Shown one piece after another: positions 1 to 64,000 of a stretch of DNA of 64,000 nucleotides. The notes beneath the pieces are model-generated. The model did not search any database and was not told the DNA's origin. It saw nothing but the letters and a program-made list of their open reading frames with translations. The DNA comes from an uncultured Erysipelotrichaceae bacterium (lineage in GTDB: Bacteria > Bacillota_I > Bacilli_A > RF39 > UBA660), in NCBI GenBank assembly GCA_902793315.1, contig CADBCT010000001.1, forward strand, positions 34,727 to 98,726, read 5' to 3'. How positions within the stretch are numbered: position 1 is the stretch's first letter; each line of letters begins with the position of its first letter. A program made the translations under genes and the position numbers.

Positions 1-268
1 TCTTTGGGTCCTCAACTACACACAACACTTTAGAATCTTTTCTTCCTATATCATTGCAAACAAAACATAATTCTTCATCAGTCATCATATTACATTTACT
101 ACAGCGATGAATCTTATTCTTTGCTTCAATCATACTATCAGAAAAAACATTTATTTGTTCTTCATCCAGCTCTAAAAGTGCAAAAGCAAGACGTTCAGCC
201 GTTTTTGCACCTATTCCTGGTAAAGTCTTAAAAGATTCTATTAAGTTTTCTAAACTTTTAGGATACAT
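1..268 (-). CDS. recR: Recombination protein RecR, N-terminal portion (3' part runs off window start)
   Basis: Minus-strand translation from ATG (rc of 266-268): MYPKSLENLIESFKTLPGIGAKTAERLAFALLELDEEQ...HRCSKCNMMTDEELCFVCND. HhH motif plus C4 zinc finger typical of RecR. Synteny recR-ybaB-dnaX. Confidence 0.85.
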   Translation of the reverse strand, partial: MYPKSLENLIESFKTLPGIGAKTAERLAFALLELDEEQINVFSDSMIEAKNKIHRCSKCNMMTDEELCFVCNDIGRKDSKVLCVVEDPK

Positions 269-276
269 TCTACACC

Positions 277-600
277 TTAAAACATTCCTGGGATACTAGC
301 AAACTTACCCATTTTCTTTTCAGTTAAGTCATCAATTTTTTTGTTTGCATCATTAATTGCAACAAGAATCATATCTTGTAATGCTTCAATATCATCAGAA
401 TCAAGACTTTCTGCTTTTATTTCTACTTTTACTACTTCTTTTGTTCCTTTTAATGTAACCTTAACAAAAGAGCTTTCTCCTTCAAATTCAGCATTATCAA
501 TTTCCTCTTTTGCCTTCATCATATCTTTTTGTAATGCTTGTGCCTGCTTTAACATTGCTTGCATATTCATATTATATTTTCCTCCTTTATTCAAATTCAA
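277..600 (-). CDS. ybaB: Nucleoid-associated protein YbaB/EbfC
   Basis: 107 aa, ...NMQAMLKQAQALQKDMMKAKEE... and C-terminal GKFASIPGMF match the YbaB/EbfC (B. subtilis YaaK) family. Lies between dnaX and recR. Confidence 0.85.
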   Translation of the reverse strand: MNLNKGGKYNMNMQAMLKQAQALQKDMMKAKEEIDNAEFEGESSFVKVTLKGTKEVVKVEIKAESLDSDDIEALQDMILVAINDANKKIDDLTEKKMGKFASIPGMF

Positions 601-2236
601 CGATATCGCCGAACAAATCTACTGCATCGTTATCTATTATATCATCATTATCTAATTCTTCATAGTTTGGATCTGGTTCCGGTAATATTTCATAACTATG
701 CTTATTTTTTAAATTAATAATATATTCATCTTTTTCCTTTTGCCAATTATTCTCTGAAATCAAAACTAATTTTTTCTTTGAATTAACTATCTTATTATAT
801 ATTTCTGTTAATTTATCTAAAATTAATAGATTTTGTTCTACAACCGAATCATATTCAAAAGCTAGCAAAACAAGATCTTCACTAACAACTTTAATTTTAG
901 AATCTAACAAATTACATACAAGATAACCAAATTGTTGATCAAACGTATAATTATTAAGATTCTTAAATTTTTCTTCTTCTTTTTCCTTTTCTTTTTTGTC
1001 GGCCTTGGCTAGAACATTATTTATTCTGACTTTCATTATTTCATCAATATTTGTTACTTTTAAATTAGACTTTTTATCTTGTTTCTTTTGTTGTTTTGTT
1101 TTGTTCTTTAGTTCTTTTTCACTATTATTTTTTTGTATATCAATTTGTTCTTCTTTTTTAACAACATTTGTTGTTTTTTTATCTACATTCGTTGATAAAT
1201 AGTCGTTTATAAATTTTAATATAAACATTTCAATAAATATTTTCGAATTGGAACTTCTTCTAATATCTATTATTCGTTCATTTAATAAGTTAGTAAATTC
1301 TTGTAAATCATCAACACCCCATTTAATTTGATTGTTATCCAAATAGTAATCAACAATATAATTTCTTGCTAAATGCAATATTTGGGTAATAATTTGATTC
1401 AAGTTTTTTCCATTTTGATCAAAATTATCTATCATTTTCAACACTTGTGGAATATTTTTATCAAAAATGCAATCTAAAAACTCTTCTATCTCTGAATCTG
1501 ATATTATATCGTTAACCTCAATAAAATCTTTCATTGTTATTTTATTATTTGTATATGAAGTCAATTTATCCAACATTCCTAATGCATCTCTTAAACCACC
1601 ATCAGATAATGTTGCTATATTATTTAACACTTCTTTATCAATTGATATTTTTTCTTTTTTTGCTACATATTCTAATTGATTATTAATTTTTTCTTTTGAA
1701 ATTCTTTTAAATGAAAAGCACTGACACCTAGAAACTACAGTTTCTGGTACTTTTTGAGGATCTGTCGTAGCTAATATAAAAATTGCATGCTCTGGAGGTT
1801 CTTCTAGTGTTTTTAATAAAGCATTAAAAGCCCCAACAGACAACATATGAACTTCATCAATAATATAAACTTTATATTTTAATTTACTTGGTACCAATGT
1901 AATTTTGTTTCGTAATTCTCTTATTTCATCTACTCCATTATTTGAAGCTGCATCAATTTCAATGATATCAACACATTCTTTAGAAAAAGAAAACTTGCAA
2001 GCTTCGCATTTACCGCAAGCACTTCCATCTTGATTGTTAAGACAGTTGATATTTCTAGCGAAGATTTTAGAAACTGTTGTTTTACCAGTTCCACGAGGTC
2101 CATAGAACATATAAGCATGAGTAAAATTATGATTAATTATTGAATTTTTTAAAGTTTTTATAATAGAGTCTTGCCCTACTACTGTTTCAAAATCTATTGG
2201 TCTATATTTTCTATATAAAGCTTGGTACATAAGCAA
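587..2236 (-). CDS. dnaX: DNA polymerase III subunit gamma/tau
   Basis: 549 aa. LYRKYRPIDFETVVGQ, Walker A GPRGTGKTT, C-x-C zinc module (CGKCEACK), clamp-loader AAA+ motifs. Confidence 0.92.
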   Translation of the reverse strand: MLMYQALYRKYRPIDFETVVGQDSIIKTLKNSIINHNFTHAYMFYGPRGTGKTTVSKIFARNINCLNNQDGSACGKCEACKFSFSKECVDIIEIDAASNNGVDEIRELRNKITLVPSKLKYKVYIIDEVHMLSVGAFNALLKTLEEPPEHAIFILATTDPQKVPETVVSRCQCFSFKRISKEKINNQLEYVAKKEKISIDKEVLNNIATLSDGGLRDALGMLDKLTSYTNNKITMKDFIEVNDIISDSEIEEFLDCIFDKNIPQVLKMIDNFDQNGKNLNQIITQILHLARNYIVDYYLDNNQIKWGVDDLQEFTNLLNERIIDIRRSSNSKIFIEMFILKFINDYLSTNVDKKTTNVVKKEEQIDIQKNNSEKELKNKTKQQKKQDKKSNLKVTNIDEIMKVRINNVLAKADKKEKEKEEEKFKNLNNYTFDQQFGYLVCNLLDSKIKVVSEDLVLLAFEYDSVVEQNLLILDKLTEIYNKIVNSKKKLVLISENNWQKEKDEYIINLKNKHSYEILPEPDPNYEELDNDDIIDNDAVDLFGDIVEFE

Positions 2237-2265
2237 ACCTCCTCAATTATATTATACCATATATA

Positions 2266-2715
2266 TCAATCTTTTCTTTGATTTTTAAAAAAAGAATTTA
2301 AGATTTTTTTTGATTCTAATGGACTTAAATTTGAAATAAAATTAACTTCAGGATTTATTTTATCCTTTTTAAAAATTTCTGTAATTATTTGCAGATTATT
2401 TAAATCGGAATTACTAAGAGCTGAATAAACATTTTTAATTCTAGCTTGCTTTATAGCACTTGCACACATAGGACATGGATCTAATGATATATAAATATCA
2501 CAATCATTTAAACGCCAATTATTCAACTTTTTTTGAGCTATTTTAATAGCATTTAATTCAGCATGTTCTAATACAGAATTATTTTTTTCTTTTTTATTAT
2601 ATCCAAAACCAATTATTTTGTTATCTTTAACAATTACTGCTCCTACTGGAACTTCTTTTATCCTATATGCTTTATATGCATATTTTATTGCTAAATCTAA
2701 AAACTCTTTTTTCAT
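2266..2715 (-). CDS. tadA: tRNA-specific adenosine deaminase (CMP/dCMP-type zinc deaminase)
   Basis: HAELNAI...PCPMCASAI zinc-binding motifs. Start placed at the internal ATG (MKKEFLDLAIKYAYKAY) because it is preceded by GGAGGAATT. The 28-codon upstream extension in the ORF track overlaps an SRP RNA. Confidence 0.85.
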   Translation of the reverse strand: MKKEFLDLAIKYAYKAYRIKEVPVGAVIVKDNKIIGFGYNKKEKNNSVLEHAELNAIKIAQKKLNNWRLNDCDIYISLDPCPMCASAIKQARIKNVYSALSNSDLNNLQIITEIFKKDKINPEVNFISNLSPLESKKILNSFFKNQRKD

Positions 2716-2730
2716 AATTCCTCCAAATAA

Positions 2731-2808
2731 AAAGTGCACATGAAAGGTGAATTTTAAGGCTGCTATCTTCCGATTCTGACCTGGTTCAATTTCTTTCATT
2801 GCACGTAT
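2731..2808 (-). ncRNA. ffs: Small signal recognition particle RNA (4.5S/scRNA-type SRP RNA)
   Basis: Minus strand reads GTGCAATGAAAGAAATTGAACCAGGTCAGAATCGGAAGATAGCAGCCTTAAAATTCACCTTTCATGTGCAC. The terminal helix GTGCA(A)ATGAAAG/CTTTCAT(C)GTGCAC closes a hairpin. The ACCAGGTCAG...GGAAG..AGCAGCC core matches the conserved SRP RNA domain IV (E. coli 4.5S: ACCAGGUCAGGUCCGGAAGGAAGCAGCC). A U-tract follows. In B. subtilis scr lies next to dnaX, so the position is syntenic. Confidence 0.6.
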
Positions 2809-2890
2809 ATATTTTATTATAAAAAATAAAAAAAGTAAATATTTGTTATTATTTTTATTTTTTAAGGAATATTTTTGCTATTTTTAGTTA

Positions 2891-2906
2891 TGTTTCACGT
2901 GGAACA
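2891..2906. promoter_or_regulatory. parS: parS site 1 (Spo0J/ParB centromere-like site)
   Basis: TGTTTCACGTGGAACA is the exact reverse complement of the B. subtilis parS consensus TGTTCCACGTGAAACA. Confidence 0.8.
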
Positions 2907-2918
2907 TTTATTATTTCT

Positions 2919-2932
2919 ATTTCCTGGGAAAT
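2919..2932. promoter_or_regulatory. Noc-binding-site (NBS)-like palindrome 1
   Basis: ATTTCCTGGGAAAT versus the B. subtilis NBS consensus ATTTCCCGGGAAAT (one central mismatch). 6-bp perfect inverted arms. Confidence 0.55.
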
Positions 2933-2952
2933 AATTTTGTTACTTTTAGTTA

Positions 2953-2968
2953 TGTTTCACGTGGAACA
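2953..2968. promoter_or_regulatory. parS: parS site 2
   Basis: TGTTTCACGTGGAACA, perfect match to the parS consensus (reverse complement). 62 bp from site 1. Confidence 0.8.
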
Positions 2969-2980
2969 TTTATTGTTTTT

Positions 2981-2994
2981 ATTTCCTGGGAAAT
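2981..2994. promoter_or_regulatory. NBS-like palindrome 2
   Basis: ATTTCCTGGGAAAT, identical to copy 1. 28 bp downstream of parS site 2. Confidence 0.55.
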
Positions 2995-3018
2995 AATTTT
3001 GTTACTTTTAGTTATGTA

Positions 3019-3034
3019 TGTTTCACGTGGAACA
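3019..3034. promoter_or_regulatory. parS: parS site 3
   Basis: TGTTTCACGTGGAACA. 66 bp from site 2 (unit with a 4-bp TGTA insertion). Confidence 0.8.
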
Positions 3035-3046
3035 TTTATTGTTTTT

Positions 3047-3060
3047 ATTTCCTGGGAAAT
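3047..3060. promoter_or_regulatory. NBS-like palindrome 3
   Basis: ATTTCCTGGGAAAT. The fourth repeat unit is truncated before this element. Confidence 0.55.
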
Positions 3061-3080
3061 AATTTTGTTACTTTTAGTTA

Positions 3081-3096
3081 TGTTTCACGTGGAACA
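3081..3096. promoter_or_regulatory. parS: parS site 4
   Basis: TGTTTCACGTGGAACA. 62 bp from site 3. Array ends here, before the gyrA terminator. Confidence 0.8.
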
Positions 3097-3100
3097 TTAA

Positions 3101-3127
3101 CAAAAAAAAGATACGTTTCTGTATCTT
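3101..3127 (-). terminator. Rho-independent terminator downstream of gyrA
   Basis: AAAAGATAC-GTTTCT-GTATCTTTT hairpin flanked by an A8/T8 run immediately after the gyrA stop. Confidence 0.7.
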
Positions 3128-5575
3128 TTATTGTTCTTCATTAGTTTCTTCAAATGCTTCTTCTTCTTTTTCAACTAAAGCTACTGTGGAAACTTTTTGT
3201 TCATCCTTAAGATTAATTAATCTAACTCCTTGTGTAGCACGTTTTAAAGTAGATACTTGATCTAATGGTAATTTAATAATAATACCGCTATTAGTCATAA
3301 TCATTAAATCTAATGGTGCATCTACTCTTAAACATTTCAATGAAGACATCATACCATTCTTTTCAGTAACATTAAGAGCTTTAACACCTTTACTACCTCT
3401 ATGTGTTAATCTGTATTCATCAACTACTGTTTGTTTTCCATATCCATTTTCTGTTACGATTAATACCATATCACCAGATGATACAACTTCTGCTCCTACT
3501 ACGATAGATCCATCAAGTTCCATACCTTTAACGCCAGAACTACTTCTTCCCATGCATCTAACTTCGTTTTCATTGAATCTAACTAATCTACCATTGCTAG
3601 CACCAATAACTATTTCTCTATTTCCATCAGTACTTTTAACACTGATTAACTCATCATCTTCTTTAAGAACAATAGCTATTTTTCCACTCTTTCTAATATT
3701 ATCAAATTCGTTGATACTAGTACGTTTTACAATTCCTTTTCGAGTTGCAAACATTAAATATTTAGTAAAATCATCATCTTGTTTTATATTTATTATCGAA
3801 CTAACGTTCTCATCTTTCTCTAGTGGTAATAGATTAATTATTGGTAAACCTTTAGATTGTCTAGAGAATTCTGGAATCTCATAACCTTTCATTCTATATA
3901 CTTTACCTTTATTTGAGAAGAATAAGATATAATCATGCGTTGATGATGAAATTAAATGTTCTACAAAATCTTCTTCATTAGTTGCCATACCTTTAATTCC
4001 TACACCACCACGGTTTTGAGTTCTATACGTATCACTCTTTAATCTCTTAATATACCCTTTATTTGTTAAATTAATTACAATATCTTCTTCTGGAATTAAA
4101 GACTCATCTTCAATATATTCAATAGCTGTCATATCAATACTTGTACGTCTTTCATCTCCATATTTTTGTTTAATTTCAAGCAATTCATTCTTAATTACTT
4201 CTAAAATCTTTGCTTCACTAGCTAAAATTGCTTTTAATTCCTCAATAGTTTTTAATAAATCAGTAAGTTCATTTTCAATCTTTTCACGCTCTAAACCTGT
4301 TAATCTACGTAATTTCATCTCTAAAATTGCATTTGATTGAACTTCTGTTAATTTAAACCTACTCATTAATGTATCTTTAGCTATTTCATCGGTTTTAGAT
4401 CCACGAATTACTTTAATTACTTCATCAATATTATCTAAAGCTATTTTTAAGCCTTCTAAAATATGTACTCTTTTTTCTGCTACATCTAGATCAAATCTAG
4501 TTCTTCTAATAATTACTTCCTTTTGATAATCAATATATTTTGCAATAATATCTTTTAATCCAAGAGTTTTAGGAACTCCTTGATCTAACATTAAGAAGAT
4601 AATTCCATAAGATGTTTGAAAAGATGTATGTTTATATAACTTATTTAATACTACTTGAGCATTAGCATCTCTTTTTAATGTAATTGTTATCTTAATACCA
4701 TTCTTTAAATCAGAATGATAATCAGAAATACCTTCAATAGTTTTATTATGAACTAATTCAGCTACTTTATTTTTTAAATCTAAAGTATTTATACCATAAG
4801 GTACTTCATCAATAATAATTTGTTGTTTTCCATTACTTTCTTCAATAGTAGCCCTACTTCTAACTGTAATAGTTCCCCTACCAGTTTCGTAAGCTTTTCT
4901 AATACCACTATTTCCAAGAATAATTGCTCCCGTAGGGAAATCTGGTCCTTTGATATATTTCATTAATTCATCTAATTCAATATCAGGATTATCAATATAT
5001 GCAACACATCCATCAATAACTTCACTTAAGTTATGAGGTGGAATATTTGTTGCCATACCAACAGCTATACCTGTAGTTCCATTAACTAAAATATTAGGAA
5101 ATCTAGATGGTAAAACAACTGGTTCTTTTTCGCTTTCATCAAAATTTGGTACAAAATCAACTGTATTTTTATTGATATTTCTTAATAATTCCAATGATAT
5201 CTTTGATAAACGAGATTCAGTGTAACGCATTGCAGCAGCACCATAACCCTCAATATTACCAAAATTACCATGTCCATCAATTAACATATATCTATAAGAG
5301 AAATCTTGAGCCATACGAACCATAGCTTCATAGATTGAAGAATCTCCATGTGGATGGAAATTACCCATAACTTCTCCGACAGTTTTAGCACTCTTTCTAT
5401 GAGGTTTATCAGGTGTATATCCAGAAGAATACATAGAATATAATATTCTTCTATGAACAGGCTTTAAACCATCTCTTAAGTCTGGAATAGCACGAGCTGT
5501 AATAACACTCATTGAATAGTCTAAAAATGAATCTTGTACTTCTTTTACTATATTGTTATTTTCTAACCTATCCAT
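3128..5575 (-). CDS. gyrA: DNA gyrase subunit A
   Basis: 815 aa. [19 protein letters not shown], catalytic Tyr region, GyrA-box-containing C-terminal beta-pinwheel repeats. Confidence 0.95.
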
Positions 5576-5584
5576 ACAAACCTC

Positions 5585-7510
5585 CTAAACATCCAAATTT
5601 GCATAAGTTGCATTTTCTTCTATAAATTCACGTCTTGGACCTACTTCTTCACCCATAAGCTTAGCAAAAACTTCATCTGCAGCTTGAATATCTTCAACAG
5701 TTATCTTTCTTAAAATACGTTGATTTATATCCATTGTTGTTTCATTTAACTCATCTGCATCCATTTCTCCTAAACCTTTCATACGAGCAATTTCATACTT
5801 AGTATTAGCGTCTAAACTTGCTAAATATTCATCTCTTTCAGCTTCATCTAAGACATATTTACGTGTTTTACCATGTGTAATTCTATATAACGGTGGTTGA
5901 GCAGCATAAACATGACCAGCTTCAACAATTGGTCTAAAGAAACGATAGAATAAAGTTAATAATAATACTCTTATATGACTACCATCAACATCAGCATCTG
6001 TCATAATAATAATTTTATGATATCTAAGTTTACTTAAATCGAACTCATCACCAATTCCAGTACCAAATGCTGTTATAATAGTACGAATTTCTTCATTACT
6101 TAAAGCTTTATCTAATCTAGCTTTCTCAACATTTAAAATCTTACCTCTAAGTGGAAGAATTGCTTGTGTCATAGCATCTCTACCTTTAATAGCAGATCCT
6201 CCAGCAGAATCACCCTCGACTAAGAAAATCTCACTGATTGTAGCATCTTTACTCTTACAATCATTAAGTTTTCCAAAGAAATTAGTAATATCTAAATCTC
6301 CTTTACGACGAGTTAATTCACGAGCTTTTTTAGCAGCTACTCTTGCTCTACTCGCAGTCATAGACTTTTCTAAGATAATACGAGCTTGATCAGGATTTTC
6401 TAATAAGAATCTTTCAAATGATTCTGAGAATATCTTATCTGCTATACCTCTAACTTCACTATTTCCTAATTTTGTCTTAGTTTGACCTTCAAATTGTGGA
6501 TTAGGATGTTTAATAGAAATTATCAATGTAATTCCTTCTCTTACATCATCACCTGTTAAAGGTTCATCTTTATCTTTTAATAAATTATTATTAGTTGCAT
6601 ATTTATTAAGTATTCTTGTTAAAGCTCTTCTTACTCCATCCTCATGCGTTCCACCCTCAGGTGTAGTAATATTATTAACAAATGAATAAATACTTGAATT
6701 ATATGTTTCATTATATTGAAGTGCTACTTCTACTTTAATATCTTTTTCTTCTCCCTCAATATAAACCACTGTTTCATGAAGTGGATTCTTATTCTTGTTA
6801 AGCATATTAACATATTCTATTAATCCACCTTCATAGTGGAAAGAATCTTTTTTATCTACTTCTCTATCATCATATAATGATATTCTTAAACCCTTATTTA
6901 AGAAAGCTAATTCTCTTAATCTAGTTCTTAAAATATCATAGTCATATACAGTAGTTTCATCAAAAATCTTAGGATCTGGTAAGAAATGAACACTTGTACC
7001 AGTACGATCTTTATCACATTTATCAATAATTTTTAGATCTTCTTCAGGATGTCCACCATTGTTAAACCGTTGATAGTAAACATTTCCATCACGATATACT
7101 TTTACTTCTAACCATTCACTTAAGGCGTTAACAACACTAGCACCAACTCCGTGAAGACCACCAGATACTTTATATCCTCCTCCACCAAATTTACCACCAG
7201 CATGTAATACTGTATAAACTGTTTCAACAGTACTTTTACCTGTTTTTGGATGTATTTCTACTGGTATACCACGTCCATCATCTTTTACAATAATACTATT
7301 ATCTTTACAAATAGTAACCTCAATATGAGAACAATATCCAGCTAATGCTTCATCAATCGCATTATCTACTATTTCCCAAACTAAATGATGTAATCCCCTA
7401 GAACTAGTAGTTCCAATATACATTCCCGGTCTTTTTCTTACTGCTTCTAGACCTTCTAATACTTGAATTGAGGATGAATCATACTCTTTTTTTACTTTTT
7501 CTTCTGCCAT
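5585..7510 (-). CDS. gyrB: DNA gyrase subunit B
   Basis: 641 aa. GHKL ATPase motifs ([29 protein letters not shown]), Toprim EGDSAGG, C-terminal GyrB tail. Confidence 0.95.
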
Positions 7511-7519
7511 TCTTTCAAC

Positions 7520-8632
7520 CTACTTTCTTTCTACAAGACCATTTTCTACTTTGTAGATAAATGCATCTTCTAAATACTTCTTGTTTATATTTTTTAAATC
7601 TGTTGTTGTGATAATACTTTGTATATCATCTTTATTAACTATTTCTAATAATTTATTTCTCTTTTTTATATCTAATTCACTAAATATATCATCTAGTAAT
7701 AAAACAGGTTCTGTTTCACATATTTCATTAAATATAGGTATTTCAGAGATTTTAAATGATAAAACAGCTAATTTTTGTTGCCCTTGAGATCCAAAATATT
7801 TCAAATCATGATTATCATACTCAAAAATAAAATCATCTCTATGAGGACCATATATAGTCATACCATAATTTAGTTCTTTAAGATAATTCTTTTTAAAAGT
7901 ATGTTTTAATTTCTTTCTAATATTCTCCGAATCATAATCAGTTATTTCAATATTAGGAACATATTTTATTTTTAAACCAGAATCTCCTGATATAAAATTA
8001 TAATATTCATCAATATTTTTATTAACTAAATCAAGGTATTCCTTTCTTTTTTGATAAATAAATACAGCTTTTTCTATTAATTTATCAGTAATAATATCAA
8101 GATAATTCTCATCAGCTATATTATTATTAAATAAAACTTTTAAATATTCGTTACGAGTTTTCAATAATTTATTATATTCATTGTAATATTTAATATATTG
8201 CTTCGATATTTGAGATAACTCTATATTTAATAAGTTTCTTCTTACGCTTGGAGATCCCTTAACTATCTCTAAGTCATCAGGTGTAAAGATTATTACATTT
8301 AAATAAGAAATATAATCCATTACTTTATTAATATTTTTCTTATTTACTTTTAATTTTTTGTTATCTTCTGTTATTTCTATTTCTAAATTAGAAATAATTT
8401 TATTTTTTTTAACAGTTCCACTAAGTTTACATTTCTTTTTATCAAACATAATAATGTTAGGATTTACCCCTATTCTATGGGATTTTGTAAGGGCTAAAAT
8501 AGTAATTCCTTCTAAAATGTTAGTCTTTCCTTGAGCATTATTCCCAACAAAAATATTCATTTTACTTCCCAAACTAATAGACATATTAGAATAATTTCTA
8601 AAATTAACTAAGTTTATTTTACTAATTTTCAT
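7520..8632 (-). CDS. recF: DNA replication and repair protein RecF
   Basis: 370 aa. N-terminal Walker A GNNAQGKTNILE, SMC-like signature, C-terminal LLLDDIFSELD Walker B. Sits between gyrB and dnaN. Confidence 0.9.
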   Translation of the reverse strand: MKISKINLVNFRNYSNMSISLGSKMNIFVGNNAQGKTNILEGITILALTKSHRIGVNPNIIMFDKKKCKLSGTVKKNKIISNLEIEITEDNKKLKVNKKNINKVMDYISYLNVIIFTPDDLEIVKGSPSVRRNLLNIELSQISKQYIKYYNEYNKLLKTRNEYLKVLFNNNIADENYLDIITDKLIEKAVFIYQKRKEYLDLVNKNIDEYYNFISGDSGLKIKYVPNIEITDYDSENIRKKLKHTFKKNYLKELNYGMTIYGPHRDDFIFEYDNHDLKYFGSQGQQKLAVLSFKISEIPIFNEICETEPVLLLDDIFSELDIKKRNKLLEIVNKDDIQSIITTTDLKNINKKYLEDAFIYKVENGLVERK

Positions 8633-8720
8633 TTATTCACCTTTAAAAGCCCCATATAATCACCTTTCCCCTAATTAAGTATTCCTATACACCTATATAC
8701 ATTATAGCACATATAGGCCT

Positions 8721-8745
8721 TAAAATCACTAAAAAAATAGTTAAA
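8721..8745. terminator. Palindromic hairpin downstream of comK
   Basis: AAAAATAGTTAAATTAACTATTTTT, near-perfect palindrome with flanking A/T runs. Confidence 0.45.
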
Positions 8746-9192
8746 TTAACTATTTTTATGGTTTCTTAAAATAATATCTAATCTGGAAGCTCTAGATAAT
8801 TGATTTTCTATCGATCTATATGAACAATTAACTATTATTTCACGATCATTATCAAAAACTATTTTAGTACTATTAAATTCCATTTTCTCAAGTTTTTTAA
8901 CTCTTTTTAAAGATATCCAAACACAATCATCAGAAGATGGTGATGTTGTTGGAAAAACAATTAAATTATCACTATCTTCAATTACTATAGGTACTTTATA
9001 TTCAGCACCTAAAATATTTTTAGCACCATTTTTTCTTCCTTCGTAGGTACTTCCAAAATACTTACAACTTTCTTCCATAATACTAAAAGTTTTTTGATTG
9101 ATAATATAACTGTCATTATCCTCATAAACCAAACTACTTTCCAGATCATTAGGTACTAAAGCTAATGTACCTTTATTAATTTCATATTTCAT
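8746..9192 (-). CDS. comK: ComK-family competence transcription factor
   Basis: From MKYEINKGTLALVPND (ATG preceded by AAGGGGGATAAT). Several blocks align to B. subtilis ComK: YEVNGATIAVLPEE/YEINKGTLALVPND, CRFFGSSYAGRKAGT/CKYFGSTYEGRKNGA, IFLFPTLSSTRPQCGWISH/LIVFPTTSPSSDDCVWISL, NSFENQVYRTAWL/RSIENQLSRASRL. Confidence 0.75.
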   Translation of the reverse strand: MKYEINKGTLALVPNDLESSLVYEDNDSYIINQKTFSIMEESCKYFGSTYEGRKNGAKNILGAEYKVPIVIEDSDNLIVFPTTSPSSDDCVWISLKRVKKLEKMEFNSTKIVFDNDREIIVNCSYRSIENQLSRASRLDIILRNHKNS

Positions 9193-9326
9193 ATTATCCC
9201 CCTTAATGAAAACAATCCTTCGTTTTCGTGCAAAATATATCATATAAATTTGTAGAAATTTGTCGAATTTTGTAGAAAATTCTTGTTTTCTATAAATATA
9301 TTACGTATTTTTTTGAGTTTTCCACA

Positions 9327-9349
9327 AAAAAAGAGGAAAAATCCTCTAA
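9327..9349 (-). terminator. Rho-independent terminator downstream of dnaN
   Basis: Minus strand AGAGGATTTTTCCTCTTTTTTTGTGG: stem AGAGGA/TCCTCT followed by T7. A DnaA-box-like TTTTCCACA (9318-9326) abuts it. Confidence 0.6.
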
Positions 9350-10477
9350 TTAATAAGTTCTAATAGGTAAAACTAATTGTGTTAATGTCTCATCATCTTC
9401 TGATTTTATTAATATTGGCTTTATTTCACCTACAAAATGTAAATCAATATTCTCTGTTTGAAAACTTTTTAATGCATCCATCATATACTTAGAACTAAAT
9501 GAAATTTTTATATTTTCTTCATTATTCTTTGAAATCATCATTTTCTCTTCAACATGCCCTATTTCCATTGAACTACTCTTTAAAGTTAGTGTATTACCTT
9601 CTATTTCTAAAGTAACAATATTTTTTTCTTTATCACTTGTTAAAATACTAACTCGATCTATCACATTATATAAATCACTTAAATTAGTACTAACAACAAG
9701 TAATGAATCATTTGGTAATAAATTAGATGTATTAGGATATGTTCCATTAATAAGTCTAGATTCAAATTTTAAATTACCAGTTTTAAATAATATTTTATTA
9801 TTAAATATATGTAATTCAACATTATCATCATCTGAATTAAGTATCTTAGTAAATTCAATCAAATTACGACTAGGTATTACAATATTATAATTTTCATCAC
9901 TACTTTTGCCTAATTTTACAACTTTTCTTGCTAATCTATAAGAATCAGTTGAATTACATTCTAAAACATTACCTACTATATTAAAGTTAATACCTGTTAA
10001 AACTGGTTTACTCTCTTCATTAGAAGAAGCAAAAGCGGTTTGATAAACAATACTTTTTAAAGTAGCAGATGATAATTCAACTTTCTTTTTACTCTCCTCT
10101 AAATTAATATTAGGATATTCACTATCACTAATACCATTTAAATTAAATTCACTGTTTTCTGTGTAAATTAATATTTTTAAATCATCAATTACTTCAATAT
10201 TAATATATTCAGCAGGTAATTTACGTACTATATCTAAAATATATCTACCTTGAATAATAATACTTCCTTCTTTTTCAATCTTAAAGTCTTCGTCATTAGT
10301 AGATTCAATAATTGATTGTATAGTAATATCATTATCACTAGCTGTTAAAGTTAATTTTTTCTTTTTTAACTCAAATTTAATTCCTGCTAATACAGGTATT
10401 AAGTTTTTAGTTGAAATAGCTTTTGATACTTTTAATAAAGAGTCTAATAATAATTCCTTTTTTATTGTAAATTTCAT
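9350..10477 (-). CDS. dnaN: DNA polymerase III beta sliding clamp
   Basis: 375 aa. MKFTIKKELLLDSLLKVSKAISTKNLIPVLAGIKFE is a typical DnaN N-terminus. Three-domain length. Position next to dnaA. Confidence 0.92.
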   Translation of the reverse strand: MKFTIKKELLLDSLLKVSKAISTKNLIPVLAGIKFELKKKKLTLTASDNDITIQSIIESTNDEDFKIEKEGSIIIQGRYILDIVRKLPAEYINIEVIDDLKILIYTENSEFNLNGISDSEYPNINLEESKKKVELSSATLKSIVYQTAFASSNEESKPVLTGINFNIVGNVLECNSTDSYRLARKVVKLGKSSDENYNIVIPSRNLIEFTKILNSDDDNVELHIFNNKILFKTGNLKFESRLINGTYPNTSNLLPNDSLLVVSTNLSDLYNVIDRVSILTSDKEKNIVTLEIEGNTLTLKSSSMEIGHVEEKMMISKNNEENIKISFSSKYMMDALKSFQTENIDLHFVGEIKPILIKSEDDETLTQLVLPIRTY

Positions 10478-10608
10478 TTTTATATTCCTTCTTTCTTAAT
10501 ATATTTCTATTATTATAGTGGAAAAAGTTAAAAACTAACAAATTCCTTGATTTTATAAAGATTTAACTTGTTTTTATTTGTGGAAAAAATAATATTTTCA
10601 ATTATTAT
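10478..10608. promoter_or_regulatory. oriC: dnaA-dnaN intergenic oriC segment (DnaA-box-like sites plus AT-rich unwinding region)
   Basis: TGTGGAAAA (10579-10587; rc TTTTCCACA, 1 mismatch to TTATCCACA) and TAGTGGAAAAA (10516-10526), surrounded by a >80% AT tract. Conserved position of incC/DUE in Firmicutes. Confidence 0.5.
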
Positions 10609-11979
10609 TTACACACCACCTATATCTTTCTTTAATTTTTCTATAATATTAGCTAAATCTTTATTTATTTTTATTTCATTTTCAATTTTTTCAACTGAAT
10701 ACATTACTGTAGTATGATCTTTACCACCAAATTCAATAGCAATCTTTGGAAATGACTCGGTAGTCATATTTCTGCAGAGATACATAGCAATTTGTCTAGG
10801 AAAAGAAATATTAGCACTTCTTTTCTTACTTCTGATATCTTCAGTTGATATTTGAAAATATTCAGAAACTATTCGTTGAATTCGTTGAATGTTATTTTTC
10901 TCCCCTATTCCTTTACTTATATTATCTTTAAGAGCCTCAATTGCTAAATCTAAAGTAATTTTTTCTCCACCCATTATTGTGGAATAAGCAACTAATCTTG
11001 TAACAGCTCCTTCTAGTTTTCTAACATCAGGTCCTATATTATTAGCCATATATTCTATTACTTCGTCTGGAATATCATCATTAAAATCATTAGCAACTAT
11101 TTTTTTCTTTAATATTTCTTTCTTTAATGCTAATTCTGGAGGATAAATATTTGCTTGTAATCCCCATGTAAATCTTGTTCTTAATCGTTCTTCCAAAATT
11201 TTCAAATCATCTGGAGATCGATCAGAAGATATAACAATTTGTTTATTATCATTATGTAAAATATTAAAGGTATGAAAAAATTCATCTTGTGATTTTGAAG
11301 CACCACCTAAGAATTGAATATCATCAATTAATAGGACATCAACATTTCTATACTTATCTTTAAAGAAATCTACATAATTGAAATTGGTTCCATCATCATC
11401 TCTTCTACTGGCTTTAACAAAATCTTGTCTAAATTGTTCACTAGTAACATATAATACACATTTATTACTATGTTCTACAACATAATTTCCTATTGCATGC
11501 ATTAAATGTGTTTTACCTAATCCACTATTACCATATAGAAATAAGGGATTATAAAGTAAACCAGGATTCTCAGCAACACTTAAAGCAGAAGCCTGAGCAA
11601 ATTTATTACTATTTCCTACAATAAAATTATCAAAAGTATAATTTTTATTTAGATTACTATTAATATTCTCAACTTTCTTAGGAGTATTTTCATATAATTC
11701 TTTTTCTTCTTCTTTATTTTTTTCATCTTCTAATTCATCGCTTAAAATAAAGACAAGTTCATAATTAGTACCGGTTAAAATATTTAAATTATTCTTTATA
11801 ATATCAGAATAATTATTAGATAAATGTTTTTTATGAATAGCCATCGGAACTATTATATAAGCTTTTTCATTATCTAATTTATATAATTTGGTATCCGAAA
11901 ACCAAGTATCATAAGAGAGAGAGGTTAGTTCTGTTTTTAAATTTTCTAATAATTTAGACCATAAAACATCTACATTCAT
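10609..11979 (-). CDS. dnaA: Chromosomal replication initiator protein DnaA
   Basis: AAA+ Walker A GNSGLGKTHL, Walker B LLIDDIQFL, C-terminal DNA-binding helix ...KDHTTVMYSVEKI. Start set at ATG (MNVDVLWSKLLENLK) preceded by GGGGAGATGG. The ORF-track start is a TTG 6 codons upstream. Confidence 0.93.
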   Translation of the reverse strand: MNVDVLWSKLLENLKTELTSLSYDTWFSDTKLYKLDNEKAYIIVPMAIHKKHLSNNYSDIIKNNLNILTGTNYELVFILSDELEDEKNKEEEKELYENTPKKVENINSNLNKNYTFDNFIVGNSNKFAQASALSVAENPGLLYNPLFLYGNSGLGKTHLMHAIGNYVVEHSNKCVLYVTSEQFRQDFVKASRRDDDGTNFNYVDFFKDKYRNVDVLLIDDIQFLGGASKSQDEFFHTFNILHNDNKQIVISSDRSPDDLKILEERLRTRFTWGLQANIYPPELALKKEILKKKIVANDFNDDIPDEVIEYMANNIGPDVRKLEGAVTRLVAYSTIMGGEKITLDLAIEALKDNISKGIGEKNNIQRIQRIVSEYFQISTEDIRSKKRSANISFPRQIAMYLCRNMTTESFPKIAIEFGGKDHTTVMYSVEKIENEIKINKDLANIIEKLKKDIGGV

Positions 11980-12063
11980 TCTACCATCTCCCCACAAGAA
12001 CCATTAACAATTTTTATTCTACATTAAATAGTTAAAAAAATAAATGATTTTTTATTAAAAAAA

Positions 12064-12197
12064 ACAATCCACAAAGAATTCCCAAAGTTATACACAACAA
12101 AGATATTTATATAATAAAGATAAAATGCTGTTTTCCACATTTTCCACAAATTTTTAATAAACAACATAAAAAAAGTTATCAACAAGGTTGTGAATAT
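12064..12197. promoter_or_regulatory. oriC: DnaA-box cluster between dnaA and rpmH (oriC upstream box region and dnaA promoter)
   Basis: ACAATCCACA (12064-12073), TTATACACA (12088-12096), TTTTCCACA x2 tandem (12131-12139, 12140-12148), TTATCAACA (12176-12184), TGTGAATAT (12189-12197). All within 1-2 mismatches of TTATCCACA or its reverse complement. Confidence 0.55.
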
Positions 12198-12276
12198 TGT
12201 TGAAAATAATTTTTCATTGACAAATAAGTGATTCTATTATTATAATAATGTAGATTTATGTTTGGAGGTGGAAGGC

Positions 12277-12399
12277 ATGAAAAGAACATATCAACCAAAT
12301 AACCGTAAAAAATCTAAAAGACTTGGTTTTTTCGCACGTAAAAAAACAAATATCTTAAATCGTCGTCGTCGTAAGGGACGCAAAGTACTTTGTAAATAA
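12277..12399 (+). CDS. rpmH: 50S ribosomal protein L34
   Basis: [40 protein letters not shown] (40 aa). Preceded by GGAGGTGGAAGG. Missing from the ORF track because of its small size. Confidence 0.92.
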
Positions 12400-12446
12400 A
12401 ATACCGCTGTAAACAGTGGTTTTTTACTCTGAAAAGGAGTGATAGT

Positions 12447-12782
12447 ATAAGAAAACTATATATTGTAAGAACAACAAGAGATTTCGATGATATTATAAAA
12501 AACGGGAAAAGCATTAAAAATAAGTATTTTGTAATTCATTACAAAGATAATAATTTGCCATATGATAGATTTGGAATATCTGTTAGTAAAAAATTAGGAA
12601 ATGCTGTTTTTAGAAATAAGTATAAAAGAAAAATTAGAACAATAGTTGATAATTATAAAAAAGAGTATCTTAATAATAAAGATTATATTATAATATTAAG
12701 GAAAGAGGCATTATCTAGAAATTTTAAAGAATTAAATAAAGATTTTTTAGAATTAATGCAAAAAAATAAGAAAGGAATTTAA
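12447..12782 (+). CDS. rnpA: Ribonuclease P protein component. 5' end uncertain: no canonical start codon in frame.
   Basis: Frame continues upstream of the track ORF as ...IRKLYIVRTTRDFDDIIKNGKSIKNKYFVIHYKDNNLPYDRFGISVSKKLGNAVFRNKYKRKIR, which is the RnpA family. GGAG at 12435-12438. Only ATA/ATT/CTG codons are available between the upstream stop (12393) and conserved residues. Confidence 0.7.
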   Translation: MRKLYIVRTTRDFDDIIKNGKSIKNKYFVIHYKDNNLPYDRFGISVSKKLGNAVFRNKYKRKIRTIVDNYKKEYLNNKDYIIILRKEALSRNFKELNKDFLELMQKNKKGI

Positions 12783-12785
12783 GAA

Positions 12786-13721
12786 ATGAACAGTAAAAAT
12801 AAAAAGAGAATAATAGTAATACTTTTCTTATTAATCTTAACAACAGGATGTACTAAAACATTAACTGATGAAAATAAAAAGCCTGTTAGAAATGAGACAA
12901 CTGGTCAAACTTTGACAGCAAATATTTTGTGTCAGCCTACAAATAAAACAACTAAAGAATTATATAAGAAAAATGGTGTAAAAATAGATAAATTACCTGA
13001 ATGCAGTGAATTTAAAATAACTTCTGGAAAATATGAAGGTTTATGGACTTCTATTTTTGTTAAACCATTGGCTTATTTCTTATTAGTTTTAGGTAGTTTA
13101 GTTAAGAATTATGGTATTTCTGTAATAATAATAAGTTTAATAATTAGGTTTATTGCTTATCCAATCACTAAAAAAACAGCTATGCAATCAGAAATGATGA
13201 AAAAGGCACAACCAGAAATAAATAGATTACAAAAGAAATATGCTAATAAGAAAGATCAAGAGTCTATGATTAAACAAAATCAAGAGATGATGGCAATTTA
13301 TAAGAAATATAATATTAATCCAATGGGTGGTTGCTTATTTGCTATGATTCAATTACCAATTTTTGTAGCTTTCTTTGAAGCAGTACAAAGAACACCAGTA
13401 ATTTTTGAAGATAAGTTCTTAGGATTACAATTGGGTACAACACCTTCAGTAGGTATAGCAAATCCAACTTTTTATTCTTATATAATCTTAATGTTATTAA
13501 TTGCTGGAACAACATATTTATCATTCAAAATGACTGGAATGAGTAATAATGATGATCCTACAATGAAAATGATGCCAACTATGATGACAGTGATGATCAT
13601 TGTAACTGCAATGTTCATGCCAACAGGTTTAGGTATATATTGGATTACATCTAATTTATTTACGATGGCCCAAAATTATATTGTGAGAAGGAGTAAGAAA
13701 GATGGAAAAGCGAAAGTTTAG
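12786..13721 (+). CDS. yidC: Membrane protein insertase YidC/SpoIIIJ (lipoprotein type)
   Basis: 311 aa. Lipobox LILTTGC, then Oxa1/YidC 60-kDa IMP domain with 5 TM segments. rpmH-rnpA-yidC-jag operon order. Confidence 0.85.
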   Translation: MNSKNKKRIIVILFLLILTTGCTKTLTDENKKPVRNETTGQTLTANILCQPTNKTTKELYKKNGVKIDKLPECSEFKITSGKYEGLWTSIFVKPLAYFLLVLGSLVKNYGISVIIISLIIRFIAYPITKKTAMQSEMMKKAQPEINRLQKKYANKKDQESMIKQNQEMMAIYKKYNINPMGGCLFAMIQLPIFVAFFEAVQRTPVIFEDKFLGLQLGTTPSVGIANPTFYSYIILMLLIAGTTYLSFKMTGMSNNDDPTMKMMPTMMTVMIIVTAMFMPTGLGIYWITSNLFTMAQNYIVRRSKKDGKAKV

Positions 13722-14319
13722 TGGTAAAACAAAAGAAGAAGCTATTCAATTAGCTAAAGAAGAATTACAAGAGGTTGAAGAAAACTTATTCATAAGAGAA
13801 TTAGAATCAACAAAAGGTGGATTATTCAAGAGTAAAAAAGTTGAAATTGAAGTAATTGAAAAAAGAGAAGTAGTTAAAGATATTAAAGATTATTTAGTAA
13901 AATTATTAAAAAATATGGGATATTCTGTAAATATTGAAGTTAAAAATAAAGAAGAAGTTCCTAAATATATTATTTTCTCTGATAATGATGCTCTATTAAT
14001 TGGAAAAAATGGTAAAAACTTAAAGGCTTTATCATTAGTAGTAAGTGGATATTTAAATAAAGAGTTAGGTAGAAATTATAAATTTATTATTGATGTTAAT
14101 GAGTATAAAGAGAAGAGAGAACAGTCATTAGAAAGACTTGCAAAAAGAATAGCTAGAGAAGTAGGGCAAACAAAAATAGCAGCAAAGTTAGATCCTATGA
14201 ATTCTTATGAAAGAAGAATTATTCATAATATTCTTACAAATAATAAGAAAGTATATACAGAAAGCGAAGGAGAAGAACCAAATCGCTATGTTGTAATTAA
14301 ACCAAAAGAAGAAGCATAA
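13702..14319 (+). CDS. khpB: RNA-binding protein Jag/KhpB (KH + R3H domains)
   Basis: 205 aa. Jag_N, KH-like region (LIGKNGKNLKAL) and R3H (MNSYERRIIHNIL). Overlaps the yidC stop, as in the B. subtilis jag operon. Confidence 0.75.
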   Translation: MEKRKFSGKTKEEAIQLAKEELQEVEENLFIRELESTKGGLFKSKKVEIEVIEKREVVKDIKDYLVKLLKNMGYSVNIEVKNKEEVPKYIIFSDNDALLIGKNGKNLKALSLVVSGYLNKELGRNYKFIIDVNEYKEKREQSLERLAKRIAREVGQTKIAAKLDPMNSYERRIIHNILTNNKKVYTESEGEEPNRYVVIKPKEEA

Positions 14320-14374
14320 TTCTTCTTTTTTTGTTAATATTGTGCTATAATGTTATCAATAAAAAGGAGAAAAA

Positions 14375-15106
14375 ATGAAAAAGATATATTTAATAATTTT
14401 AATTTTAATAATTGGCATAACAACGAATGCAAAGGCATCAACACCGCCTTATATATGGACTATTGATAATGGTAATAAAAATTTAAGAGAAGATGTTACA
14501 ACAATAACAGATACAGCATTTTTAGAAAGAAAAGAAGGGCCTGAAAGTGGTGAATTTAAGATTTATGTTTTAAAATTAAACAATTATCATGGATCAGGTA
14601 TTGAATTAGAGTGTCGTGGAACAGGACAAAGTGGAATGCATTTTATTATTGAATTAACCGGAAAAAATGTAATTAACGATAACAATATTGGAATTAATTA
14701 TGATTATAGTCCTGATTTTGAATTCACTGGAAATGGATCACTAATTATAAATGCACCTATACCAATATCAAATAAAGAATATAAAAATCTTTTTACAATC
14801 GGTGATGTAACGCCGGAAGAAATAGAAAAAAGTGTGAATGATGTAGATTCTATGGAAGAATCATCAAAAGATGAAAATGTTCCAGAAGAAGTTGAAAAAA
14901 ATACTGTAAAAGATAAAGCAGAAGATGAAGATGAAGAGAACTTAATTGCTGAACAAAGAGAAAAAGAAGCAAGAGATTCAGAAAAAAAAGATAAAATAAT
15001 AATTTATACCTGTTTAGGGGCTTTTGTAGTTTTAATATTATTTATTGTTCTACGTATTTTAAAACAAAATAAAATAAAAAAAGAAAAAGAATTAAAAGAA
15101 GAATAA
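14375..15106 (+). CDS. Hypothetical surface protein: N-terminal signal peptide, acidic Glu/Asp/Lys-rich region, C-terminal TM anchor
   Basis: MKKIYLIILILIIGITTNAKAS signal. Hydrophobic LGAFVVLILFIVL near the C-terminus. Extended -10 TGCTATAAT upstream. Confidence 0.45.
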   Translation: MKKIYLIILILIIGITTNAKASTPPYIWTIDNGNKNLREDVTTITDTAFLERKEGPESGEFKIYVLKLNNYHGSGIELECRGTGQSGMHFIIELTGKNVINDNNIGINYDYSPDFEFTGNGSLIINAPIPISNKEYKNLFTIGDVTPEEIEKSVNDVDSMEESSKDENVPEEVEKNTVKDKAEDEDEENLIAEQREKEARDSEKKDKIIIYTCLGAFVVLILFIVLRILKQNKIKKEKELKEE

Positions 15107-15168
15107 TAGTCTTCTTTTTTTTATAATAATATTATGCTATAATACGTACAGGAAAAAGGAGGGATACC

Positions 15169-16533
15169 ATGAATGATACAATTTGTGCAATTTCTACTGC
15201 TCAAGGTTTAGGAGCAATTGCTATTGTTAGAGTTAGTGGAGAAGAAGCTATTGAAATAGTAAATAAAATCTTTAAAGGTAAAGATTTAACTAAAGTAGAT
15301 TCTCAAACAATAAATTATGGTCATATTGTAGATGAAAATAATAATATTGTAGATGAAGTATTAGTATCAGTAATGAAGGCTCCACATACATTTACTACTG
15401 AAAATGTTGTGGAAATTAATACTCATGGAGGTATTGCTCCTACTAATAAAGTATTAGAATTGTTATTAGAAAAAGGATGTCGTTTAGCAGAACCAGGTGA
15501 ATTTACCAAAAGAGCTTTTTTAAATGGTAGAATAGATCTTCTAGAAGCAGAATCAGTAATGGATATGATTGATGCTAAAACTGATGTACAAAGGAAAATG
15601 GCTATTAATGGGATAGATGGAAAAACATCCAATTTAATTAATGAATTAAGAAGTGATATGGTTCAAATTATTAGTAATATCAACGTAAATATCGATTATC
15701 CAGAGTATGATGATGTTGATATTATAACTAACGATGTATTAGTACCTAAAATAACTAATTTAAAAGAAAAAATAACAAAAATATTAAAAGAAGCAGAAAA
15801 TGGCAAGATAATTAAAGAAGGAATAAAAACTTCAATAATTGGTAGACCAAACGTTGGAAAAAGCTCATTACTAAATGCATTATTACAAGAAGAAAAAGCT
15901 ATTGTTACTGATATTGCTGGTACTACAAGAGATATTGTTGAAGGAGAAATTAATATTAATGGTATTTTACTTCATATAATTGATACGGCTGGTATTAGAG
16001 AAACAGATGACAAAATAGAATCAATTGGAGTAGAGAAGAGCTTAAAAATAATGGAAGATTCAGACTTAATTTTATTTATGATTAATAATAATGAAGAGTT
16101 AACAGATGATATAAAAGAATTATTAAGTAAGTTAAAAAATAAGCATTATTTGGTCTTAATTAATAAAAATGATCTAAAGTCAAAAATCGATAAAGTAGAA
16201 TTAATGGTGGATGAAGACAAAATTATTAATTTAAGTGTTACAAATAATCAAGGAATAGATGAATTGAAAAATAAAATCATTGAATTGTTTAATATTGAAG
16301 AAATTGAGTCTAAAGATCCAACATATTTAAGTAATGCTAGAAGTATAAGTATTCTAAAGAACTGTTTAAAAAAAGTAGAGGAAATAGAAAAATCTTTAAA
16401 GGAAAACTTACCAATAGATATGATTGAACTAGATATAAAGAGTATTTGGGAAGAATTAGGTAAAATAAACGGTTCAACATATGAAGAAGAGTTACTAGAT
16501 GAAATGTTTTCAAGATTTTGTCTTGGAAAATAA
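15169..16533 (+). CDS. mnmE: tRNA modification GTPase MnmE
   Basis: 454 aa. G-domain GRPNVGKSSLLNAL, DTAGIRE, and a C-terminal CLGK-type tail (FSRFCLGK). Confidence 0.92.
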   Translation: MNDTICAISTAQGLGAIAIVRVSGEEAIEIVNKIFKGKDLTKVDSQTINYGHIVDENNNIVDEVLVSVMKAPHTFTTENVVEINTHGGIAPTNKVLELLLEKGCRLAEPGEFTKRAFLNGRIDLLEAESVMDMIDAKTDVQRKMAINGIDGKTSNLINELRSDMVQIISNINVNIDYPEYDDVDIITNDVLVPKITNLKEKITKILKEAENGKIIKEGIKTSIIGRPNVGKSSLLNALLQEEKAIVTDIAGTTRDIVEGEININGILLHIIDTAGIRETDDKIESIGVEKSLKIMEDSDLILFMINNNEELTDDIKELLSKLKNKHYLVLINKNDLKSKIDKVELMVDEDKIINLSVTNNQGIDELKNKIIELFNIEEIESKDPTYLSNARSISILKNCLKKVEEIEKSLKENLPIDMIELDIKSIWEELGKINGSTYEEELLDEMFSRFCLGK

Positions 16534-16547
16534 AAGAAGGTGAAAAA

Positions 16548-18416
16548 ATGTATGAAATTATTGTAGTAGGTGGAGGACATGCTGGAATAGAAGCTGCTCA
16601 TGCTGCATCTATAAAAGGTCATAAAACACTATTAGTTACTGCAAATATTAAAAATATAGCTGATATGCCTTGTAATCCGCATATAGGTGGAAGTGCTAAA
16701 GGTATTGTAGTTCGTGAAATAGACGCTTTAGGTGGAATTATGGGTAAAGTAGCTGATAAAACTCATCTTCAAATAAAAATGCTAAATAAAGCTAAAGGAC
16801 CTGCTGTTCAATCTTTAAGAGCTCAAGCAGATAAAATAACTTATCCAAAAGAAATGTTAAAAGAATTAAAATCATTAGAAAATCTAACTATAAAAGAGGC
16901 TATGGTTGAAGATTTAATAATAAAAAATAATAAAATTAATGGTGTAATTCTTGAGAATGGTGAAAAAATCGAGTCAAAAATAGTGATTTTAACTACTGGA
17001 ACATACTTAAAAGCAGATATTTTAGTAGGTGATACTAGAACTAGACAGGGACCACATGGTGAAAAAACTTCTCTACATTTAAGTGATAAATTAAAAGAAT
17101 ATGGATTTCAAATAATCAGATTAAAGACAGGTACTCCTCAAAGAATTGATAGAAATAGTATTGATTTTTCAAAAGTTAAAGTAGAACCAGGTGACGATGA
17201 ATATTTAACATTCAGTTATGATTTAGAACCACAATATAAAATAGAGAATCAGATTCCATGTCATTTAACCTATACAACGGCAGAAACTCATAAAATAATC
17301 ATGGATAATCTAAATAAATCAAGTATGTATGGGGCTTTAGATGATATTGAAGGTATTGGCCCTAGATATTGTCCATCAATTGAAGATAAAGTAGTAAGAT
17401 TTAAAGATAAAGAAAGACATCAATTATTTATAGAACCAGAAAGTAGATATTATGATGATATGTATCTTCAAGGTTTTTCCACATCTATGCCACCTGAAGT
17501 ACAAGAAAAAATGGTTCATAGCTTACCAGGCTTTGAAAAAGCTAAAATATTGAAGTATGGTTATGCTATTGAATATGATGCAATATATCCAACCCAATTA
17601 AAAGCATCACTTGAAACAAAAGTAATAGAAAATCTATATACTGCAGGCCAAATCAACGGAACTAGTGGTTATGAAGAAGCTGCTTGCCAAGGATTAATGG
17701 CAGGAATAAATGCAAATTTAAAATTAGAAGGTAAAGAACCTTTAGTATTAAAAAGAAATGAAGCATACATAGGTGTATTAATAGATGATCTAATTACTAA
17801 AGGAATTAGAGATCCATATAGATTACTTACAAGTAGGGCAGAATTTAGATTGCTACTAAGAAGTGATAATGCAGATTTAAGACTTAGAAATTATGGTTAT
17901 CAAGTAGGTTTAATTGATGAAGATAGAATGAATAAATTAAGGGAAAAAGAAAACAAAATAGAAGAAATATTTGAATGGAGTAGAGAAAATAAGATAAAAA
18001 TAACTAAAGATATTGAAAAAATCTTTGTAAAAAACAATAAAACTATTCCTACAAGTACTATGTCAGTAGAAAACTTATTAAAAAGACCTGAAATAACTAT
18101 TGAATTCTTAGAAAAAATGATAGAAATACCATTTGATAAAGAAATAAAGGAACAATTAGAAATAAAATTAAAATATGATGGTTATATAAAAAAAGCTTAT
18201 AAAGAAGCAGAAAAAATGTTAAAGTTAGAGAAAAAACAAATACCTGCAGATATTGACTACAATAAAATAAAAAACATTGCTAGTGAAGCCCGTCAAAAAC
18301 TAAATGAAGTACGCCCAACAACAATAGCTCAAGCTATTAGAATTAGTGGGGTAAATCCTTCTGATATTTCAATATTATCGGTATATTTAAAGAAAGAGTA
18401 TGGTAAGAATGACTAA
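16548..18416 (+). CDS. mnmG: tRNA uridine 5-carboxymethylaminomethyl modification enzyme MnmG (GidA)
   Basis: Starts at MYEIIVVGGGHAGIEAA (FAD dinucleotide fold), preceded by AAGGTG. The ORF-track start 16518 is upstream and overlaps mnmE. Confidence 0.92.
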   Translation: MYEIIVVGGGHAGIEAAHAASIKGHKTLLVTANIKNIADMPCNPHIGGSAKGIVVREIDALGGIMGKVADKTHLQIKMLNKAKGPAVQSLRAQADKITYPKEMLKELKSLENLTIKEAMVEDLIIKNNKINGVILENGEKIESKIVILTTGTYLKADILVGDTRTRQGPHGEKTSLHLSDKLKEYGFQIIRLKTGTPQRIDRNSIDFSKVKVEPGDDEYLTFSYDLEPQYKIENQIPCHLTYTTAETHKIIMDNLNKSSMYGALDDIEGIGPRYCPSIEDKVVRFKDKERHQLFIEPESRYYDDMYLQGFSTSMPPEVQEKMVHSLPGFEKAKILKYGYAIEYDAIYPTQLKASLETKVIENLYTAGQINGTSGYEEAACQGLMAGINANLKLEGKEPLVLKRNEAYIGVLIDDLITKGIRDPYRLLTSRAEFRLLLRSDNADLRLRNYGYQVGLIDEDRMNKLREKENKIEEIFEWSRENKIKITKDIEKIFVKNNKTIPTSTMSVENLLKRPEITIEFLEKMIEIPFDKEIKEQLEIKLKYDGYIKKAYKEAEKMLKLEKKQIPADIDYNKIKNIASEARQKLNEVRPTTIAQAIRISGVNPSDISILSVYLKKEYGKND

Positions 18417-19044
18417 AGAAGAATTTTTAATAGAATTAGAAAAAATCGGTATAAAACCAACCGAAAAGCAACTAAAACAATTAGAAAAATTCTATGAATT
18501 ATTAATAGAATGGAATCAAAAAATTAATCTAACTAGAATTACTAGTAAAGAAGAAGTATATTTAAAACACTTTTATGATAGTCTTACTCTAAATAGAGTA
18601 GTTGATTTAAAAAATATTAATAATCTGTGTGATATTGGTACAGGTGCAGGATTTCCGGGAATAGTTTTGAAAATCATATTTCCTAATATAAAAATAACAT
18701 TGATTGATTCTCTTCAAAAAAGAGTTAATTATCTAAATATAGTAATTAAAGAATTAGGATTAGAAAAAATAGAAGCAATTCACACGCGTGGAGAAGATTT
18801 TAAAGGCAATTTTGATGTAGTTACATCACGAGCAGTTGCCAATATTGAAAAATTAGTTAATTATACAATGCATTTAGTTAGTAATAAAGGAGTTTTTGTT
18901 GCTATGAAAGGTGATATTGATAATGAATTAACTCCAGAAGTAGAACAAAAACTTAATAAAAAGTATAAAATTATTAAGATAGAAAAATTTCTATTACCAC
19001 TTGAAGAAAGTAAGAGAAGTCTAGTTGTAATGAAAAATAAATAA
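18400..19044 (+). CDS. rsmG: 16S rRNA (guanine527-N7)-methyltransferase RsmG (GidB)
   Basis: 214 aa. SAM motif DIGTGAGFPGIVLKI. Follows mnmG as in gidA-gidB. Confidence 0.88.
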   Translation: MVRMTKEEFLIELEKIGIKPTEKQLKQLEKFYELLIEWNQKINLTRITSKEEVYLKHFYDSLTLNRVVDLKNINNLCDIGTGAGFPGIVLKIIFPNIKITLIDSLQKRVNYLNIVIKELGLEKIEAIHTRGEDFKGNFDVVTSRAVANIEKLVNYTMHLVSNKGVFVAMKGDIDNELTPEVEQKLNKKYKIIKIEKFLLPLEESKRSLVVMKNK

Positions 19045-19055
19045 TTAATTCATAA

Positions 19056-19085
19056 TAGTAACTTTAAAGGTTACTTCTTTTTTTG
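19056..19085 (+). terminator. Rho-independent terminator after rsmG
   Basis: GTAACTTTAAAGGTTAC hairpin followed by TTCTTTTTTTGTTTTTT. Confidence 0.6.
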
Positions 19086-19164
19086 TTTTTTAGTTGAAAT
19101 AAAAAGTAAAATCAAGTATAATGCTAATATAGGGTAAATAAGAGAATAAAGAAAGGGGAATAAC

Positions 19165-20430
19165 ATGTATCCAGATACTAAAGATGAAGTAGTACAATTA
19201 TATCTAGATGACATTATTCCAAATAGGTTTCAACCAAGAGAAGTATTTGATGAAAAAGCCTTAAAAGAATTAGCTGTATCTATTAAAGAACATGGTGTAA
19301 TACAACCAATAATTGTACGAAGTGTAAATGGCAAATATGAAATAATAGCTGGAGAAAGAAGATATAAAGCTTCAGCTTTAGCTGGTCTTACTAAAATTCC
19401 CGCTATTGTTAGAGATTTAGATGATAAAGAAAGTTCAAAAGTAGCTTTACTTGAAAACTTACAAAGAAAAAATTTAAATCCAATTGAGGAAGCGAAAACA
19501 TATCAAAAAATATTAGAAATAGATCAAATGACTCAAGAAGAATTAGCTAGAACAATGGGTAAAAGTCAATCAGCTGTAGCTAATAAATTAAGACTTCTTT
19601 CTTTACCAGATGAAATTCAAGAATATCTATTGAAAGAAGAATTATCAGAAAGACATGCTAGAGCACTACTTAATTTAGATGATGCTGAAAAACAAAAAGA
19701 AATGGCTAAAAAAGTTATTGATAATAAAATGAGTGTTAGGAATTTGGAAGCAGAAATTAAAGAAATGACTGGTAAAACTAAACCAAAACAAGAAGAAGCT
19801 TCTGAAACACCTGAAGTAATAGCTTCAACAAAAGCTTTTGTTAATGATAATCCATTAATTCCAACAGCTAAAGTTGAAGAAGATAAGTCAAACTATGGAA
19901 AAGTAACAATTGCACCACCAGAAGGAGAAGAAATGCCTTCTAGTAAATTTATAAATTATGGTGAAATAGATAAGGAAGAAGAAAAAACACCAATGCCTAT
20001 ACCAAATGTTATAACTTCAATAGATGTTAATGATGTTAAAGAGAATACCAATGATATTAAATCTGATGATACAAGCAATTCTGGAAACGCCTTAGATAGT
20101 TTGTTAAATTTAGGTAATCCCACATCATCTATACCGGCAAATGAATTTATAACACCAGCAGAAAAAATTGTAAAAACCGATTCATTAGAAGATCCTATAG
20201 AAGATACTTCTTCAGAATATTTTAATACATCAGATTTATCAAATATTGAATTACCACCAAGTATAATAAATCCTTCTGAAGAAGAAAATACTGGAACTTA
20301 TAGTATAGAAGAAGCAGTAGAAAAAATAAAAAATACTATAGAAGATTTAAAAAAGCATGGAATTAATCTAAATGCTGATGAAATGGATTTTGAAAAATCA
20401 TATCAAATGATTATAAAGATAGAAAAATAA
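19165..20430 (+). CDS. noc: Noc-like ParB-family protein (nucleoid occlusion protein paralogue) with a long low-complexity C-terminal extension
   Basis: The N-terminal 200 aa align to B. subtilis Noc/ParB: DIIPNRFQPR, GVIQPIIVR, EIIAGERRYKA, ALLENLQRKNL, AVANKLRLLSLP, SERHARALL. Position between rsmG and soj is the same as B. subtilis noc. Residues about 200-421 are E/S/T/N/P-rich with no Noc counterpart. Sigma-A-like promoter TTGAAA-N17-TATAAT at about 19094-19125. Confidence 0.7.
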   Translation: MYPDTKDEVVQLYLDDIIPNRFQPREVFDEKALKELAVSIKEHGVIQPIIVRSVNGKYEIIAGERRYKASALAGLTKIPAIVRDLDDKESSKVALLENLQRKNLNPIEEAKTYQKILEIDQMTQEELARTMGKSQSAVANKLRLLSLPDEIQEYLLKEELSERHARALLNLDDAEKQKEMAKKVIDNKMSVRNLEAEIKEMTGKTKPKQEEASETPEVIASTKAFVNDNPLIPTAKVEEDKSNYGKVTIAPPEGEEMPSSKFINYGEIDKEEEKTPMPIPNVITSIDVNDVKENTNDIKSDDTSNSGNALDSLLNLGNPTSSIPANEFITPAEKIVKTDSLEDPIEDTSSEYFNTSDLSNIELPPSIINPSEEENTGTYSIEEAVEKIKNTIEDLKKHGINLNADEMDFEKSYQMIIKIEK

Positions 20431-20435
20431 TAGAA

Positions 20436-20470
20436 AAGTAGATGGTGATAAAAATCTACTTTTTTTTATA
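20436..20470 (+). terminator. Rho-independent terminator after noc
   Basis: AAAGTAGAT-GGTGATAAAA-ATCTACTTT followed by T7. Confidence 0.6.
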
Positions 20471-20523
20471 AAAGCATTTAAAAAAAACGTATTATTTGGT
20501 ACAATAAAAAAGGAAATTGAAAA

Positions 20524-21324
20524 ATGGGTGATTCGATGGGAAAAATAATATCGTTAGTAAATCAAAAAGGTGGAGTTGGTAAGACAACTACTAGTATAAA
20601 TTTATCTGCTTCATTAGCAGTATTAGGTAAAAAAACACTTTTAATAGATTTAGATCCTCAAGGAAATACAACAACAGGTGTGGGAATTAACAAAGGAGAT
20701 ATTAATAAAAGTATTTATGAAGTTTTAACAGGCGAATGTAGCATTAAAGAAGCAATATTAAAAACAAAATACAAAGATTTTTTTGTTATACCATCAACAA
20801 TCAATTTAGCTGGATTAAATGCTGAATTTTTAGAAAAGAGTAGAACACAAGCAGGTTATAAAAAAGGAGAACAATTAAAGAATTGTCTTGCTGACATCAA
20901 AGATAGCTTCGATTATATAATTTTGGACTGTCCTCCAGCGCTTGATGTTATTACTACAAACGCTTTAACAGCTTCTAATTCTGTAATAATTCCAGTGCAA
21001 TGTGAATTTTTTGCTTTAGAGGGAATAACTCAACTATTAAAAACAATAATGTTAGCACAAAAAACTTTAAATCCTAACTTGGATATTGAAGGAGTTTTAT
21101 TAACAATGTTAGATTCAAGAACTAACTTAGGATTTGAAGTGGTTGAAGATATTAGAAGCTTCTTTAAAGAAAAAGTATATAACACAATTATTCCAAGATT
21201 AGTAAAACTAACAGAAGCTCCATCACATGGAGAACCTATAATAACTTATGAACCAAAAAGTAGAGGTGCAGAGGCTTACCTAAATTTAGCAAAGGAAGTG
21301 ATTGAAAGAAATGGAAACAAATAA
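20524..21324 (+). CDS. soj: Chromosome partitioning ATPase ParA/Soj
   Basis: Deviant Walker A KGGVGKTTT, DLDPQGN, ParA/MinD fold. Followed by spo0J. Confidence 0.92.
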   Translation: MGDSMGKIISLVNQKGGVGKTTTSINLSASLAVLGKKTLLIDLDPQGNTTTGVGINKGDINKSIYEVLTGECSIKEAILKTKYKDFFVIPSTINLAGLNAEFLEKSRTQAGYKKGEQLKNCLADIKDSFDYIILDCPPALDVITTNALTASNSVIIPVQCEFFALEGITQLLKTIMLAQKTLNPNLDIEGVLLTMLDSRTNLGFEVVEDIRSFFKEKVYNTIIPRLVKLTEAPSHGEPIITYEPKSRGAEAYLNLAKEVIERNGNK

Positions 21325-22222
21325 TATTTCTGAAAGTGGAATTCCTAAAAGAAGAGCTTTAGGAAAAGGATTAGAAGAATTGTTTAATAACGAAGTCATT
21401 GATTATAGTGCTGTAGAAGAAAAAATAGTTAATGAAACACCAAGAGAAGAAATAGAAATGTTAAACTTAGATGAATTAAGAAGTAATCCATATCAACCTA
21501 GAAAAAATTTTGATGAAGAAGCACTAAAAGAATTGGCTGAATCAATTAAAGAACATGGAGTAATCCAACCGATAATAGCTAAAAAATCAATCAAAGGATA
21601 TGAAATAATAGCTGGAGAAAGAAGAGTAAAAGCATCAAGAATGGCAGGTTTAACAGAAATCCCTGCTATTGTAAAAGATTTTAATGATAAACAAATGATG
21701 GAAATCGCGTTACTTGAAAATCTTCAAAGAGAAGATTTATCAGCAATTGAAGAAGCATCAGCTTATAAAAAATTACAAGAGACTTTAGTATTAACTCAAG
21801 AAGAATTAGCAAAGAGATTAGGTAAAAGTAGAAGTCATATAACAAATATGCTAGGGTTGCTTTCTTTACCTCAAGATATTCAACAACAGATAGTTAATAA
21901 AGAATTATCAATGGGGCATGCAAGAGTTTTAAGTAAATTACAAGATTCTGAGCAACAAGAAGAATTAGCAAAAAGAGTAATATCAGAAGGAATAAGTGTA
22001 AGAGAATTAGAAAAGTTGACTATGGAGCCAACAATAATTAAAACTAATCCTCAAAAGAAGAAACAAGAAAAAAATTCTCAATATGTTTATCTTCAAACAG
22101 AATTAAGTGAAAAGTTGGGTACGAAAGTAACAATTAAAAAGAATAAAATAGAAATTAGTTTTGTAAATGATAATGATTTAAATAGATTATTAGAATATAT
22201 GAATATTGAGGTTGAAGAGTAA
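21302..22222 (+). CDS. spo0J: Chromosome partitioning protein ParB/Spo0J
   Basis: 306 aa. ParB box motifs (GVIQPIIAK, EIIAGERRVKASRMAGL, LLENLQRE), HTH (AKRLGKSRSHITNMLGLLSLP), C-terminal dimerisation domain. Confidence 0.92.
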   Translation: MKEMETNNISESGIPKRRALGKGLEELFNNEVIDYSAVEEKIVNETPREEIEMLNLDELRSNPYQPRKNFDEEALKELAESIKEHGVIQPIIAKKSIKGYEIIAGERRVKASRMAGLTEIPAIVKDFNDKQMMEIALLENLQREDLSAIEEASAYKKLQETLVLTQEELAKRLGKSRSHITNMLGLLSLPQDIQQQIVNKELSMGHARVLSKLQDSEQQEELAKRVISEGISVRELEKLTMEPTIIKTNPQKKKQEKNSQYVYLQTELSEKLGTKVTIKKNKIEISFVNDNDLNRLLEYMNIEVEE

Positions 22223-22223
22223 T

Positions 22224-23033
22224 ATGATTAAATTATTTGGATTAGATGTTGAATTAAAATTAATAATTGTTCCTTTTGTTTATATAATTATTGGAATAAT
22301 TTCTTTTACAGTCTTAAAAAAGATAATTTCAAAGCTAGTTGATAAAAGAAACTTAAAAGGAGAAAAAAAACAACGTATTAACACTTTAAAAGTTTTGATA
22401 ATTAATATAATTAAGTATTTAATAATTATTTGTGTTATCTTAGCAATTCTATCTGTTTTTGGTGTTAATGTTAAGTCTATTGTAGCAGGATTAGGAATAG
22501 GAACAGCAGTTATAGGACTAGCATTTAAAGATTTAGCTACTGATCTTATTGCTGGTTTCTCAATTATCACTGAAGGAGAATATGAAATAGGTGATACTAT
22601 CGAAGTAGATGGATTTATGGGAGAAGTAACATTTATAGGATTAAGAACTACAAGAATTAGAAATTTTAAAGGAGCTACTAAAATTATAGCTAATCACTAT
22701 ATGGACAATATTATTAACTATAGTGAAAATAATTCTTTAGCAGTAATTGATGTATTAATTGCATATGAATGTAAGGAAGAAGATATTGAAAAAGCATTTG
22801 AACAATTAAAAGAAAGATTAAGTGGAAAAATACCAAATGCAACAGGAGAATTGGAAGTTTGGGGTGTTAATTCATTATCTGATTCAGGACTTGTTTATCG
22901 AGTTGTTGTTGAAACAGAGTCAATGAAACAATTTGCTACAGAAAGATTTCTAAGAAAAGAGATAAAAAAAGAATTTGATAAATCAAAAATTAAAATCCCA
23001 TATCAACAAATAGAGGTGCATAATGGAAAATAA
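22224..23033 (+). CDS. Small-conductance mechanosensitive channel (MscS family)
   Basis: Three N-terminal TM helices then an MscS beta-domain (GDTIEVDGFMGEVTFIGLRTTRIRNFKG). Start taken at MIKLFGLD immediately after the spo0J stop. Confidence 0.7.
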   Translation: MIKLFGLDVELKLIIVPFVYIIIGIISFTVLKKIISKLVDKRNLKGEKKQRINTLKVLIINIIKYLIIICVILAILSVFGVNVKSIVAGLGIGTAVIGLAFKDLATDLIAGFSIITEGEYEIGDTIEVDGFMGEVTFIGLRTTRIRNFKGATKIIANHYMDNIINYSENNSLAVIDVLIAYECKEEDIEKAFEQLKERLSGKIPNATGELEVWGVNSLSDSGLVYRVVVETESMKQFATERFLRKEIKKEFDKSKIKIPYQQIEVHNGK

Positions 23034-23208
23034 AAATTATGATTTAGGTACAAAAGTAGTAATGAAGAAACAGCATCCATGTGGTGGTAATGAATGGGAA
23101 ATTGTTAGAGTAGGGGCAGATATTAAAATAAAGTGCCTTAATTGTGGAAGAACAGTTCTTATTCCCAGAATAGATTTTAATAAAAAAATCAAGAAAATTC
23201 TTGATTAG
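23023..23208 (+). CDS. DUF951-like small zinc-ribbon protein
   Basis: 61 aa with CGGNEW...CLNCGR. Conserved position downstream of spo0J in Bacilli (yyzM-like). Confidence 0.5.
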   Translation: MENKNYDLGTKVVMKKQHPCGGNEWEIVRVGADIKIKCLNCGRTVLIPRIDFNKKIKKILD

Positions 23209-23220
23209 AAAGGATCTTAT

Positions 23221-24816
23221 ATGAGAGACAGAAGAAAATTAAAATTAAAGAAGTTTTATTTTCATCCGATAACAGTATTTATTTTTTTAACTTTCTTAGT
23301 AGTATTATTAAGTGGATTATTTTCACTTTTACAAGTTCAAGCTACTTATAATATAGTTAATGTAAATACTAAAGAATTGGAACCTACGTTGATTACTGTT
23401 GAGAATCTTTTATCGTTTGATGGAATAAAATTTATAATTAGTAATGCTGCGAAAAACTTTCTTAGTTTTGGACCATTAGGAATGTTACTATTATCATTAA
23501 TAGGAATAACTGTTGGTGAGGGAACGGGTTTTATAGAAACATTTACGAGGAGACATCTAAGCAAAATTCCTAAAGCAGCTTTAACTTTCTTGGTAATTTT
23601 TATTGCTATAACTTCATCATTGATTAATGAAGTAGGGTATGCAATTTTAATTCCTTTGGTAGCAATAGTATATTTTATAAATAATAGAAATCCTATTTTA
23701 GGTATTGTTACAGCATTCTGTGGAGTTTCATTTGGTTATGGAGTATCAATTTTTGTTGGTTCAATGGAAATGGCTTTAATGAATTACACTAAAGATGCTG
23801 CAATGTTAATTGACGATACAACACATATAGCATTAAGTTCTAATTTGATATTTATCATTGTTACAACAATAATTTTATCAATAGTAGGAACTTTTACAAT
23901 TGAAAAAATAATTGCTCCTAGGATTGGAAAATATAAGAAAGATGATGAATTTTCTAAGACAGAAACTTATAAAGTTATAAATATTGAAGAAGAAGAACAA
24001 AGATTGATTGAGAAAGATAAATATGAGAAAAAAGGATTAAGATCAGCATTGGTTGTTTCAATTATAGTTTTATTAATATTTATTTATTCTCTAATTCCAA
24101 ATTTACCATTTTCTGGTTTATTATTGGATATGAATGAAAACACTTATGTAAATCAATTATTTGGTGAAAATTCATATTTTCAAGATGGTTTTACATACTT
24201 GGTTTCATTACTATTTGTTTTAGCAGGAATTGCTTATGGATTTGGAAGTAAATCGATAAAAAATGACAAAGAAATAATTGAGAATGCCAGTAAAAGATTT
24301 TCTGGAATTGGAAGTATTTTTATATTAATATTTGTTGTTTCACAATTTATAGCTGTGTTTAGAAAAAGTAATATCGGTATGATTATAACCGCTTGGTTAG
24401 CTAGTTTATTAGAATATATGACTTTAGGAGGAATTCCATTAATAATAATTTCATTATTGTTGATAGCTCTATCAAATTTCTTCTTAACATCTTCAGCTAG
24501 TAAATGGATGATTTTTTCACCAATCATGGTTCCGATGTTTATGCAATCAAATATATCACCACAATTTGCTCAAATAGTTTTAAGAGCAGGTGATTCTATG
24601 ACGAAAGGATTTACTCCTTTACTTGCATCATTTGTAATATATATTGGGTATTTAAATATCTATAATTTACATAAAGAAAAACCTTATACAATAAAAAAGT
24701 CACTTAGTATGATTGCTCCATATTTTGTAATTATATCAATAACATGGATACTTATTATAATAGGATGGTATATTATAGGAATACCTATAGGACCTGGAGT
24801 ATCTCCAACAATATAA
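23221..24816 (+). CDS. AbgT family transporter (p-aminobenzoyl-glutamate/antimetabolite transporter family)
   Basis: 531 aa polytopic membrane protein with more than 10 TM segments. N-terminal region and length are typical of the AbgT/MtrF family. Confidence 0.65.
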   Translation: MRDRRKLKLKKFYFHPITVFIFLTFLVVLLSGLFSLLQVQATYNIVNVNTKELEPTLITVENLLSFDGIKFIISNAAKNFLSFGPLGMLLLSLIGITVGEGTGFIETFTRRHLSKIPKAALTFLVIFIAITSSLINEVGYAILIPLVAIVYFINNRNPILGIVTAFCGVSFGYGVSIFVGSMEMALMNYTKDAAMLIDDTTHIALSSNLIFIIVTTIILSIVGTFTIEKIIAPRIGKYKKDDEFSKTETYKVINIEEEEQRLIEKDKYEKKGLRSALVVSIIVLLIFIYSLIPNLPFSGLLLDMNENTYVNQLFGENSYFQDGFTYLVSLLFVLAGIAYGFGSKSIKNDKEIIENASKRFSGIGSIFILIFVVSQFIAVFRKSNIGMIITAWLASLLEYMTLGGIPLIIISLLLIALSNFFLTSSASKWMIFSPIMVPMFMQSNISPQFAQIVLRAGDSMTKGFTPLLASFVIYIGYLNIYNLHKEKPYTIKKSLSMIAPYFVIISITWILIIIGWYIIGIPIGPGVSPTI

Positions 24817-24821
24817 AAAAT

Positions 24822-24850
24822 AAACTCGTAAAATCGAGTTTTTTTATTTG
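24822..24850. terminator. Bidirectional terminator between the abgT-like and araC-like genes
   Basis: AAACTCG-TAAAA-TCGAGTTT flanked by A/T runs on both sides. Confidence 0.6.
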
Positions 24851-25311
24851 AATATAGATAAAGATTTAACTGTAGTTTTAGGAGGAATATTAGTAAGATA
24901 TGAATCAATTTTACGCAATTTATAATCCAGTTTTGAAAGATTAGTTTGAATGGTATTTATTTTTTCATAAGAAAGAGAACTTTCAAATAACACAAATTTG
25001 TGATAATCAGTAGGTGCTACACCAATAATTTTATGAAATATCTCACAAAAGTACTCTTGAGAATAAAAACCATAATTAATAGAAATATTTAAAATAGATA
25101 TATTCTTATATTTGAATGATATTAATGAATTATAGATTCTCTTATGATTTATATAATCAATAATAGTATAGCCAATTTCTTTTTTAAACAGTCTCATAAT
25201 ATAGTCTTTATTGTAATGAAAAGTAATAGATAATTCATCTATTGATATTTTTTTATAAAGATTGTTTTCTATATAAATTAATATTTGTATGATTAAATCA
25301 TTAGAAAACAT
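24844..25311 (-). CDS. AraC-family helix-turn-helix domain protein (short, HTH domain only)
   Basis: 155 aa with an AraC-type HTH signature (ISIDELSITFHYNKDYIMRLFKKEIGYTIIDYINHKRIYNSLISFK...ISINYGFYSQEYFCEIFHKIIGVAP). Confidence 0.55.
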   Translation of the reverse strand: MFSNDLIIQILIYIENNLYKKISIDELSITFHYNKDYIMRLFKKEIGYTIIDYINHKRIYNSLISFKYKNISILNISINYGFYSQEYFCEIFHKIIGVAPTDYHKFVLFESSLSYEKINTIQTNLSKLDYKLRKIDSYLTNIPPKTTVKSLSIFK

Positions 25312-25404
25312 TTACATCACCAAGTAAATTATATCATAAAAGTCGTTATTGTTTAAATAATTTTGAAAATGTGTAGTTTAATATAAGCAGAAAGGAGGAA
25401 TAAT

Positions 25405-26760
25405 ATGAGTTATTCAGAATGGTCCACAAGAGAAGCGATGCAGAAGAAAGCAGCAGCAGTAAATCTAGATACAGGAGTAAAAAAATCTGGATTACCAGTA
25501 ATGTATGATGATAAATATCTATACATTGATACAAGTGAAGCACATAATCTATTAATTGGAAGTACAGGTAGTGGAAAGACTCAGACTGTTATCTTACCGC
25601 TTCTAAAATTAGCAATGATGGCAGAAGAATCAATAGTGATAAATGACCCTAAAGGTGAAATTTTTGGAAGAACAGCCCAAAAATTAGAAGATGAAGGTTA
25701 TAAAAACATTGTGATAGATTTTGAAGATTCACGTATGGGAAATAGTTGGAATCCACTTACTTTAGCTTATAAGCAATTTAAAGAAGGAAATTCAGATAAA
25801 GCAATAGAGTTAATTGAGGATTTAGGTTACTATTTAATTGCTGATACACATAGACAAGAAACTGATCCTTTTTGGACAAATTCAACTATTAATTATTTTA
25901 CTGGATTGGTATTATATTTATTTAGAAATGCAAAAGATGAAGAAATTAATTTAAATAGTGTTGCAAAATTAGCTAATTCATTGTTGGATAAAACTTCCAG
26001 TGAAAAGTTTTTAAAGAAATCAGAAAAGGATCCTATAATGTTCATGAAATTAGCAGGGACATTACAAGCTCCACCAGAAACTAGAGGAAGTATTATCTCA
26101 GTATTTAATCAAAAGATTGAAAGATATTTATCTAAAGAAAATTTAGCTAATATGCTTTCAACTAGTGACTTTGATTTTTCTACAGTAAGTAATGAAAAGA
26201 CAGCTATCTTTATAGTAACTGGTATTAATAGTTTTTGTCGTAATTTAATCCCATTATTTGCTAATCAAGTGATGGATGCAGTTTCACTATATGGCAATAA
26301 AGAAAAAAGATTAAATTTACTATTAGATGAGTTTGATTCGTTGATACCTATTAAAGATTTTGCATTGAAATTAGGTTATTGTAGATCAATAAATATTAGA
26401 GTTACAGTAGCTATTCAAAGCTTTGTACACTTAGCTAATATGTATTCTAAAGAGGATGTTGAAATACTAAAAATGTGTTTTGGAAATACTATTTATCTAT
26501 TATCAAATGATATTTACACATTAGAAGAAATATCTAAAAATTGTGGTACACACATAGTAGATAACAAAGAAGAACCTCTAATTTCTGTTGCTGAATTAAA
26601 AACGCTTAGTATTTTTTCAGCAATTATCTTAATGCCAAGAATGATGCCTTTTAAGACTAAGTTATTACCAGACTATGAAATAGACTGGGGTTATGAAATG
26701 AAAAAGGCAACTATTCCTAGTAGAGAAACTAATACAATAAAAATATATGAAGAAAAATAA
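25405..26760 (+). CDS. TraG/TraD/VirD4-family P-loop ATPase (type IV coupling-protein-like), orphan
   Basis: 451 aa. Walker A GSTGSGKTQ, Walker B LLLDEFDSL, and architecture of the T4SS coupling-protein (TrwB/VirD4) ATPase domain. No N-terminal TM anchor and no other conjugation genes nearby. Confidence 0.6.
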   Translation: MSYSEWSTREAMQKKAAAVNLDTGVKKSGLPVMYDDKYLYIDTSEAHNLLIGSTGSGKTQTVILPLLKLAMMAEESIVINDPKGEIFGRTAQKLEDEGYKNIVIDFEDSRMGNSWNPLTLAYKQFKEGNSDKAIELIEDLGYYLIADTHRQETDPFWTNSTINYFTGLVLYLFRNAKDEEINLNSVAKLANSLLDKTSSEKFLKKSEKDPIMFMKLAGTLQAPPETRGSIISVFNQKIERYLSKENLANMLSTSDFDFSTVSNEKTAIFIVTGINSFCRNLIPLFANQVMDAVSLYGNKEKRLNLLLDEFDSLIPIKDFALKLGYCRSINIRVTVAIQSFVHLANMYSKEDVEILKMCFGNTIYLLSNDIYTLEEISKNCGTHIVDNKEEPLISVAELKTLSIFSAIILMPRMMPFKTKLLPDYEIDWGYEMKKATIPSRETNTIKIYEEK

Positions 26761-26815
26761 TACCTTTAGGTATTTTTTTCTTTGTGTTATAATAAGTGAA
26801 GAAAAGAGGGATACT

Positions 26816-27916
26816 ATGAGTTTAACAGCAGGAATAGTAGGTTTACCAAACGTAGGGAAGTCTACACTTTTTAATGCAATTACTAATCAAAAAATATTAG
26901 CAGAAAACTATCCTTTCGCAACAATAGAACCAAATGTTGGTGTAGTAACAGTACCAGATGAAAGAATGGATAAATTAAAAGAAATGTATGATCCAGAGAG
27001 ATTTATTCCAACAGCCTATGAATTTACTGATATCGCAGGATTAGTAAAAGGAGCATCTAAAGGTGAAGGTTTAGGAAATAAATTCTTAGCTCATATTAGA
27101 GAAACAGATGCTATTGTTGAAGTAGTAAGATGTTTTGATGATGGTAAAATAATCCATGTAGAAGGTGGAATAGATCCAATTAGAGATATTGAAACAATTA
27201 ATCTTGAATTAGCAATCGCAGACTTAGATATTATTAATAGTAGATTAGAAAGAGTTGCTAAGAAAGCAAGAACTACTAAAAATAAAGATGATATCTTAGA
27301 AACTGAAGTCTTAGAAAAATGTAAAAAGGCCCTAGAGGAAGAAAAACCTCTTCGTCAATTAGATTTATCTGATGAAGAAAAGAAGATTATTAAATCATAC
27401 AGTTTTTTAACATTAAAACCAATTATTTATCTAGCAAATATCAAAGAAGAAGAATTAGATAATCCTGATAATGAATATGTTTTAAAAGTAAAGGAATATG
27501 CATCTAAAGAAAACGCTAGAGTAGTTAGCTTATGTGCTAAAGTAGAAGAAGAATTAAGTGAATTAGATCCAGAAGACAAGCAAGAAATGCTTGAGGGACT
27601 TGGATTAGATGGTAGTGGGTTGGATAAATTAATAAAAGCTACTTATGATATTCTAGGACTTGCTACATATTTCACAGTAGGAAAAGATGAAGTAAGAGCT
27701 TGGACTTTTAAAAAAGGAATGAATGCTAAAGAATGTGCTGGTATTATCCATACTGATTTTGAAAAAGGATTTATAAGAGCAGAAGTAATATCTTATGAAG
27801 ATTTAATTAATTATGGTAGTGAATTAAAAGTTAGAGAAGCAGGAAAGGCTAGAGTAGAGGGAAAAGACTATTTAATGCAGGATGGAGATATCTGTCACTT
27901 TAGATTTAATGTTTAA
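26816..27916 (+). CDS. ychF: Ribosome-binding ATPase YchF
   Basis: Starts MSLTAGIVGLPNVGKSTLFNA (Obg-family G1) with an AGAGGGATACT RBS. Has a C-terminal TGS domain. The ORF-track N-terminal extension is not supported. Confidence 0.92.
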   Translation: MSLTAGIVGLPNVGKSTLFNAITNQKILAENYPFATIEPNVGVVTVPDERMDKLKEMYDPERFIPTAYEFTDIAGLVKGASKGEGLGNKFLAHIRETDAIVEVVRCFDDGKIIHVEGGIDPIRDIETINLELAIADLDIINSRLERVAKKARTTKNKDDILETEVLEKCKKALEEEKPLRQLDLSDEEKKIIKSYSFLTLKPIIYLANIKEEELDNPDNEYVLKVKEYASKENARVVSLCAKVEEELSELDPEDKQEMLEGLGLDGSGLDKLIKATYDILGLATYFTVGKDEVRAWTFKKGMNAKECAGIIHTDFEKGFIRAEVISYEDLINYGSELKVREAGKARVEGKDYLMQDGDICHFRFNV

Positions 27917-28688
27917 TATGAAGAGTAAAATAGTAATATTTGAGAGTAATAAATTAGATGGGAAAATGTCAAAAAACCCAAAGTTTTATCCTAAAGGAGT
28001 CAGCGAAGAAGAAAGATATGAAAAGTATCATCAAGATAGATTGAATTTAGGAAAAAAACTAGGTGTTGATGGTAATCACATATTTAGGGCTAGACAAAAA
28101 GGACTAAGTCCTGTAGATTATCCTGATGGAAAATATATTTTATTAGATAAGTCACATATGAATAAAGAAGATTATTTTTATGAAGATTTACCAGCAGATA
28201 TTTTAGTTATTTCTCAAAAATATCCTAAGATTATAGTTGGTAATCCTCAAGCTGACTGTCCAATTATAATCTGTGAAGATAGAAAAAAAGGATATACAGC
28301 TTTAGCCCATTGTGGAGCTCCATATATAAATAGAAACTTACCACAAGATACAATTAAAGCTTTATTTGGTTGCTGTGGTAGTGATATTAATGATATTTAT
28401 GTTTATATAGGAAGTTGTATAAAAAAAGAATCTTATGTCTATGATAAATATCCGAAGTGGGCAACAAATAAAGATGTATGGGATAATTTCATAATAAAAC
28501 AAGGAGATAATTATCATATTGATTTAGTAGGAGCAATAGAAAAGCAATTAAAAGACCTTGGTATAACTCATATAGAAATTTCACCTATAGATACAGTAAA
28601 AGATTCTAATTATTATTCACATGTAGAAGAAGTAAAAGGAAACCAAACTGAAGGTGGACAAAACTTTGTAGGCTTCTATTACAAATAA
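27909..28688 (+). CDS. YfiH/PgeF-like (DUF152 'laccase domain') protein, divergent
   Basis: ADCPIIIC...ALAHCGAPY...IGSCIKKESYVY resembles the ADC(L)PV...HAGWRG...IGPxIxxxxYEV motifs of PgeF/YfiH. Start uncertain (27909 or 27918). Overlaps the ychF stop. Confidence 0.45.
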   Translation: MFNMKSKIVIFESNKLDGKMSKNPKFYPKGVSEEERYEKYHQDRLNLGKKLGVDGNHIFRARQKGLSPVDYPDGKYILLDKSHMNKEDYFYEDLPADILVISQKYPKIIVGNPQADCPIIICEDRKKGYTALAHCGAPYINRNLPQDTIKALFGCCGSDINDIYVYIGSCIKKESYVYDKYPKWATNKDVWDNFIIKQGDNYHIDLVGAIEKQLKDLGITHIEISPIDTVKDSNYYSHVEEVKGNQTEGGQNFVGFYYK

Positions 28689-28707
28689 AAAAAGAGCATT
28701 GCTCTTT

Positions 28708-29430
28708 TTATTTTTGTGATACTTGATATTCACTTTCTAAAGGTTTTATTACTTCATTTTCAAAAGTCTCAATATCTTCATAACCATAAGTAAATTCTGA
28801 TTTATCTTCAGTAAGATAATATTCAGGAGCTTCTATTTTTCCATTATCTAATTGAAAAACTATAGAACTTCCTTTCCTTAAGTCTTCATATTTGATAGGT
28901 ACATAGATAAAAACTCTATTTTTTTCAAAAGTCTTTTTATAACCTACTTTGTAAACTACATAAATTGTATTAGTCTTACCTTTTTTATCATATATAAGGT
29001 ATGTTTTTTGTCTTTTTCGTGAATCTAAATTAAAATCATTTAAATTATCATCATTTTCTCTTATTACAAAAGGAGCATTATTATCAAAATCACCATAATC
29101 TTCATTATTAAATTGAGCTACATCAGTATATAGTGATCCACCAGTAAAGGCACCTAAAATCTGAGAACCAATTATAATAAACATAACAATGCCAATGATT
29201 CCAATGATTCCAGCAACAATATAACTACCAATAAAAGCCTTTTTAGCTACCTTAAGAGGAGCTTGTAATTCGCTCAAATTAAATTGTTCAGCTATATTAT
29301 TAACATCTAACTTTTCATCTCTTTCAATTTCAAACGCTCTATGACAATACTCACATTTACAAGATTTAGCTGTTTCACTAAATTCTAAACTTCCTCCACA
29401 ATTAGGACATTTCTTTTCTATTAATTTCAT
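28708..29430 (-). CDS. Zinc-ribbon plus single-TM protein (long paralogue, with extracytoplasmic C-terminal domain)
   Basis: N-terminus MKLIEKKCPNCGGSLEF...CKCEYCHRAF (Cys4 ribbon), a TM helix at about residues 65-90, then a 150-aa C-terminal domain. Confidence 0.5.
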   Translation of the reverse strand: MKLIEKKCPNCGGSLEFSETAKSCKCEYCHRAFEIERDEKLDVNNIAEQFNLSELQAPLKVAKKAFIGSYIVAGIIGIIGIVMFIIIGSQILGAFTGGSLYTDVAQFNNEDYGDFDNNAPFVIRENDDNLNDFNLDSRKRQKTYLIYDKKGKTNTIYVVYKVGYKKTFEKNRVFIYVPIKYEDLRKGSSIVFQLDNGKIEAPEYYLTEDKSEFTYGYEDIETFENEVIKPLESEYQVSQK

Positions 29431-29447
29431 CTAATTACCTCCACAAA

Positions 29448-29744
29448 TTAACTTCCTATGATTGCAAATATAATAACACCTATTATTAATATAAATCCAA
29501 TAGTAAATATAATCATAAACGGTGTGTTTTTAGGCATCATTTTATCAAGTAACTTATTTGCAGCTTCCATGTTCTTTTCTAATTCTTTTAAATCAAACTG
29601 TTCAGCAAAATTTTCTACATCTAAAGTAGTATTTTTCTCAATCATAAAACTTCTATGGCAATAATTACAAGTACAAGATTTATCATTATCACCAAATTCC
29701 AATGACGCTCCACAATTAGGACATTTTTTTTCAATTAATTCCAT
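29448..29744 (-). CDS. Zinc-ribbon plus single-TM protein (short paralogue)
   Basis: MELIEKKCPNCGASLEF...CTCNYCHRSF followed by one C-terminal TM helix. About 60% identical over the ribbon to the downstream gene. Confidence 0.5.
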   Translation of the reverse strand: MELIEKKCPNCGASLEFGDNDKSCTCNYCHRSFMIEKNTTLDVENFAEQFDLKELEKNMEAANKLLDKMMPKNTPFMIIFTIGFILIIGVIIFAIIGS

Positions 29745-29823
29745 TTAATCACCTTAAAGAAATTATAACATTAAATATTTTATAAAACTAGACATTTAAG
29801 AATTATTTTGTTATAATACATAC

Positions 29824-29881
29824 GAGTATTTTAAATACTCCTTGCTATCAAGTGATAGCCATTAGTCCAAAAGGAGGTGCA
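29824..29881 (+). promoter_or_regulatory. Structured rpsF 5' leader (candidate S6:S18 autoregulatory element), downstream of a TGTTATAAT promoter
   Basis: Extended -10 TGTTATAAT at 29809-29817. Hairpins GAGTAT-TTTAAA-ATACTC (29824-29840) and CTATCA-AGT-GATAG (29845-29858) lie before the GGAGG RBS. Confidence 0.35.
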
Positions 29882-29884
29882 ATG

Positions 29885-30172
29885 ATGAATAAATACGAAA
29901 TAATGTTCATTGTTAGACCAGATATGGAAGAAGCTGAAATCAAGAATACAGCTGAAGCTATGAAAAAGGTTTTAACAGATGCAAAAGCAAAAGTAGTAGA
30001 TGAAAAAGCAATGGGACAAAAAGAATTAGCTTACGAAATTAAAAAATATACTACAGGATATTATTATTTATTAGTAGTAGAAGCTTCTAAAGAAGCAGAA
30101 CAAGAATTTAATCGTGTAGCTAGAATCAATGAAAATCTACTTCGTCATTTAATCGTAAAAGTAGAAGATTAA
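29885..30172 (+). CDS. rpsF: 30S ribosomal protein S6
   Basis: MNKYEIMFIVRPDMEE...is S6. Start chosen 7 nt after GGAGGT. The ORF-track start 29852 has no RBS. Confidence 0.92.
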   Translation: MNKYEIMFIVRPDMEEAEIKNTAEAMKKVLTDAKAKVVDEKAMGQKELAYEIKKYTTGYYYLLVVEASKEAEQEFNRVARINENLLRHLIVKVED

Positions 30173-30191
30173 GAAAAAAAGAGGTAATGTT

Positions 30192-30665
30192 ATGAATAAA
30201 GTATTTTTAATAGGAAGATTAACAAGAGATCCAGAATTAAGATATACAGGTAATAATACTCCTGTTGCTACATTTTCACTTGCTGTAAATAGAAATTTTT
30301 CTAATCAACAAGGAGAAAGAGAAGCAGATTTTATTAACATAGTGGTATGGAGAAAACAAGCAGAGAATGTTAAGAATTATCTTTCTCAAGGTAGTCAAGT
30401 AGCTATCGATGGTAGAATTCAAACTAGAAGCTATGATGATAAAGATGGCCAAAAAAGATATGTAACAGAAGTAGTTGCTGATAATGTTGAATTTTTAGGA
30501 TCAAAGAATTCCTCAAATAATAGTTCAAATGGATCACATAATGAGGAACCTACACCATATGATTTTGGAGATGAAAAAGAACCAAAAGGTACGGATGTAG
30601 ATAGTAATCCATTTGCCGATTTCGGATCAAGTATCGAAATTAGTGATGATGAATTACCATTCTAA
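30192..30665 (+). CDS. ssb: Single-stranded DNA-binding protein
   Basis: OB-fold [19 protein letters not shown], acidic C-terminal tail DDELPF. Conserved rpsF-ssb-rpsR order. Confidence 0.93.
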
Positions 30666-30679
30666 AAAGGAGGGAAATT

Positions 30680-30895
30680 ATGGCAGAATTCAATCGTAAA
30701 AAGAAAAAAGTATGTGCTATGTGTACTGGTAAAACAGTTGATTATAAAGATGTAGAAACATTAAAGAGATATACAAATGAAAAGGGAAAAATTGTTCCAA
30801 GACGTGTAACAGGAAACTGTGCATTACATCAAAGATATATTTCAAAGCAAATAAAAAGAGCTCGTGCAATAGCATTAATGCCTTATTCAAGATAA
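30680..30895 (+). CDS. rpsR: 30S ribosomal protein S18
   Basis: 71 aa. ...[41 protein letters not shown]. Confidence 0.93.
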
Positions 30896-30982
30896 AATTT
30901 AATATTTTATCTTTTTTTTTTAAATATATTGAAAAAAAATCCTAAAATTAGTATACTTTGTATAGATAGTAGGAGAATTAAA

Positions 30983-31975
30983 ATGAGAACAAATAATAAA
31001 AGAAAAATTATGATAATAGTAACGATTGTTTTATTACTTGCAATTAGTATTGGATATGCAGCAATACAATCTACATTGAATATAACAGGAACAGCTGGTA
31101 TCAATAATCCCACTTGGAATATTCATTGGGAAAATGTCCAGATAACTAGTGGAAGTGTTAGTACTAGTAATGCAAATAAAGCTACTATTGATGCTGCAGG
31201 AACAACAGTTAATTATACTATTTCATTACCTAATCCAGGAGATTTCTATGAATTTACTGTAGATGCAGTAAATTCTGGAACAATTGATGGTATGATTTCT
31301 TCAGTAACATCAAAGCGTAATGGAGCAACTATTACTACATTACCTGACTACTTAGAATATTCAGTAAAATATGCAGATGGAATAGCTATTCAAGAAAATC
31401 ATTTATTAGCTGCTGGAGATAGCGAGTCTTTTCGAGTAAGAATTGCTTATAAATCAAATATTGATGCTAGTCAAATGCCTTCAACAGCAGAATCAATGAC
31501 TTTTAGTTTCACAGTTACTTATCAACAAGCTAATAATAGTGCTCAAAGTATAAGAGATTATCTTTATAGAGATAATGATAATACTGTATCAATTGGAGAT
31601 TCATCATCAAGTTTAGGAACAACATATACTAGTTATGAGGGATTATCTAGTGTTACAGGATCAACAGTATTCTTAAGACATAAGATAAAAAATGGTTTGG
31701 TGGATACAGCTGAAATAGGATTTGTTTATGAAGGAAACGTTTATTATTTAAGAGGTGGAGTAAACGAATCAGGAGAAGACGACAAGCCAATTTATGAAGC
31801 TAATATAGGAGCAATTAATGCTAGTACAGTAGCAACATGTACTTATCCTTCAACTCGTTGTATGTTCAGTAAGTCAGGAACAGCAGGAATGATATATCCA
31901 TCTGGACAAGTATATGTATCAGCAGGTGGATTAAGGTGTGATGTTACTACTGAGGGTGATTCATATTGTCATTAA
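30983..31975 (+). CDS. Hypothetical secreted/membrane-anchored Ser/Thr/Gly-rich protein
   Basis: Start at MRTNNKRKIMIIVTIVLLLAISIGYAA (GTAGGAGAAT RBS). N-terminal signal/anchor, no other recognisable motifs. Occupies the slot of yybS in the B. subtilis rpsR-yybS-gdpP-rplI arrangement. Confidence 0.45.
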   Translation: MRTNNKRKIMIIVTIVLLLAISIGYAAIQSTLNITGTAGINNPTWNIHWENVQITSGSVSTSNANKATIDAAGTTVNYTISLPNPGDFYEFTVDAVNSGTIDGMISSVTSKRNGATITTLPDYLEYSVKYADGIAIQENHLLAAGDSESFRVRIAYKSNIDASQMPSTAESMTFSFTVTYQQANNSAQSIRDYLYRDNDNTVSIGDSSSSLGTTYTSYEGLSSVTGSTVFLRHKIKNGLVDTAEIGFVYEGNVYYLRGGVNESGEDDKPIYEANIGAINASTVATCTYPSTRCMFSKSGTAGMIYPSGQVYVSAGGLRCDVTTEGDSYCH

Positions 31976-31997
31976 TAGTAAATAAAAAAAGATAAGT

Positions 31998-32029
31998 AAA
32001 AAACAAGATTATTAAATCTTGTTTTTTTT
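31998..32029 (+). terminator. Rho-independent terminator
   Basis: AACAAGATT-ATTAA-AATCTTGTT followed by T8. Confidence 0.7.
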
Positions 32030-32107
32030 GATAATTTTAAATAGTGATTTATTAGACAAAAATACTAATCTATTATATAATAATAATGAGTTCTTATAGG
32101 AGGAATT

Positions 32108-33094
32108 ATGAGTATAGTTAATGAAAGAAGAAAAATTAATAAAGCTATAAATAAAGCTAAACATGTATTTTTAATGGCTCATAAAGACTTAGACTTAGAT
32201 GCACTAGGTAGTTCTATTGGAATGTATATGATTTTAAAGCGCCGTAAAAAGAAAAGCTTTATAGTCATCGATGATAAAACACATGAACCAGGTGTTGAGA
32301 AAGTTTTAAGAGAATTAGATGGGGTTATTGAAGTAATTAAGAGTGAAAATATAGAAGAATATATGTTTCCTAATGAAAGCAAAAATTTACTAGTAATACT
32401 AGATACTAATAAAAGTGAATTAGTTCAAGCGCCAGAGTTATTAAAGAAATTTGATAATAAATTGATTATTGATCATCATGATCTTGGTAAAACATCAATT
32501 AAAGATGGGATTATGATTAATGATAATAAAGTATCTAGTACTTGTGAGATGGTTACTAGTTTAATTGAATATTATGATGTTGAGATTGATTCATATTATG
32601 CTACCATTCTTTTATCAGGTATAGTTCTTGATACTAATAACTATACATTGAATACTACAGCTGAAACATTTTATACATCATATTATTTAACATCATTAGG
32701 AGCAAGTGCCAAAAAAGTTCAATATTTATTGAAACAAGATATTGTTGAATATACTGAACGACAAAAATTAATGGCTGCAATTGAGACTTTAGAAGGTAAT
32801 GTTGCATTTACTAAAGCTACTCAAAATACTATTTATAGAAGAGAAGATTTAGCTAAAGTGGCAGAGACATTATTATTCTTTAATAATATTGAAGCTTCTT
32901 TTGTAGTAGGAAGAATAGGAAAGGATACTATTGGTGTTAGTGCAAGAAGCTTAGGAAACTATGATATTACTAAGGTTTTAACCAAAGTTGGTGGCGGAGG
33001 AGATACTTATAGTGGAGCTGCTAAATTTGAAGATAGCACTGTTAATAAAGTAGCACAAGAAATTAAAGCAATAATTAAAGAAGAAGGCGAGTAA
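32108..33094 (+). CDS. DHH/DHHA1 family phosphoesterase (standalone, NrnA/GdpP catalytic-domain-like)
   Basis: DHH motif [13 protein letters not shown]1 glycine-rich motif [15 protein letters not shown]. Only 328 aa. Sits where the 659-aa GdpP (YybT) sits in B. subtilis, immediately upstream of rplI. Confidence 0.7.
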
Positions 33095-33095
33095 A

Positions 33096-33536
33096 ATGGA
33101 AGTAATTTTTATCAAAGATTTAAAGAATCAGGGTAAAAAGGGGCAAATAAAAAACGTCAAAGATGGTTATGCTGAAAACTTTTTGATTAAAAATGGATAT
33201 GCTGTCAAGAAAACAAAAGAAAATCTTGCTAAATTAGAACATGAAAAAGCAAAAAAAGCTAAAGAAGAAGAAATAAATAAAGAAAATGCTAAGAAAATGA
33301 AAGAGGCTTTATCAAAAGAAACATTGGAATTCAAGGTAAAAACAGGTGCTGGAGATAAAGTTTTTGGAAGTATTAGCGTTAAACAAATAAAAGATGAATT
33401 AGAAAAAAAGGGATATAAAGTAGAAAAAAATATGATAGATATTGATGGTTCAATTTCAACACTAGGTTTCCATAGTGTTAAAATTAATCTTCATCAAGAT
33501 ATAGTTGCAGTTATAAAAGTTCATGTAATAAAGTAG
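33096..33536 (+). CDS. rplI: 50S ribosomal protein L9
   Basis: [37 protein letters not shown] is the L9 N-domain. 146 aa. Confidence 0.93.
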
Positions 33537-33546
33537 AGGTGATAAA

Positions 33547-34914
33547 ATGCCAACAAAGGTATTACCCCACAATTTAGAAGCAGAGCAAGCCGTTTTGGGA
33601 TCATGTTTTCTATCAAAGTATGCTATTCAAAAAGCTGCTGAAAGATTGATGCCAGAATCTTTTTATAGTGAAAAAAATGGTAAAATATTTTCTGCTATGA
33701 CAACTTTATTAGATGAAAATACACCAATTGATGTTACAACAGTAACAAGTATTTTACAAAAGAAAAATGAAATAAGTGCTGTTGGAGGGGTAGAATATTT
33801 AACAGAGATATTAAACTATGTACCAACAGCTGCTAATATAGACTTTTATCTTCAAGCAGTTGAAGAATCAGCTATTTTAAGGAACTTGATAGAAACAGCT
33901 ACTGAAATAGCTTCAGATGGTTATCGAACTGATGAAACAGTAAATGAAATTTTAGATAGTTCTGAAAAGAAAATATTAAATATTGTAAAGAAGAGAACTA
34001 GTAGTGAATTTAGACCAATAAAAGATGTAGTAGCAAAAGTTCAAGAAGATTTAGAAACTTTATCTGAGCAAAAAAGAGAAATAACGGGTTTAGCTACTGG
34101 ATGGTATGATTTTGATAGGATTACTACAGGATTACATCCTAATGAATTGATTATTTTAGCCGCTAGACCAGCTGTTGGAAAAACAGCCTTTGCTTTAAAT
34201 ATAGCTACACATGTAGCTATGACACAGGATAAATCTGTAGTATTGTTCAACTTAGAAATGAATGCAGAACAATTAGCTATGCGTATCTTATCATCTTTAG
34301 GGCAAGTAGATGGGTTTAAACTTAGAACAGGTAATTTATTAAATCAAGATTGGAAGAGAATTAATGAAGCTGCTGCTCAATTATCTTCATCAAATTTAAT
34401 AATTGAAGATACTGCTGGAATAACTATTGGTGAATTAAGAGCTAAATGCCGTAGATTAGCTAGTAGTGAAAAGGGATTAGCTTTAATCATAGTCGACTAT
34501 TTACAATTATTATCAGGTGGAAAGAACTATGGAGCTAATCGTCAACAAGAAGTTTCAGATATTTCAAGAAGTTTAAAGACCTTGGCACTAGAATTAGGAG
34601 TTCCAATAATAGCACTATCACAATTATCACGTAGTGTAGATCAAAGAGAAGATAAAAGACCGGTATTAAGTGACTTAAGGGATTCAGGATCAATTGAACA
34701 AGATGCTGATATTGTTACATTCTTATACCGTGATGACTACTATAAAAATACAGATATATCAAAAACTGATGATAATAGTATAATTGAAGTAAATATAGCT
34801 AAGCATCGTAGTGGACCTACAGCTAGAATAGAGCTATTATTTAAGAAAAATACATCAACATTCTTAAATTTAAGAAAAGATAATAAAAATATGGAGGAAA
34901 AATCAAGTGAATAA
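33547..34914 (+). CDS. dnaB: Replicative DNA helicase (DnaB family; DnaC in B. subtilis nomenclature)
   Basis: 455 aa. N-terminal LPHNLEAEQAVLGS, Walker A ARPAVGKTAFALN, Walker B LIIVDYLQLL, RecA-like fold. Confidence 0.93.
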   Translation: MPTKVLPHNLEAEQAVLGSCFLSKYAIQKAAERLMPESFYSEKNGKIFSAMTTLLDENTPIDVTTVTSILQKKNEISAVGGVEYLTEILNYVPTAANIDFYLQAVEESAILRNLIETATEIASDGYRTDETVNEILDSSEKKILNIVKKRTSSEFRPIKDVVAKVQEDLETLSEQKREITGLATGWYDFDRITTGLHPNELIILAARPAVGKTAFALNIATHVAMTQDKSVVLFNLEMNAEQLAMRILSSLGQVDGFKLRTGNLLNQDWKRINEAAAQLSSSNLIIEDTAGITIGELRAKCRRLASSEKGLALIIVDYLQLLSGGKNYGANRQQEVSDISRSLKTLALELGVPIIALSQLSRSVDQREDKRPVLSDLRDSGSIEQDADIVTFLYRDDYYKNTDISKTDDNSIIEVNIAKHRSGPTARIELLFKKNTSTFLNLRKDNKNMEEKSSE

Positions 34915-36409
34915 AAATATTAAGATTATAATGACAATACTTTTATTATTTTCACTAGTGATTACTACCGGTTTTACCAATATTAATAACGAACCACATA
35001 CAGTTTATCGAGTTTATTTAAAAGGTAAATCTTTAGGACTTATTAAGTCAAAAAATTCTTTTGAGAATTATATTGATGAAAAACAGGAAGAAATAAAAAG
35101 AAAGTATAATGTTAATAAGGTTTATGCTCCTACTGATTTAGATATTGAAAAAGAAATAACTTTTAGTAATGAATTAAAAACAAATAAAGAAGTTTATGAA
35201 GAAATAAAAGATATTTCACCTTTTACTATCGATGGTTATATTGTTAAAATCAGAGGTATTGAAACAAAGAATGAAAAGGGTAAGACGGAAAAGCCAAAAA
35301 CTCAAAGTATCTATGTATTGAAGAAAGAAGTTTTTACTAATTCAATAGAAAAGACAGCTAAATCATTCATTAAACCTGAAGATTATGATAACTTTGCTAA
35401 TAATACTCAAAAAGAAATACAAGATACAGGGAAAATAATTGAGGCAATATACATAAAAAATAAGATTACAATTAAACGAGCAAAGATACCTGTAGATAAG
35501 CAAATTTATGAATCAGAGGATGATTTAAGTAAGTATTTATTATTTGGTACAACAGAAGATCAAGCTAAATATACAATTAAAGATGGAGATACTATTAGTG
35601 ATGTAGCATTTAATAATAAAATATCAGTAGAAGAATTTTTAATAGCTAATCCTGATTTACAAGATGAAAACAGCTTATTATCACCAGGTCAAGTTGTAAC
35701 TTTGGGTATTTTAAAACCACAATTTAGTTTAGTAGAAGAAGATCATGTGGTAAAAAGAGAGCAAAAGAAGTATAACACTGAAACAAGATATGACAATAAT
35801 CAATTAGTGGGATATGAAAAAGTACTTCAAAAAGGAGTAGCTGGAGAAAATAAAGTTACTCAGAAAGTTCAAAAAATCAATGGAGAAACAGTAAATGCAG
35901 TTACTACTTCGACAGAAATAATAAAGGATCCAATTAATGAAATTATTATTAAAGGTGGTAAAAAATCATATTATTCAGAATACTATGGTGGAGGATATGG
36001 TACTGTAGTTGCAACAAGAGGTCAATGGGGATGGCCAGCATCTTGCTCAAGTGTTTCAAGTCCATTTGGTTGGCGTTGGGGATCATTCCATGATGGTACT
36101 GATATTAATGGTTGTGGATATGGATCAAATATCTTTGCAGCTCAATCAGGAACAGTAGTTCAATCAAGTTATAAATATGATAATGGACAATTCATCACTA
36201 TTGATCATCATAATGGATACTATTCTATGTATGCACATTTATGTAATGGTTGTCGCTATGTAAAAGCTGGTGACTATGTAGAAAAAGGACAAGTTATAGG
36301 TGGAATGGGACAAACTGGTTTTGCAACAGGAGTACATTTACACTTTGCTATTTGGAAAGGTTATCCATATCGTGGAGGCGTAGCACTAAATGCTATGAGT
36401 TTCTATTAA
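34907..36409 (+). CDS. LysM-domain M23 family metallopeptidase
   Basis: Signal/TM N-terminus, LysM (YTIKDGDTISDVAFNNKISVEEFLIANP), C-terminal M23 LytM motifs (HDGTDING, HLHFAIW). Confidence 0.7.
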   Translation: MNKNIKIIMTILLLFSLVITTGFTNINNEPHTVYRVYLKGKSLGLIKSKNSFENYIDEKQEEIKRKYNVNKVYAPTDLDIEKEITFSNELKTNKEVYEEIKDISPFTIDGYIVKIRGIETKNEKGKTEKPKTQSIYVLKKEVFTNSIEKTAKSFIKPEDYDNFANNTQKEIQDTGKIIEAIYIKNKITIKRAKIPVDKQIYESEDDLSKYLLFGTTEDQAKYTIKDGDTISDVAFNNKISVEEFLIANPDLQDENSLLSPGQVVTLGILKPQFSLVEEDHVVKREQKKYNTETRYDNNQLVGYEKVLQKGVAGENKVTQKVQKINGETVNAVTTSTEIIKDPINEIIIKGGKKSYYSEYYGGGYGTVVATRGQWGWPASCSSVSSPFGWRWGSFHDGTDINGCGYGSNIFAAQSGTVVQSSYKYDNGQFITIDHHNGYYSMYAHLCNGCRYVKAGDYVEKGQVIGGMGQTGFATGVHLHFAIWKGYPYRGGVALNAMSFY

Positions 36410-36410
36410 A

Positions 36411-37166
36411 ATGAAGTTTAAAATTATCGCAAGTGGATCAAAAGGAAATTGTACAATAGTGCTATGTGATAATACTAATTTAATAATTGATATGGGAATT
36501 TCTTACTTAACTTTAAAAAGAAGTTTAGAAGAAAATTCCCTTTCTTTTACTAATTTTTCAGGGATTCTCATAACACATTGTCATAATGACCACATAAAAG
36601 GATTAGGAGCTCTTTTAAAGCATACTAAATTAAATATTTATATCCCCAAAGAAATGTATGAAAGCCTTAAAGAATATGTTGAATTAGATAGATGTATTTT
36701 TATTGAAGATAACTTTATGATTAATGATATTAATATAGAGTTAATTCATACTTCACATGATGTTCCTTATTCAGTAGGTTATATCATAAATTATTTAAAT
36801 AAGAGCTTAGTTTATGTGACTGATACCGGTTATATAAATAGAAAGTATTTAAATAAAATGATAGATAAAAATGCTTATATAATAGAAAGTAACCATGATG
36901 AAATAATGTTAATGGATGGTCCATATCCTAGATTCTTAAAAGAAAGAGTAATTAGTGATCAAGGGCATCTATCTAATAAAACAACAGCTAAGTATTTAAA
37001 AAAAGTAATTGGTAAAAATACCAAACTAGTAGTTTTAGCACATCTAAGTGAAAAAAATAATACTCCAGAAAAAGCATTAGAAGCGATGCAAGAAGTAGGA
37101 ATAGATAAATCAGTAGATATAATGATTGCTAAGCAATATGAAGAATCCACAATAATAGAGGTGTAG
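36411..37166 (+). CDS. MBL-fold metallo-hydrolase (YycJ/WalJ-like)
   Basis: HxHxDH motif (THCHNDHIKG), conserved His/Asp downstream. 251 aa. Confidence 0.7.
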   Translation: MKFKIIASGSKGNCTIVLCDNTNLIIDMGISYLTLKRSLEENSLSFTNFSGILITHCHNDHIKGLGALLKHTKLNIYIPKEMYESLKEYVELDRCIFIEDNFMINDINIELIHTSHDVPYSVGYIINYLNKSLVYVTDTGYINRKYLNKMIDKNAYIIESNHDEIMLMDGPYPRFLKERVISDQGHLSNKTTAKYLKKVIGKNTKLVVLAHLSEKNNTPEKALEAMQEVGIDKSVDIMIAKQYEESTIIEV

Positions 37167-37167
37167 T

Positions 37168-37980
37168 ATGAAAAAAATAACAATTGATGATTTACCAGAG
37201 AATAGTTTTTTTCATTTTACACATATAAGTAATATAGAAGATATTAAGGAAAATGGTTTAAAATCAACTGTTGGAGAGAATTCTGCAGGAATAGAAAATA
37301 CACCTAAAGTATTCTTTAGTGTTGGTGAAATAGGAATTCTTGAAATAATGGAAGTATGGTTAAGAATTCTAATCAATAAAATATATGGATCTAAAGACAT
37401 CTTAAATCTTTATAATTATGAAAGATATGAAGAAAAACAAGAAAGATTAATTACTTGGGCAGATGAATTTATATCTCAGAAATATTTAGATGATTCTATT
37501 AGAAAAGGTCTATTATTTGAATACTTCTATAACTATTTAAAAGAAAGAATTTATCTAGTATTAGATATTGAAGAGGGGAAAGATTATTTGATAGATGATT
37601 TAGATGAACATAAAGCTAAATTGAATAATGAACAAGCTTCTCTTGAATATCTAATTGCCAAAGAACAATATGGGCCATTTAGTGATTTTAATACTAATCA
37701 AGTAGACAATTGGAATATGCATACAAAAACTAATACTTCTATTAGTAGAGATAAAATAAAGCAAGTAACTACTAATATTGGAGAAGAAGATGTTTTATCA
37801 ATAGTTCTAGAAGTATATGCCAAGAATAAATGGAAAATAGAGTATAGGTTACTATTAGATGATTTTATAGAATATGCTAAAAATAAAGAATTAATAAAAG
37901 AAGGTCGAGAATATGATCAAAATAATAACAGTAGGATTTATAAAAGAAAAGTACTTACAAGAAGCGATAAAAGAATATAA
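37168..37980 (+). CDS. Hypothetical cytoplasmic protein
   Basis: 270-aa ORF with AT-biased but coding-like composition. No recognisable motifs. Its last 68 nt overlap rlmH. Confidence 0.35.
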   Translation: MKKITIDDLPENSFFHFTHISNIEDIKENGLKSTVGENSAGIENTPKVFFSVGEIGILEIMEVWLRILINKIYGSKDILNLYNYERYEEKQERLITWADEFISQKYLDDSIRKGLLFEYFYNYLKERIYLVLDIEEGKDYLIDDLDEHKAKLNNEQASLEYLIAKEQYGPFSDFNTNQVDNWNMHTKTNTSISRDKIKQVTTNIGEEDVLSIVLEVYAKNKWKIEYRLLLDDFIEYAKNKELIKEGREYDQNNNSRIYKRKVLTRSDKRI

Positions 37981-38368
37981 AAAAAGAATTTCTAAGTATA
38001 CAAACTTGGAAATTATTGAAATAAAGGATGAGGGTTTAGTTGAGAAAACAAAAGCTATTTCCCTAGAAGCTTCTAAAATAGAGAAGTATCTTAATGAAAA
38101 AGATTATGTAATTACTTTAGAGATTGAAGGTGAAGAGTATTCATCTCCTGAATTTGCTGAAAAAATAAGAAAAGTTTTAATTAAGAATAGTAATATAACT
38201 TTTGTTATAGGAGGAAGTTACGGCTTAGCTGATAGTATTAAGAATAAAGCTAATATGCATTTATCTTTCTCAAAGATGACTTTTCCTCATCAGCTGTTTA
38301 GAGTAATTCTTTTAGAACAAATATATAGAGCTTATAAAATTAATAATAATGAAAGTTATCATAAGTAG
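37913..38368 (+). CDS. rlmH: 23S rRNA (pseudouridine1915-N3)-methyltransferase RlmH
   Basis: MIKIITVGFIKEKYLQEAIKEYKKRISKY...FVIGGSYGL...MTFPHQLFRVILLEQIYRAYKI is the SPOUT RlmH family. Confidence 0.88.
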   Translation: MIKIITVGFIKEKYLQEAIKEYKKRISKYTNLEIIEIKDEGLVEKTKAISLEASKIEKYLNEKDYVITLEIEGEEYSSPEFAEKIRKVLIKNSNITFVIGGSYGLADSIKNKANMHLSFSKMTFPHQLFRVILLEQIYRAYKINNNESYHK

Positions 38369-38375
38369 GTGAAAT

Positions 38376-38990
38376 ATGAAAAATATAATATTTGATTTTG
38401 GTAATGTATTAATGACTTTTAATGCTAAGGAAATAGCCAAGAAATTTACTTCATCAGAAGAAGAACAAGATTTCATAGTGAATAATGTTGTAAATTCTCC
38501 AGAATGGGGAGGATTGGGACTTATTGATACTGGTTATCTTTCTAGAAAAGAAATTATTGATATTATAAATGATCGAAGTAATAATAAATATAAAGACTTA
38601 GTAATAGATTTTATGAATAATTTTGATAAATATAGGCATATTCAACAAGAAGTAATAGAAATAATTAAAGATTTAAAAAAGCAAGGATACAAAGTATATC
38701 TATTATCTAATACTAATGAATATAGTTATGAAAAAGTTATAAAAGATATAGAATACTTATTTGATGGAGTAGCTTTATCTTATCAAATACATATGATTAA
38801 ACCTTATGAAGGCATATATAAGTACTTAATTGATAAATATAGTATTAATCCAGAAGAGAGTTTATTTATAGATGATAGGGAAGATAATATTAAAACAGCT
38901 AATTTGTTTGGAATTAAAGGAAGAGCAGTTAAACCTGATGATGTAGAAGATATAAAACTAGTATTAAAAGAATATGAAATAGGTGACTAA
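38376..38990 (+). CDS. HAD-superfamily hydrolase
   Basis: Motif I IIFDFGNVL, motif III/IV KQGYKVYLLSNTN...FIDDREDN. Confidence 0.6.
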   Translation: MKNIIFDFGNVLMTFNAKEIAKKFTSSEEEQDFIVNNVVNSPEWGGLGLIDTGYLSRKEIIDIINDRSNNKYKDLVIDFMNNFDKYRHIQQEVIEIIKDLKKQGYKVYLLSNTNEYSYEKVIKDIEYLFDGVALSYQIHMIKPYEGIYKYLIDKYSINPEESLFIDDREDNIKTANLFGIKGRAVKPDDVEDIKLVLKEYEIGD

Positions 38991-39654
38991 TATGATAGGA
39001 AATGATTGGGATATTCTTTTACAAGATGAATATCAGAAGGAATACTTTAAAAAACTATTAAATTTTGTAAAAAAAGAGTATCAAACAAAAACAATTTATC
39101 CTAAACAAAATGAAGTATTTAATGCTTTTAGATATACTTCTTTTGATAATGTAAAAGTAGTAATCTTAGGCCAAGATCCATATCATGGACCTAATCAAGC
39201 TGAAGGATTATCCTTTTCTGTAAGCAATGAGGTTTTAAAACCACCATCTCTACAGAATATCTTTAAAGAATTAGAAAGTGATTTAGGAATATCTTTTCCT
39301 AAGTCTAATTCTCTAAAACCTTGGGCTAAACAAGGGGTATTATTATTAAACGCAGTTTTAACAGTAGAAGAACACAAGCCTACATCTCATAAAGATAAAG
39401 GTTGGGAGACCTTTACTGATGATATTATAAAGATACTAAACAATAAACAAGAACCAGTAGTATTCATATTATGGGGAGCTTATGCAAGAAATAAAAAAAG
39501 TCTAATTACTAATTCTAGGCATTTAATTATTGAATCAGCTCATCCATCTCCATTTTCAGCTAGAAATGGGTTCTTTGGAAGTAAACCTTTTTCTAGAACC
39601 AATAAGTTCTTACGAGAAAATAATTTAAAAGAAATAGATTGGAGAGTGGAATAG
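38983..39654 (+). CDS. ung: Uracil-DNA glycosylase
   Basis: Family 1 UDG motifs: VVILGQDPYHGPNQAEGLSFSV, water-activating loop, C-terminal HPSPFSA. Confidence 0.92.
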   Translation: MTNMIGNDWDILLQDEYQKEYFKKLLNFVKKEYQTKTIYPKQNEVFNAFRYTSFDNVKVVILGQDPYHGPNQAEGLSFSVSNEVLKPPSLQNIFKELESDLGISFPKSNSLKPWAKQGVLLLNAVLTVEEHKPTSHKDKGWETFTDDIIKILNNKQEPVVFILWGAYARNKKSLITNSRHLIIESAHPSPFSARNGFFGSKPFSRTNKFLRENNLKEIDWRVE

Positions 39655-40415
39655 TGAAAAAGATACTAAAAAAGTTTCCAGATTATTATTTAACTTTTTG
39701 TGTATATGCTTTAATAGGTTGGTTATATGAGGTGTTTTGGATGTGGTTTGTAGTACCACCATTTCATTTCATAAATAGAGGTGTTTTGTTTGGACCTTTT
39801 CTTCCTATTTATGGGTTCGGAATTCTAATATTATTATTTATGTTAGATAAATTCATGAATAAAAAGCATAAAATAAGTAATAATTTATATTTAATAATTT
39901 CTATTTTAACAATAATAACATTTATATATATAACAATAATAGAGTATACTACTCCAAAAATTTTTCATATAAGTGAGTTTATGAGTAAATATGGAATAGG
40001 GTTAATTATTGTAAACTTAGTATCTCTAGGACTTGGATTCTTAATATTAAATAAGACTAAGTCGAAAAAGATTAAAAATCTAGATGTCACAATAATTTTA
40101 GTGTTTTTACTGATTTGGATTATCACTACTGTGATTGAGTATGCTTCTCATTTTATGACCGATAAGTTATTCCATACAATGTTATGGGATTATTCAAAAG
40201 ATTTTTTAAATATTAATAAACGCGTTAACTGGGATGCATCTAGAAATTTTGCAATAGGTGGAACGTTATTACTATACTTAGTTCAACCACAAATAGATAA
40301 ATTCTTAAAAAAGCTTCCAAACAATAGAAAGATATACATTACATTAATAATTGGAATACCAATGTTAATAGACTTAATAGTTAATGTAATCTCAAAATAT
40401 GTGGTGATATTATGA
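39639..40415 (+). CDS. Hypothetical polytopic membrane protein
   Basis: 258 aa with about 6 predicted TM segments, Trp-rich N-terminal helix. No family assignment possible by eye. Confidence 0.35.
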   Translation: MESGIVKKILKKFPDYYLTFCVYALIGWLYEVFWMWFVVPPFHFINRGVLFGPFLPIYGFGILILLFMLDKFMNKKHKISNNLYLIISILTIITFIYITIIEYTTPKIFHISEFMSKYGIGLIIVNLVSLGLGFLILNKTKSKKIKNLDVTIILVFLLIWIITTVIEYASHFMTDKLFHTMLWDYSKDFLNINKRVNWDASRNFAIGGTLLLYLVQPQIDKFLKKLPNNRKIYITLIIGIPMLIDLIVNVISKYVVIL

Positions 40416-40450
40416 AAAAAATAAAAATATCCACAATTTTTGTGGATATT

Positions 40451-41437
40451 TTATTTTGTTTGTGCTTGAACAGCTGTTATAGCAACTACACCAACTATGT
40501 CTTCAGAACTACATCCTCTAGATAGATCATTTACTGGAGAAGCAATTCCTTGGGTTATTGGACCATAGGCTTCAGCTTTAGCTAATCTTTGAACTAATTT
40601 ATAACCAATATTACCAGCATCTAAATCTGGGAAAATAAGAACATTAGCATGCCCAGCAATTTCACTATCTGGAGCTTTACTTTTAGCAACTTCAGGAACA
40701 ATAGCAGCATCTAATTGTAATTCTCCATCAATCTTATATTGTGGAAATTTTTCTTTAGCAATTCTAGTTGCTTCAACAACTTTATCAACATCGGCATGAC
40801 TAGCACTGCCTTTAGTTGAATGAGAAAGCATGGCTACAATAGGCTCTTTTTCTACTAGTAATTTAAAACTTTCGGCACTACTAGCTGCAATAGAAGCAAG
40901 CTTTTCACTATCTGGATTTTGCTCTAGTCCACTATCAGCAAAGATAAAAGTGCCATTAGAACCATATTCACAATTAGGAACAACCATTAAGAAGAAAGCA
41001 GATACTAATTCTACTCCAGGAGCAGTTTTAATAATTTGTAATGCAGGTCTAAGAGTATTAGAAGTTGAATGACAAGCTCCAGATACAACTCCATCAGCTT
41101 TACCATCTTTTACTAGCATACAAGCAAAATACATATAGTCCTCTAGTAATAATTTTTTAGCTTCTTCATAAGTCATACCTTTTTCTTTACGAAGTTCAAA
41201 TAATTTATTAGTAAGATCTTCAGTTAATTCTGAAGTATTAGGATCAACAATAGTAGCTTTCTCTAGATCAAATCCTTTATTTTTAATATCATCAGAACCA
41301 ATAATAATTAAATTAGCAATTCCTTCTTGTAAAACAATTTCTGCAGCTTTTAAAACTCTTTCATCCATTGATTCAGGAAGAATAATAGTTTTTATATTAC
41401 TTTTAGCTCTTTCTTTAACAGATTCAATAAAATTCAT
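40451..41437 (-). CDS. pta: Phosphate acetyltransferase
   Basis: 328 aa matching the Pta/PTA_PTB family (DERVLKAAEIV..., GKADGVVSG, SRGCSSEDIVG). Confidence 0.9.
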   Translation of the reverse strand: MNFIESVKERAKSNIKTIILPESMDERVLKAAEIVLQEGIANLIIIGSDDIKNKGFDLEKATIVDPNTSELTEDLTNKLFELRKEKGMTYEEAKKLLLEDYMYFACMLVKDGKADGVVSGACHSTSNTLRPALQIIKTAPGVELVSAFFLMVVPNCEYGSNGTFIFADSGLEQNPDSEKLASIAASSAESFKLLVEKEPIVAMLSHSTKGSASHADVDKVVEATRIAKEKFPQYKIDGELQLDAAIVPEVAKSKAPDSEIAGHANVLIFPDLDAGNIGYKLVQRLAKAEAYGPITQGIASPVNDLSRGCSSEDIVGVVAITAVQAQTK

Positions 41438-41451
41438 AGTCTCATCTCTTT

Positions 41452-41979
41452 CTATTTTTGATTCAAAATTTCAAAAATTTCTCTTTTCTCATTATTATAA
41501 AATTCTAATTTTTTATACCTTCTAACTAAAGCAATTAAGTTACAAGGAAAAGATACAACTAATTGATTAAATTCAACTACTGAATCATTATAATACTTAA
41601 TAGCTCCTACAATATTTTCTTCATTATCATTTAACTCTTCTAATATTTTAACTAAAGAATCACTTTTTAATAGTTTTTCATTTTCATCAAGTGTTTTAAA
41701 TAATTCATTATAATTACTTTTTAAAAGATTATGCTTTTCAAAATTATTAAGATCATTATTGTATTTATCTAATTCTCCTAAAAATTCTTTTATTTTCAAC
41801 TCTTTTTTTACAATAGGTACAGTTCTTGTAAGTAATTCCTTCTTTTTTTCTAAATAAATATCTATATCTTCTTCAGCTTTATCTATCTTTATAATAGTTA
41901 ATTGAAACTTATTATTAATAATAACAATAATAAAGGCTAATAAAGAAATAATAACAAATATAAGTAAAATGGTTTCCAT
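41452..41979 (-). CDS. LemA family membrane protein
   Basis: N-terminal TM helix. C-terminal YYNDSVVEFNQLVVSFPCNLIA matches the LemA YNxxVxxFNxxIxxFPxNLVA signature. Confidence 0.6.
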   Translation of the reverse strand: METILLIFVIISLLAFIIVIINNKFQLTIIKIDKAEEDIDIYLEKKKELLTRTVPIVKKELKIKEFLGELDKYNNDLNNFEKHNLLKSNYNELFKTLDENEKLLKSDSLVKILEELNDNEENIVGAIKYYNDSVVEFNQLVVSFPCNLIALVRRYKKLEFYNNEKREIFEILNQK

Positions 41980-42041
41980 ATAATACCTCCATACTATCTA
42001 AATTATATCAAATTAACTTATATTATACAATAAAAAGAGTC

Positions 42042-44006
42042 TTAAGACTCTTTACTTTTAGCATTTATTTCATCAAATGTAGGATCAGTATCTTGAGGTT
42101 CTGTTCCTTTTAAAAAATATATTAATTTTGTATTTTTATTTTTATCTAAAGAAACTTTTCCTGTAATAGGTTCTACTAATAATCCAACAACATTAGAAGG
42201 CTTTTTATACCAGGTATTTTCTTTATCTTTTTCAAGCTCTTCTACTGTTTTAGACCATATGTTTTGAGCATACTTATAGTCTGATTTAACCAATTCATTA
42301 TTATTATCATATCCAACCCAAACAGAGCAAACTAAATCTTTGTTAAAACCAATATTCCAATTATCACCACTAGTTGTTCCGCTTTTTAAAGCATATTTAT
42401 GGTTTAATTTACCTGATAAACTAATTGCAGTAGGATAATTATAATCAATATACAGAGGATCATAGGTAGCCGTTAAGATGTTGTTTAGAATAAAGACTAA
42501 ACTAGGATTTAAAACTAATTCCTTTTCTTCAGAATATTTATATAACGTATTGCCATTACCATCAACTACCTTTGTTATAAAATGTGGTTTGATTTTATAA
42601 CCAGTATTAGCAAAAGCTGCATATCCAGCAGTCATATTAATAATATTTATTTCATTAGTACCTAGAGGAAGAGAAGCTACGCTATCTAGTTTTTCTTTAA
42701 TTCCGACTCTCTTAGCTACATTAATTAAAGAATCATAACCTAAAAACATATGTGTTTTTACTGCATAAATATTCTCACTATAAGCGATTGCTGTAGCCAT
42801 AGATATTGGTTTATTTCCATATTTTTCATTATAGTTTTTAGGAGTATATACTTTATTGTTTTCCAATGGAAAAGAGGTTGGTTCACTAGTAAATTGTGAG
42901 CTAGCAGTAAAACCATTCTCTAAGGCTGCATAGTATAAATAAGGTTTCATAGTTGAGCCAACTTGTCTCTTTGAGTCAGTAGCTCTATTAAAAGTAGATT
43001 TATTATAATCTCTACCTCCAATTAGAGCAATAATTCCTCCGGTATTGGGATTCATAATTACACTAGCAACTTCTAAAGTAGATTCACTTGGAAAAGACTC
43101 TTTAATATTTTTTTCTAGGATACTTTGAGCATTATAATCTAAAGTAGTATAAATCTTTAAACCATTGATTTTACTATAATTACTTGGAACAGTAGAAATA
43201 CTTTTAAGTTCATCTAATACAGCATCTTGATAATAATTAATGCTCGATAAGACATCTTCATTTTCTTTACCAACTAGTTTTATTTCTTCGTCATAAGCTT
43301 TGTCCTTATCTTCTTCAGTAATAATATTATTTTTTACTAAATTATTAAGTATTAATAATTGCCTTTTTTTACAAGTATCATAGTCAATAAAAGGTGAATA
43401 ATTACTAGGTGCTTTAGGTATAGATGCTAAGATAGTAGCTTCGGCCAAGTCTAATTCTTTTGCAGACTTACCAAAATAGTACTTACTGGCATTCTCAACT
43501 CCGTATTTTCCATGACCATAATTAATTGTATTAAGATATCCCTCTAAAATTTCATCTTTACTATAATTAGCTTCTATACGCATTGTATACCACATTTCAT
43601 CCCATTTTCTTTTCCAAGTTTTATCAAAATCTAAAAAAAGATTCTTTGCATATTGCTGAGTTATAGTAGAAGCTCCTTGTTGATTATTCTTATTAATAAT
43701 ATTAGTATATAAAGCTTTTCCAATTCTTAGAAAATCAAATCCAAAATGTCGATAGAAATTTTTATCTTCTGTATTTATAGTAGCTTTTATTAAATAATCA
43801 CTAATATTATTTAAATCTACCCATTCTTTTGATTCACTCCCTTTAAAGAAAGAATTATTATCCTTATCATATAAAACAATATTATTCGCACTATTAATAA
43901 TTATTTTAGGAGAAGTTTTAACATAAATAAAACATCCTATAGATGATAAAATAATTATAATAATAAATAGCTTTAAAAGCTTAAATAATAGTTTAAAATA
44001 TTTCAT
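42042..44006 (-). CDS. Class A penicillin-binding protein (glycosyltransferase + transpeptidase)
   Basis: GT51 motifs (EDKNFYRHFGFD, GASTITQQYAKNLF), SxxK (STMKP), SxN and KTG-like motifs. 654 aa, N-terminal TM. Confidence 0.85.
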   Translation of the reverse strand: MKYFKLLFKLLKLFIIIIILSSIGCFIYVKTSPKIIINSANNIVLYDKDNNSFFKGSESKEWVDLNNISDYLIKATINTEDKNFYRHFGFDFLRIGKALYTNIINKNNQQGASTITQQYAKNLFLDFDKTWKRKWDEMWYTMRIEANYSKDEILEGYLNTINYGHGKYGVENASKYYFGKSAKELDLAEATILASIPKAPSNYSPFIDYDTCKKRQLLILNNLVKNNIITEEDKDKAYDEEIKLVGKENEDVLSSINYYQDAVLDELKSISTVPSNYSKINGLKIYTTLDYNAQSILEKNIKESFPSESTLEVASVIMNPNTGGIIALIGGRDYNKSTFNRATDSKRQVGSTMKPYLYYAALENGFTASSQFTSEPTSFPLENNKVYTPKNYNEKYGNKPISMATAIAYSENIYAVKTHMFLGYDSLINVAKRVGIKEKLDSVASLPLGTNEINIINMTAGYAAFANTGYKIKPHFITKVVDGNGNTLYKYSEEKELVLNPSLVFILNNILTATYDPLYIDYNYPTAISLSGKLNHKYALKSGTTSGDNWNIGFNKDLVCSVWVGYDNNNELVKSDYKYAQNIWSKTVEELEKDKENTWYKKPSNVVGLLVEPITGKVSLDKNKNTKLIYFLKGTEPQDTDPTFDEINAKSKES

Positions 44007-44112
44007 TAGTAAGTCTCACCTAATATTAGTATTATTATTTAAGAGAAAATTATGTATTAAAAAGCATAATATTGTGTTATAATCATTACATTGAATTTAA
44101 GTGGGTGGGGCT

Positions 44113-44457
44113 ATGGCAAAAATAGAAGTAGACGTAACTATCAAAAACAGAGAAGTTAATGAATGTCTAAGGACACAAGCTATTGTACAAGAAAATAGTA
44201 TTAAGTACTTAGAAAAAGATGACACAAAAGTAGTTTTTGACTATAATAAAAACAAACTAATAAGAGAAAATACAACTATGAAAATGACTTACTATTTTGA
44301 TAATAATACTGAGAGTGATATTTTGGTCAAGGACTATAATCGCCATCTAAAATTTATGATTAAGACTAACAAATTAAAGAAAAAAGATTATAATTTAGAA
44401 GTAGATTATCAAATAGATAATGATAAATTTTTATATAGAATCGAGGAAATAAAATGA
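44113..44457 (+). CDS. DUF1934 (YwiB-like) small beta-barrel protein
   Basis: About 115 aa, immediately upstream of and overlapping argS, mirroring ywiB-argS in B. subtilis. Confidence 0.5.
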   Translation: MAKIEVDVTIKNREVNECLRTQAIVQENSIKYLEKDDTKVVFDYNKNKLIRENTTMKMTYYFDNNTESDILVKDYNRHLKFMIKTNKLKKKDYNLEVDYQIDNDKFLYRIEEIK

Positions 44458-46202
44458 GTGTAATTAAAAAATTAGAAACAGATATAAAAGGAATTTTAAA
44501 AAAAGCTGGCTATGAAGTAGATAAAGTATTGTTAGAGCCATCTAATAGAAGAGATTTGGGTGAATATCAAATTAATAATGCTATGCAGTTAACTAAAATT
44601 TATCATGAAAATCCTCGTGATATAGCTGCTAAAATAGTAACTGAATTAGAAAAAGATAATAGATTTACTAACATCAATATTGCTGGACCTGGATTTATCA
44701 ATATTAGTTTTAGTGATCAATATATTTATGATTTTTTAAACGAAATACATGAAGATGTTCATAATAATATTGATAAAAAAGAACCTAAAAAGATTATTGT
44801 TGATTATGGAGGTGCTAATGTAGCTAAAGCATTACATGTAGGGCACCTAAGAACTGGTAACATTGGAGAAGCTTTAAAGAGATTAGCTTTATTACTAGGC
44901 TATGATGCCTTGGGAGATGCTCATCTAGGAGATTATGGTAGACCATTAGGCTTAGTATTAAGAGAAATAAAAGAAAGATATCCTGAATTAAAATACTTTG
45001 ATGAAAACTATACTGGTGATTATAGCGAAGTAGAATTACCAATTACAAATAAAGACTTAGAAGAAATTTATCCAGTAGCTTCTAATAAAGCAAAAGAAGA
45101 TGAACAATATCTAGAAGAGGCTAGAATTATTACTGCTAAAATTCAAAGTCATGAAAAAGGGTACTATGATTTATGGAAAAGAGTAGTAGATATTTCTAAA
45201 GAAGATATTAAGAAAACTTATGAATCATTAAATGTTTCATTTGAAATCTGGAATGGTGAATCAGATGAAATGGAATACTTTGATGAATTACTTAAAATCT
45301 ATGAAGATAAAAATCTACTAGTAGATAGTGAAGGAGCTCGTGTAGTAGAAGTAGCTACTCCAGAAGATAAAGCTCCTATGCCACCATTACTATTTATTAG
45401 AAGTAATGGAGCTGCTTCTTATGAAACAACAGATTTAGCAGCTATCTTAGAGAGAAAAATAAACTATAATCCTGATGAAATATGGTATGTAGTAGATGCT
45501 AGACAAGCACTTCATTTTGAACAAACATTTAGAGCTGCTAGAAAAGCTAAATTAGTAGAAGATAGAGTAGTATTAGAACATGTAGGTAACGGTACTATGA
45601 ATGGTAAAGATGGAAAGCCATTCAAAACTAGAGATGGTGGAGTAATGAGCTTAAAAGCTTTAATGGATTTAGTTTACGATGAAACATATAAGAAGATAAC
45701 AAATGAATCTATTAAGGAAGAAGAAAAGAAAGAAATAGCTAGAATAGTTGCAATGGCAGCAGTAAAATATGCAGATTTATTACCATATAGAGGAACAGAC
45801 TATATTTTCGAATTAGAAAAATTTACTGATTTAGAAGGAAAAACAGGACCTTATCTATTGTATTCAACAATTAGAATGAGATCATTACTTAAAAAAGCAG
45901 AAGAATTTAAAGCTACTAAGATTACTAAACTAAAAGGAGCAGCTGAAAAAGAAATAGCTTTAACTCTTTTAACTTTACCATTAGTTTTAAATAGAGCAGT
46001 AGAGGCAAAGACTTTAAATGAAATAGCAGAATTCCTTTATAAATTAACTGCTTGCTATAACTCATTTTATGCTGAAAACAAGATTATAATTGAAGAAGAT
46101 GCTGATCTTAGAAATTCTTGGATAGTCTTAACAGAAACTGTTTATAATATAAATATGTTGCTACTAGGTATACTTGGAATAGAAGTACCTGAAAAAATGT
46201 AA
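44454..46202 (+). CDS. argS: Arginine--tRNA ligase
   Basis: Class I HIGH (KALHVGHLR), KMSK-like region, anticodon-binding DALR domain. 582 aa. Confidence 0.92.
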   Translation: MSVIKKLETDIKGILKKAGYEVDKVLLEPSNRRDLGEYQINNAMQLTKIYHENPRDIAAKIVTELEKDNRFTNINIAGPGFINISFSDQYIYDFLNEIHEDVHNNIDKKEPKKIIVDYGGANVAKALHVGHLRTGNIGEALKRLALLLGYDALGDAHLGDYGRPLGLVLREIKERYPELKYFDENYTGDYSEVELPITNKDLEEIYPVASNKAKEDEQYLEEARIITAKIQSHEKGYYDLWKRVVDISKEDIKKTYESLNVSFEIWNGESDEMEYFDELLKIYEDKNLLVDSEGARVVEVATPEDKAPMPPLLFIRSNGAASYETTDLAAILERKINYNPDEIWYVVDARQALHFEQTFRAARKAKLVEDRVVLEHVGNGTMNGKDGKPFKTRDGGVMSLKALMDLVYDETYKKITNESIKEEEKKEIARIVAMAAVKYADLLPYRGTDYIFELEKFTDLEGKTGPYLLYSTIRMRSLLKKAEEFKATKITKLKGAAEKEIALTLLTLPLVLNRAVEAKTLNEIAEFLYKLTACYNSFYAENKIIIEEDADLRNSWIVLTETVYNINMLLLGILGIEVPEKM

Positions 46203-46311
46203 AAAAAGTGTTGCTAATATATAAGATATATGTTATAAAAGTTATTGTGATTTTATTACTACACATAAAGTTATAATTAACATATAATGTTTTGATATAG
46301 GAGGTCTTTTT

Positions 46312-46749
46312 ATGGGTTTAAAATTAAAAAAAGAAGAACTTGAGTCATTATCTAGTAAAGATGTTGCTTATATGATAATGGAAGCAAGTAAGAGAAAATT
46401 AAATACAGCAGATCTATTTAAGAAAGTTATTACTCTAATGGAGTTACCTGAAGATACTTTTGAAAAGAAAGTTGCTGATTTTTATACATCTTTATCAACT
46501 GATAAAAGATTTATCCTATTAGAAAACGGAAAATGGGACTTAAGAAATAATCATTCTTCTGATAAACTTGTAAAAGTAACTGACGACGAAGAGGAAGAAG
46601 ATGAAGAAGAAGCTATTGATAAGGAAGAGGAAGAAATAGAAGAAGATAGTTTCGATGATACTGATGACGAAGAATATGATGATGAAACTAATGAAGAATT
46701 AAAAGATTTAGTTATTATCGATGAAGATGAATTAGAACTAGAAGAATAA
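46312..46749 (+). CDS. rpoE: DNA-directed RNA polymerase subunit delta
   Basis: N-terminal HARE-HTH region aligns with B. subtilis RpoE (FYTSLSTDKRFILLENGKWDLR vs [22 protein letters not shown]), followed by the characteristic poly-acidic Asp/Glu tail. Confidence 0.8.
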   Translation: MGLKLKKEELESLSSKDVAYMIMEASKRKLNTADLFKKVITLMELPEDTFEKKVADFYTSLSTDKRFILLENGKWDLRNNHSSDKLVKVTDDEEEEDEEEAIDKEEEEIEEDSFDDTDDEEYDDETNEELKDLVIIDEDELELEE

Positions 46750-46811
46750 TCTAGTTTTTTTCATAGTAAAATTATGATATAATAGGACTGATTAAAGGGA
46801 CAGGTGAAAAA

Positions 46812-47879
46812 ATGATAGATAGATTAGAAACTATATTAGCAAAATATAATAGCTTAGAAATGGAATTAACTAAACCTGAAGTATTAAGTGATATAAAAAA
46901 GACAAAAGAATATTCTAAAGAAATGGCTAACCTAGAAGAAGTTGTTATCGAATATAAAAAGTATAAAAAAATTCTTGATGACATAAAAGATACTAAAGAA
47001 ATGGTAAAAGATCCAGAATTAGGAGAAATAGCTAAAGAAGAATTAAAATCTTTAGAAGAAGAAAAGGAAGAATTAGATAAGAAACTAGAAATTTTATTAA
47101 TTCCAAAAGATCCTAATGATGGTAAGAATGTTATTATGGAAATTAGAGGAGCTGCTGGTGGTGATGAAGCAAACATCTTTGCTGGAGATCTATTTAGAAT
47201 GTATACAAGATATGCTGAAAAGAAAGGTTTTTCTTATCAAGTATATAACTCTATAGATGGTACAGCAGGTGGTTTTAGTCAAATAGAATTAATTATTAAA
47301 GGAAAAGGTGCATATTCTTTATTAAAATATGAAAATGGTTCTCATCGAGTTCAAAGAGTACCAGTAACAGAATCTAATGGAAGACTTCAAACTTCAACTG
47401 CTACAGTATTAGTAATGCCAGAAGCAGATGATGATATTGATATTGTGATAGATCCTAATGATTTAAGAATTGATATTTATAGATCAAGTGGTAAAGGTGG
47501 ACAAGGAGTAAATACAACAGATTCAGCAGTTAGAATTACCCATTTACCTACAGGCTTAGTAGTAACTTGTCAAAATGAACGTAGTCAAATTCAAAACAAA
47601 GAACAAGCTATGAAAGTACTAAAATCAAGACTTTATGAATTACAAGAACAAGAAAAATTAGAAAAAGAAGGAAATGAAAGACGTAGTAAAATAGGTACAG
47701 GTGATAGAGCAGAAAAAATAAGAACCTATAATTATCCACAAAATAGAGTAACAGATCATCGTATCGGTTATACTACTAATAATTTAGATAGAGTTATGGA
47801 TGGAGCATTAGATGATATTATTGATGCTTTAATTGGGGAAGATCAAAAGAGAAAACTACAAGGCGAAGAAAGTGAATAA
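46812..47879 (+). CDS. prfA: Peptide chain release factor 1
   Basis: PxT-type tripeptide region, GGQ motif (SGKGGQGVNTTDSAVRITHLPTG). 355 aa. Confidence 0.93.
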   Translation: MIDRLETILAKYNSLEMELTKPEVLSDIKKTKEYSKEMANLEEVVIEYKKYKKILDDIKDTKEMVKDPELGEIAKEELKSLEEEKEELDKKLEILLIPKDPNDGKNVIMEIRGAAGGDEANIFAGDLFRMYTRYAEKKGFSYQVYNSIDGTAGGFSQIELIIKGKGAYSLLKYENGSHRVQRVPVTESNGRLQTSTATVLVMPEADDDIDIVIDPNDLRIDIYRSSGKGGQGVNTTDSAVRITHLPTGLVVTCQNERSQIQNKEQAMKVLKSRLYELQEQEKLEKEGNERRSKIGTGDRAEKIRTYNYPQNRVTDHRIGYTTNNLDRVMDGALDDIIDALIGEDQKRKLQGEESE

Positions 47880-47880
47880 T

Positions 47881-48705
47881 ATGACTATAGAAGAATTATT
47901 AGTATTTGGAAAAAGTCATTGTCATTCAGATCATGCTAAAATTCTATTGGCAAATCTTTTAAATAAAAATCCTTTAGAACTATTAAATTATTTAGATGAA
48001 AAGGTAGATAATGATACAGTAGAGCTATATAAGAAAGAAGTATTAGCCTTAGAAGGAGGGAAACCACTACAATATGTTATTGGTAGTGTTAATTTCTTTG
48101 GTAATAGGTTCTATGTTGATGAGAGAGTCCTAATACCAAGATTTGAAACAGAAGAATTGGTTGAAAATACTATTAAAATTATTGAAAGAAATTTTAATGA
48201 CCCCCTTGATATCATTGATTTAGGATGTGGCAGTGGAGTAATAGGATTAACTCTAGAAAAGAAAATATCCACAAAATCTGTGGATTTAGTAGATATTTCA
48301 AAAGAAGCTTTGGAAGTAACTAAAATTAATATGAACAATTTAAATAGTAAAGCAAGTATTATAGAAAATGATTTCTTAAGTAATATTGATAAAAAGTATG
48401 ATTTAATTATTAGTAATCCGCCATATATTATGACTACTGAAGAAATAGAAGAGATAGTAAAGGAAAATGAACCAGAAATAGCTTTATATGCTGGTGAGTA
48501 TGGCTTGGATTGTTATAAAGAAATATTATCTAAAGTAAAAAATAATATGAAAGATAAATGCTTAATAGCTTTTGAAATAGGCTGTACTCAAGCAAAAGAT
48601 ATCATTAATTTAGTACATCAATATTTAGATGATGTCAAAGTAGAAGTAAAGAAAGACTTATCTGAAAGAGATAGAATGCTATTTATTTTAAAAAATATTG
48701 AATAA
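47881..48705 (+). CDS. prmC: Release factor glutamine N5-methyltransferase PrmC (HemK)
   Basis: Starts MTIEELL right after the prfA stop. SAM motif DLGCGSGVIG and NPPY motif (ISNPPYI). Confidence 0.88.
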   Translation: MTIEELLVFGKSHCHSDHAKILLANLLNKNPLELLNYLDEKVDNDTVELYKKEVLALEGGKPLQYVIGSVNFFGNRFYVDERVLIPRFETEELVENTIKIIERNFNDPLDIIDLGCGSGVIGLTLEKKISTKSVDLVDISKEALEVTKINMNNLNSKASIIENDFLSNIDKKYDLIISNPPYIMTTEEIEEIVKENEPEIALYAGEYGLDCYKEILSKVKNNMKDKCLIAFEIGCTQAKDIINLVHQYLDDVKVEVKKDLSERDRMLFILKNIE

Positions 48706-48751
48706 AAACTATTAAAAAATCTCACTATTATTATGAAAGTGAGGTTTTATT

Positions 48752-49252
48752 ATGAAAAAAATAATTATTATTTCAAGTATAATTATTTCAATTTTAGTAA
48801 TTAATAAAGAAAATGAAATAATTATTCCAAAAGAAGCAATAAGATTTAGAGTAATAGCTAATAGTAATAGTGAACAAGATCAAATAATAAAAAAAGAAAT
48901 TGTAAAAAGTCTATCAAAAGAAATAATTACTCCTAATATTAAGAATATTAATGAAGAAAGAATATTTTTAAAGGAAAATTTACCAAAATTCACAAAAACT
49001 GTGAAAAAAACTCTTACCGATAATAATTATTCTAGTAAATTTGATATAAACTATGGTAAAAACTATTTTCCAGAAAAGACATATAGAAATATTACTTATC
49101 CAGAAGGCGAATATGAATCATTAGTAGTTACTATTGGTAACGGTCAAGGTAAAAACTTTTGGTGTGTGTTATTTCCTCCACTATGCTTAATTGATGAAGA
49201 TACTGAATCATATCCTTCGTTAATTAAAGAAATTATTAATAAGTATTTTTAA
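48752..49252 (+). CDS. spoIIR: Stage II sporulation protein R homologue
   Basis: AIRFRVIANSNSEQDQ (B. subtilis AIRLRILANSDSDQDQ) and TYPEGEYESLVVTIGNGQGKNFWCVLFPPLCLID (VYPAGEYEAILITLGEGDGANWWCVLFPPLCFLD). N-terminal signal peptide. Confidence 0.78.
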   Translation: MKKIIIISSIIISILVINKENEIIIPKEAIRFRVIANSNSEQDQIIKKEIVKSLSKEIITPNIKNINEERIFLKENLPKFTKTVKKTLTDNNYSSKFDINYGKNYFPEKTYRNITYPEGEYESLVVTIGNGQGKNFWCVLFPPLCLIDEDTESYPSLIKEIINKYF

Positions 49253-49286
49253 AATACATTTAGAATAAAATATATAAGGTGATAGA

Positions 49287-49814
49287 TTGAGTCTCTTTAT
49301 ATATTTTTTTGTTGGTCTAAGTTTAAGTGTAGATGCTTTCTCAATTGCCTTAGCTTTAAGTGCTAGTACTGGTGGAAAGGTAAATTATTTACTACCAATT
49401 ACTGTTGGTATATTTCACTTTATAATGCCTATTATAGGAAGTTATATTAGCTTACTTTTTATAAATATATTGCTTGATAAGGCAAATACGATAATTGCAA
49501 TAGTTTTTTTAATTTTAGCTCTTGAGATTTATCACTCTAAAGATACACAGAAGTCTTTAATAATAGATAATATATTAACAATTATTATTATTTCAGTAAC
49601 AGTAAGCCTAGATAGCTTATTAGTAGGTTTAGCACTAAGTCTAAAAGAAATTAATATTTATGTTATGTCTTTTATATTTTCTTTAGTTAGTAGTACTTTA
49701 ACTGTAATAGGAATTAATATAGGAGTAAAATTAAAAAATCGCTATCATAATTTAGCTAATTACGTTGGAATTGGTATTCTAGTAGTCCTAGCAATCAAAT
49801 ATTTTGTAAGCTAA
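49287..49814 (+). CDS. mntP: Putative manganese efflux pump MntP family membrane protein
   Basis: 175 aa, 6 TM. N-terminus MSLFIYFFVGLSLSVDAFSIALA matches the MntP/DUF204 signature (SxDAFxV/I). Confidence 0.6.
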   Translation: MSLFIYFFVGLSLSVDAFSIALALSASTGGKVNYLLPITVGIFHFIMPIIGSYISLLFINILLDKANTIIAIVFLILALEIYHSKDTQKSLIIDNILTIIIISVTVSLDSLLVGLALSLKEINIYVMSFIFSLVSSTLTVIGINIGVKLKNRYHNLANYVGIGILVVLAIKYFVS

Positions 49815-49876
49815 TATTTGACGACAAATATTAGGATAATTTGGCTATTTAATTGACAAAGAAAGACTAATTTCTT

Positions 49877-50734
49877 ATGATTAACTTGGGTGATTATGTG
49901 TTAGTAAATTTTAATGAAATGCTTTTGAAAGCTAAGAATGAAAAGTATGCTGTACCACACTTAAATATTAATAATTTAGAGTGGACAAAATATATATTAG
50001 AAGAATGTCAAGAATTAAGTATTCCTGTTATTTTAGGAGTTAGTGAAGGAGCTGCTAAATACATGGGAGGATTTGAAACTATTGTTGGAATGGTAAAGGG
50101 ATTAATCAAAGACAAAGATATCCCAGTATGCCTACATTTAGATCATGGTCAATCATTTGATAGTTGTAAGGCTGCTATTGATGCAGGATTTACTTCAGTA
50201 ATGATTGATGCTTCTAGATTAGAATTAGAAGAAAATATTAAAACAACAAAAGAAGTTGTAGATTATGCTCATGCTAGAGGAGTATCAGTAGAAGCTGAAG
50301 TAGGACATATAGGTGGAACCGAAGATAATATTACATCTACTGAAACTAACGCTACTTTAGATGAATGTAAGGCTATTTATGAAGGCACTGGTATTGATGC
50401 TTTGGCGCCAGCACTAGGAAGTGTTCATGGATTATATAAGGGAGAACCAAATTTAGATTTCGAAAGGATGGAATTAGTTAATAAAGAACTACCTATTCCA
50501 TTAGTATTACATGGAGGTAGTGGTATTCCAGATGATAAAATAAAGAAAGCAATAGAATGTGGAACTTCAAAGATAAATGTTAATACTGAGTTACAAATAG
50601 CTTGGACTGCTGCAGTAAGAGAGTTTTTAAATAAAGACAGTGAGTCATATGATCCAAGAAAAGTAATTGGTAGTGGGGAACAGGCAATAAAGGATAAAGT
50701 AAGAGAAAAAGTAACATTATTTGGAACAAAATAA
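49877..50734 (+). CDS. fba: Class II fructose-bisphosphate aldolase
   Basis: Aligns to B. subtilis FbaA ([23 protein letters not shown]...). Metal ligands HLDHG, HG (HGLYKG) and HGGSG. True start may be GTG at 49898 (MLVNFNEM), preceded by GGGTGA. Confidence 0.9.
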
Positions 50735-50751
50735 GATTTCAGGAGGTTAAT

Positions 50752-52008
50752 ATGAAAGTAATAGAAATAGAGGGAGCAAGACAGCTAAGTGGAGCCATTA
50801 GAATTAGTGGTGCTAAGAATGCTACTGTAGCTTTGATACCAGCTGCTATTTTAACAGATGAAGAAGCTACTATTTGCAATGTGCCAGAAATAACAGATAC
50901 AGATGCTTTATGTGATATTTTAAAGCAACTTAGTGTTAATGTTAATCGTTCAACAGAAAGCCTAGTTATTAATCCTCAAAATATGAAAAATGTTGAAATA
51001 AAAGAGGAATATTCTAAAAAATTAAGAGCTTCATACTATTTTATGGGAGCCTTACTGGGAAAATTTAAAAAAGTAGTTATGCATTTTCCTGGAGGTTGTT
51101 CAATAGGTGCTAGACCAATTGATCTACATTTAAAAGGTTTTGAAGCATTAGGAGCAAAAGTAACTAATGAAAAGAATAAGTATACCGTTGAAGCGAAGGA
51201 ACTAAGAGGAGCTAATATTTATTTAGATATAGCTTCTGTAGGAGCAACAATTAATATTATGTTAGCAGCCGTAAAAGCTAAAGGAACAACTATAATTGAT
51301 AATGCTGCTAAAGAGCCAGAAATTGTTAATGTAGCCACATTTTTAAACTTAATGGGTGCTAAAATTACTGGCGCAGGTACTTCAACAATTAAAATTGAAG
51401 GAGTAGATAGATTAGGTAAGTGTTTTCATGAAGTAATACCTGATAGAATTGAGGCTGGTACATATATTATAATTGGTGCATTATGTGGTCATAATCTAAA
51501 GATTGATAATGTAATTCCTGAACATATAGATTCTTTATTATCAAAATTAGAAGAACTTGGATTACATCTAGAGATAGGAGCAGATTATGTTATTGTTTTA
51601 GATAGTCCAAAAGAATTAAAACCAACTAATATTAAAACAGCTGTCTATCCAGGATTTGCTACTGACTTACAACAACCTTTTACAGTTTTGTTGACTAGAG
51701 CTAATGGCAAATCAAAAGTAGAAGAAACTATTTGGGAAAATAGATTTATGCATGTGCCATATTTAAATAAATTAGGAGCAAATATAACTGTAAAGAATCA
51801 AACAGCTATTGTTCAAGGACCAACTGAATTAAAAGGGTGTGAAGTAGTTGCTACTGACTTACGAGCAGGAGCAGCTATGGTAGCCGCAGGACTTTTAGCT
51901 GAAGGAAAGACAACTATTACTAATGCTGAACATATTTTAAGAGGATATGAACAAATAGTAGAAAAATTAAAATCTGTAGGTGCTAAAATAGTTATTAAAG
52001 AAATATAA
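50752..52008 (+). CDS. murA: UDP-N-acetylglucosamine 1-carboxyvinyltransferase
   Basis: 418 aa EPT family. Active-site Cys region (FPGGCSIGARPIDLHLKG), KNAT motif at the N-terminus. Confidence 0.92.
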   Translation: MKVIEIEGARQLSGAIRISGAKNATVALIPAAILTDEEATICNVPEITDTDALCDILKQLSVNVNRSTESLVINPQNMKNVEIKEEYSKKLRASYYFMGALLGKFKKVVMHFPGGCSIGARPIDLHLKGFEALGAKVTNEKNKYTVEAKELRGANIYLDIASVGATINIMLAAVKAKGTTIIDNAAKEPEIVNVATFLNLMGAKITGAGTSTIKIEGVDRLGKCFHEVIPDRIEAGTYIIIGALCGHNLKIDNVIPEHIDSLLSKLEELGLHLEIGADYVIVLDSPKELKPTNIKTAVYPGFATDLQQPFTVLLTRANGKSKVEETIWENRFMHVPYLNKLGANITVKNQTAIVQGPTELKGCEVVATDLRAGAAMVAAGLLAEGKTTITNAEHILRGYEQIVEKLKSVGAKIVIKEI

Positions 52009-52042
52009 TAAAATAGTTATATTTCTTTTTTTATGGAGGCCT

Positions 52043-52729
52043 ATGAATAGATTAATAAAGTTAATTATCTTAATAATTTTAAGTTCCTCAGTTTATTTTA
52101 TTTATAATATTACTAAGGATTCTAAAATAAATGTTTTAACCTTAGGAGATGGACTATGTGAAGGCATTAACTCCTATGGAAATAAAGGATATGGTTATAG
52201 CGATTATTATTTAATTGATTCATCAAAAGAAAATGTTAGTCTAGTAAAAGAATGTTCAAAAGATATGTCAGTAGATAAAATGAATGTTTTAATTCAAACT
52301 GATTCAAAAATAAAAAAGAATTTAAAAGAAGCTCACAATCTAATAATAAATTTAGGTTATAATGATTTACTGTATAAGATGAGTATTGCAGAAGACTTAA
52401 ATATTTATAAAATGAATTATATTATTAATAATATTGAAGATAACTACAATAATTTAATTACTGAAATAAGAAAGTATTATAGTAATGAAATAATAGTAAT
52501 AGGATATTTTAAATCTAATAGTAATAATCAATATATTAATTACGGAATAAAGAGATTAAATAGTTATTTACAAAGCAATAAAAATATTAATTATATTGAT
52601 ACATATTATTTACTACATAACTCTGAAAAATACTTTTCTAATCCAAATAGTTATTATCCAAATAGTCAAGGTTATATAGAAATAGCAAATAAAATCAAGA
52701 AAAAACTTGAAAAAGACAAAAAAATTTGA
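52043..52729 (+). CDS. SGNH/GDSL-like hydrolase family protein (signal-anchored)
   Basis: N-terminal hydrophobic anchor. LTLGDGLCEG is a GDS(L)-like block near the N-terminus. 228 aa. Confidence 0.45.
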   Translation: MNRLIKLIILIILSSSVYFIYNITKDSKINVLTLGDGLCEGINSYGNKGYGYSDYYLIDSSKENVSLVKECSKDMSVDKMNVLIQTDSKIKKNLKEAHNLIINLGYNDLLYKMSIAEDLNIYKMNYIINNIEDNYNNLITEIRKYYSNEIIVIGYFKSNSNNQYINYGIKRLNSYLQSNKNINYIDTYYLLHNSEKYFSNPNSYYPNSQGYIEIANKIKKKLEKDKKI

Positions 52730-52791
52730 TATATTAATAACGCATTTGATTACTATGACAAGTATTTTGTCATGGCGGAAGGAGAGATAGT

Positions 52792-53004
52792 ATGAAAAAA
52801 GATATACATCCAGAAATTAAGGATTGTAAAGTAACTTGTGCATGTGGAGAAACTTTCACTTGCAAATCAACTAAATCAGAAATAAATGTTGAAATTTGTT
52901 CAAAATGTCATCCTTTTTACACAGGAAAACAAAGTAGAGCTTCACGTGCAGGAAGAGTTGATAAATTCAACAAGAAATATGGATTTACTAAAGAAGCAGA
53001 ATAA
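52792..53004 (+). CDS. rpmE: 50S ribosomal protein L31 (type A, zinc-binding)
   Basis: [11 protein letters not shown]...CACGETF...[10 protein letters not shown] is canonical L31 with a CxxC...CxxC motif. Confidence 0.93.
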
Positions 53005-53045
53005 TCTGCTTTTTTTGTGTTATAATTTAGGAGAGATGATTTAAT

Positions 53046-53960
53046 ATGAGATTGTTAGAAAGAAATAATATTACAATTGAAAGTGAACAAGAAATACCCG
53101 AAAAATATCGAGAACAAGTTTTACAAAATATAACTGAAGAACTACCAGAAATAGGTGAAGAAAGAATTGTTCCTGGAGAACTAGGAAACTCTTTTGATTC
53201 TAGAGTAGAACTAATAGATGTATTTAGTGATACTGAAAACTTTTACTTTTGTCATGGTACAACTGGTAATGAAGAAGTTATAGACTCAATTATGAAGATT
53301 GGATTGAATGTTAAAAATCCTAGTGATATTTCCGGCTATGATTCTCATTTAAGAGGATTGACTAGTACTACTAAAGTTTATGGGGAAGGGAATTCTGAAT
53401 TATTTTTAGAACAAGAGGAAGAATTGAATAATTGGCCTCATAAAGAAGCAAAAACTATTGTAATAGTTTCATTACCAAAAAAATATTGTTTTTCTAATGG
53501 TGAAGTATATTTTCAACATGATAATTATGAGCAATTCTACGTAGGAAGTGTTCATGAAGGTTTTTATCTTAGACCAGAATTTATTATAGGAATCTATGAT
53601 GCTTCTACGCATTCTTTTAAGCCTAATCGCAACTTTTATAAAAATTTATCTGTAGAAGACCAAGCTAAATTATTTGCTGAAATAGATGAAAGATACATTA
53701 GAGCATATGCTAAAAATGCTCTTGTTAATCCAGAAACAAAAGAACTTCCTATAGATAAGTCAAAAAGAGATATATTAATCGTTGAATGGTATAAAGAACA
53801 AGTGAAAAAGTTAAGAGAAAATGAATTTAGTCAATCTGAACAATTAACAGAAATGTTTGAAGAAAATAATCAAAGCAGTACACCATCTCTTGATATAGAA
53901 TGGACTGATGATTGGGATGATGACTGGGAAGATACTAGTTCGACTAGTAATCGCAAATGA
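53046..53960 (+). CDS. Hypothetical protein with Trp/Asp-rich C-terminal tail
   Basis: 304-aa ORF with coding-like composition. C-terminus DIEWTDDWDDDWEDTSSTSNRK. No recognisable family. Confidence 0.35.
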   Translation: MRLLERNNITIESEQEIPEKYREQVLQNITEELPEIGEERIVPGELGNSFDSRVELIDVFSDTENFYFCHGTTGNEEVIDSIMKIGLNVKNPSDISGYDSHLRGLTSTTKVYGEGNSELFLEQEEELNNWPHKEAKTIVIVSLPKKYCFSNGEVYFQHDNYEQFYVGSVHEGFYLRPEFIIGIYDASTHSFKPNRNFYKNLSVEDQAKLFAEIDERYIRAYAKNALVNPETKELPIDKSKRDILIVEWYKEQVKKLRENEFSQSEQLTEMFEENNQSSTPSLDIEWTDDWDDDWEDTSSTSNRK

Positions 53961-54008
53961 TTTACTGCCAGTTTTATTCATGTTATAATTAATTAAAGGA
54001 GAATGATT

Positions 54009-54458
54009 ATGAAAATAGCTATTGCCAGTGACCATAGAGGTTATAAATTAAAAGATTATTTAATAAATGAATTAGAAAAAGAATATGAAGTTATAGATTT
54101 AGGTACTAATTCAGAAGAATCAACTGATTATCCAGACTATGCTTTTATGTTAGGAGAAGCTGTAATTAGTGGAGTAGCAGATTTTGGAGTAGCTATTTGC
54201 GGATCTGGAATTGGTATTAGTATAGCTTGTAATAAAGTAAAAGGTATTCGTTGTGCAAAAGTATCTAATTCAGAAGAAGCAAAATATACTAGAGAAGATA
54301 ATGATGCTAATATAGTTGCTTTTGGAGAAAAAACTAATAATAAAGAAGCTTTAGAAATAGTAAAAACATTTATTAATACACCATTTTCTAATTTAGAAAA
54401 GCACCAACGAAGAATAGATAAAATAACTACTTATGAGGAGCAAAATAATGACAGGTAA
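54009..54458 (+). CDS. rpiB: Ribose-5-phosphate isomerase B (RpiB/LacAB family)
   Basis: MKIAIASDHRGYKLKDYL, active-site region GVAICGSGIGISIACNK. Start at the second ATG, 8 nt after GGAG. Confidence 0.88.
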   Translation: MKIAIASDHRGYKLKDYLINELEKEYEVIDLGTNSEESTDYPDYAFMLGEAVISGVADFGVAICGSGIGISIACNKVKGIRCAKVSNSEEAKYTREDNDANIVAFGEKTNNKEALEIVKTFINTPFSNLEKHQRRIDKITTYEEQNNDR

Positions 54459-54645
54459 ATTTTTTCTATATATAATAGTAACTATCTTAGTGATTTGGTC
54501 ATTAGATTCTGTTAATATTAATAAAATATTTAAAAAGAATAAAGTCTTACAAGCAACTGTATTTTATTTTTTACTAGGGGTTTCACTAATCTACTTAGTA
54601 ACTAATTTTCTAATGGATTTATTCACTTCAATAAAATTAATTTAA
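54433..54645 (+). CDS. Possible small two-TM membrane protein
   Basis: 70-aa ORF with two hydrophobic helices. Overlaps the rpiB 3' end. Weak evidence. Confidence 0.25.
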   Translation: MRSKIMTGKFFLYIIVTILVIWSLDSVNINKIFKKNKVLQATVFYFLLGVSLIYLVTNFLMDLFTSIKLI

Positions 54646-54695
54646 AAAGAGTATAAAACTCTTTTTTTTGTTCAAACTTATACTGAGGTGATAAA

Positions 54696-55328
54696 ATGAC
54701 CAAAGAAAGGTTAAAACTGAGATATGTTCCATTAACAATCTTTATATTAGTAATGATTCCTATTATTACACTTGTTGTATTATTTAATGCTAGCTTAAAA
54801 GAAAAAACTGATGTAGATATAAGTAAAGATAACGAGATAATAGAAAGTACTTTGCCTGTAATTAATACCACTATTAAACCAATTGTTCCTTACACTGATC
54901 AAACTGTTAAGATAGGTAAAACATATTATGATTATCTAGCTGAAGAAGCATCTCAAGAAAATGCAATTATAAAGCATGACAATACATATATCCAAAATAC
55001 TGGAATAGATTATGTAGGGAATAATATCTTTGATGTAGTAGCTATCCTTGATGGTACTGTTGAAAAAATAGTAGAGGACGATTCTACAGGTAAGACTATT
55101 GAAATAAAACACGGTGATAATAGTATTTCTATATATGGAAGCTTAAGTGAAATAATAGTTAAAAAAGGTGATACAGTAAATCAAGGGCAACAAATCGGTA
55201 AAAGTGGAACTAATGAATTAGACAAAGAAATGGGAAATCATTTACATTTTGAAGTATATAATAATGGACAAAATATGAATCCAGAAGTATATCTAAATAC
55301 TGAACAGAAGATTAAGGGAGAAGAATAA
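54696..55328 (+). CDS. M23 family metallopeptidase, membrane-anchored
   Basis: N-terminal TM. LytM-domain motifs HxxxD-like (IKHGDN) and HLHFEV. Confidence 0.65.
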   Translation: MTKERLKLRYVPLTIFILVMIPIITLVVLFNASLKEKTDVDISKDNEIIESTLPVINTTIKPIVPYTDQTVKIGKTYYDYLAEEASQENAIIKHDNTYIQNTGIDYVGNNIFDVVAILDGTVEKIVEDDSTGKTIEIKHGDNSISIYGSLSEIIVKKGDTVNQGQQIGKSGTNELDKEMGNHLHFEVYNNGQNMNPEVYLNTEQKIKGEE

Positions 55329-55410
55329 TTCTCTCTTTTTTAATAAAAGATATATTTTTATTATAAATGAATAAAATTATGGTAAAATAATTAATGGAAG
55401 GAATGATGTT

Positions 55411-56406
55411 ATGTCAGCAAAAGATATTGGTATAGATTTAGGTACTGCTAATGTGTTGATTTATGTAAAGGGTAGAGGGGTTGTTCTAAATGAACCTAGC
55501 ATTGTTGTAATAGATACTGAAACTAAAAGTGTTATAGCTGTGGGAAATGAAGCAAAAGAAATGCTAGGCAGAACTCCTGGAAAAATTAAAGCTATTAAGC
55601 CAATGAAAGATGGAGTTATTGCTGACTTTGAATTGACTGAAATAATGTTAAATTCATTCATAAAAAAAATAAAAGCTCGTAATTTATTCTTTAGACCAAG
55701 AATATTAATTTGTTGCCCTACAAATATAACACCAGTAGAGAAAAATGCTATTAGGGAAGCTGCCGAACAAACTGGGGCTAGAAAAGTATATATTGAAGAA
55801 GAACCAAAAGTAGCTGCTATTGGAGCTGGGATGGATATTTCAAAGCCAACAGCTAATATGGTTTTAGATATTGGTGGAGGAACTACTGATATTGCAGTAT
55901 TGTCATTAAATGGAATTGTTTCATCATCATCAATTAAAACTGCAGGAAATACTTTAGATCAGGATATCATCAAATATATTAAAGAAAAATACAAACTATT
56001 AATTGGTGAACAAACAGCAGAAGATATAAAAATTAATTTTGCCAATGTTTATAAACCAAGTAAAAAAGAAAAACTAGAAATAAAAGGAAGGGATTTAATT
56101 ACTGGGCTTCCTAAAGCTATAGAAATAAATCAAGAAGAAACCAAAACAGCTATGACTGAAGGAATTAATAAAATCGTTAAAGAATGCAAAAATGTTTTAG
56201 AAAAGACACCACCAGAATTATCCGCAGATATTGTGGAAAAAGGTGTAATACTAACTGGAGGAGGATCTCTTTTAACAGGTTTAGTAGAAGTTTTAGAAGA
56301 AGAATTAACAATACCTGTTTTAATTGCAGAAACACCACTTACATGTGTAGCTGAAGGTACAGGAATTCTATTAAACAATATTAAGCTACTTGAAGAAGAC
56401 CAATAA
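55411..56406 (+). CDS. mreB: Rod-shape determining actin homologue MreB/Mbl
   Basis: IGIDLGTANVLIYVKGRGVVLNEPS, phosphate-1/2 and adenosine motifs (DIGGGTTD). 331 aa. Confidence 0.92.
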   Translation: MSAKDIGIDLGTANVLIYVKGRGVVLNEPSIVVIDTETKSVIAVGNEAKEMLGRTPGKIKAIKPMKDGVIADFELTEIMLNSFIKKIKARNLFFRPRILICCPTNITPVEKNAIREAAEQTGARKVYIEEEPKVAAIGAGMDISKPTANMVLDIGGGTTDIAVLSLNGIVSSSSIKTAGNTLDQDIIKYIKEKYKLLIGEQTAEDIKINFANVYKPSKKEKLEIKGRDLITGLPKAIEINQEETKTAMTEGINKIVKECKNVLEKTPPELSADIVEKGVILTGGGSLLTGLVEVLEEELTIPVLIAETPLTCVAEGTGILLNNIKLLEEDQ

Positions 56407-56451
56407 TATTGGTTTTTTTTTCTTCTTTTGATATAATTCTATTAGAAAGAA

Positions 56452-57540
56452 GTGGTTATTATGAAATTACAAGTACTAGAAGCATCAAAAATAGTATTAG
56501 TAACATTTGCTTTTTCAGCTATAATAATGTTTTTAATGAAAGGAATAGCTAATCATATTGGGGCTCTAGATGTTCCGAGAACAGAAGAAGGACATAGACA
56601 TATTCATAAGAAAATTACTCCTAAATTAGGAGCTTTAGGTATTTTCTTAGCTTTTCTTTTTGGATATATGCTCTTTGGAGAACAAAGTGTTAGAATGAAT
56701 TCTATTTTAATTGGTAGTTTTATTATTATCTTAACAGGTATTATTGATGATGTTAGACCAATCAGAGCTAGTTATAAAATACTTGGACATTTAGTAGCTG
56801 CTATGGTAATAGTGTTTTATGGAGGAATATTACTAAATAATATTACTGCTTTTGGATTTACTTTTGACTTTGGTATATTAGCTTATCCAATTACTATTTT
56901 ATTTATAATTGCTTGTACAAATATTATTAATTTAATAGATGGTCTTGATGGTTTAAGTGGTGGAATTTGTACTATTTTCTTTATTACTATTGCAATTATC
57001 GGATTTTATCAAGGAAGAGCAGGAAGTTTAGTAATGGTTTTAACTTTGATTATGTTAGGATCTACATTAGGATTCTTATTACATAACTTTTATCCAGCTA
57101 AAATATTTGCTGGAGATTGTGTAACTTTCTTAGGATTTATAATTGCTGTTATTACTCTATTAGAGTTTAAAGGACCGGCATTAATTTCATTCTTTGTACC
57201 GGTTACAATCCTAGGAATTCCAATCTTAGATACATTATTTGCTATTATTAGAAGATTATTAAAAGGGCAACCTCCTTTTAAAGCAGATAAAGAACATTTA
57301 CATCATCAATTATTGGGTATGAATTTTTCTCAAAGAACTACAGTATTAATCATTTATGCAATCAATATACTATTTGCTGCAGCTTCTATTTTCTATACAT
57401 TAAAAGATCCAATAATTGGACAAATACTTTATATAATTATCTTTATTATAGTAATGTGGTTTGTTCTACATACAACAATTATTTATGATAAAAGCAATAT
57501 AAAGCAAAAAAATTTCAAAAAACTATTTCATAAAAGATAA
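56452..57540 (+). CDS. tagO: Undecaprenyl-phosphate N-acetylglucosaminyl-1-phosphate transferase (TagO/WecA, MraY-like GT4)
   Basis: Polytopic membrane protein. IDDVRPI-type DDxxD (IIDDVRP), NLIDGLDGL, FYPAKIFAGDCVTFLGF. Strong similarity to B. subtilis TagO throughout. Confidence 0.82.
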   Translation: MVIMKLQVLEASKIVLVTFAFSAIIMFLMKGIANHIGALDVPRTEEGHRHIHKKITPKLGALGIFLAFLFGYMLFGEQSVRMNSILIGSFIIILTGIIDDVRPIRASYKILGHLVAAMVIVFYGGILLNNITAFGFTFDFGILAYPITILFIIACTNIINLIDGLDGLSGGICTIFFITIAIIGFYQGRAGSLVMVLTLIMLGSTLGFLLHNFYPAKIFAGDCVTFLGFIIAVITLLEFKGPALISFFVPVTILGIPILDTLFAIIRRLLKGQPPFKADKEHLHHQLLGMNFSQRTTVLIIYAINILFAAASIFYTLKDPIIGQILYIIIFIIVMWFVLHTTIIYDKSNIKQKNFKKLFHKR

Positions 57541-57562
57541 AGAACACAAAAGTGTTCTTTTA
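57541..57562 (+). terminator. Terminator after tagO
   Basis: AGAACAC-AAAA-GTGTTCT followed by TTTT. Confidence 0.55.
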
Positions 57563-57605
57563 AAGTGTTTTAAATAATGATAAAATATTATCGGATGTGT
57601 GAGAA

Positions 57606-58334
57606 ATGATAGAATTTATAATATGTGAGGATGAGAAGGATTTCAGAACTAAGTATGAAAATATTTCTGAACAAGTAATGATGAATTATGATTTAGAATA
57701 TAAAATTACTAGTTTTAGTGAGTATTCTTCTAATTGGAAACAAAAGATTAATAACAATAATTTTAAAATATTTATTTTAGATTTAAAGACAAAGCAAGGG
57801 TCTGGATTAGATGCAGCTAGATATATAAGAGAAGAGCTTGATGATTGGCAATCTATGATTATAATTATTACTGCCTATCCAGAATATAAATATGAAGCTT
57901 TAGGTAAAAGATTAATGCTCGTTGATTTTGTCTATAAATTAGATGATTATGAAAATAGACTGAGAAATGCTATTAAAATAAGTTTAAAAAATTTTGATAA
58001 AAGGCCTAATAAATTGAAGTATACTTATAAAAAAGTAGTTTATAATATTGATTATCAAAAAATAATATATATTGAAAAAGAACAAGATAATAAGAGATGT
58101 ATTATAAAAACTAATGATAAGAATTATTATATTCAAGGTAATTTAAATCAAGTAGAAAAATTGTTAGACAAAAGATTCATCAAGTGTAATAGAAGTTATA
58201 TAATTAACTTAGAACAAGTGGAATCATATAACACTAAATCTAATATATTGACTTTCAAAAATGGCAAAACATTATATGCAGTATCTAGAAATAAGAAGAA
58301 GGAGATAGTTAATCATGTTAGAGGTGTTAATTAA
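57606..58334 (+). CDS. agrA: LytTR-family response regulator (AgrA-like)
   Basis: Receiver domain (IFILDLKTKQGSGLDAARYIR) plus C-terminal LytTR DNA-binding domain (YIEKEQDNKRCIIKTNDKNYYIQGNLNQVEKLLDKRFIKCNRSYIINL). Confidence 0.75.
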   Translation: MIEFIICEDEKDFRTKYENISEQVMMNYDLEYKITSFSEYSSNWKQKINNNNFKIFILDLKTKQGSGLDAARYIREELDDWQSMIIIITAYPEYKYEALGKRLMLVDFVYKLDDYENRLRNAIKISLKNFDKRPNKLKYTYKKVVYNIDYQKIIYIEKEQDNKRCIIKTNDKNYYIQGNLNQVEKLLDKRFIKCNRSYIINLEQVESYNTKSNILTFKNGKTLYAVSRNKKKEIVNHVRGVN

Positions 58335-59616
58335 TTTTATCTGTGCATTTATCCTTGTTTTAGCAGGCTTCTATATTATTAAAAAAATTACTGGTAGTAA
58401 TCAGAAAATATCACTTAGAGTGATAGGTTATTTGTTACTTAACAGCAGTTTAATTGCTATAGTTCATTACTTAAATTATAGTTTTATATCACTAATGTTA
58501 AATTTTATTATTAATACTTTAACTTATAAAGGTATTTTTAAAGTTTCCCTTGAAGAAGCAGTAGTTCAAACAGGTATTTTAACTATGTATTTATTGATAT
58601 TTGATACTATATTTGTAATTATTCAAATAAATGCAATACCACTAAAAGTAGTTCAAAATAATATATTAGTTTATTTAATTAGTAATATATTAGTAGTTCT
58701 CATGACTTATTTATCTATTCAAATTAGTTTCATTTATAAAAGATTGAGAAAATTTTATCAAGTATTAGTAAATAAAGATTTAAGATTAAATATGATTTTC
58801 ATTATTTTGATAATTATAACTGCCTGTGGAATTCTTTATAGTTTTATAATAAATAATAAGTTTAATCTTAGGTTTTATACAGATTTAACAGTAATAGCAT
58901 CATTATTAATTATAGGAATAATATTTATTAAAAATAAGGATGTATATAATAAGTTATCCTCTGAATATGATATTTTATTATCTAGTGTTCAAAATTTTGA
59001 AGATTGGATAGAAAAAGAACAATATTTAAGACATGAATATAAAAATCAATTAGCTATTTTATATGGAATATCTTCTGAAAAAGAAGTAAAGAATAAAATA
59101 CAAGAAATAATAGATCAGAATCTTGATATTAATAATGATGTTGTTAAACAATTAAGTATGTTACCTAGAGGAGATTTAAAAGGTATTTTACATTATAAAA
59201 CTATTGTAGCCCAAAAACATAAAATAAAACTTACAGTTGATGTTAGTATTCAAGATAATGGTATTATTAATAAACTTGATAAAAAAGAAATAAATACTTT
59301 AGCTAAGCTAATCGGTATTTTTTATGATAATGCAATTGAAGCAGCTGCTGAAAGTAAAAAAAGAATTGTTCTACTAGAAATATATGAATTGAAAGGTAGA
59401 GTTAATTTTGTAATATCAAATACTTTCAAAAAGAATAGTATTATTAATAGTCAACATGAAAGGGGAATATCTTCTAAAGGTAAAGGTAGAGGAAATGGTT
59501 TATATTTTGCTAATAAAATATTGAATAAAAACAAGTGGATTATTGAAAAAAATGAAATTATTGATAATTACTATGTTGAGACTATTACAGTAATCAAAAA
59601 CACTTCTAAAAAATAG
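58315..59616 (+). CDS. agrC: AgrC-like sensor histidine kinase (HPK10 family)
   Basis: N-terminal 6-7 TM sensor module. His-box region (EYKNQLAILYG), GHKL ATPase with G-box GRGNGL. Overlaps the agrA-like gene by 20 nt. Confidence 0.75.
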   Translation: MLEVLINFICAFILVLAGFYIIKKITGSNQKISLRVIGYLLLNSSLIAIVHYLNYSFISLMLNFIINTLTYKGIFKVSLEEAVVQTGILTMYLLIFDTIFVIIQINAIPLKVVQNNILVYLISNILVVLMTYLSIQISFIYKRLRKFYQVLVNKDLRLNMIFIILIIITACGILYSFIINNKFNLRFYTDLTVIASLLIIGIIFIKNKDVYNKLSSEYDILLSSVQNFEDWIEKEQYLRHEYKNQLAILYGISSEKEVKNKIQEIIDQNLDINNDVVKQLSMLPRGDLKGILHYKTIVAQKHKIKLTVDVSIQDNGIINKLDKKEINTLAKLIGIFYDNAIEAAAESKKRIVLLEIYELKGRVNFVISNTFKKNSIINSQHERGISSKGKGRGNGLYFANKILNKNKWIIEKNEIIDNYYVETITVIKNTSKK

Positions 59617-59621
59617 AAGTG
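59601..59621. terminator. Bidirectional hairpin terminator between convergent agrC and agrD
   Basis: CACTTCT-AAAAAAT-AGAAGTG with T-runs on both strands (TTTTTATT on plus, TTTTTGATTA on minus). Confidence 0.6.
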
Positions 59622-59627
59622 TTTTTA

Positions 59628-59750
59628 TTAATCTAGATTTAAACTAGTAGCATTTGGTTCATCAATAACAAGCCAAATACATCCCATGCTAGCAGCTCCA
59701 GTAGCAAGTACTGCTACAGCAGCTAATAATTTAGCTAATCTCTTTTTCAT
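59628..59750 (-). CDS. agrD: AgrD-like autoinducing peptide precursor (40 aa), not in ORF track
   Basis: Minus-strand ORF MKKRLAKLLAAVAVLATGAASMGCIWLVIDEPNATSLNLD. Strong RBS AAAGGAGGT 6 nt upstream. Amphipathic leader, Cys followed by 4 residues (CIWLV, thiolactone ring size), then an acidic DEP recognition tail as in AgrD. Lies 41 nt downstream of agrB on the same strand. Confidence 0.7.
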   Translation of the reverse strand: MKKRLAKLLAAVAVLATGAASMGCIWLVIDEPNATSLNLD

Positions 59751-59791
59751 AATATACCTCCTTTACTATATGCCAAAATATTAAAATATTT

Positions 59792-60376
59792 TTAGCTGTT
59801 TTTATAATTGTTATATTTAACACCCAGTAATTTATAACACAATGGATTAATTACAATACTTTCAATTATTAAAGAACTTAGTATAGGAACTCTTAACTTA
59901 TCGAAATATATAGCTATTACAAAGAAGAGAACTCCTAAAATTAATGAACATATCTTTCTAATAATACGTTTATTTTTGTTTGTTAAAGGTCTTTTTTCAG
60001 TATCACTAGGTGCAAATAATAGGAATGAGGTAATTGCAAAAATAGAAATAATAATTATTAAAGGTAATTTAATAGTAATTTTTAATAATAAAAAAGGTAA
60101 AATATTAAATTGTAAGATGGATGTTATTAAACATTGCCAACTATTTTTAGCATGTACTCCAAAAGCAAAGAATCTCAAAAAATTAAAGAATAAAAGAGTA
60201 ATAATAACTGTATCTAAGTATTTAAAAATAATGCCTATTAATAAAATAATAAGAACTTTAGAAATAGTTAAATAAATTCCTTCTAAGCCATATCTAATTT
60301 TTAATAGTTCATATTCTGTATAATGAGTATTCTTTTTAATAAAGTTATATGTAGTATTAAGAATAAAATTATTCAT
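59792..60376 (-). CDS. agrB: AgrB-like accessory gene regulator protein B (membrane endopeptidase)
   Basis: 194 aa, about 6 TM. Aligns to S. aureus AgrB: LKIRYGLEG/LQVRLGMQV, FAFGVHAKNSWQCLITSIL/HAHGAHAPSSFWCYVESII (catalytic His and Cys), FAPSDTEKRPL/YAPAATKKKPI. Confidence 0.82.
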   Translation of the reverse strand: MNNFILNTTYNFIKKNTHYTEYELLKIRYGLEGIYLTISKVLIILLIGIIFKYLDTVIITLLFFNFLRFFAFGVHAKNSWQCLITSILQFNILPFLLLKITIKLPLIIIISIFAITSFLLFAPSDTEKRPLTNKNKRIIRKICSLILGVLFFVIAIYFDKLRVPILSSLIIESIVINPLCYKLLGVKYNNYKNS

Positions 60377-60602
60377 ACTATCACCAATTAAAATTATAAG
60401 TAAATAATTAATGACAAATAGAAAAATCTATAAATGGTAAAAAAATAATAAATATATCGATTTTTGTCGAAAAAAATCACAAAAAAAGCAAAAAACAATA
60501 CAAAATATACACTTTTAGGAAATTTTTAATATGAATAGTATTGTTTGTTAAAATGAAATAGCCAAAAATAATAATTGGCGGAAGAGAGGTGTAGCATTAG
60601 TG

Positions 60603-60818
60603 ATGACCGGACGCGTGAAATGGTTTAATAATGATAAAGGATATGGATTTATTGGATTTAAAGAAAATGAAGATATCTTTGTTCATTATTCAGCTATAGA
60701 ATTGGATGGATATAAGACATTATCAGAAAATCAATTGGTTGAATTCAAACTAATTGAGACAAGTAAAGGGTATCAAGCTGTCAATGTAAAGTTATTAAAA
60801 GAAACTACTATGGGTTAA
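60603..60818 (+). CDS. cspA: Cold-shock protein (CspA family)
   Basis: MTGRVKWFNNDKGYGFI...VHYSAI has RNP1/RNP2 motifs. GAGAGG RBS. The ORF-track GTG start is one codon upstream. Confidence 0.93.
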   Translation: MTGRVKWFNNDKGYGFIGFKENEDIFVHYSAIELDGYKTLSENQLVEFKLIETSKGYQAVNVKLLKETTMG

Positions 60819-60874
60819 AAAAGTAGTTTTTTTAATTGTGTTGTGCTATACTAAGATTATAAAGGAGGGATAGT

Positions 60875-61411
60875 ATGGAAATTATTATTCATGGAGATAA
60901 GATTAAAGTTACTAAAGCTATGAGTGATTATATTGAAGAAAAGCTAGAAAAATTAGATAAATATCTAGAAAATAGCGATAATGTTCGCGCAAACGTCATA
61001 GTAAAAGTAAAAAATCATGAACAGACAGTAGAAATTACCATACCATTAAAAACAATTATTTTAAGATCAGAAGAAACAAAAGAAGATTTTTATGCATCTG
61101 TTGATAAGACAATTGACAAGTTAGAAAGACAAATAAGAAAGAATAAGACTAGACTAATGGCTAGACAGTCAAAACCTAGTTATGATTTTAATTTTTCAAA
61201 AATAGATTTTGCAGATGAAAAAGAAAAGGAAGAACATAAAATTGTTAAAAGAAAGAGTGTAGAAGTAAAACCAATGAGTGAAGAAGAAGCTATTCTTCAA
61301 ATGGAATTACTAGGACATGAATTCTTTATGTTTAAAGATGCTGATACTGACAATTTCGCAGTAGTATATAAAAGAAAAGATGAGAACTACGGAATTATTG
61401 AATCAGAATAA
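60875..61411 (+). CDS. hpf: Ribosome hibernation promoting factor (long HPF)
   Basis: 178 aa. N-terminal YfiA/RaiA domain (MEIIIHGDKIKVTKAMSDYIEEKLEKLDKY) plus C-terminal dimerisation domain. Extended -10 TGTGCTATACT upstream. Confidence 0.92.
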   Translation: MEIIIHGDKIKVTKAMSDYIEEKLEKLDKYLENSDNVRANVIVKVKNHEQTVEITIPLKTIILRSEETKEDFYASVDKTIDKLERQIRKNKTRLMARQSKPSYDFNFSKIDFADEKEKEEHKIVKRKSVEVKPMSEEEAILQMELLGHEFFMFKDADTDNFAVVYKRKDENYGIIESE

Positions 61412-61416
61412 TTAAT

Positions 61417-61451
61417 AAAAAGAGAATAATACTTTAAATTCTCTTTTTTTT
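61417..61451 (+). terminator. Rho-independent terminator after hpf
   Basis: AAAGAGAAT-AATACTTTAA-ATTCTCTTT followed by T10. Confidence 0.7.
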
Positions 61452-61485
61452 TTGATAAAATAGGTATTTGAAGGAGATGATGCAC

Positions 61486-63975
61486 ATGGGTATATTAAAA
61501 GTATTTGATCATGAGTATCGTGAATTAAAAAGATTTAGAAAAATTGCTGATGAAGTAGTAGCACTAGATGAAGAATATTCTAAATTAACTGATACAGAAT
61601 TACAGAATAAAACAGAAGAATTTAAAGATAGATTAAGAAATGGAGAGACACTTGATGATATCTTAGTAGAAGCATTCGCAACTGCAAGAGAGGCAGCTTT
61701 TCGTGTTATTGGTGAAAAACATTTCTATGTTCAAATATTAGGTGGTTTAGCAATTCATTATGGTAATATTGCTGAAATGAAAACTGGTGAAGGAAAAACT
61801 TTAACGTCAGTTTTACCAGCTTATTTAAATGCTTTAACTGGTGAAGGAGTTCATATAATTACAGTTAATGAATACCTAGCTGGACGTGATGCTGAATGGA
61901 TGGGTGGAATTCATAGATTTTTAGGATTAACTGTTGGAGTTAATAGAAGAGATTTAAGTCCAAAAGAAAAACAAGAACAATATGCTTGTGATATTTTGTA
62001 TTCTACCAATAATGAAATTGGATTTGACTACTTAAGAGATAATATGGTAGTAAGAAGTACTGATAGAGTTCAAAGAAAGCTTAATTTTGCTATTATCGAC
62101 GAGGTTGACTCAGTATTAATTGATGAAGCTAGAACCCCATTAATTATCTCTGGTGGAGAAATGGCTAATTCTAATCTTTATGTTCAAGCAGATAGATATG
62201 CTAAAAGTTTAAAAGAAGATAAAGACTTTATCTATGATGAAAAAACTAAGAGTGTTAATTTAACTGAAAGTGGATCTGATAAAGCTGAAGCTACTTTCCA
62301 TGTTAAAAATCTATATGATATAGATAATGCTAAGCTATTACATTTTATCAATCAAGCATTACGTGCTAATTATTCAATGAAAAATGATGTTGATTATGTA
62401 GTACAAAATGATGAAATAGTTATTGTTGACCAATTTACAGGACGTTTAATGAAAGGTAGAGCTTATTCTGATGGCTTACATCAAGCAATTGAAGCTAAAG
62501 AAGGAGTAACCATCAATGAAGAAACTAAAACAATGGCTACAATTACTTTCCAAAATTTATTTAGAATGTATAAGAAATTATCTGGTATGACTGGTACTGC
62601 TAAAACAGAAGAAGAAGAGTTTAGAAATATTTATAATATGTATGTTGTAGAAATTCCAACCAATAAACCAGTTATCAGAATTGATGCTCCAGATTTAGTA
62701 TATGCTACAAAAGAAGCTAAATATAAAGCAATAATTGCCTTTGTAAAAGAAAGATATGAAAAAGGACAACCAGTACTTATTGGTACTATTGCAATTGAAA
62801 CTAGTGAATTAATTAGTAATTTATTAAAACAAGCTAAAATACCACATGAAATATTAAATGCTAAGAATCATGAAAGAGAAGCAGAAATTATTTCAAAAAT
62901 TGGATTAAATAAATCAGTTACTATTGCTACTAACATGGCTGGTCGTGGAACCGATATTAAGTTATCAGATGAGACAAGAGCTTTAGGTGGATTATGTGTA
63001 GTAGGTACTGAAAGACATGAATCACGTCGTATTGATAATCAGTTACGTGGACGTTCTGGTCGTCAAGGAGACCCTGGATATACTCAATTCTTTGTTTCAA
63101 TGAGAGATGACTTAATGGTTAGATTTGGTTCTGATAGAATTGGTGCTATGATGGAAAATATGGGATTTGGTGATAATTCTATTCAGTCAAAAACATTTAC
63201 TAAATCAGTAGGAACAGCTCAAAAAAGAGTTGAAGGAAACAACTTTGATATTCGTAAAAGCTTACTTCAATATGATGATGTTATGAATAATCAAAGAGAA
63301 ATTATTTATGATAAAAGAAATAAGATTTTAGATAATGAATCTATTCATGAAATGATTTTATCTACTTTCAGACATCATATTGAAGATTTAGTTAATTCAC
63401 ATCTAGCTCCAGAAGGATATTTAACTGAAGAAGACTATGAAGATATCAGAGAGTTTGCTAATGAAAATTTATTAAAGAAAGATTTAAAAAAGAAAGAAAT
63501 AGAAGGATTAGAAGCTCCAGAAATAATTGATTTATTAGCTAAAAAAGTAATTGATGAATATGAAACAAAATTAAAAGAACTTCCTCAAGAAGTAACAGAT
63601 GAATTTGAAAAAGTAATTACTCTTCAAGTATTAGATAATTATTGGATGGAACATATTAATACAATGTCACATTTGAGAGAGGGTATTCATTTACGTGGAT
63701 ATGCCCAAGAAGATCCATTAAGAGCTTATACTATGGAAGGATTTGATATGTTTGATTCAATGTTACAAAAGATTGATAAAGATGTTTCAATTTTGTTATT
63801 AAAAGCAGAAATTAGACAAAACATTGAAAGAGTAGAAAACAAAACTAAAATGATAACAAATGATTCAGAAGAAGCACCTGTCAAAAGAAAGCCTAAAAGG
63901 GTCCAAAAGATAGGTAGAAACGATCCATGTCCATGTGGCTCAGGGAAAAAATACAAACAATGCCATGGTAAGTAG
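61486..63975 (+). CDS. secA: Preprotein translocase ATPase SecA
   Basis: DEAD-like motor domains (MKTGEGKT, DEVDSVLIDEARTPLIISG), preprotein cross-linking domain, C-terminal zinc finger CPCGSGKKYKQCHG. Start at MGILKVFD, 9 nt after AAGGAG. The ORF-track TTG start lies inside the RBS. Confidence 0.95.
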   Translation: MGILKVFDHEYRELKRFRKIADEVVALDEEYSKLTDTELQNKTEEFKDRLRNGETLDDILVEAFATAREAAFRVIGEKHFYVQILGGLAIHYGNIAEMKTGEGKTLTSVLPAYLNALTGEGVHIITVNEYLAGRDAEWMGGIHRFLGLTVGVNRRDLSPKEKQEQYACDILYSTNNEIGFDYLRDNMVVRSTDRVQRKLNFAIIDEVDSVLIDEARTPLIISGGEMANSNLYVQADRYAKSLKEDKDFIYDEKTKSVNLTESGSDKAEATFHVKNLYDIDNAKLLHFINQALRANYSMKNDVDYVVQNDEIVIVDQFTGRLMKGRAYSDGLHQAIEAKEGVTINEETKTMATITFQNLFRMYKKLSGMTGTAKTEEEEFRNIYNMYVVEIPTNKPVIRIDAPDLVYATKEAKYKAIIAFVKERYEKGQPVLIGTIAIETSELISNLLKQAKIPHEILNAKNHEREAEIISKIGLNKSVTIATNMAGRGTDIKLSDETRALGGLCVVGTERHESRRIDNQLRGRSGRQGDPGYTQFFVSMRDDLMVRFGSDRIGAMMENMGFGDNSIQSKTFTKSVGTAQKRVEGNNFDIRKSLLQYDDVMNNQREIIYDKRNKILDNESIHEMILSTFRHHIEDLVNSHLAPEGYLTEEDYEDIREFANENLLKKDLKKKEIEGLEAPEIIDLLAKKVIDEYETKLKELPQEVTDEFEKVITLQVLDNYWMEHINTMSHLREGIHLRGYAQEDPLRAYTMEGFDMFDSMLQKIDKDVSILLLKAEIRQNIERVENKTKMITNDSEEAPVKRKPKRVQKIGRNDPCPCGSGKKYKQCHGK

Positions 63976-64000
63976 TTGATTTTATGCGGGTTTGCGAGGA

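Follow-up and report, generated by a model that had tools for sequence, protein, structure and literature searches.

Organization of the locus

The window, a 64,000-nucleotide stretch of DNA from an uncultured Erysipelotrichaceae bacterium, contains an agr-type locus of four open reading frames (ORFs), which encode a response regulator (RR), a histidine kinase (HK), a 40-amino acid peptide and AgrB, all at the expected coordinates in the ORF list. Its features are the following.

57539–57560, plus strand: terminator hairpin of the upstream glycosyltransferase-4 gene (terminator scan; conserved in relatives)
57578–57586, plus strand: extended -10 element of the RR-HK operon, TGaTAAAAT (TG-flagged in the promoter scan)
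57606–58334, plus strand: AgrA-like RR with a receiver domain and a LytTR DNA-binding domain
58315–59616, plus strand: AgrC-like, HPK10-type polytopic sensor HK
59596–59626, both strands: bidirectional intrinsic-terminator-like hairpin with a perfect 13-bp stem (59596–59608/59614–59626) and a 5-nt loop
59628–59750, minus strand: agrD, encoding a 40-amino acid AIP precursor with a signal-like leader (MKKRLAKLLAAVAVLATGAASMG), a predicted six-residue core (CIWLVI, codons 59681→59664) and a follower (DEPNATSLNLD) that opens with DEP (59663→59655)
59756–59764, minus strand (59764→59756): agrD Shine-Dalgarno sequence AAAGGAGGT, with a 5-nt spacer to the ATG at 59750
59792–60376, minus strand: agrB, encoding a polytopic membrane cysteine endopeptidase/macrocyclase with predicted catalytic His75 and Cys82
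60393–60398, minus strand: -10 hexamer TATAAT of agrBD, read on the minus strand
60455–60471, minus strand: tandem 0A-box-like element TTCGACA-aaa-ATCGATA, starting 73 bp upstream of the agrBD -10

The RR and HK genes, in which the HK start overlaps the RR end by 20 bp, are on the plus strand and agrB and agrD on the minus strand, and the two units converge on the common hairpin. The four ORFs, the ribosome-binding site AAAGGAGGT, the hairpin and the convergent layout reported in an earlier note on this DNA are all present, and the peptide has the very sequence given there. The hairpin covers the HK stop codon, ends 2 nt short of the agrD stop codon and is flanked by A-runs and T-runs on either side. 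It folds at -14.6 kcal/mol on the plus strand (z=-6.3) and at -15.4 kcal/mol on the minus strand (z=-5.0), and none of 200 shuffles folds equally well. A simple terminator scan missed it, because the greedy stem took in the T-run.

AgrB matches PF04647 (E=4.9e-32, profile positions 5–181 of 185) and has about six hydrophobic segments in the hydropathy profile. In an alignment of 12 diverse homologues His75 and Cys82 are invariant, as expected from the conserved His/Cys context that had been claimed. The two residues align with H77 and C84 of S. aureus AgrB. The RR has the motif residues of a receiver domain (acidic pocket E8/D9, phospho-acceptor D59, T89 and K111) and matches PF04397 LytTR (E=3.9e-19), Response_reg (3.8e-6) and, under its cutoff, NCBIfam AgrA (6.7e-17). 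Its best PDB relatives are LytTR structures of S. aureus AgrA (E=1.5e-10). The HK shows about 6–7 hydrophobic segments within residues 1–205, followed by an H-box (LRHEYKNQL, His240), an N-box (DNAIEA) and a G-box (GRGNGL). No Pfam kinase or HATPase profile matches the window HK; its orthologue in locus L001 matches PF14501 HATPase_c_5. The NCBIfam AgrC model aligns over residues 35–421 (1.5e-10, under cutoff), and the best PDB relatives, the kinase module of S. aureus AgrC (6E52/4BXI, E about 2e-9), align box by box. The AgrB profile match and these nearest solved relatives agree with the earlier description of a complete agr-type locus. We have high confidence that the system is complete, consisting of AgrB, a real AgrD, an AgrC-like HK and an AgrA-like LytTR RR.

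The convergent layout is kept in the identical chromosomal slot in at least 80 species-level genomes; the longest contig that bears the locus is 1.07 Mb. The gene order, previously described as unusual, does differ from that of staphylococci, but it is the ancestral state for a whole clade of uncultured gut Bacilli and not peculiar to this genome. Compared with locus L008, the flanking genes are 91–97% identical and the RR 90%, whereas AgrB is 70% and the HK 56% identical, with 28–45% in HK residues 41–200. Low identity in AgrB and the sensor part of the HK, next to a conserved RR and conserved flanks, appears to be divergence of the specificity type.

The 40-codon ORF as an agrD gene

The agrB-agrD spacer of 41 bp contains the agrD Shine-Dalgarno sequence and no terminator, so agrB and agrD probably form one operon. 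AgrB and the RR have the NCBI accessions MBQ3297177.1 and MBQ3297179.1, which leaves one number between them for the HK. The 40-codon ORF has neither a protein accession nor a name in the NCBI data of the collection and is thus unannotated, as had been stated.

The missing annotation would be explained if this were a chance ORF in the spacer and agrB an orphan. The same reading would fit the profile searches, in which the window peptide matched neither PF05931 nor TIGR04223 at E<=1; of the two profile checks suggested earlier, the AgrB one was positive and the PF05931 one negative. The earlier note had named the lack of an AgrD model match as grounds for rejecting the gene, and taken literally this lack applies to the window peptide. 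It is overridden, however, because orthologues do match AgrD models: 27/35 match TIGR04223 (best 1.9e-7) and 9/35 match PF05931. The predicted AgrD membership of the window peptide is transitive, via these orthologues. Moreover, an orthologue is found in the same frame and position, directly 3' of agrB, in 83 of 87 related loci; in the remaining four the contig stops just past agrB. The ORF is preceded by a strong ribosome-binding site, and the exact length of 40 amino acids is kept in 45 of 49 homologues. Across these 49 sequences the LATGAASMGC block and E-P are invariant and residues 27–29 hypervariable. The ratio pN/pS is 0 at Cys24 and 0.02 at DEP, compared with 0.58 in the core between them. 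Purifying selection acts strongly on Cys24 and Asp-Glu-Pro and leaves a hypervariable core between them. Thus, the chance-ORF reading is effectively refuted already and we give it next to no weight; synteny, orthologue matches and selection all uphold the assignment to AgrD.

The predicted signal

In 126 distinct AgrD family members, five variable hydrophobic residues separate Cys from D-E-P, in a C-x5-[DE]-E-P register without indels. This register aligns gap-free to C. acetobutylicum AgrD (C-VLVTL, then YEP of YEPKMP), whose AIP has been shown by MS to form a six-membered macrocycle that lacks an N-terminal tail (PMC8251862). Because of this alignment, cyclo(CIWLVI) is the likely signal, and not a CIWLV ring.

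The leader before Cys24 has a Lys-rich N-terminus, a hydrophobic core and A-S-x-G just before the Cys. It looks like a secretion signal instead of the amphipathic leader that had been proposed, and with A-S-x-G abutting Cys, cleavage is predicted right at Cys, leaving no exocyclic tail. Position -3 is Ser in 111/126 and position -1 Gly or Ala in 122/126 peptides; 113/126 follow the rule of small residues at -3 and -1. We consider it probable that the core is six-membered and tail-less, both being predictions from the alignment to characterised clostridial precursors. AgrB could also cleave one residue upstream of DEP.

The earlier note had favoured a staphylococcal-style five-membered thiolactone (CIWLV) with a tail ending in MG, cleavage between Val28 and Ile29 and autoinduction through LytTR boxes. 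Most characterised AIPs do have five-membered rings (PMC8251862), and position 29 is variable, as a first follower residue can be. However, the "exactly four residues" after Cys reflect that reader's parsing, since the sequence marks no boundary after Val28. In the 126 peptides the variable block that follows Cys is exactly five residues long and stops sharply at Asp30, in the register of the MS-verified six-membered ring, and the conserved small residues abutting Cys favour cleavage there over an MG tail. We regard the five-membered version, to which the promoter evidence below also applies, as unlikely.

We judge it even less probable that Lgt and Lsp process the peptide, with a lipid attached at Cys24 to give a tiny lipoprotein or a lipidated AIP, in place of or in addition to the thiolactone role of this residue. 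A permissive PROSITE-style lipoprotein pattern fits 106/126 peptides, lipoprotein signal models give weak matches, and AIP precursors with SPII signals have been reported (PMC13056109). On the other hand, a classical lipobox is present in 0/126 peptides, and none has Leu, Val or Ile at -3, where Ser prevails. The single Cys is required for AgrB chemistry, AgrD processing alone accounts for the strict co-occurrence with AgrB and for the DEP follower, and three family members have, in place of Cys, a Thr, a residue that Lgt cannot diacylglyceryl-modify. The tail-less, six-membered core is the reading we retain.

Promoters and TGTCGAA boxes

Upstream of the RR gene, the hairpin at 57539–57560 folds at -11.4 kcal/mol (z=-4.2) and is predicted to insulate the RR-HK operon. 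The extended -10 is kept as TGnTAAAAT in the window and in loci L008–L010, and reads TAGAAT in L011. The region has space for the terminator and the extended -10 alone and none for activator boxes, contrary to autoinduction through LytTR boxes. The agrBD -10 aligns as TATAAT in 8/9 lineages and as TATATT in L001; the promoter lacks a good -35 and is therefore probably activator-dependent. The paired LytTR-type 9-12-9 repeats that had been anticipated were found upstream of neither RR-HK nor agrB. In the agrB upstream region, repeats with a period of 19–23 are mildly above shuffles, whereas a 10-bp period, that of the TGTCGAA boxes, is strongly enriched.

These boxes are located in the intergenic region common to agrB and a divergent csp gene, and the tandem element at 60455–60471 is a candidate operator for agrBD. 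The reverse complement of TTCGACA is TGTCGAA, the Spo0A box core of Bacillus and C. difficile; in the latter, targets that Spo0A has been demonstrated to bind have perfect 0A boxes at a distance of 67–82 bp from the ATG (PMC3485338). At the agrB promoter TTTTCGACAAAA is invariant in nine lineages, and in 35/39 lineages a TGTCGAA box precedes the -10 by 73–76 bp. Of 87 loci, 45 have the box core upstream of agrB, and only two copies occur elsewhere; the perfect 7-mer is present in 49/84 distinct intergenic regions, compared with 19 copies in 637 kb elsewhere. In the window the tandem pattern has three matches, against 0.15 expected, and besides the agrB promoter only the comK upstream region has a tandem copy in these 64 kb. 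Members of the more distant half of the clade either lack the boxes or have degenerate ones. Also encoded in the window are SpoIIR (PF09551, 5.7e-38; 137 bits against an NCBIfam curated cutoff of 152) and a SpoIIQ-like protein (NF053738, 6.8e-43; 147 bits against a curated cutoff of 250). We put the chance that Spo0A binds the boxes at about even.

A less probable, tentative alternative is that the LytTR regulator of the locus itself binds the 10-bp tandem TTCGACA repeats, which would mean classical autoinduction, with comK in the agr regulon and ComE-like control of competence. LytTR regulators recognise diverse sequences, the array keeps a fixed phase relative to the agrB -10, and the comK copy would fit such a regulon. 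However, the 7-mer matches the Spo0A core perfectly, the 7+3+7 tandem spacing is that of Spo0A sites, and the box does not vary among lineages whose RRs are only about 50% identical. Moreover, characterised LytTR sites such as those of RgaR/VirR have critical G residues at -51 and -72, a 21-bp period (PMC10602386).

A proposed pathway

The best overall explanation, with a probability of about 0.8, is functional agr-type peptide quorum sensing from two convergent operons in a gut Bacilli lineage with sporulation genes. The four gene identities, the selection acting on AgrD, the C-x5-DEP register and the conservation of the box array, all established here, suggest the following pathway, whose cleavage positions, acyl shift, box-binding protein and regulon we infer. 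Transcription of agrB-agrD would start from the TATAAT -10 with its poor -35, the tandem TGTCGAA lying about 73 bp upstream of the -10. AgrB (His75/Cys82) would recognise the Asp-Glu-Pro follower of the 40-amino acid AgrD, cut between Ile29 and Asp30 and join Cys24 to Ile29 as a thiolactone, yielding the six-residue macrocycle CIWLVI. The leader, ending in A-S-M-G, would be removed at the Cys24 bond, most likely by type I signal peptidase, leaving no exocyclic tail. The alpha-amine freed in this way would bring about an S-to-N acyl shift, turning the thiolactone into a homodetic cyclic hexapeptide, as in the tail-less clostridial AIPs, which are homodetic (PMC8251862; PMC10301443). The hypervariable membrane domain of the AgrC-like HK would sense the signal, and the HK would phosphorylate the LytTR regulator at Asp59. 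The RR-HK operon is apparently driven by its simple extended -10 promoter, and signal production is probably gated by Spo0A~P or another factor on the boxes, not by classical AgrA autoinduction.

Comparison with known systems

The S. aureus agrBDCA system has all four components in common with the locus, including an equally spaced His/Cys dyad in AgrB, and its AgrC and AgrA are the best solved relatives of the window HK and RR. In both systems a conserved regulator goes with a hypervariable AgrB, AIP core and sensor domain. In S. aureus, however, the genes form a single operon, the leader is an amphipathic helix and C-x4 precedes the acidic follower, whereas here there are two convergent operons, RR-HK and agrBD, a signal-peptide-like leader and C-x5. 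Moreover, neither an RNAIII-like RNA nor AgrA-type 9-12-9 boxes were detected here.

In the Clostridioides difficile Agr1/RgaS-RgaR system, which is tied to sporulation, agrBD is likewise transcribed apart from an AgrC-like kinase and a LytTR regulator (PMC10602386). There, the kinase and regulator genes stand as orphans at other places in the genome, and agrB1D1 is activated by RgaR via direct repeats spaced by 21 bp; here, the two-component system adjoins agrBD, and the agrB promoter has Spo0A-type boxes with a 10-bp period.

The SPII-type AIP precursors described by the van der Donk lab (PNAS 2026, PMC13056109) share the secretion/lipoprotein-like leader and the Cys at the predicted cleavage site. 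The window AgrD is a single-Cys case, a class which that study leaves open. Position -3 is Ser in the window AgrD family, in contrast to Leu, Val or Ile in SPII-type signal peptides, so signal peptidase I is a better fit than Lsp.

Rc-AIP1 of Ruminiclostridium cellulolyticum (cAIP, CWFWSY) has a six-residue aromatic/hydrophobic core with Cys first and no N-terminal extension (PMC8251862). The core predicted here is of the same kind, and it too would be expected to undergo the S-to-N acyl shift that gives a homodetic cyclopeptide. Some distant syntenic relatives even have CWF-type cores (CWFGYY and CWFSYF).

The Agr system of C. acetobutylicum (AIP 'R6T0') has a hydrophilic leader (…KIGEQANGK-C), whereas that of the window AgrD is signal-peptide-like, and its six-membered, tail-less AIP was determined by MS (PMC8251862), whereas ours is predicted. 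Unlike in C. acetobutylicum, the operons are convergent here, no homologue of the LanM-like CA_C0082 adjoins the locus, and the host belongs to an uncultured gut Bacilli lineage. In both, however, agrBD and agrCA are in separate operons (PMC10301443), and the precursor register is identical (C-x5-[Y/D]-E-P-K-M-P). Finally, C. acetobutylicum is a spore-former in which agr is tied to sporulation, and the lineage of the window carries sporulation genes.

The agr locus and its peptide gene

The agr-type locus comprises four ORFs, whose coordinates in the earlier note proved exact, and a hairpin between the two convergent operons that was identified by folding.

57606-58334, plus strand: response regulator gene (ORF, 242 aa)
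58315-59616, plus strand: histidine kinase gene (ORF, 433 aa; 20-bp overlap with the regulator gene)
59596-59608/59614-59626, both strands: convergent hairpin with a perfect 13-bp stem (folding)
59628-59750, minus strand: agrD (ORF, 40 codons)
59792-60376, minus strand: agrB homologue (ORF, 194 aa)

A hairpin common to the convergent genes had been proposed before, and the 59596-59626 stem indeed folds far better than shuffled sequence on the two strands (z=-6.3 and -5.0). A simple terminator scan did not report it because greedy stem extension consumed the T-run; folding shows that the hairpin is real. The agrD ORF has a ribosome-binding site graded as strong, AAAGGAGGT (59764->59756, minus strand), 5 bases 5' of the ATG, and the 41-bp spacer between the agrB stop codon and the agrD ORF is free of a terminator. 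Within the agr locus, Rfam recovers no known RNA family. Its gathering-level matches in the window are the bacterial small SRP RNA (2721-2813, minus strand, 54.8 bits) and the L31-Firmicutes ribosomal leader (52753-52784, plus strand, 36.4 bits).

Searches with the AgrD models of Pfam (PF05931) and NCBIfam (TIGR04223) gave no match to the window peptide at E<=1. Taken literally this is the outcome that the earlier note had named as refuting an AgrD, yet it is overridden by comparative evidence. In all, 87 related loci were collected by an AgrB-profile scan of GTDB species representatives, plus metagenome contigs. A homologous peptide gene lies directly 3' of agrB in 83 of them, and the remaining four contigs stop within about 130 bp of agrB. 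When 35 diverse syntenic peptides were scanned, 27 matched TIGR04223 (best 1.9e-7) and nine matched PF05931 (best 1.6e-4). The profile check thus fails on the window peptide and succeeds on its orthologues, which is why we assign the peptide to AgrD by transitive homology and context.

The exact window peptide is present on 160 public contigs. It has 48 homologues, and 45 of these 49 peptides are exactly 40 aa long; the LATGAASMGC block and Glu-Pro are invariant throughout, and the stretch in between is hypervariable. For 32 distinct 40-codon genes, a crude, uncorrected codon comparison yields pN/pS values of 0 for Cys24, 0.02 for Asp-Glu-Pro, 0.37 for the leader and 0.58 for the core. This pattern shows a translated gene whose core is its least constrained part. 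Together with the ribosome-binding site and the synteny, it bears out the earlier claim that agrD is a real gene. A profile of the peptide alignment, run against 1.84 billion representatives, retrieved 48 clusters, all of the C-x5-DEP design, and no bridge to staphylococcal AgrD; the link to AgrD models came from scanning the syntenic orthologues against TIGR04223. Finally, the peptide has neither accession nor name in NCBI-derived data. AgrB is MBQ3297177.1 and the regulator MBQ3297179.1, which leaves one number, for the kinase, so that "unannotated" was a fair description of the peptide.

AgrB, the response regulator and the kinase

The AgrB homologue matches PF04647 over nearly its full length (E=4.9e-32; score 111 bits, cutoff 23; positions 5-181 of the 185 in the profile), and the same domain is carried by 120 of 120 AgrB homologues among the matches listed. 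His75 and Cys82, seven residues apart, are invariant in an alignment of AgrB homologues down to 44% identity. In BLASTP with S. aureus AgrB they pair with H77 and C84, in line with the conserved catalytic residues claimed before, which were checked by alignment only. A search of the PDB by sequence detected no solved AgrB structure. The assignment of the agrB product as an AgrB family peptidase/macrocyclase, predicted to carry out proteolysis and thiolactone formation on AgrD, holds.

The regulator has a LytTR domain (PF04397, E=3.9e-19) and a receiver domain that scores slightly below the cutoff (Response_reg, 27.5 bits against 30.2), with acidic pocket and phospho-acceptor Asp59 present. Its closest solved relatives are the LytTR domains of S. 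aureus AgrA (E=1.5e-10). The window kinase has no Pfam match, PF14501 (HATPase_c_5) included, and a weak full-length match to AgrC of NCBIfam (40.9 bits; cutoff 500). Among solved structures it is closest to the kinase module of S. aureus AgrC (6E52/4BXI, E about 2e-9). All HPK10-type motifs are present (H-box LRHEYKNQL, N-box DNAIEA, G-box GRGNGL) and align with those of S. aureus AgrC as RHEYKN/RHDYVN, DNAIEA/DNAIEA and GRGNGL/GRGLGL. Moreover, residues 1-205 contain about 6-7 hydrophobic segments, and the kinase orthologue in one related locus (L001) matches PF14501 at 2.8e-8. The agr-type assignment holds for AgrB, for the AgrA-type LytTR regulator and, on the strength of its motifs and nearest structures, for the AgrC-type kinase.

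A conserved chromosomal slot

Wherever a locus extends far enough to reveal its surroundings, the chromosomal slot is the same: M23 peptidase, MreB and glycosyltransferase-4 genes on one side, then regulator and kinase converging on agrD and agrB, and Csp, Hpf and SecA genes on the other side. Since this slot is retained down to a SecA identity of about 60% with the window, we infer that the convergent, regulator-first order was already present in the ancestor of a deep clade of uncultured Bacilli from gut and rumen. The gene order, previously called unusual, is thus clade-wide and not peculiar to the window genome. Records bearing the locus are labelled Bacilli bacterium, Mycoplasma sp. CAG:877, Tenericutes, Ca. 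Faecenecus (placed in Bacillota incertae sedis by NCBI), Faecimonas and Onthousia.

Some loci vary in detail. In L001-L003 the junction (5124-5550) is widened to about 430 bp and includes a 41-aa ORF (MIFEKYENLNIARCFLEEWHYVGIVGLNK...), and in L036 and L074 the distance of the kinase and regulator genes from agrD exceeds the usual one by about 1.4-1.6 kb. Several public MAGs with this Bacilli-type locus carry labels of other taxa, Bacteroidota and Negativicutes among them: L010, L027 and L085 are labelled Muribaculaceae, L042 Acidaminococcus fermentans, and L040, L062, L074 and L086 Clostridia or Clostridium. Their SecA is 72-88% identical to that of the window where measured, and these contigs are probably mis-binned or mislabelled. 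Directly beyond secA, L002, L003 and L005 have a phage-type integrase gene (positions 1-560), and one of the genomes bearing it matches the window at 100% identity throughout the region; other genomes have a Sua5/YciO or an HTH gene there. This suggests an integration hotspot just past the right end of the window.

Divergence within the slot is uneven. Compared with the locus of the nearest GTDB species, a sheep MAG, the flanking proteins are 91-97% and the regulator 90% identical. Identity drops to 70% in AgrB and to 56% in the kinase, where residues 41-200 reach only 28-45%. The two AgrD peptides differ mainly in the core, CIWLVI versus CVWFIV. This is the divergence pattern of the staphylococcal "specificity groups", here between close species.

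The predicted signal has six residues

Among 126 distinct family members, 123 have Cys and three have Thr at the position of Cys24. It is followed by five hydrophobic variable residues, without a single indel, and then by the DEP motif (Asp in 122, Glu in 126 and Pro in 121), which agrees with the acidic DEP-containing tail noted before. Nothing marks a boundary after the fourth residue past the Cys. The five-membered CIWLV ring (Cys plus four residues) proposed in the earlier note does not fit this register, in which DEP always comes after five residues.

The C. acetobutylicum precursor AAK78064.1 reads ...GK-C-VLVTL-YEPKMPEELL (PMC10301443 supplement), and the window peptide and its relatives, certain of which carry C-PIFVI-DEPKMP, align to it without gaps from the Cys through E-P. 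The AIP of C. acetobutylicum was predicted to be six-membered, and MS confirmed a six-membered macrocycle without N-terminal extension (PMC8251862, PMC10301443). Rc-AIP1 of R. cellulolyticum (CWFWSY) is likewise a tail-less six-residue signal (PMC8251862). The best prediction for the window signal is a CIWLVI macrocycle, not CIWLV, because its register equals that of this MS-confirmed six-ring class. The six-residue core would be closed into this ring, and a tail-less product would be expected to undergo the S-to-N acyl shift that turns clostridial tail-less AIPs into homodetic cyclopeptides (PMC8251862, PMC10301443).

Two kinds of exception concern the ring residues. The peptides in which Thr replaces Cys include P0216 (...IGTAWWYFDEP) and P0217 (...VGTPWILTDEP), and would imply a threonine-derived lactone. 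Ser lactones are known in agr systems; of a threonine-derived one we know no precedent there. Furthermore, 30 of the 126 peptides have a second Cys. In seven of these this second Cys occupies the final ring position, immediately N-terminal to DEP, and its carboxyl would form the thioester (e.g. CIWCLC-DEP in the peptide P0035 and CMWWVC-DEP in locus L046).

Leader processing

The N-terminal leader, described previously as amphipathic, is not a staphylococcal-type helix but has a Lys-rich N-terminus, a hydrophobic core and small residues at -3 and -1. Before the Cys, the family has Ala at -4 (113/126), Ser at -3 (111/126), a variable residue at -2 and Gly or Ala at -1 (122/126). In 113 of the 126 peptides these residues conform to the small-residue rule for positions -3 and -1 of type I signal peptidase substrates. 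The classical lipobox [LVI][ASTVI][GAS]C, with Leu, Val or Ile at -3, is found in none, and a permissive PROSITE-style lipoprotein pattern is satisfied by 106. We favour a cut by signal peptidase I immediately N-terminal to Cys24. It would remove the leader without leaving a tail and hence give a tail-less AIP, and the small -3/-1 residues agree with such a loss.

Some AIP precursors bear SPII-type signals, and for single-Cys examples it was left open whether the Cys is lipidated or is blocked by thiolactone formation (2026 paper, PMC13056109). The window AgrD family is a single-Cys case of this type. It is conceivable, although we regard it as a long shot, that Cys24 does double duty. A lipoprotein-type or Sec signal would be cut exactly at Cys24, and AgrB would use the freed alpha-amine for a head-to-tail ring closure. 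This would give a homodetic cyclic hexapeptide with a free or diacylglyceryl-modified thiol, in the latter form a membrane-tethered or vesicle-borne signal, with synthesis switched on directly by Spo0A~P. If this were true, the signal would report neighbours entering sporulation or competence and not cell density alone, the single-Cys SPII-AIP question of PMC13056109 would be settled, and the usual clostridial order, with agr upstream of Spo0A, would be inverted.

Candidate Spo0A boxes upstream of agrB

The earlier note had suggested a search for paired LytTR boxes upstream of both operons; such boxes are 9-bp direct repeats about 21 bp apart. The 65 bp upstream of the regulator gene (57541-57605) are taken up by the terminator of the gene before it and, directly after that, a conserved extended -10 (TGnTAAAAT); this leaves no room for such boxes, and none were found. 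For agrB, 84 distinct upstream regions were compared with 420 shuffles in a scripted, unbiased repeat test (>=8/9 matches). Repeats with a 19-23-bp period are barely enriched (14/84 regions versus 27/420 shuffles), whereas those with a 10-bp period are strongly enriched (29/84 versus 16/420).

The top conserved element in aligned agrB upstream regions of nine lineages is TTTTCGACAAAA. Its core is found on the agrB-sense strand, 86-115 bp 5' of the ATG, in 45 of the 87 loci, usually in two or three copies with a 10-bp period, and only two more copies occur elsewhere in the loci. The perfect 7-mer TTCGACA is present in 49 of 84 distinct intergenic regions, compared with 19 copies in the other 637 kb. 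In 35 of 39 lineages the first copy of the 7-mer is found 73-76 bp 5' of the agrB -10, and in 3 others the distance is greater by one helical turn; the spacing to the divergent csp gene is looser. The window agrB promoter carries a perfect 0A box (60465-60471) and, 10 bp from it, a second, degenerate one. Tandem 7+3+7 boxes are the binding mode of the Spo0A dimer, for example at abrB. TGTCGAA, the reverse complement of TTCGACA, is the 0A-box core common to Bacillus and C. difficile, and in the latter, directly bound genes have perfect 0A boxes at a distance of 67-82 bp upstream (PMC3485338).

Other candidates for the element were considered. A -35 hexamer, for which the downstream -10 is not conserved, and DnaA, CodY and ComK boxes were compared by eye and fit more poorly than the 0A box.

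A search of the 64-kb window for the tandem 0A pattern (<=2 mismatches) returned three matches, with 0.15 expected. One falls in the agrB promoter; two overlapping ones lie in a three-copy array directly upstream of the ComK gene (8746-9192, minus strand; PF06338, E=5.6e-45), which itself lies directly downstream of dnaN. This array (9277->9248, minus strand), the site of the only tandem matches in 64 kb besides the agrB promoter, consists of three tandem 10-bp repeats, TTCTACAAAA TTCGACAAAT TTCTACAAAT, of the 0A-box type seen at agrB.

These patterns point to a model in which Spo0A~P gates agrBD transcription via the candidate 0A boxes, to which we give a probability of about 0.5. The main alternative is that the repeats are bound by the locus's own regulator. 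In contrast to the 10-bp period seen here, the LytTR regulator RgaR activates C. difficile agrB1D1 via repeats 21 bp apart (PMC10602386). The box also remains unchanged where identity of the regulator is down to about 50%, and we therefore favour Spo0A and consider binding by the own regulator possible but less likely.

The intergenic region that holds the agrB 0A boxes also holds the 5' region of the divergent csp gene. This gene has a long, highly conserved upstream/leader region (window 60500-60599, alignment columns 9-66) with stretches such as CACCTC..TTCTACCA and TTGG..ATTT.ATTTTA.CAAA on the agrB-sense strand, which is probably a cold-shock 5'UTR.

Sporulation genes

Profile matches identify two sporulation genes in the window.

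48752-49252 and 54696-55328: SpoIIR and SpoIIQ-like genes

SpoIIR (PF09551, 5.7e-38) adjoins prfA-prmC, the same neighbourhood as in B. subtilis. The SpoIIQ-like M23 peptidase, located 5' of mreB/mbl, has an intact HxH motif and gives its best match over the full length to NF053738 (6.8e-43). Both are below the NCBIfam curated cutoff. From these genes we infer that the lineage carries endospore-formation genes. Indirectly, the SpoIIR and SpoIIQ-like genes also speak for a Spo0A in this organism. tblastn with B. subtilis Spo0A, SpoVT, SigF and SpoIIID probes against the window and the 87 loci found only SpoIIID, in L063, and hence no spo0A in these sequences, a result that counts neither for nor against spo0A in the rest of the genome. 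The longest locus-bearing contig is about 1.07 Mb, and several records label the lineage "Mycoplasma" or "Tenericutes", which suggests an overlooked endospore-forming clade, possibly with a small genome.

Implications and comparison with known systems

Our analysis delineates one coherent agr system that spans a clade of abundant but uncultured Bacilli from gut and rumen. It corrects the predicted signal from five residues to six, a useful correction, and adds a testable regulatory hypothesis. Human-microbiome AIPs have already been mined at large scale (PMC11953309). The present family supplies about 126 distinct natural precursor variants of common C-x5-DEP design, and its alignment would improve AgrD detection in annotation, given that the window precursor is missed by Pfam and NCBIfam models. 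Synthesisable predictions such as cyclo(CIWLVI) and cyclo(CVWFIV) could probe signalling and cross-inhibition among related gut strains. If the 0A-type boxes work as predicted, signal production would lie downstream of the sporulation master regulator, alongside comK, and a link between quorum sensing, sporulation and competence would become directly testable in an uncultured lineage.

The closest characterised systems are those of C. acetobutylicum and R. cellulolyticum, with six-membered, tail-less, homodetic AIPs and separate agrBD and agrCA operons. A LanM-like effector, the companion of six-ring clostridial agr loci, was not found among the neighbouring genes examined. The window locus differs from the clostridial class in its signal-peptide-like leader with the Cys at the predicted cleavage site, its convergent operons with a common terminator, its uncultured Bacilli host and its Spo0A-type promoter boxes. 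These differences do not take the system outside the known kind: its predicted mechanism is that of agr.
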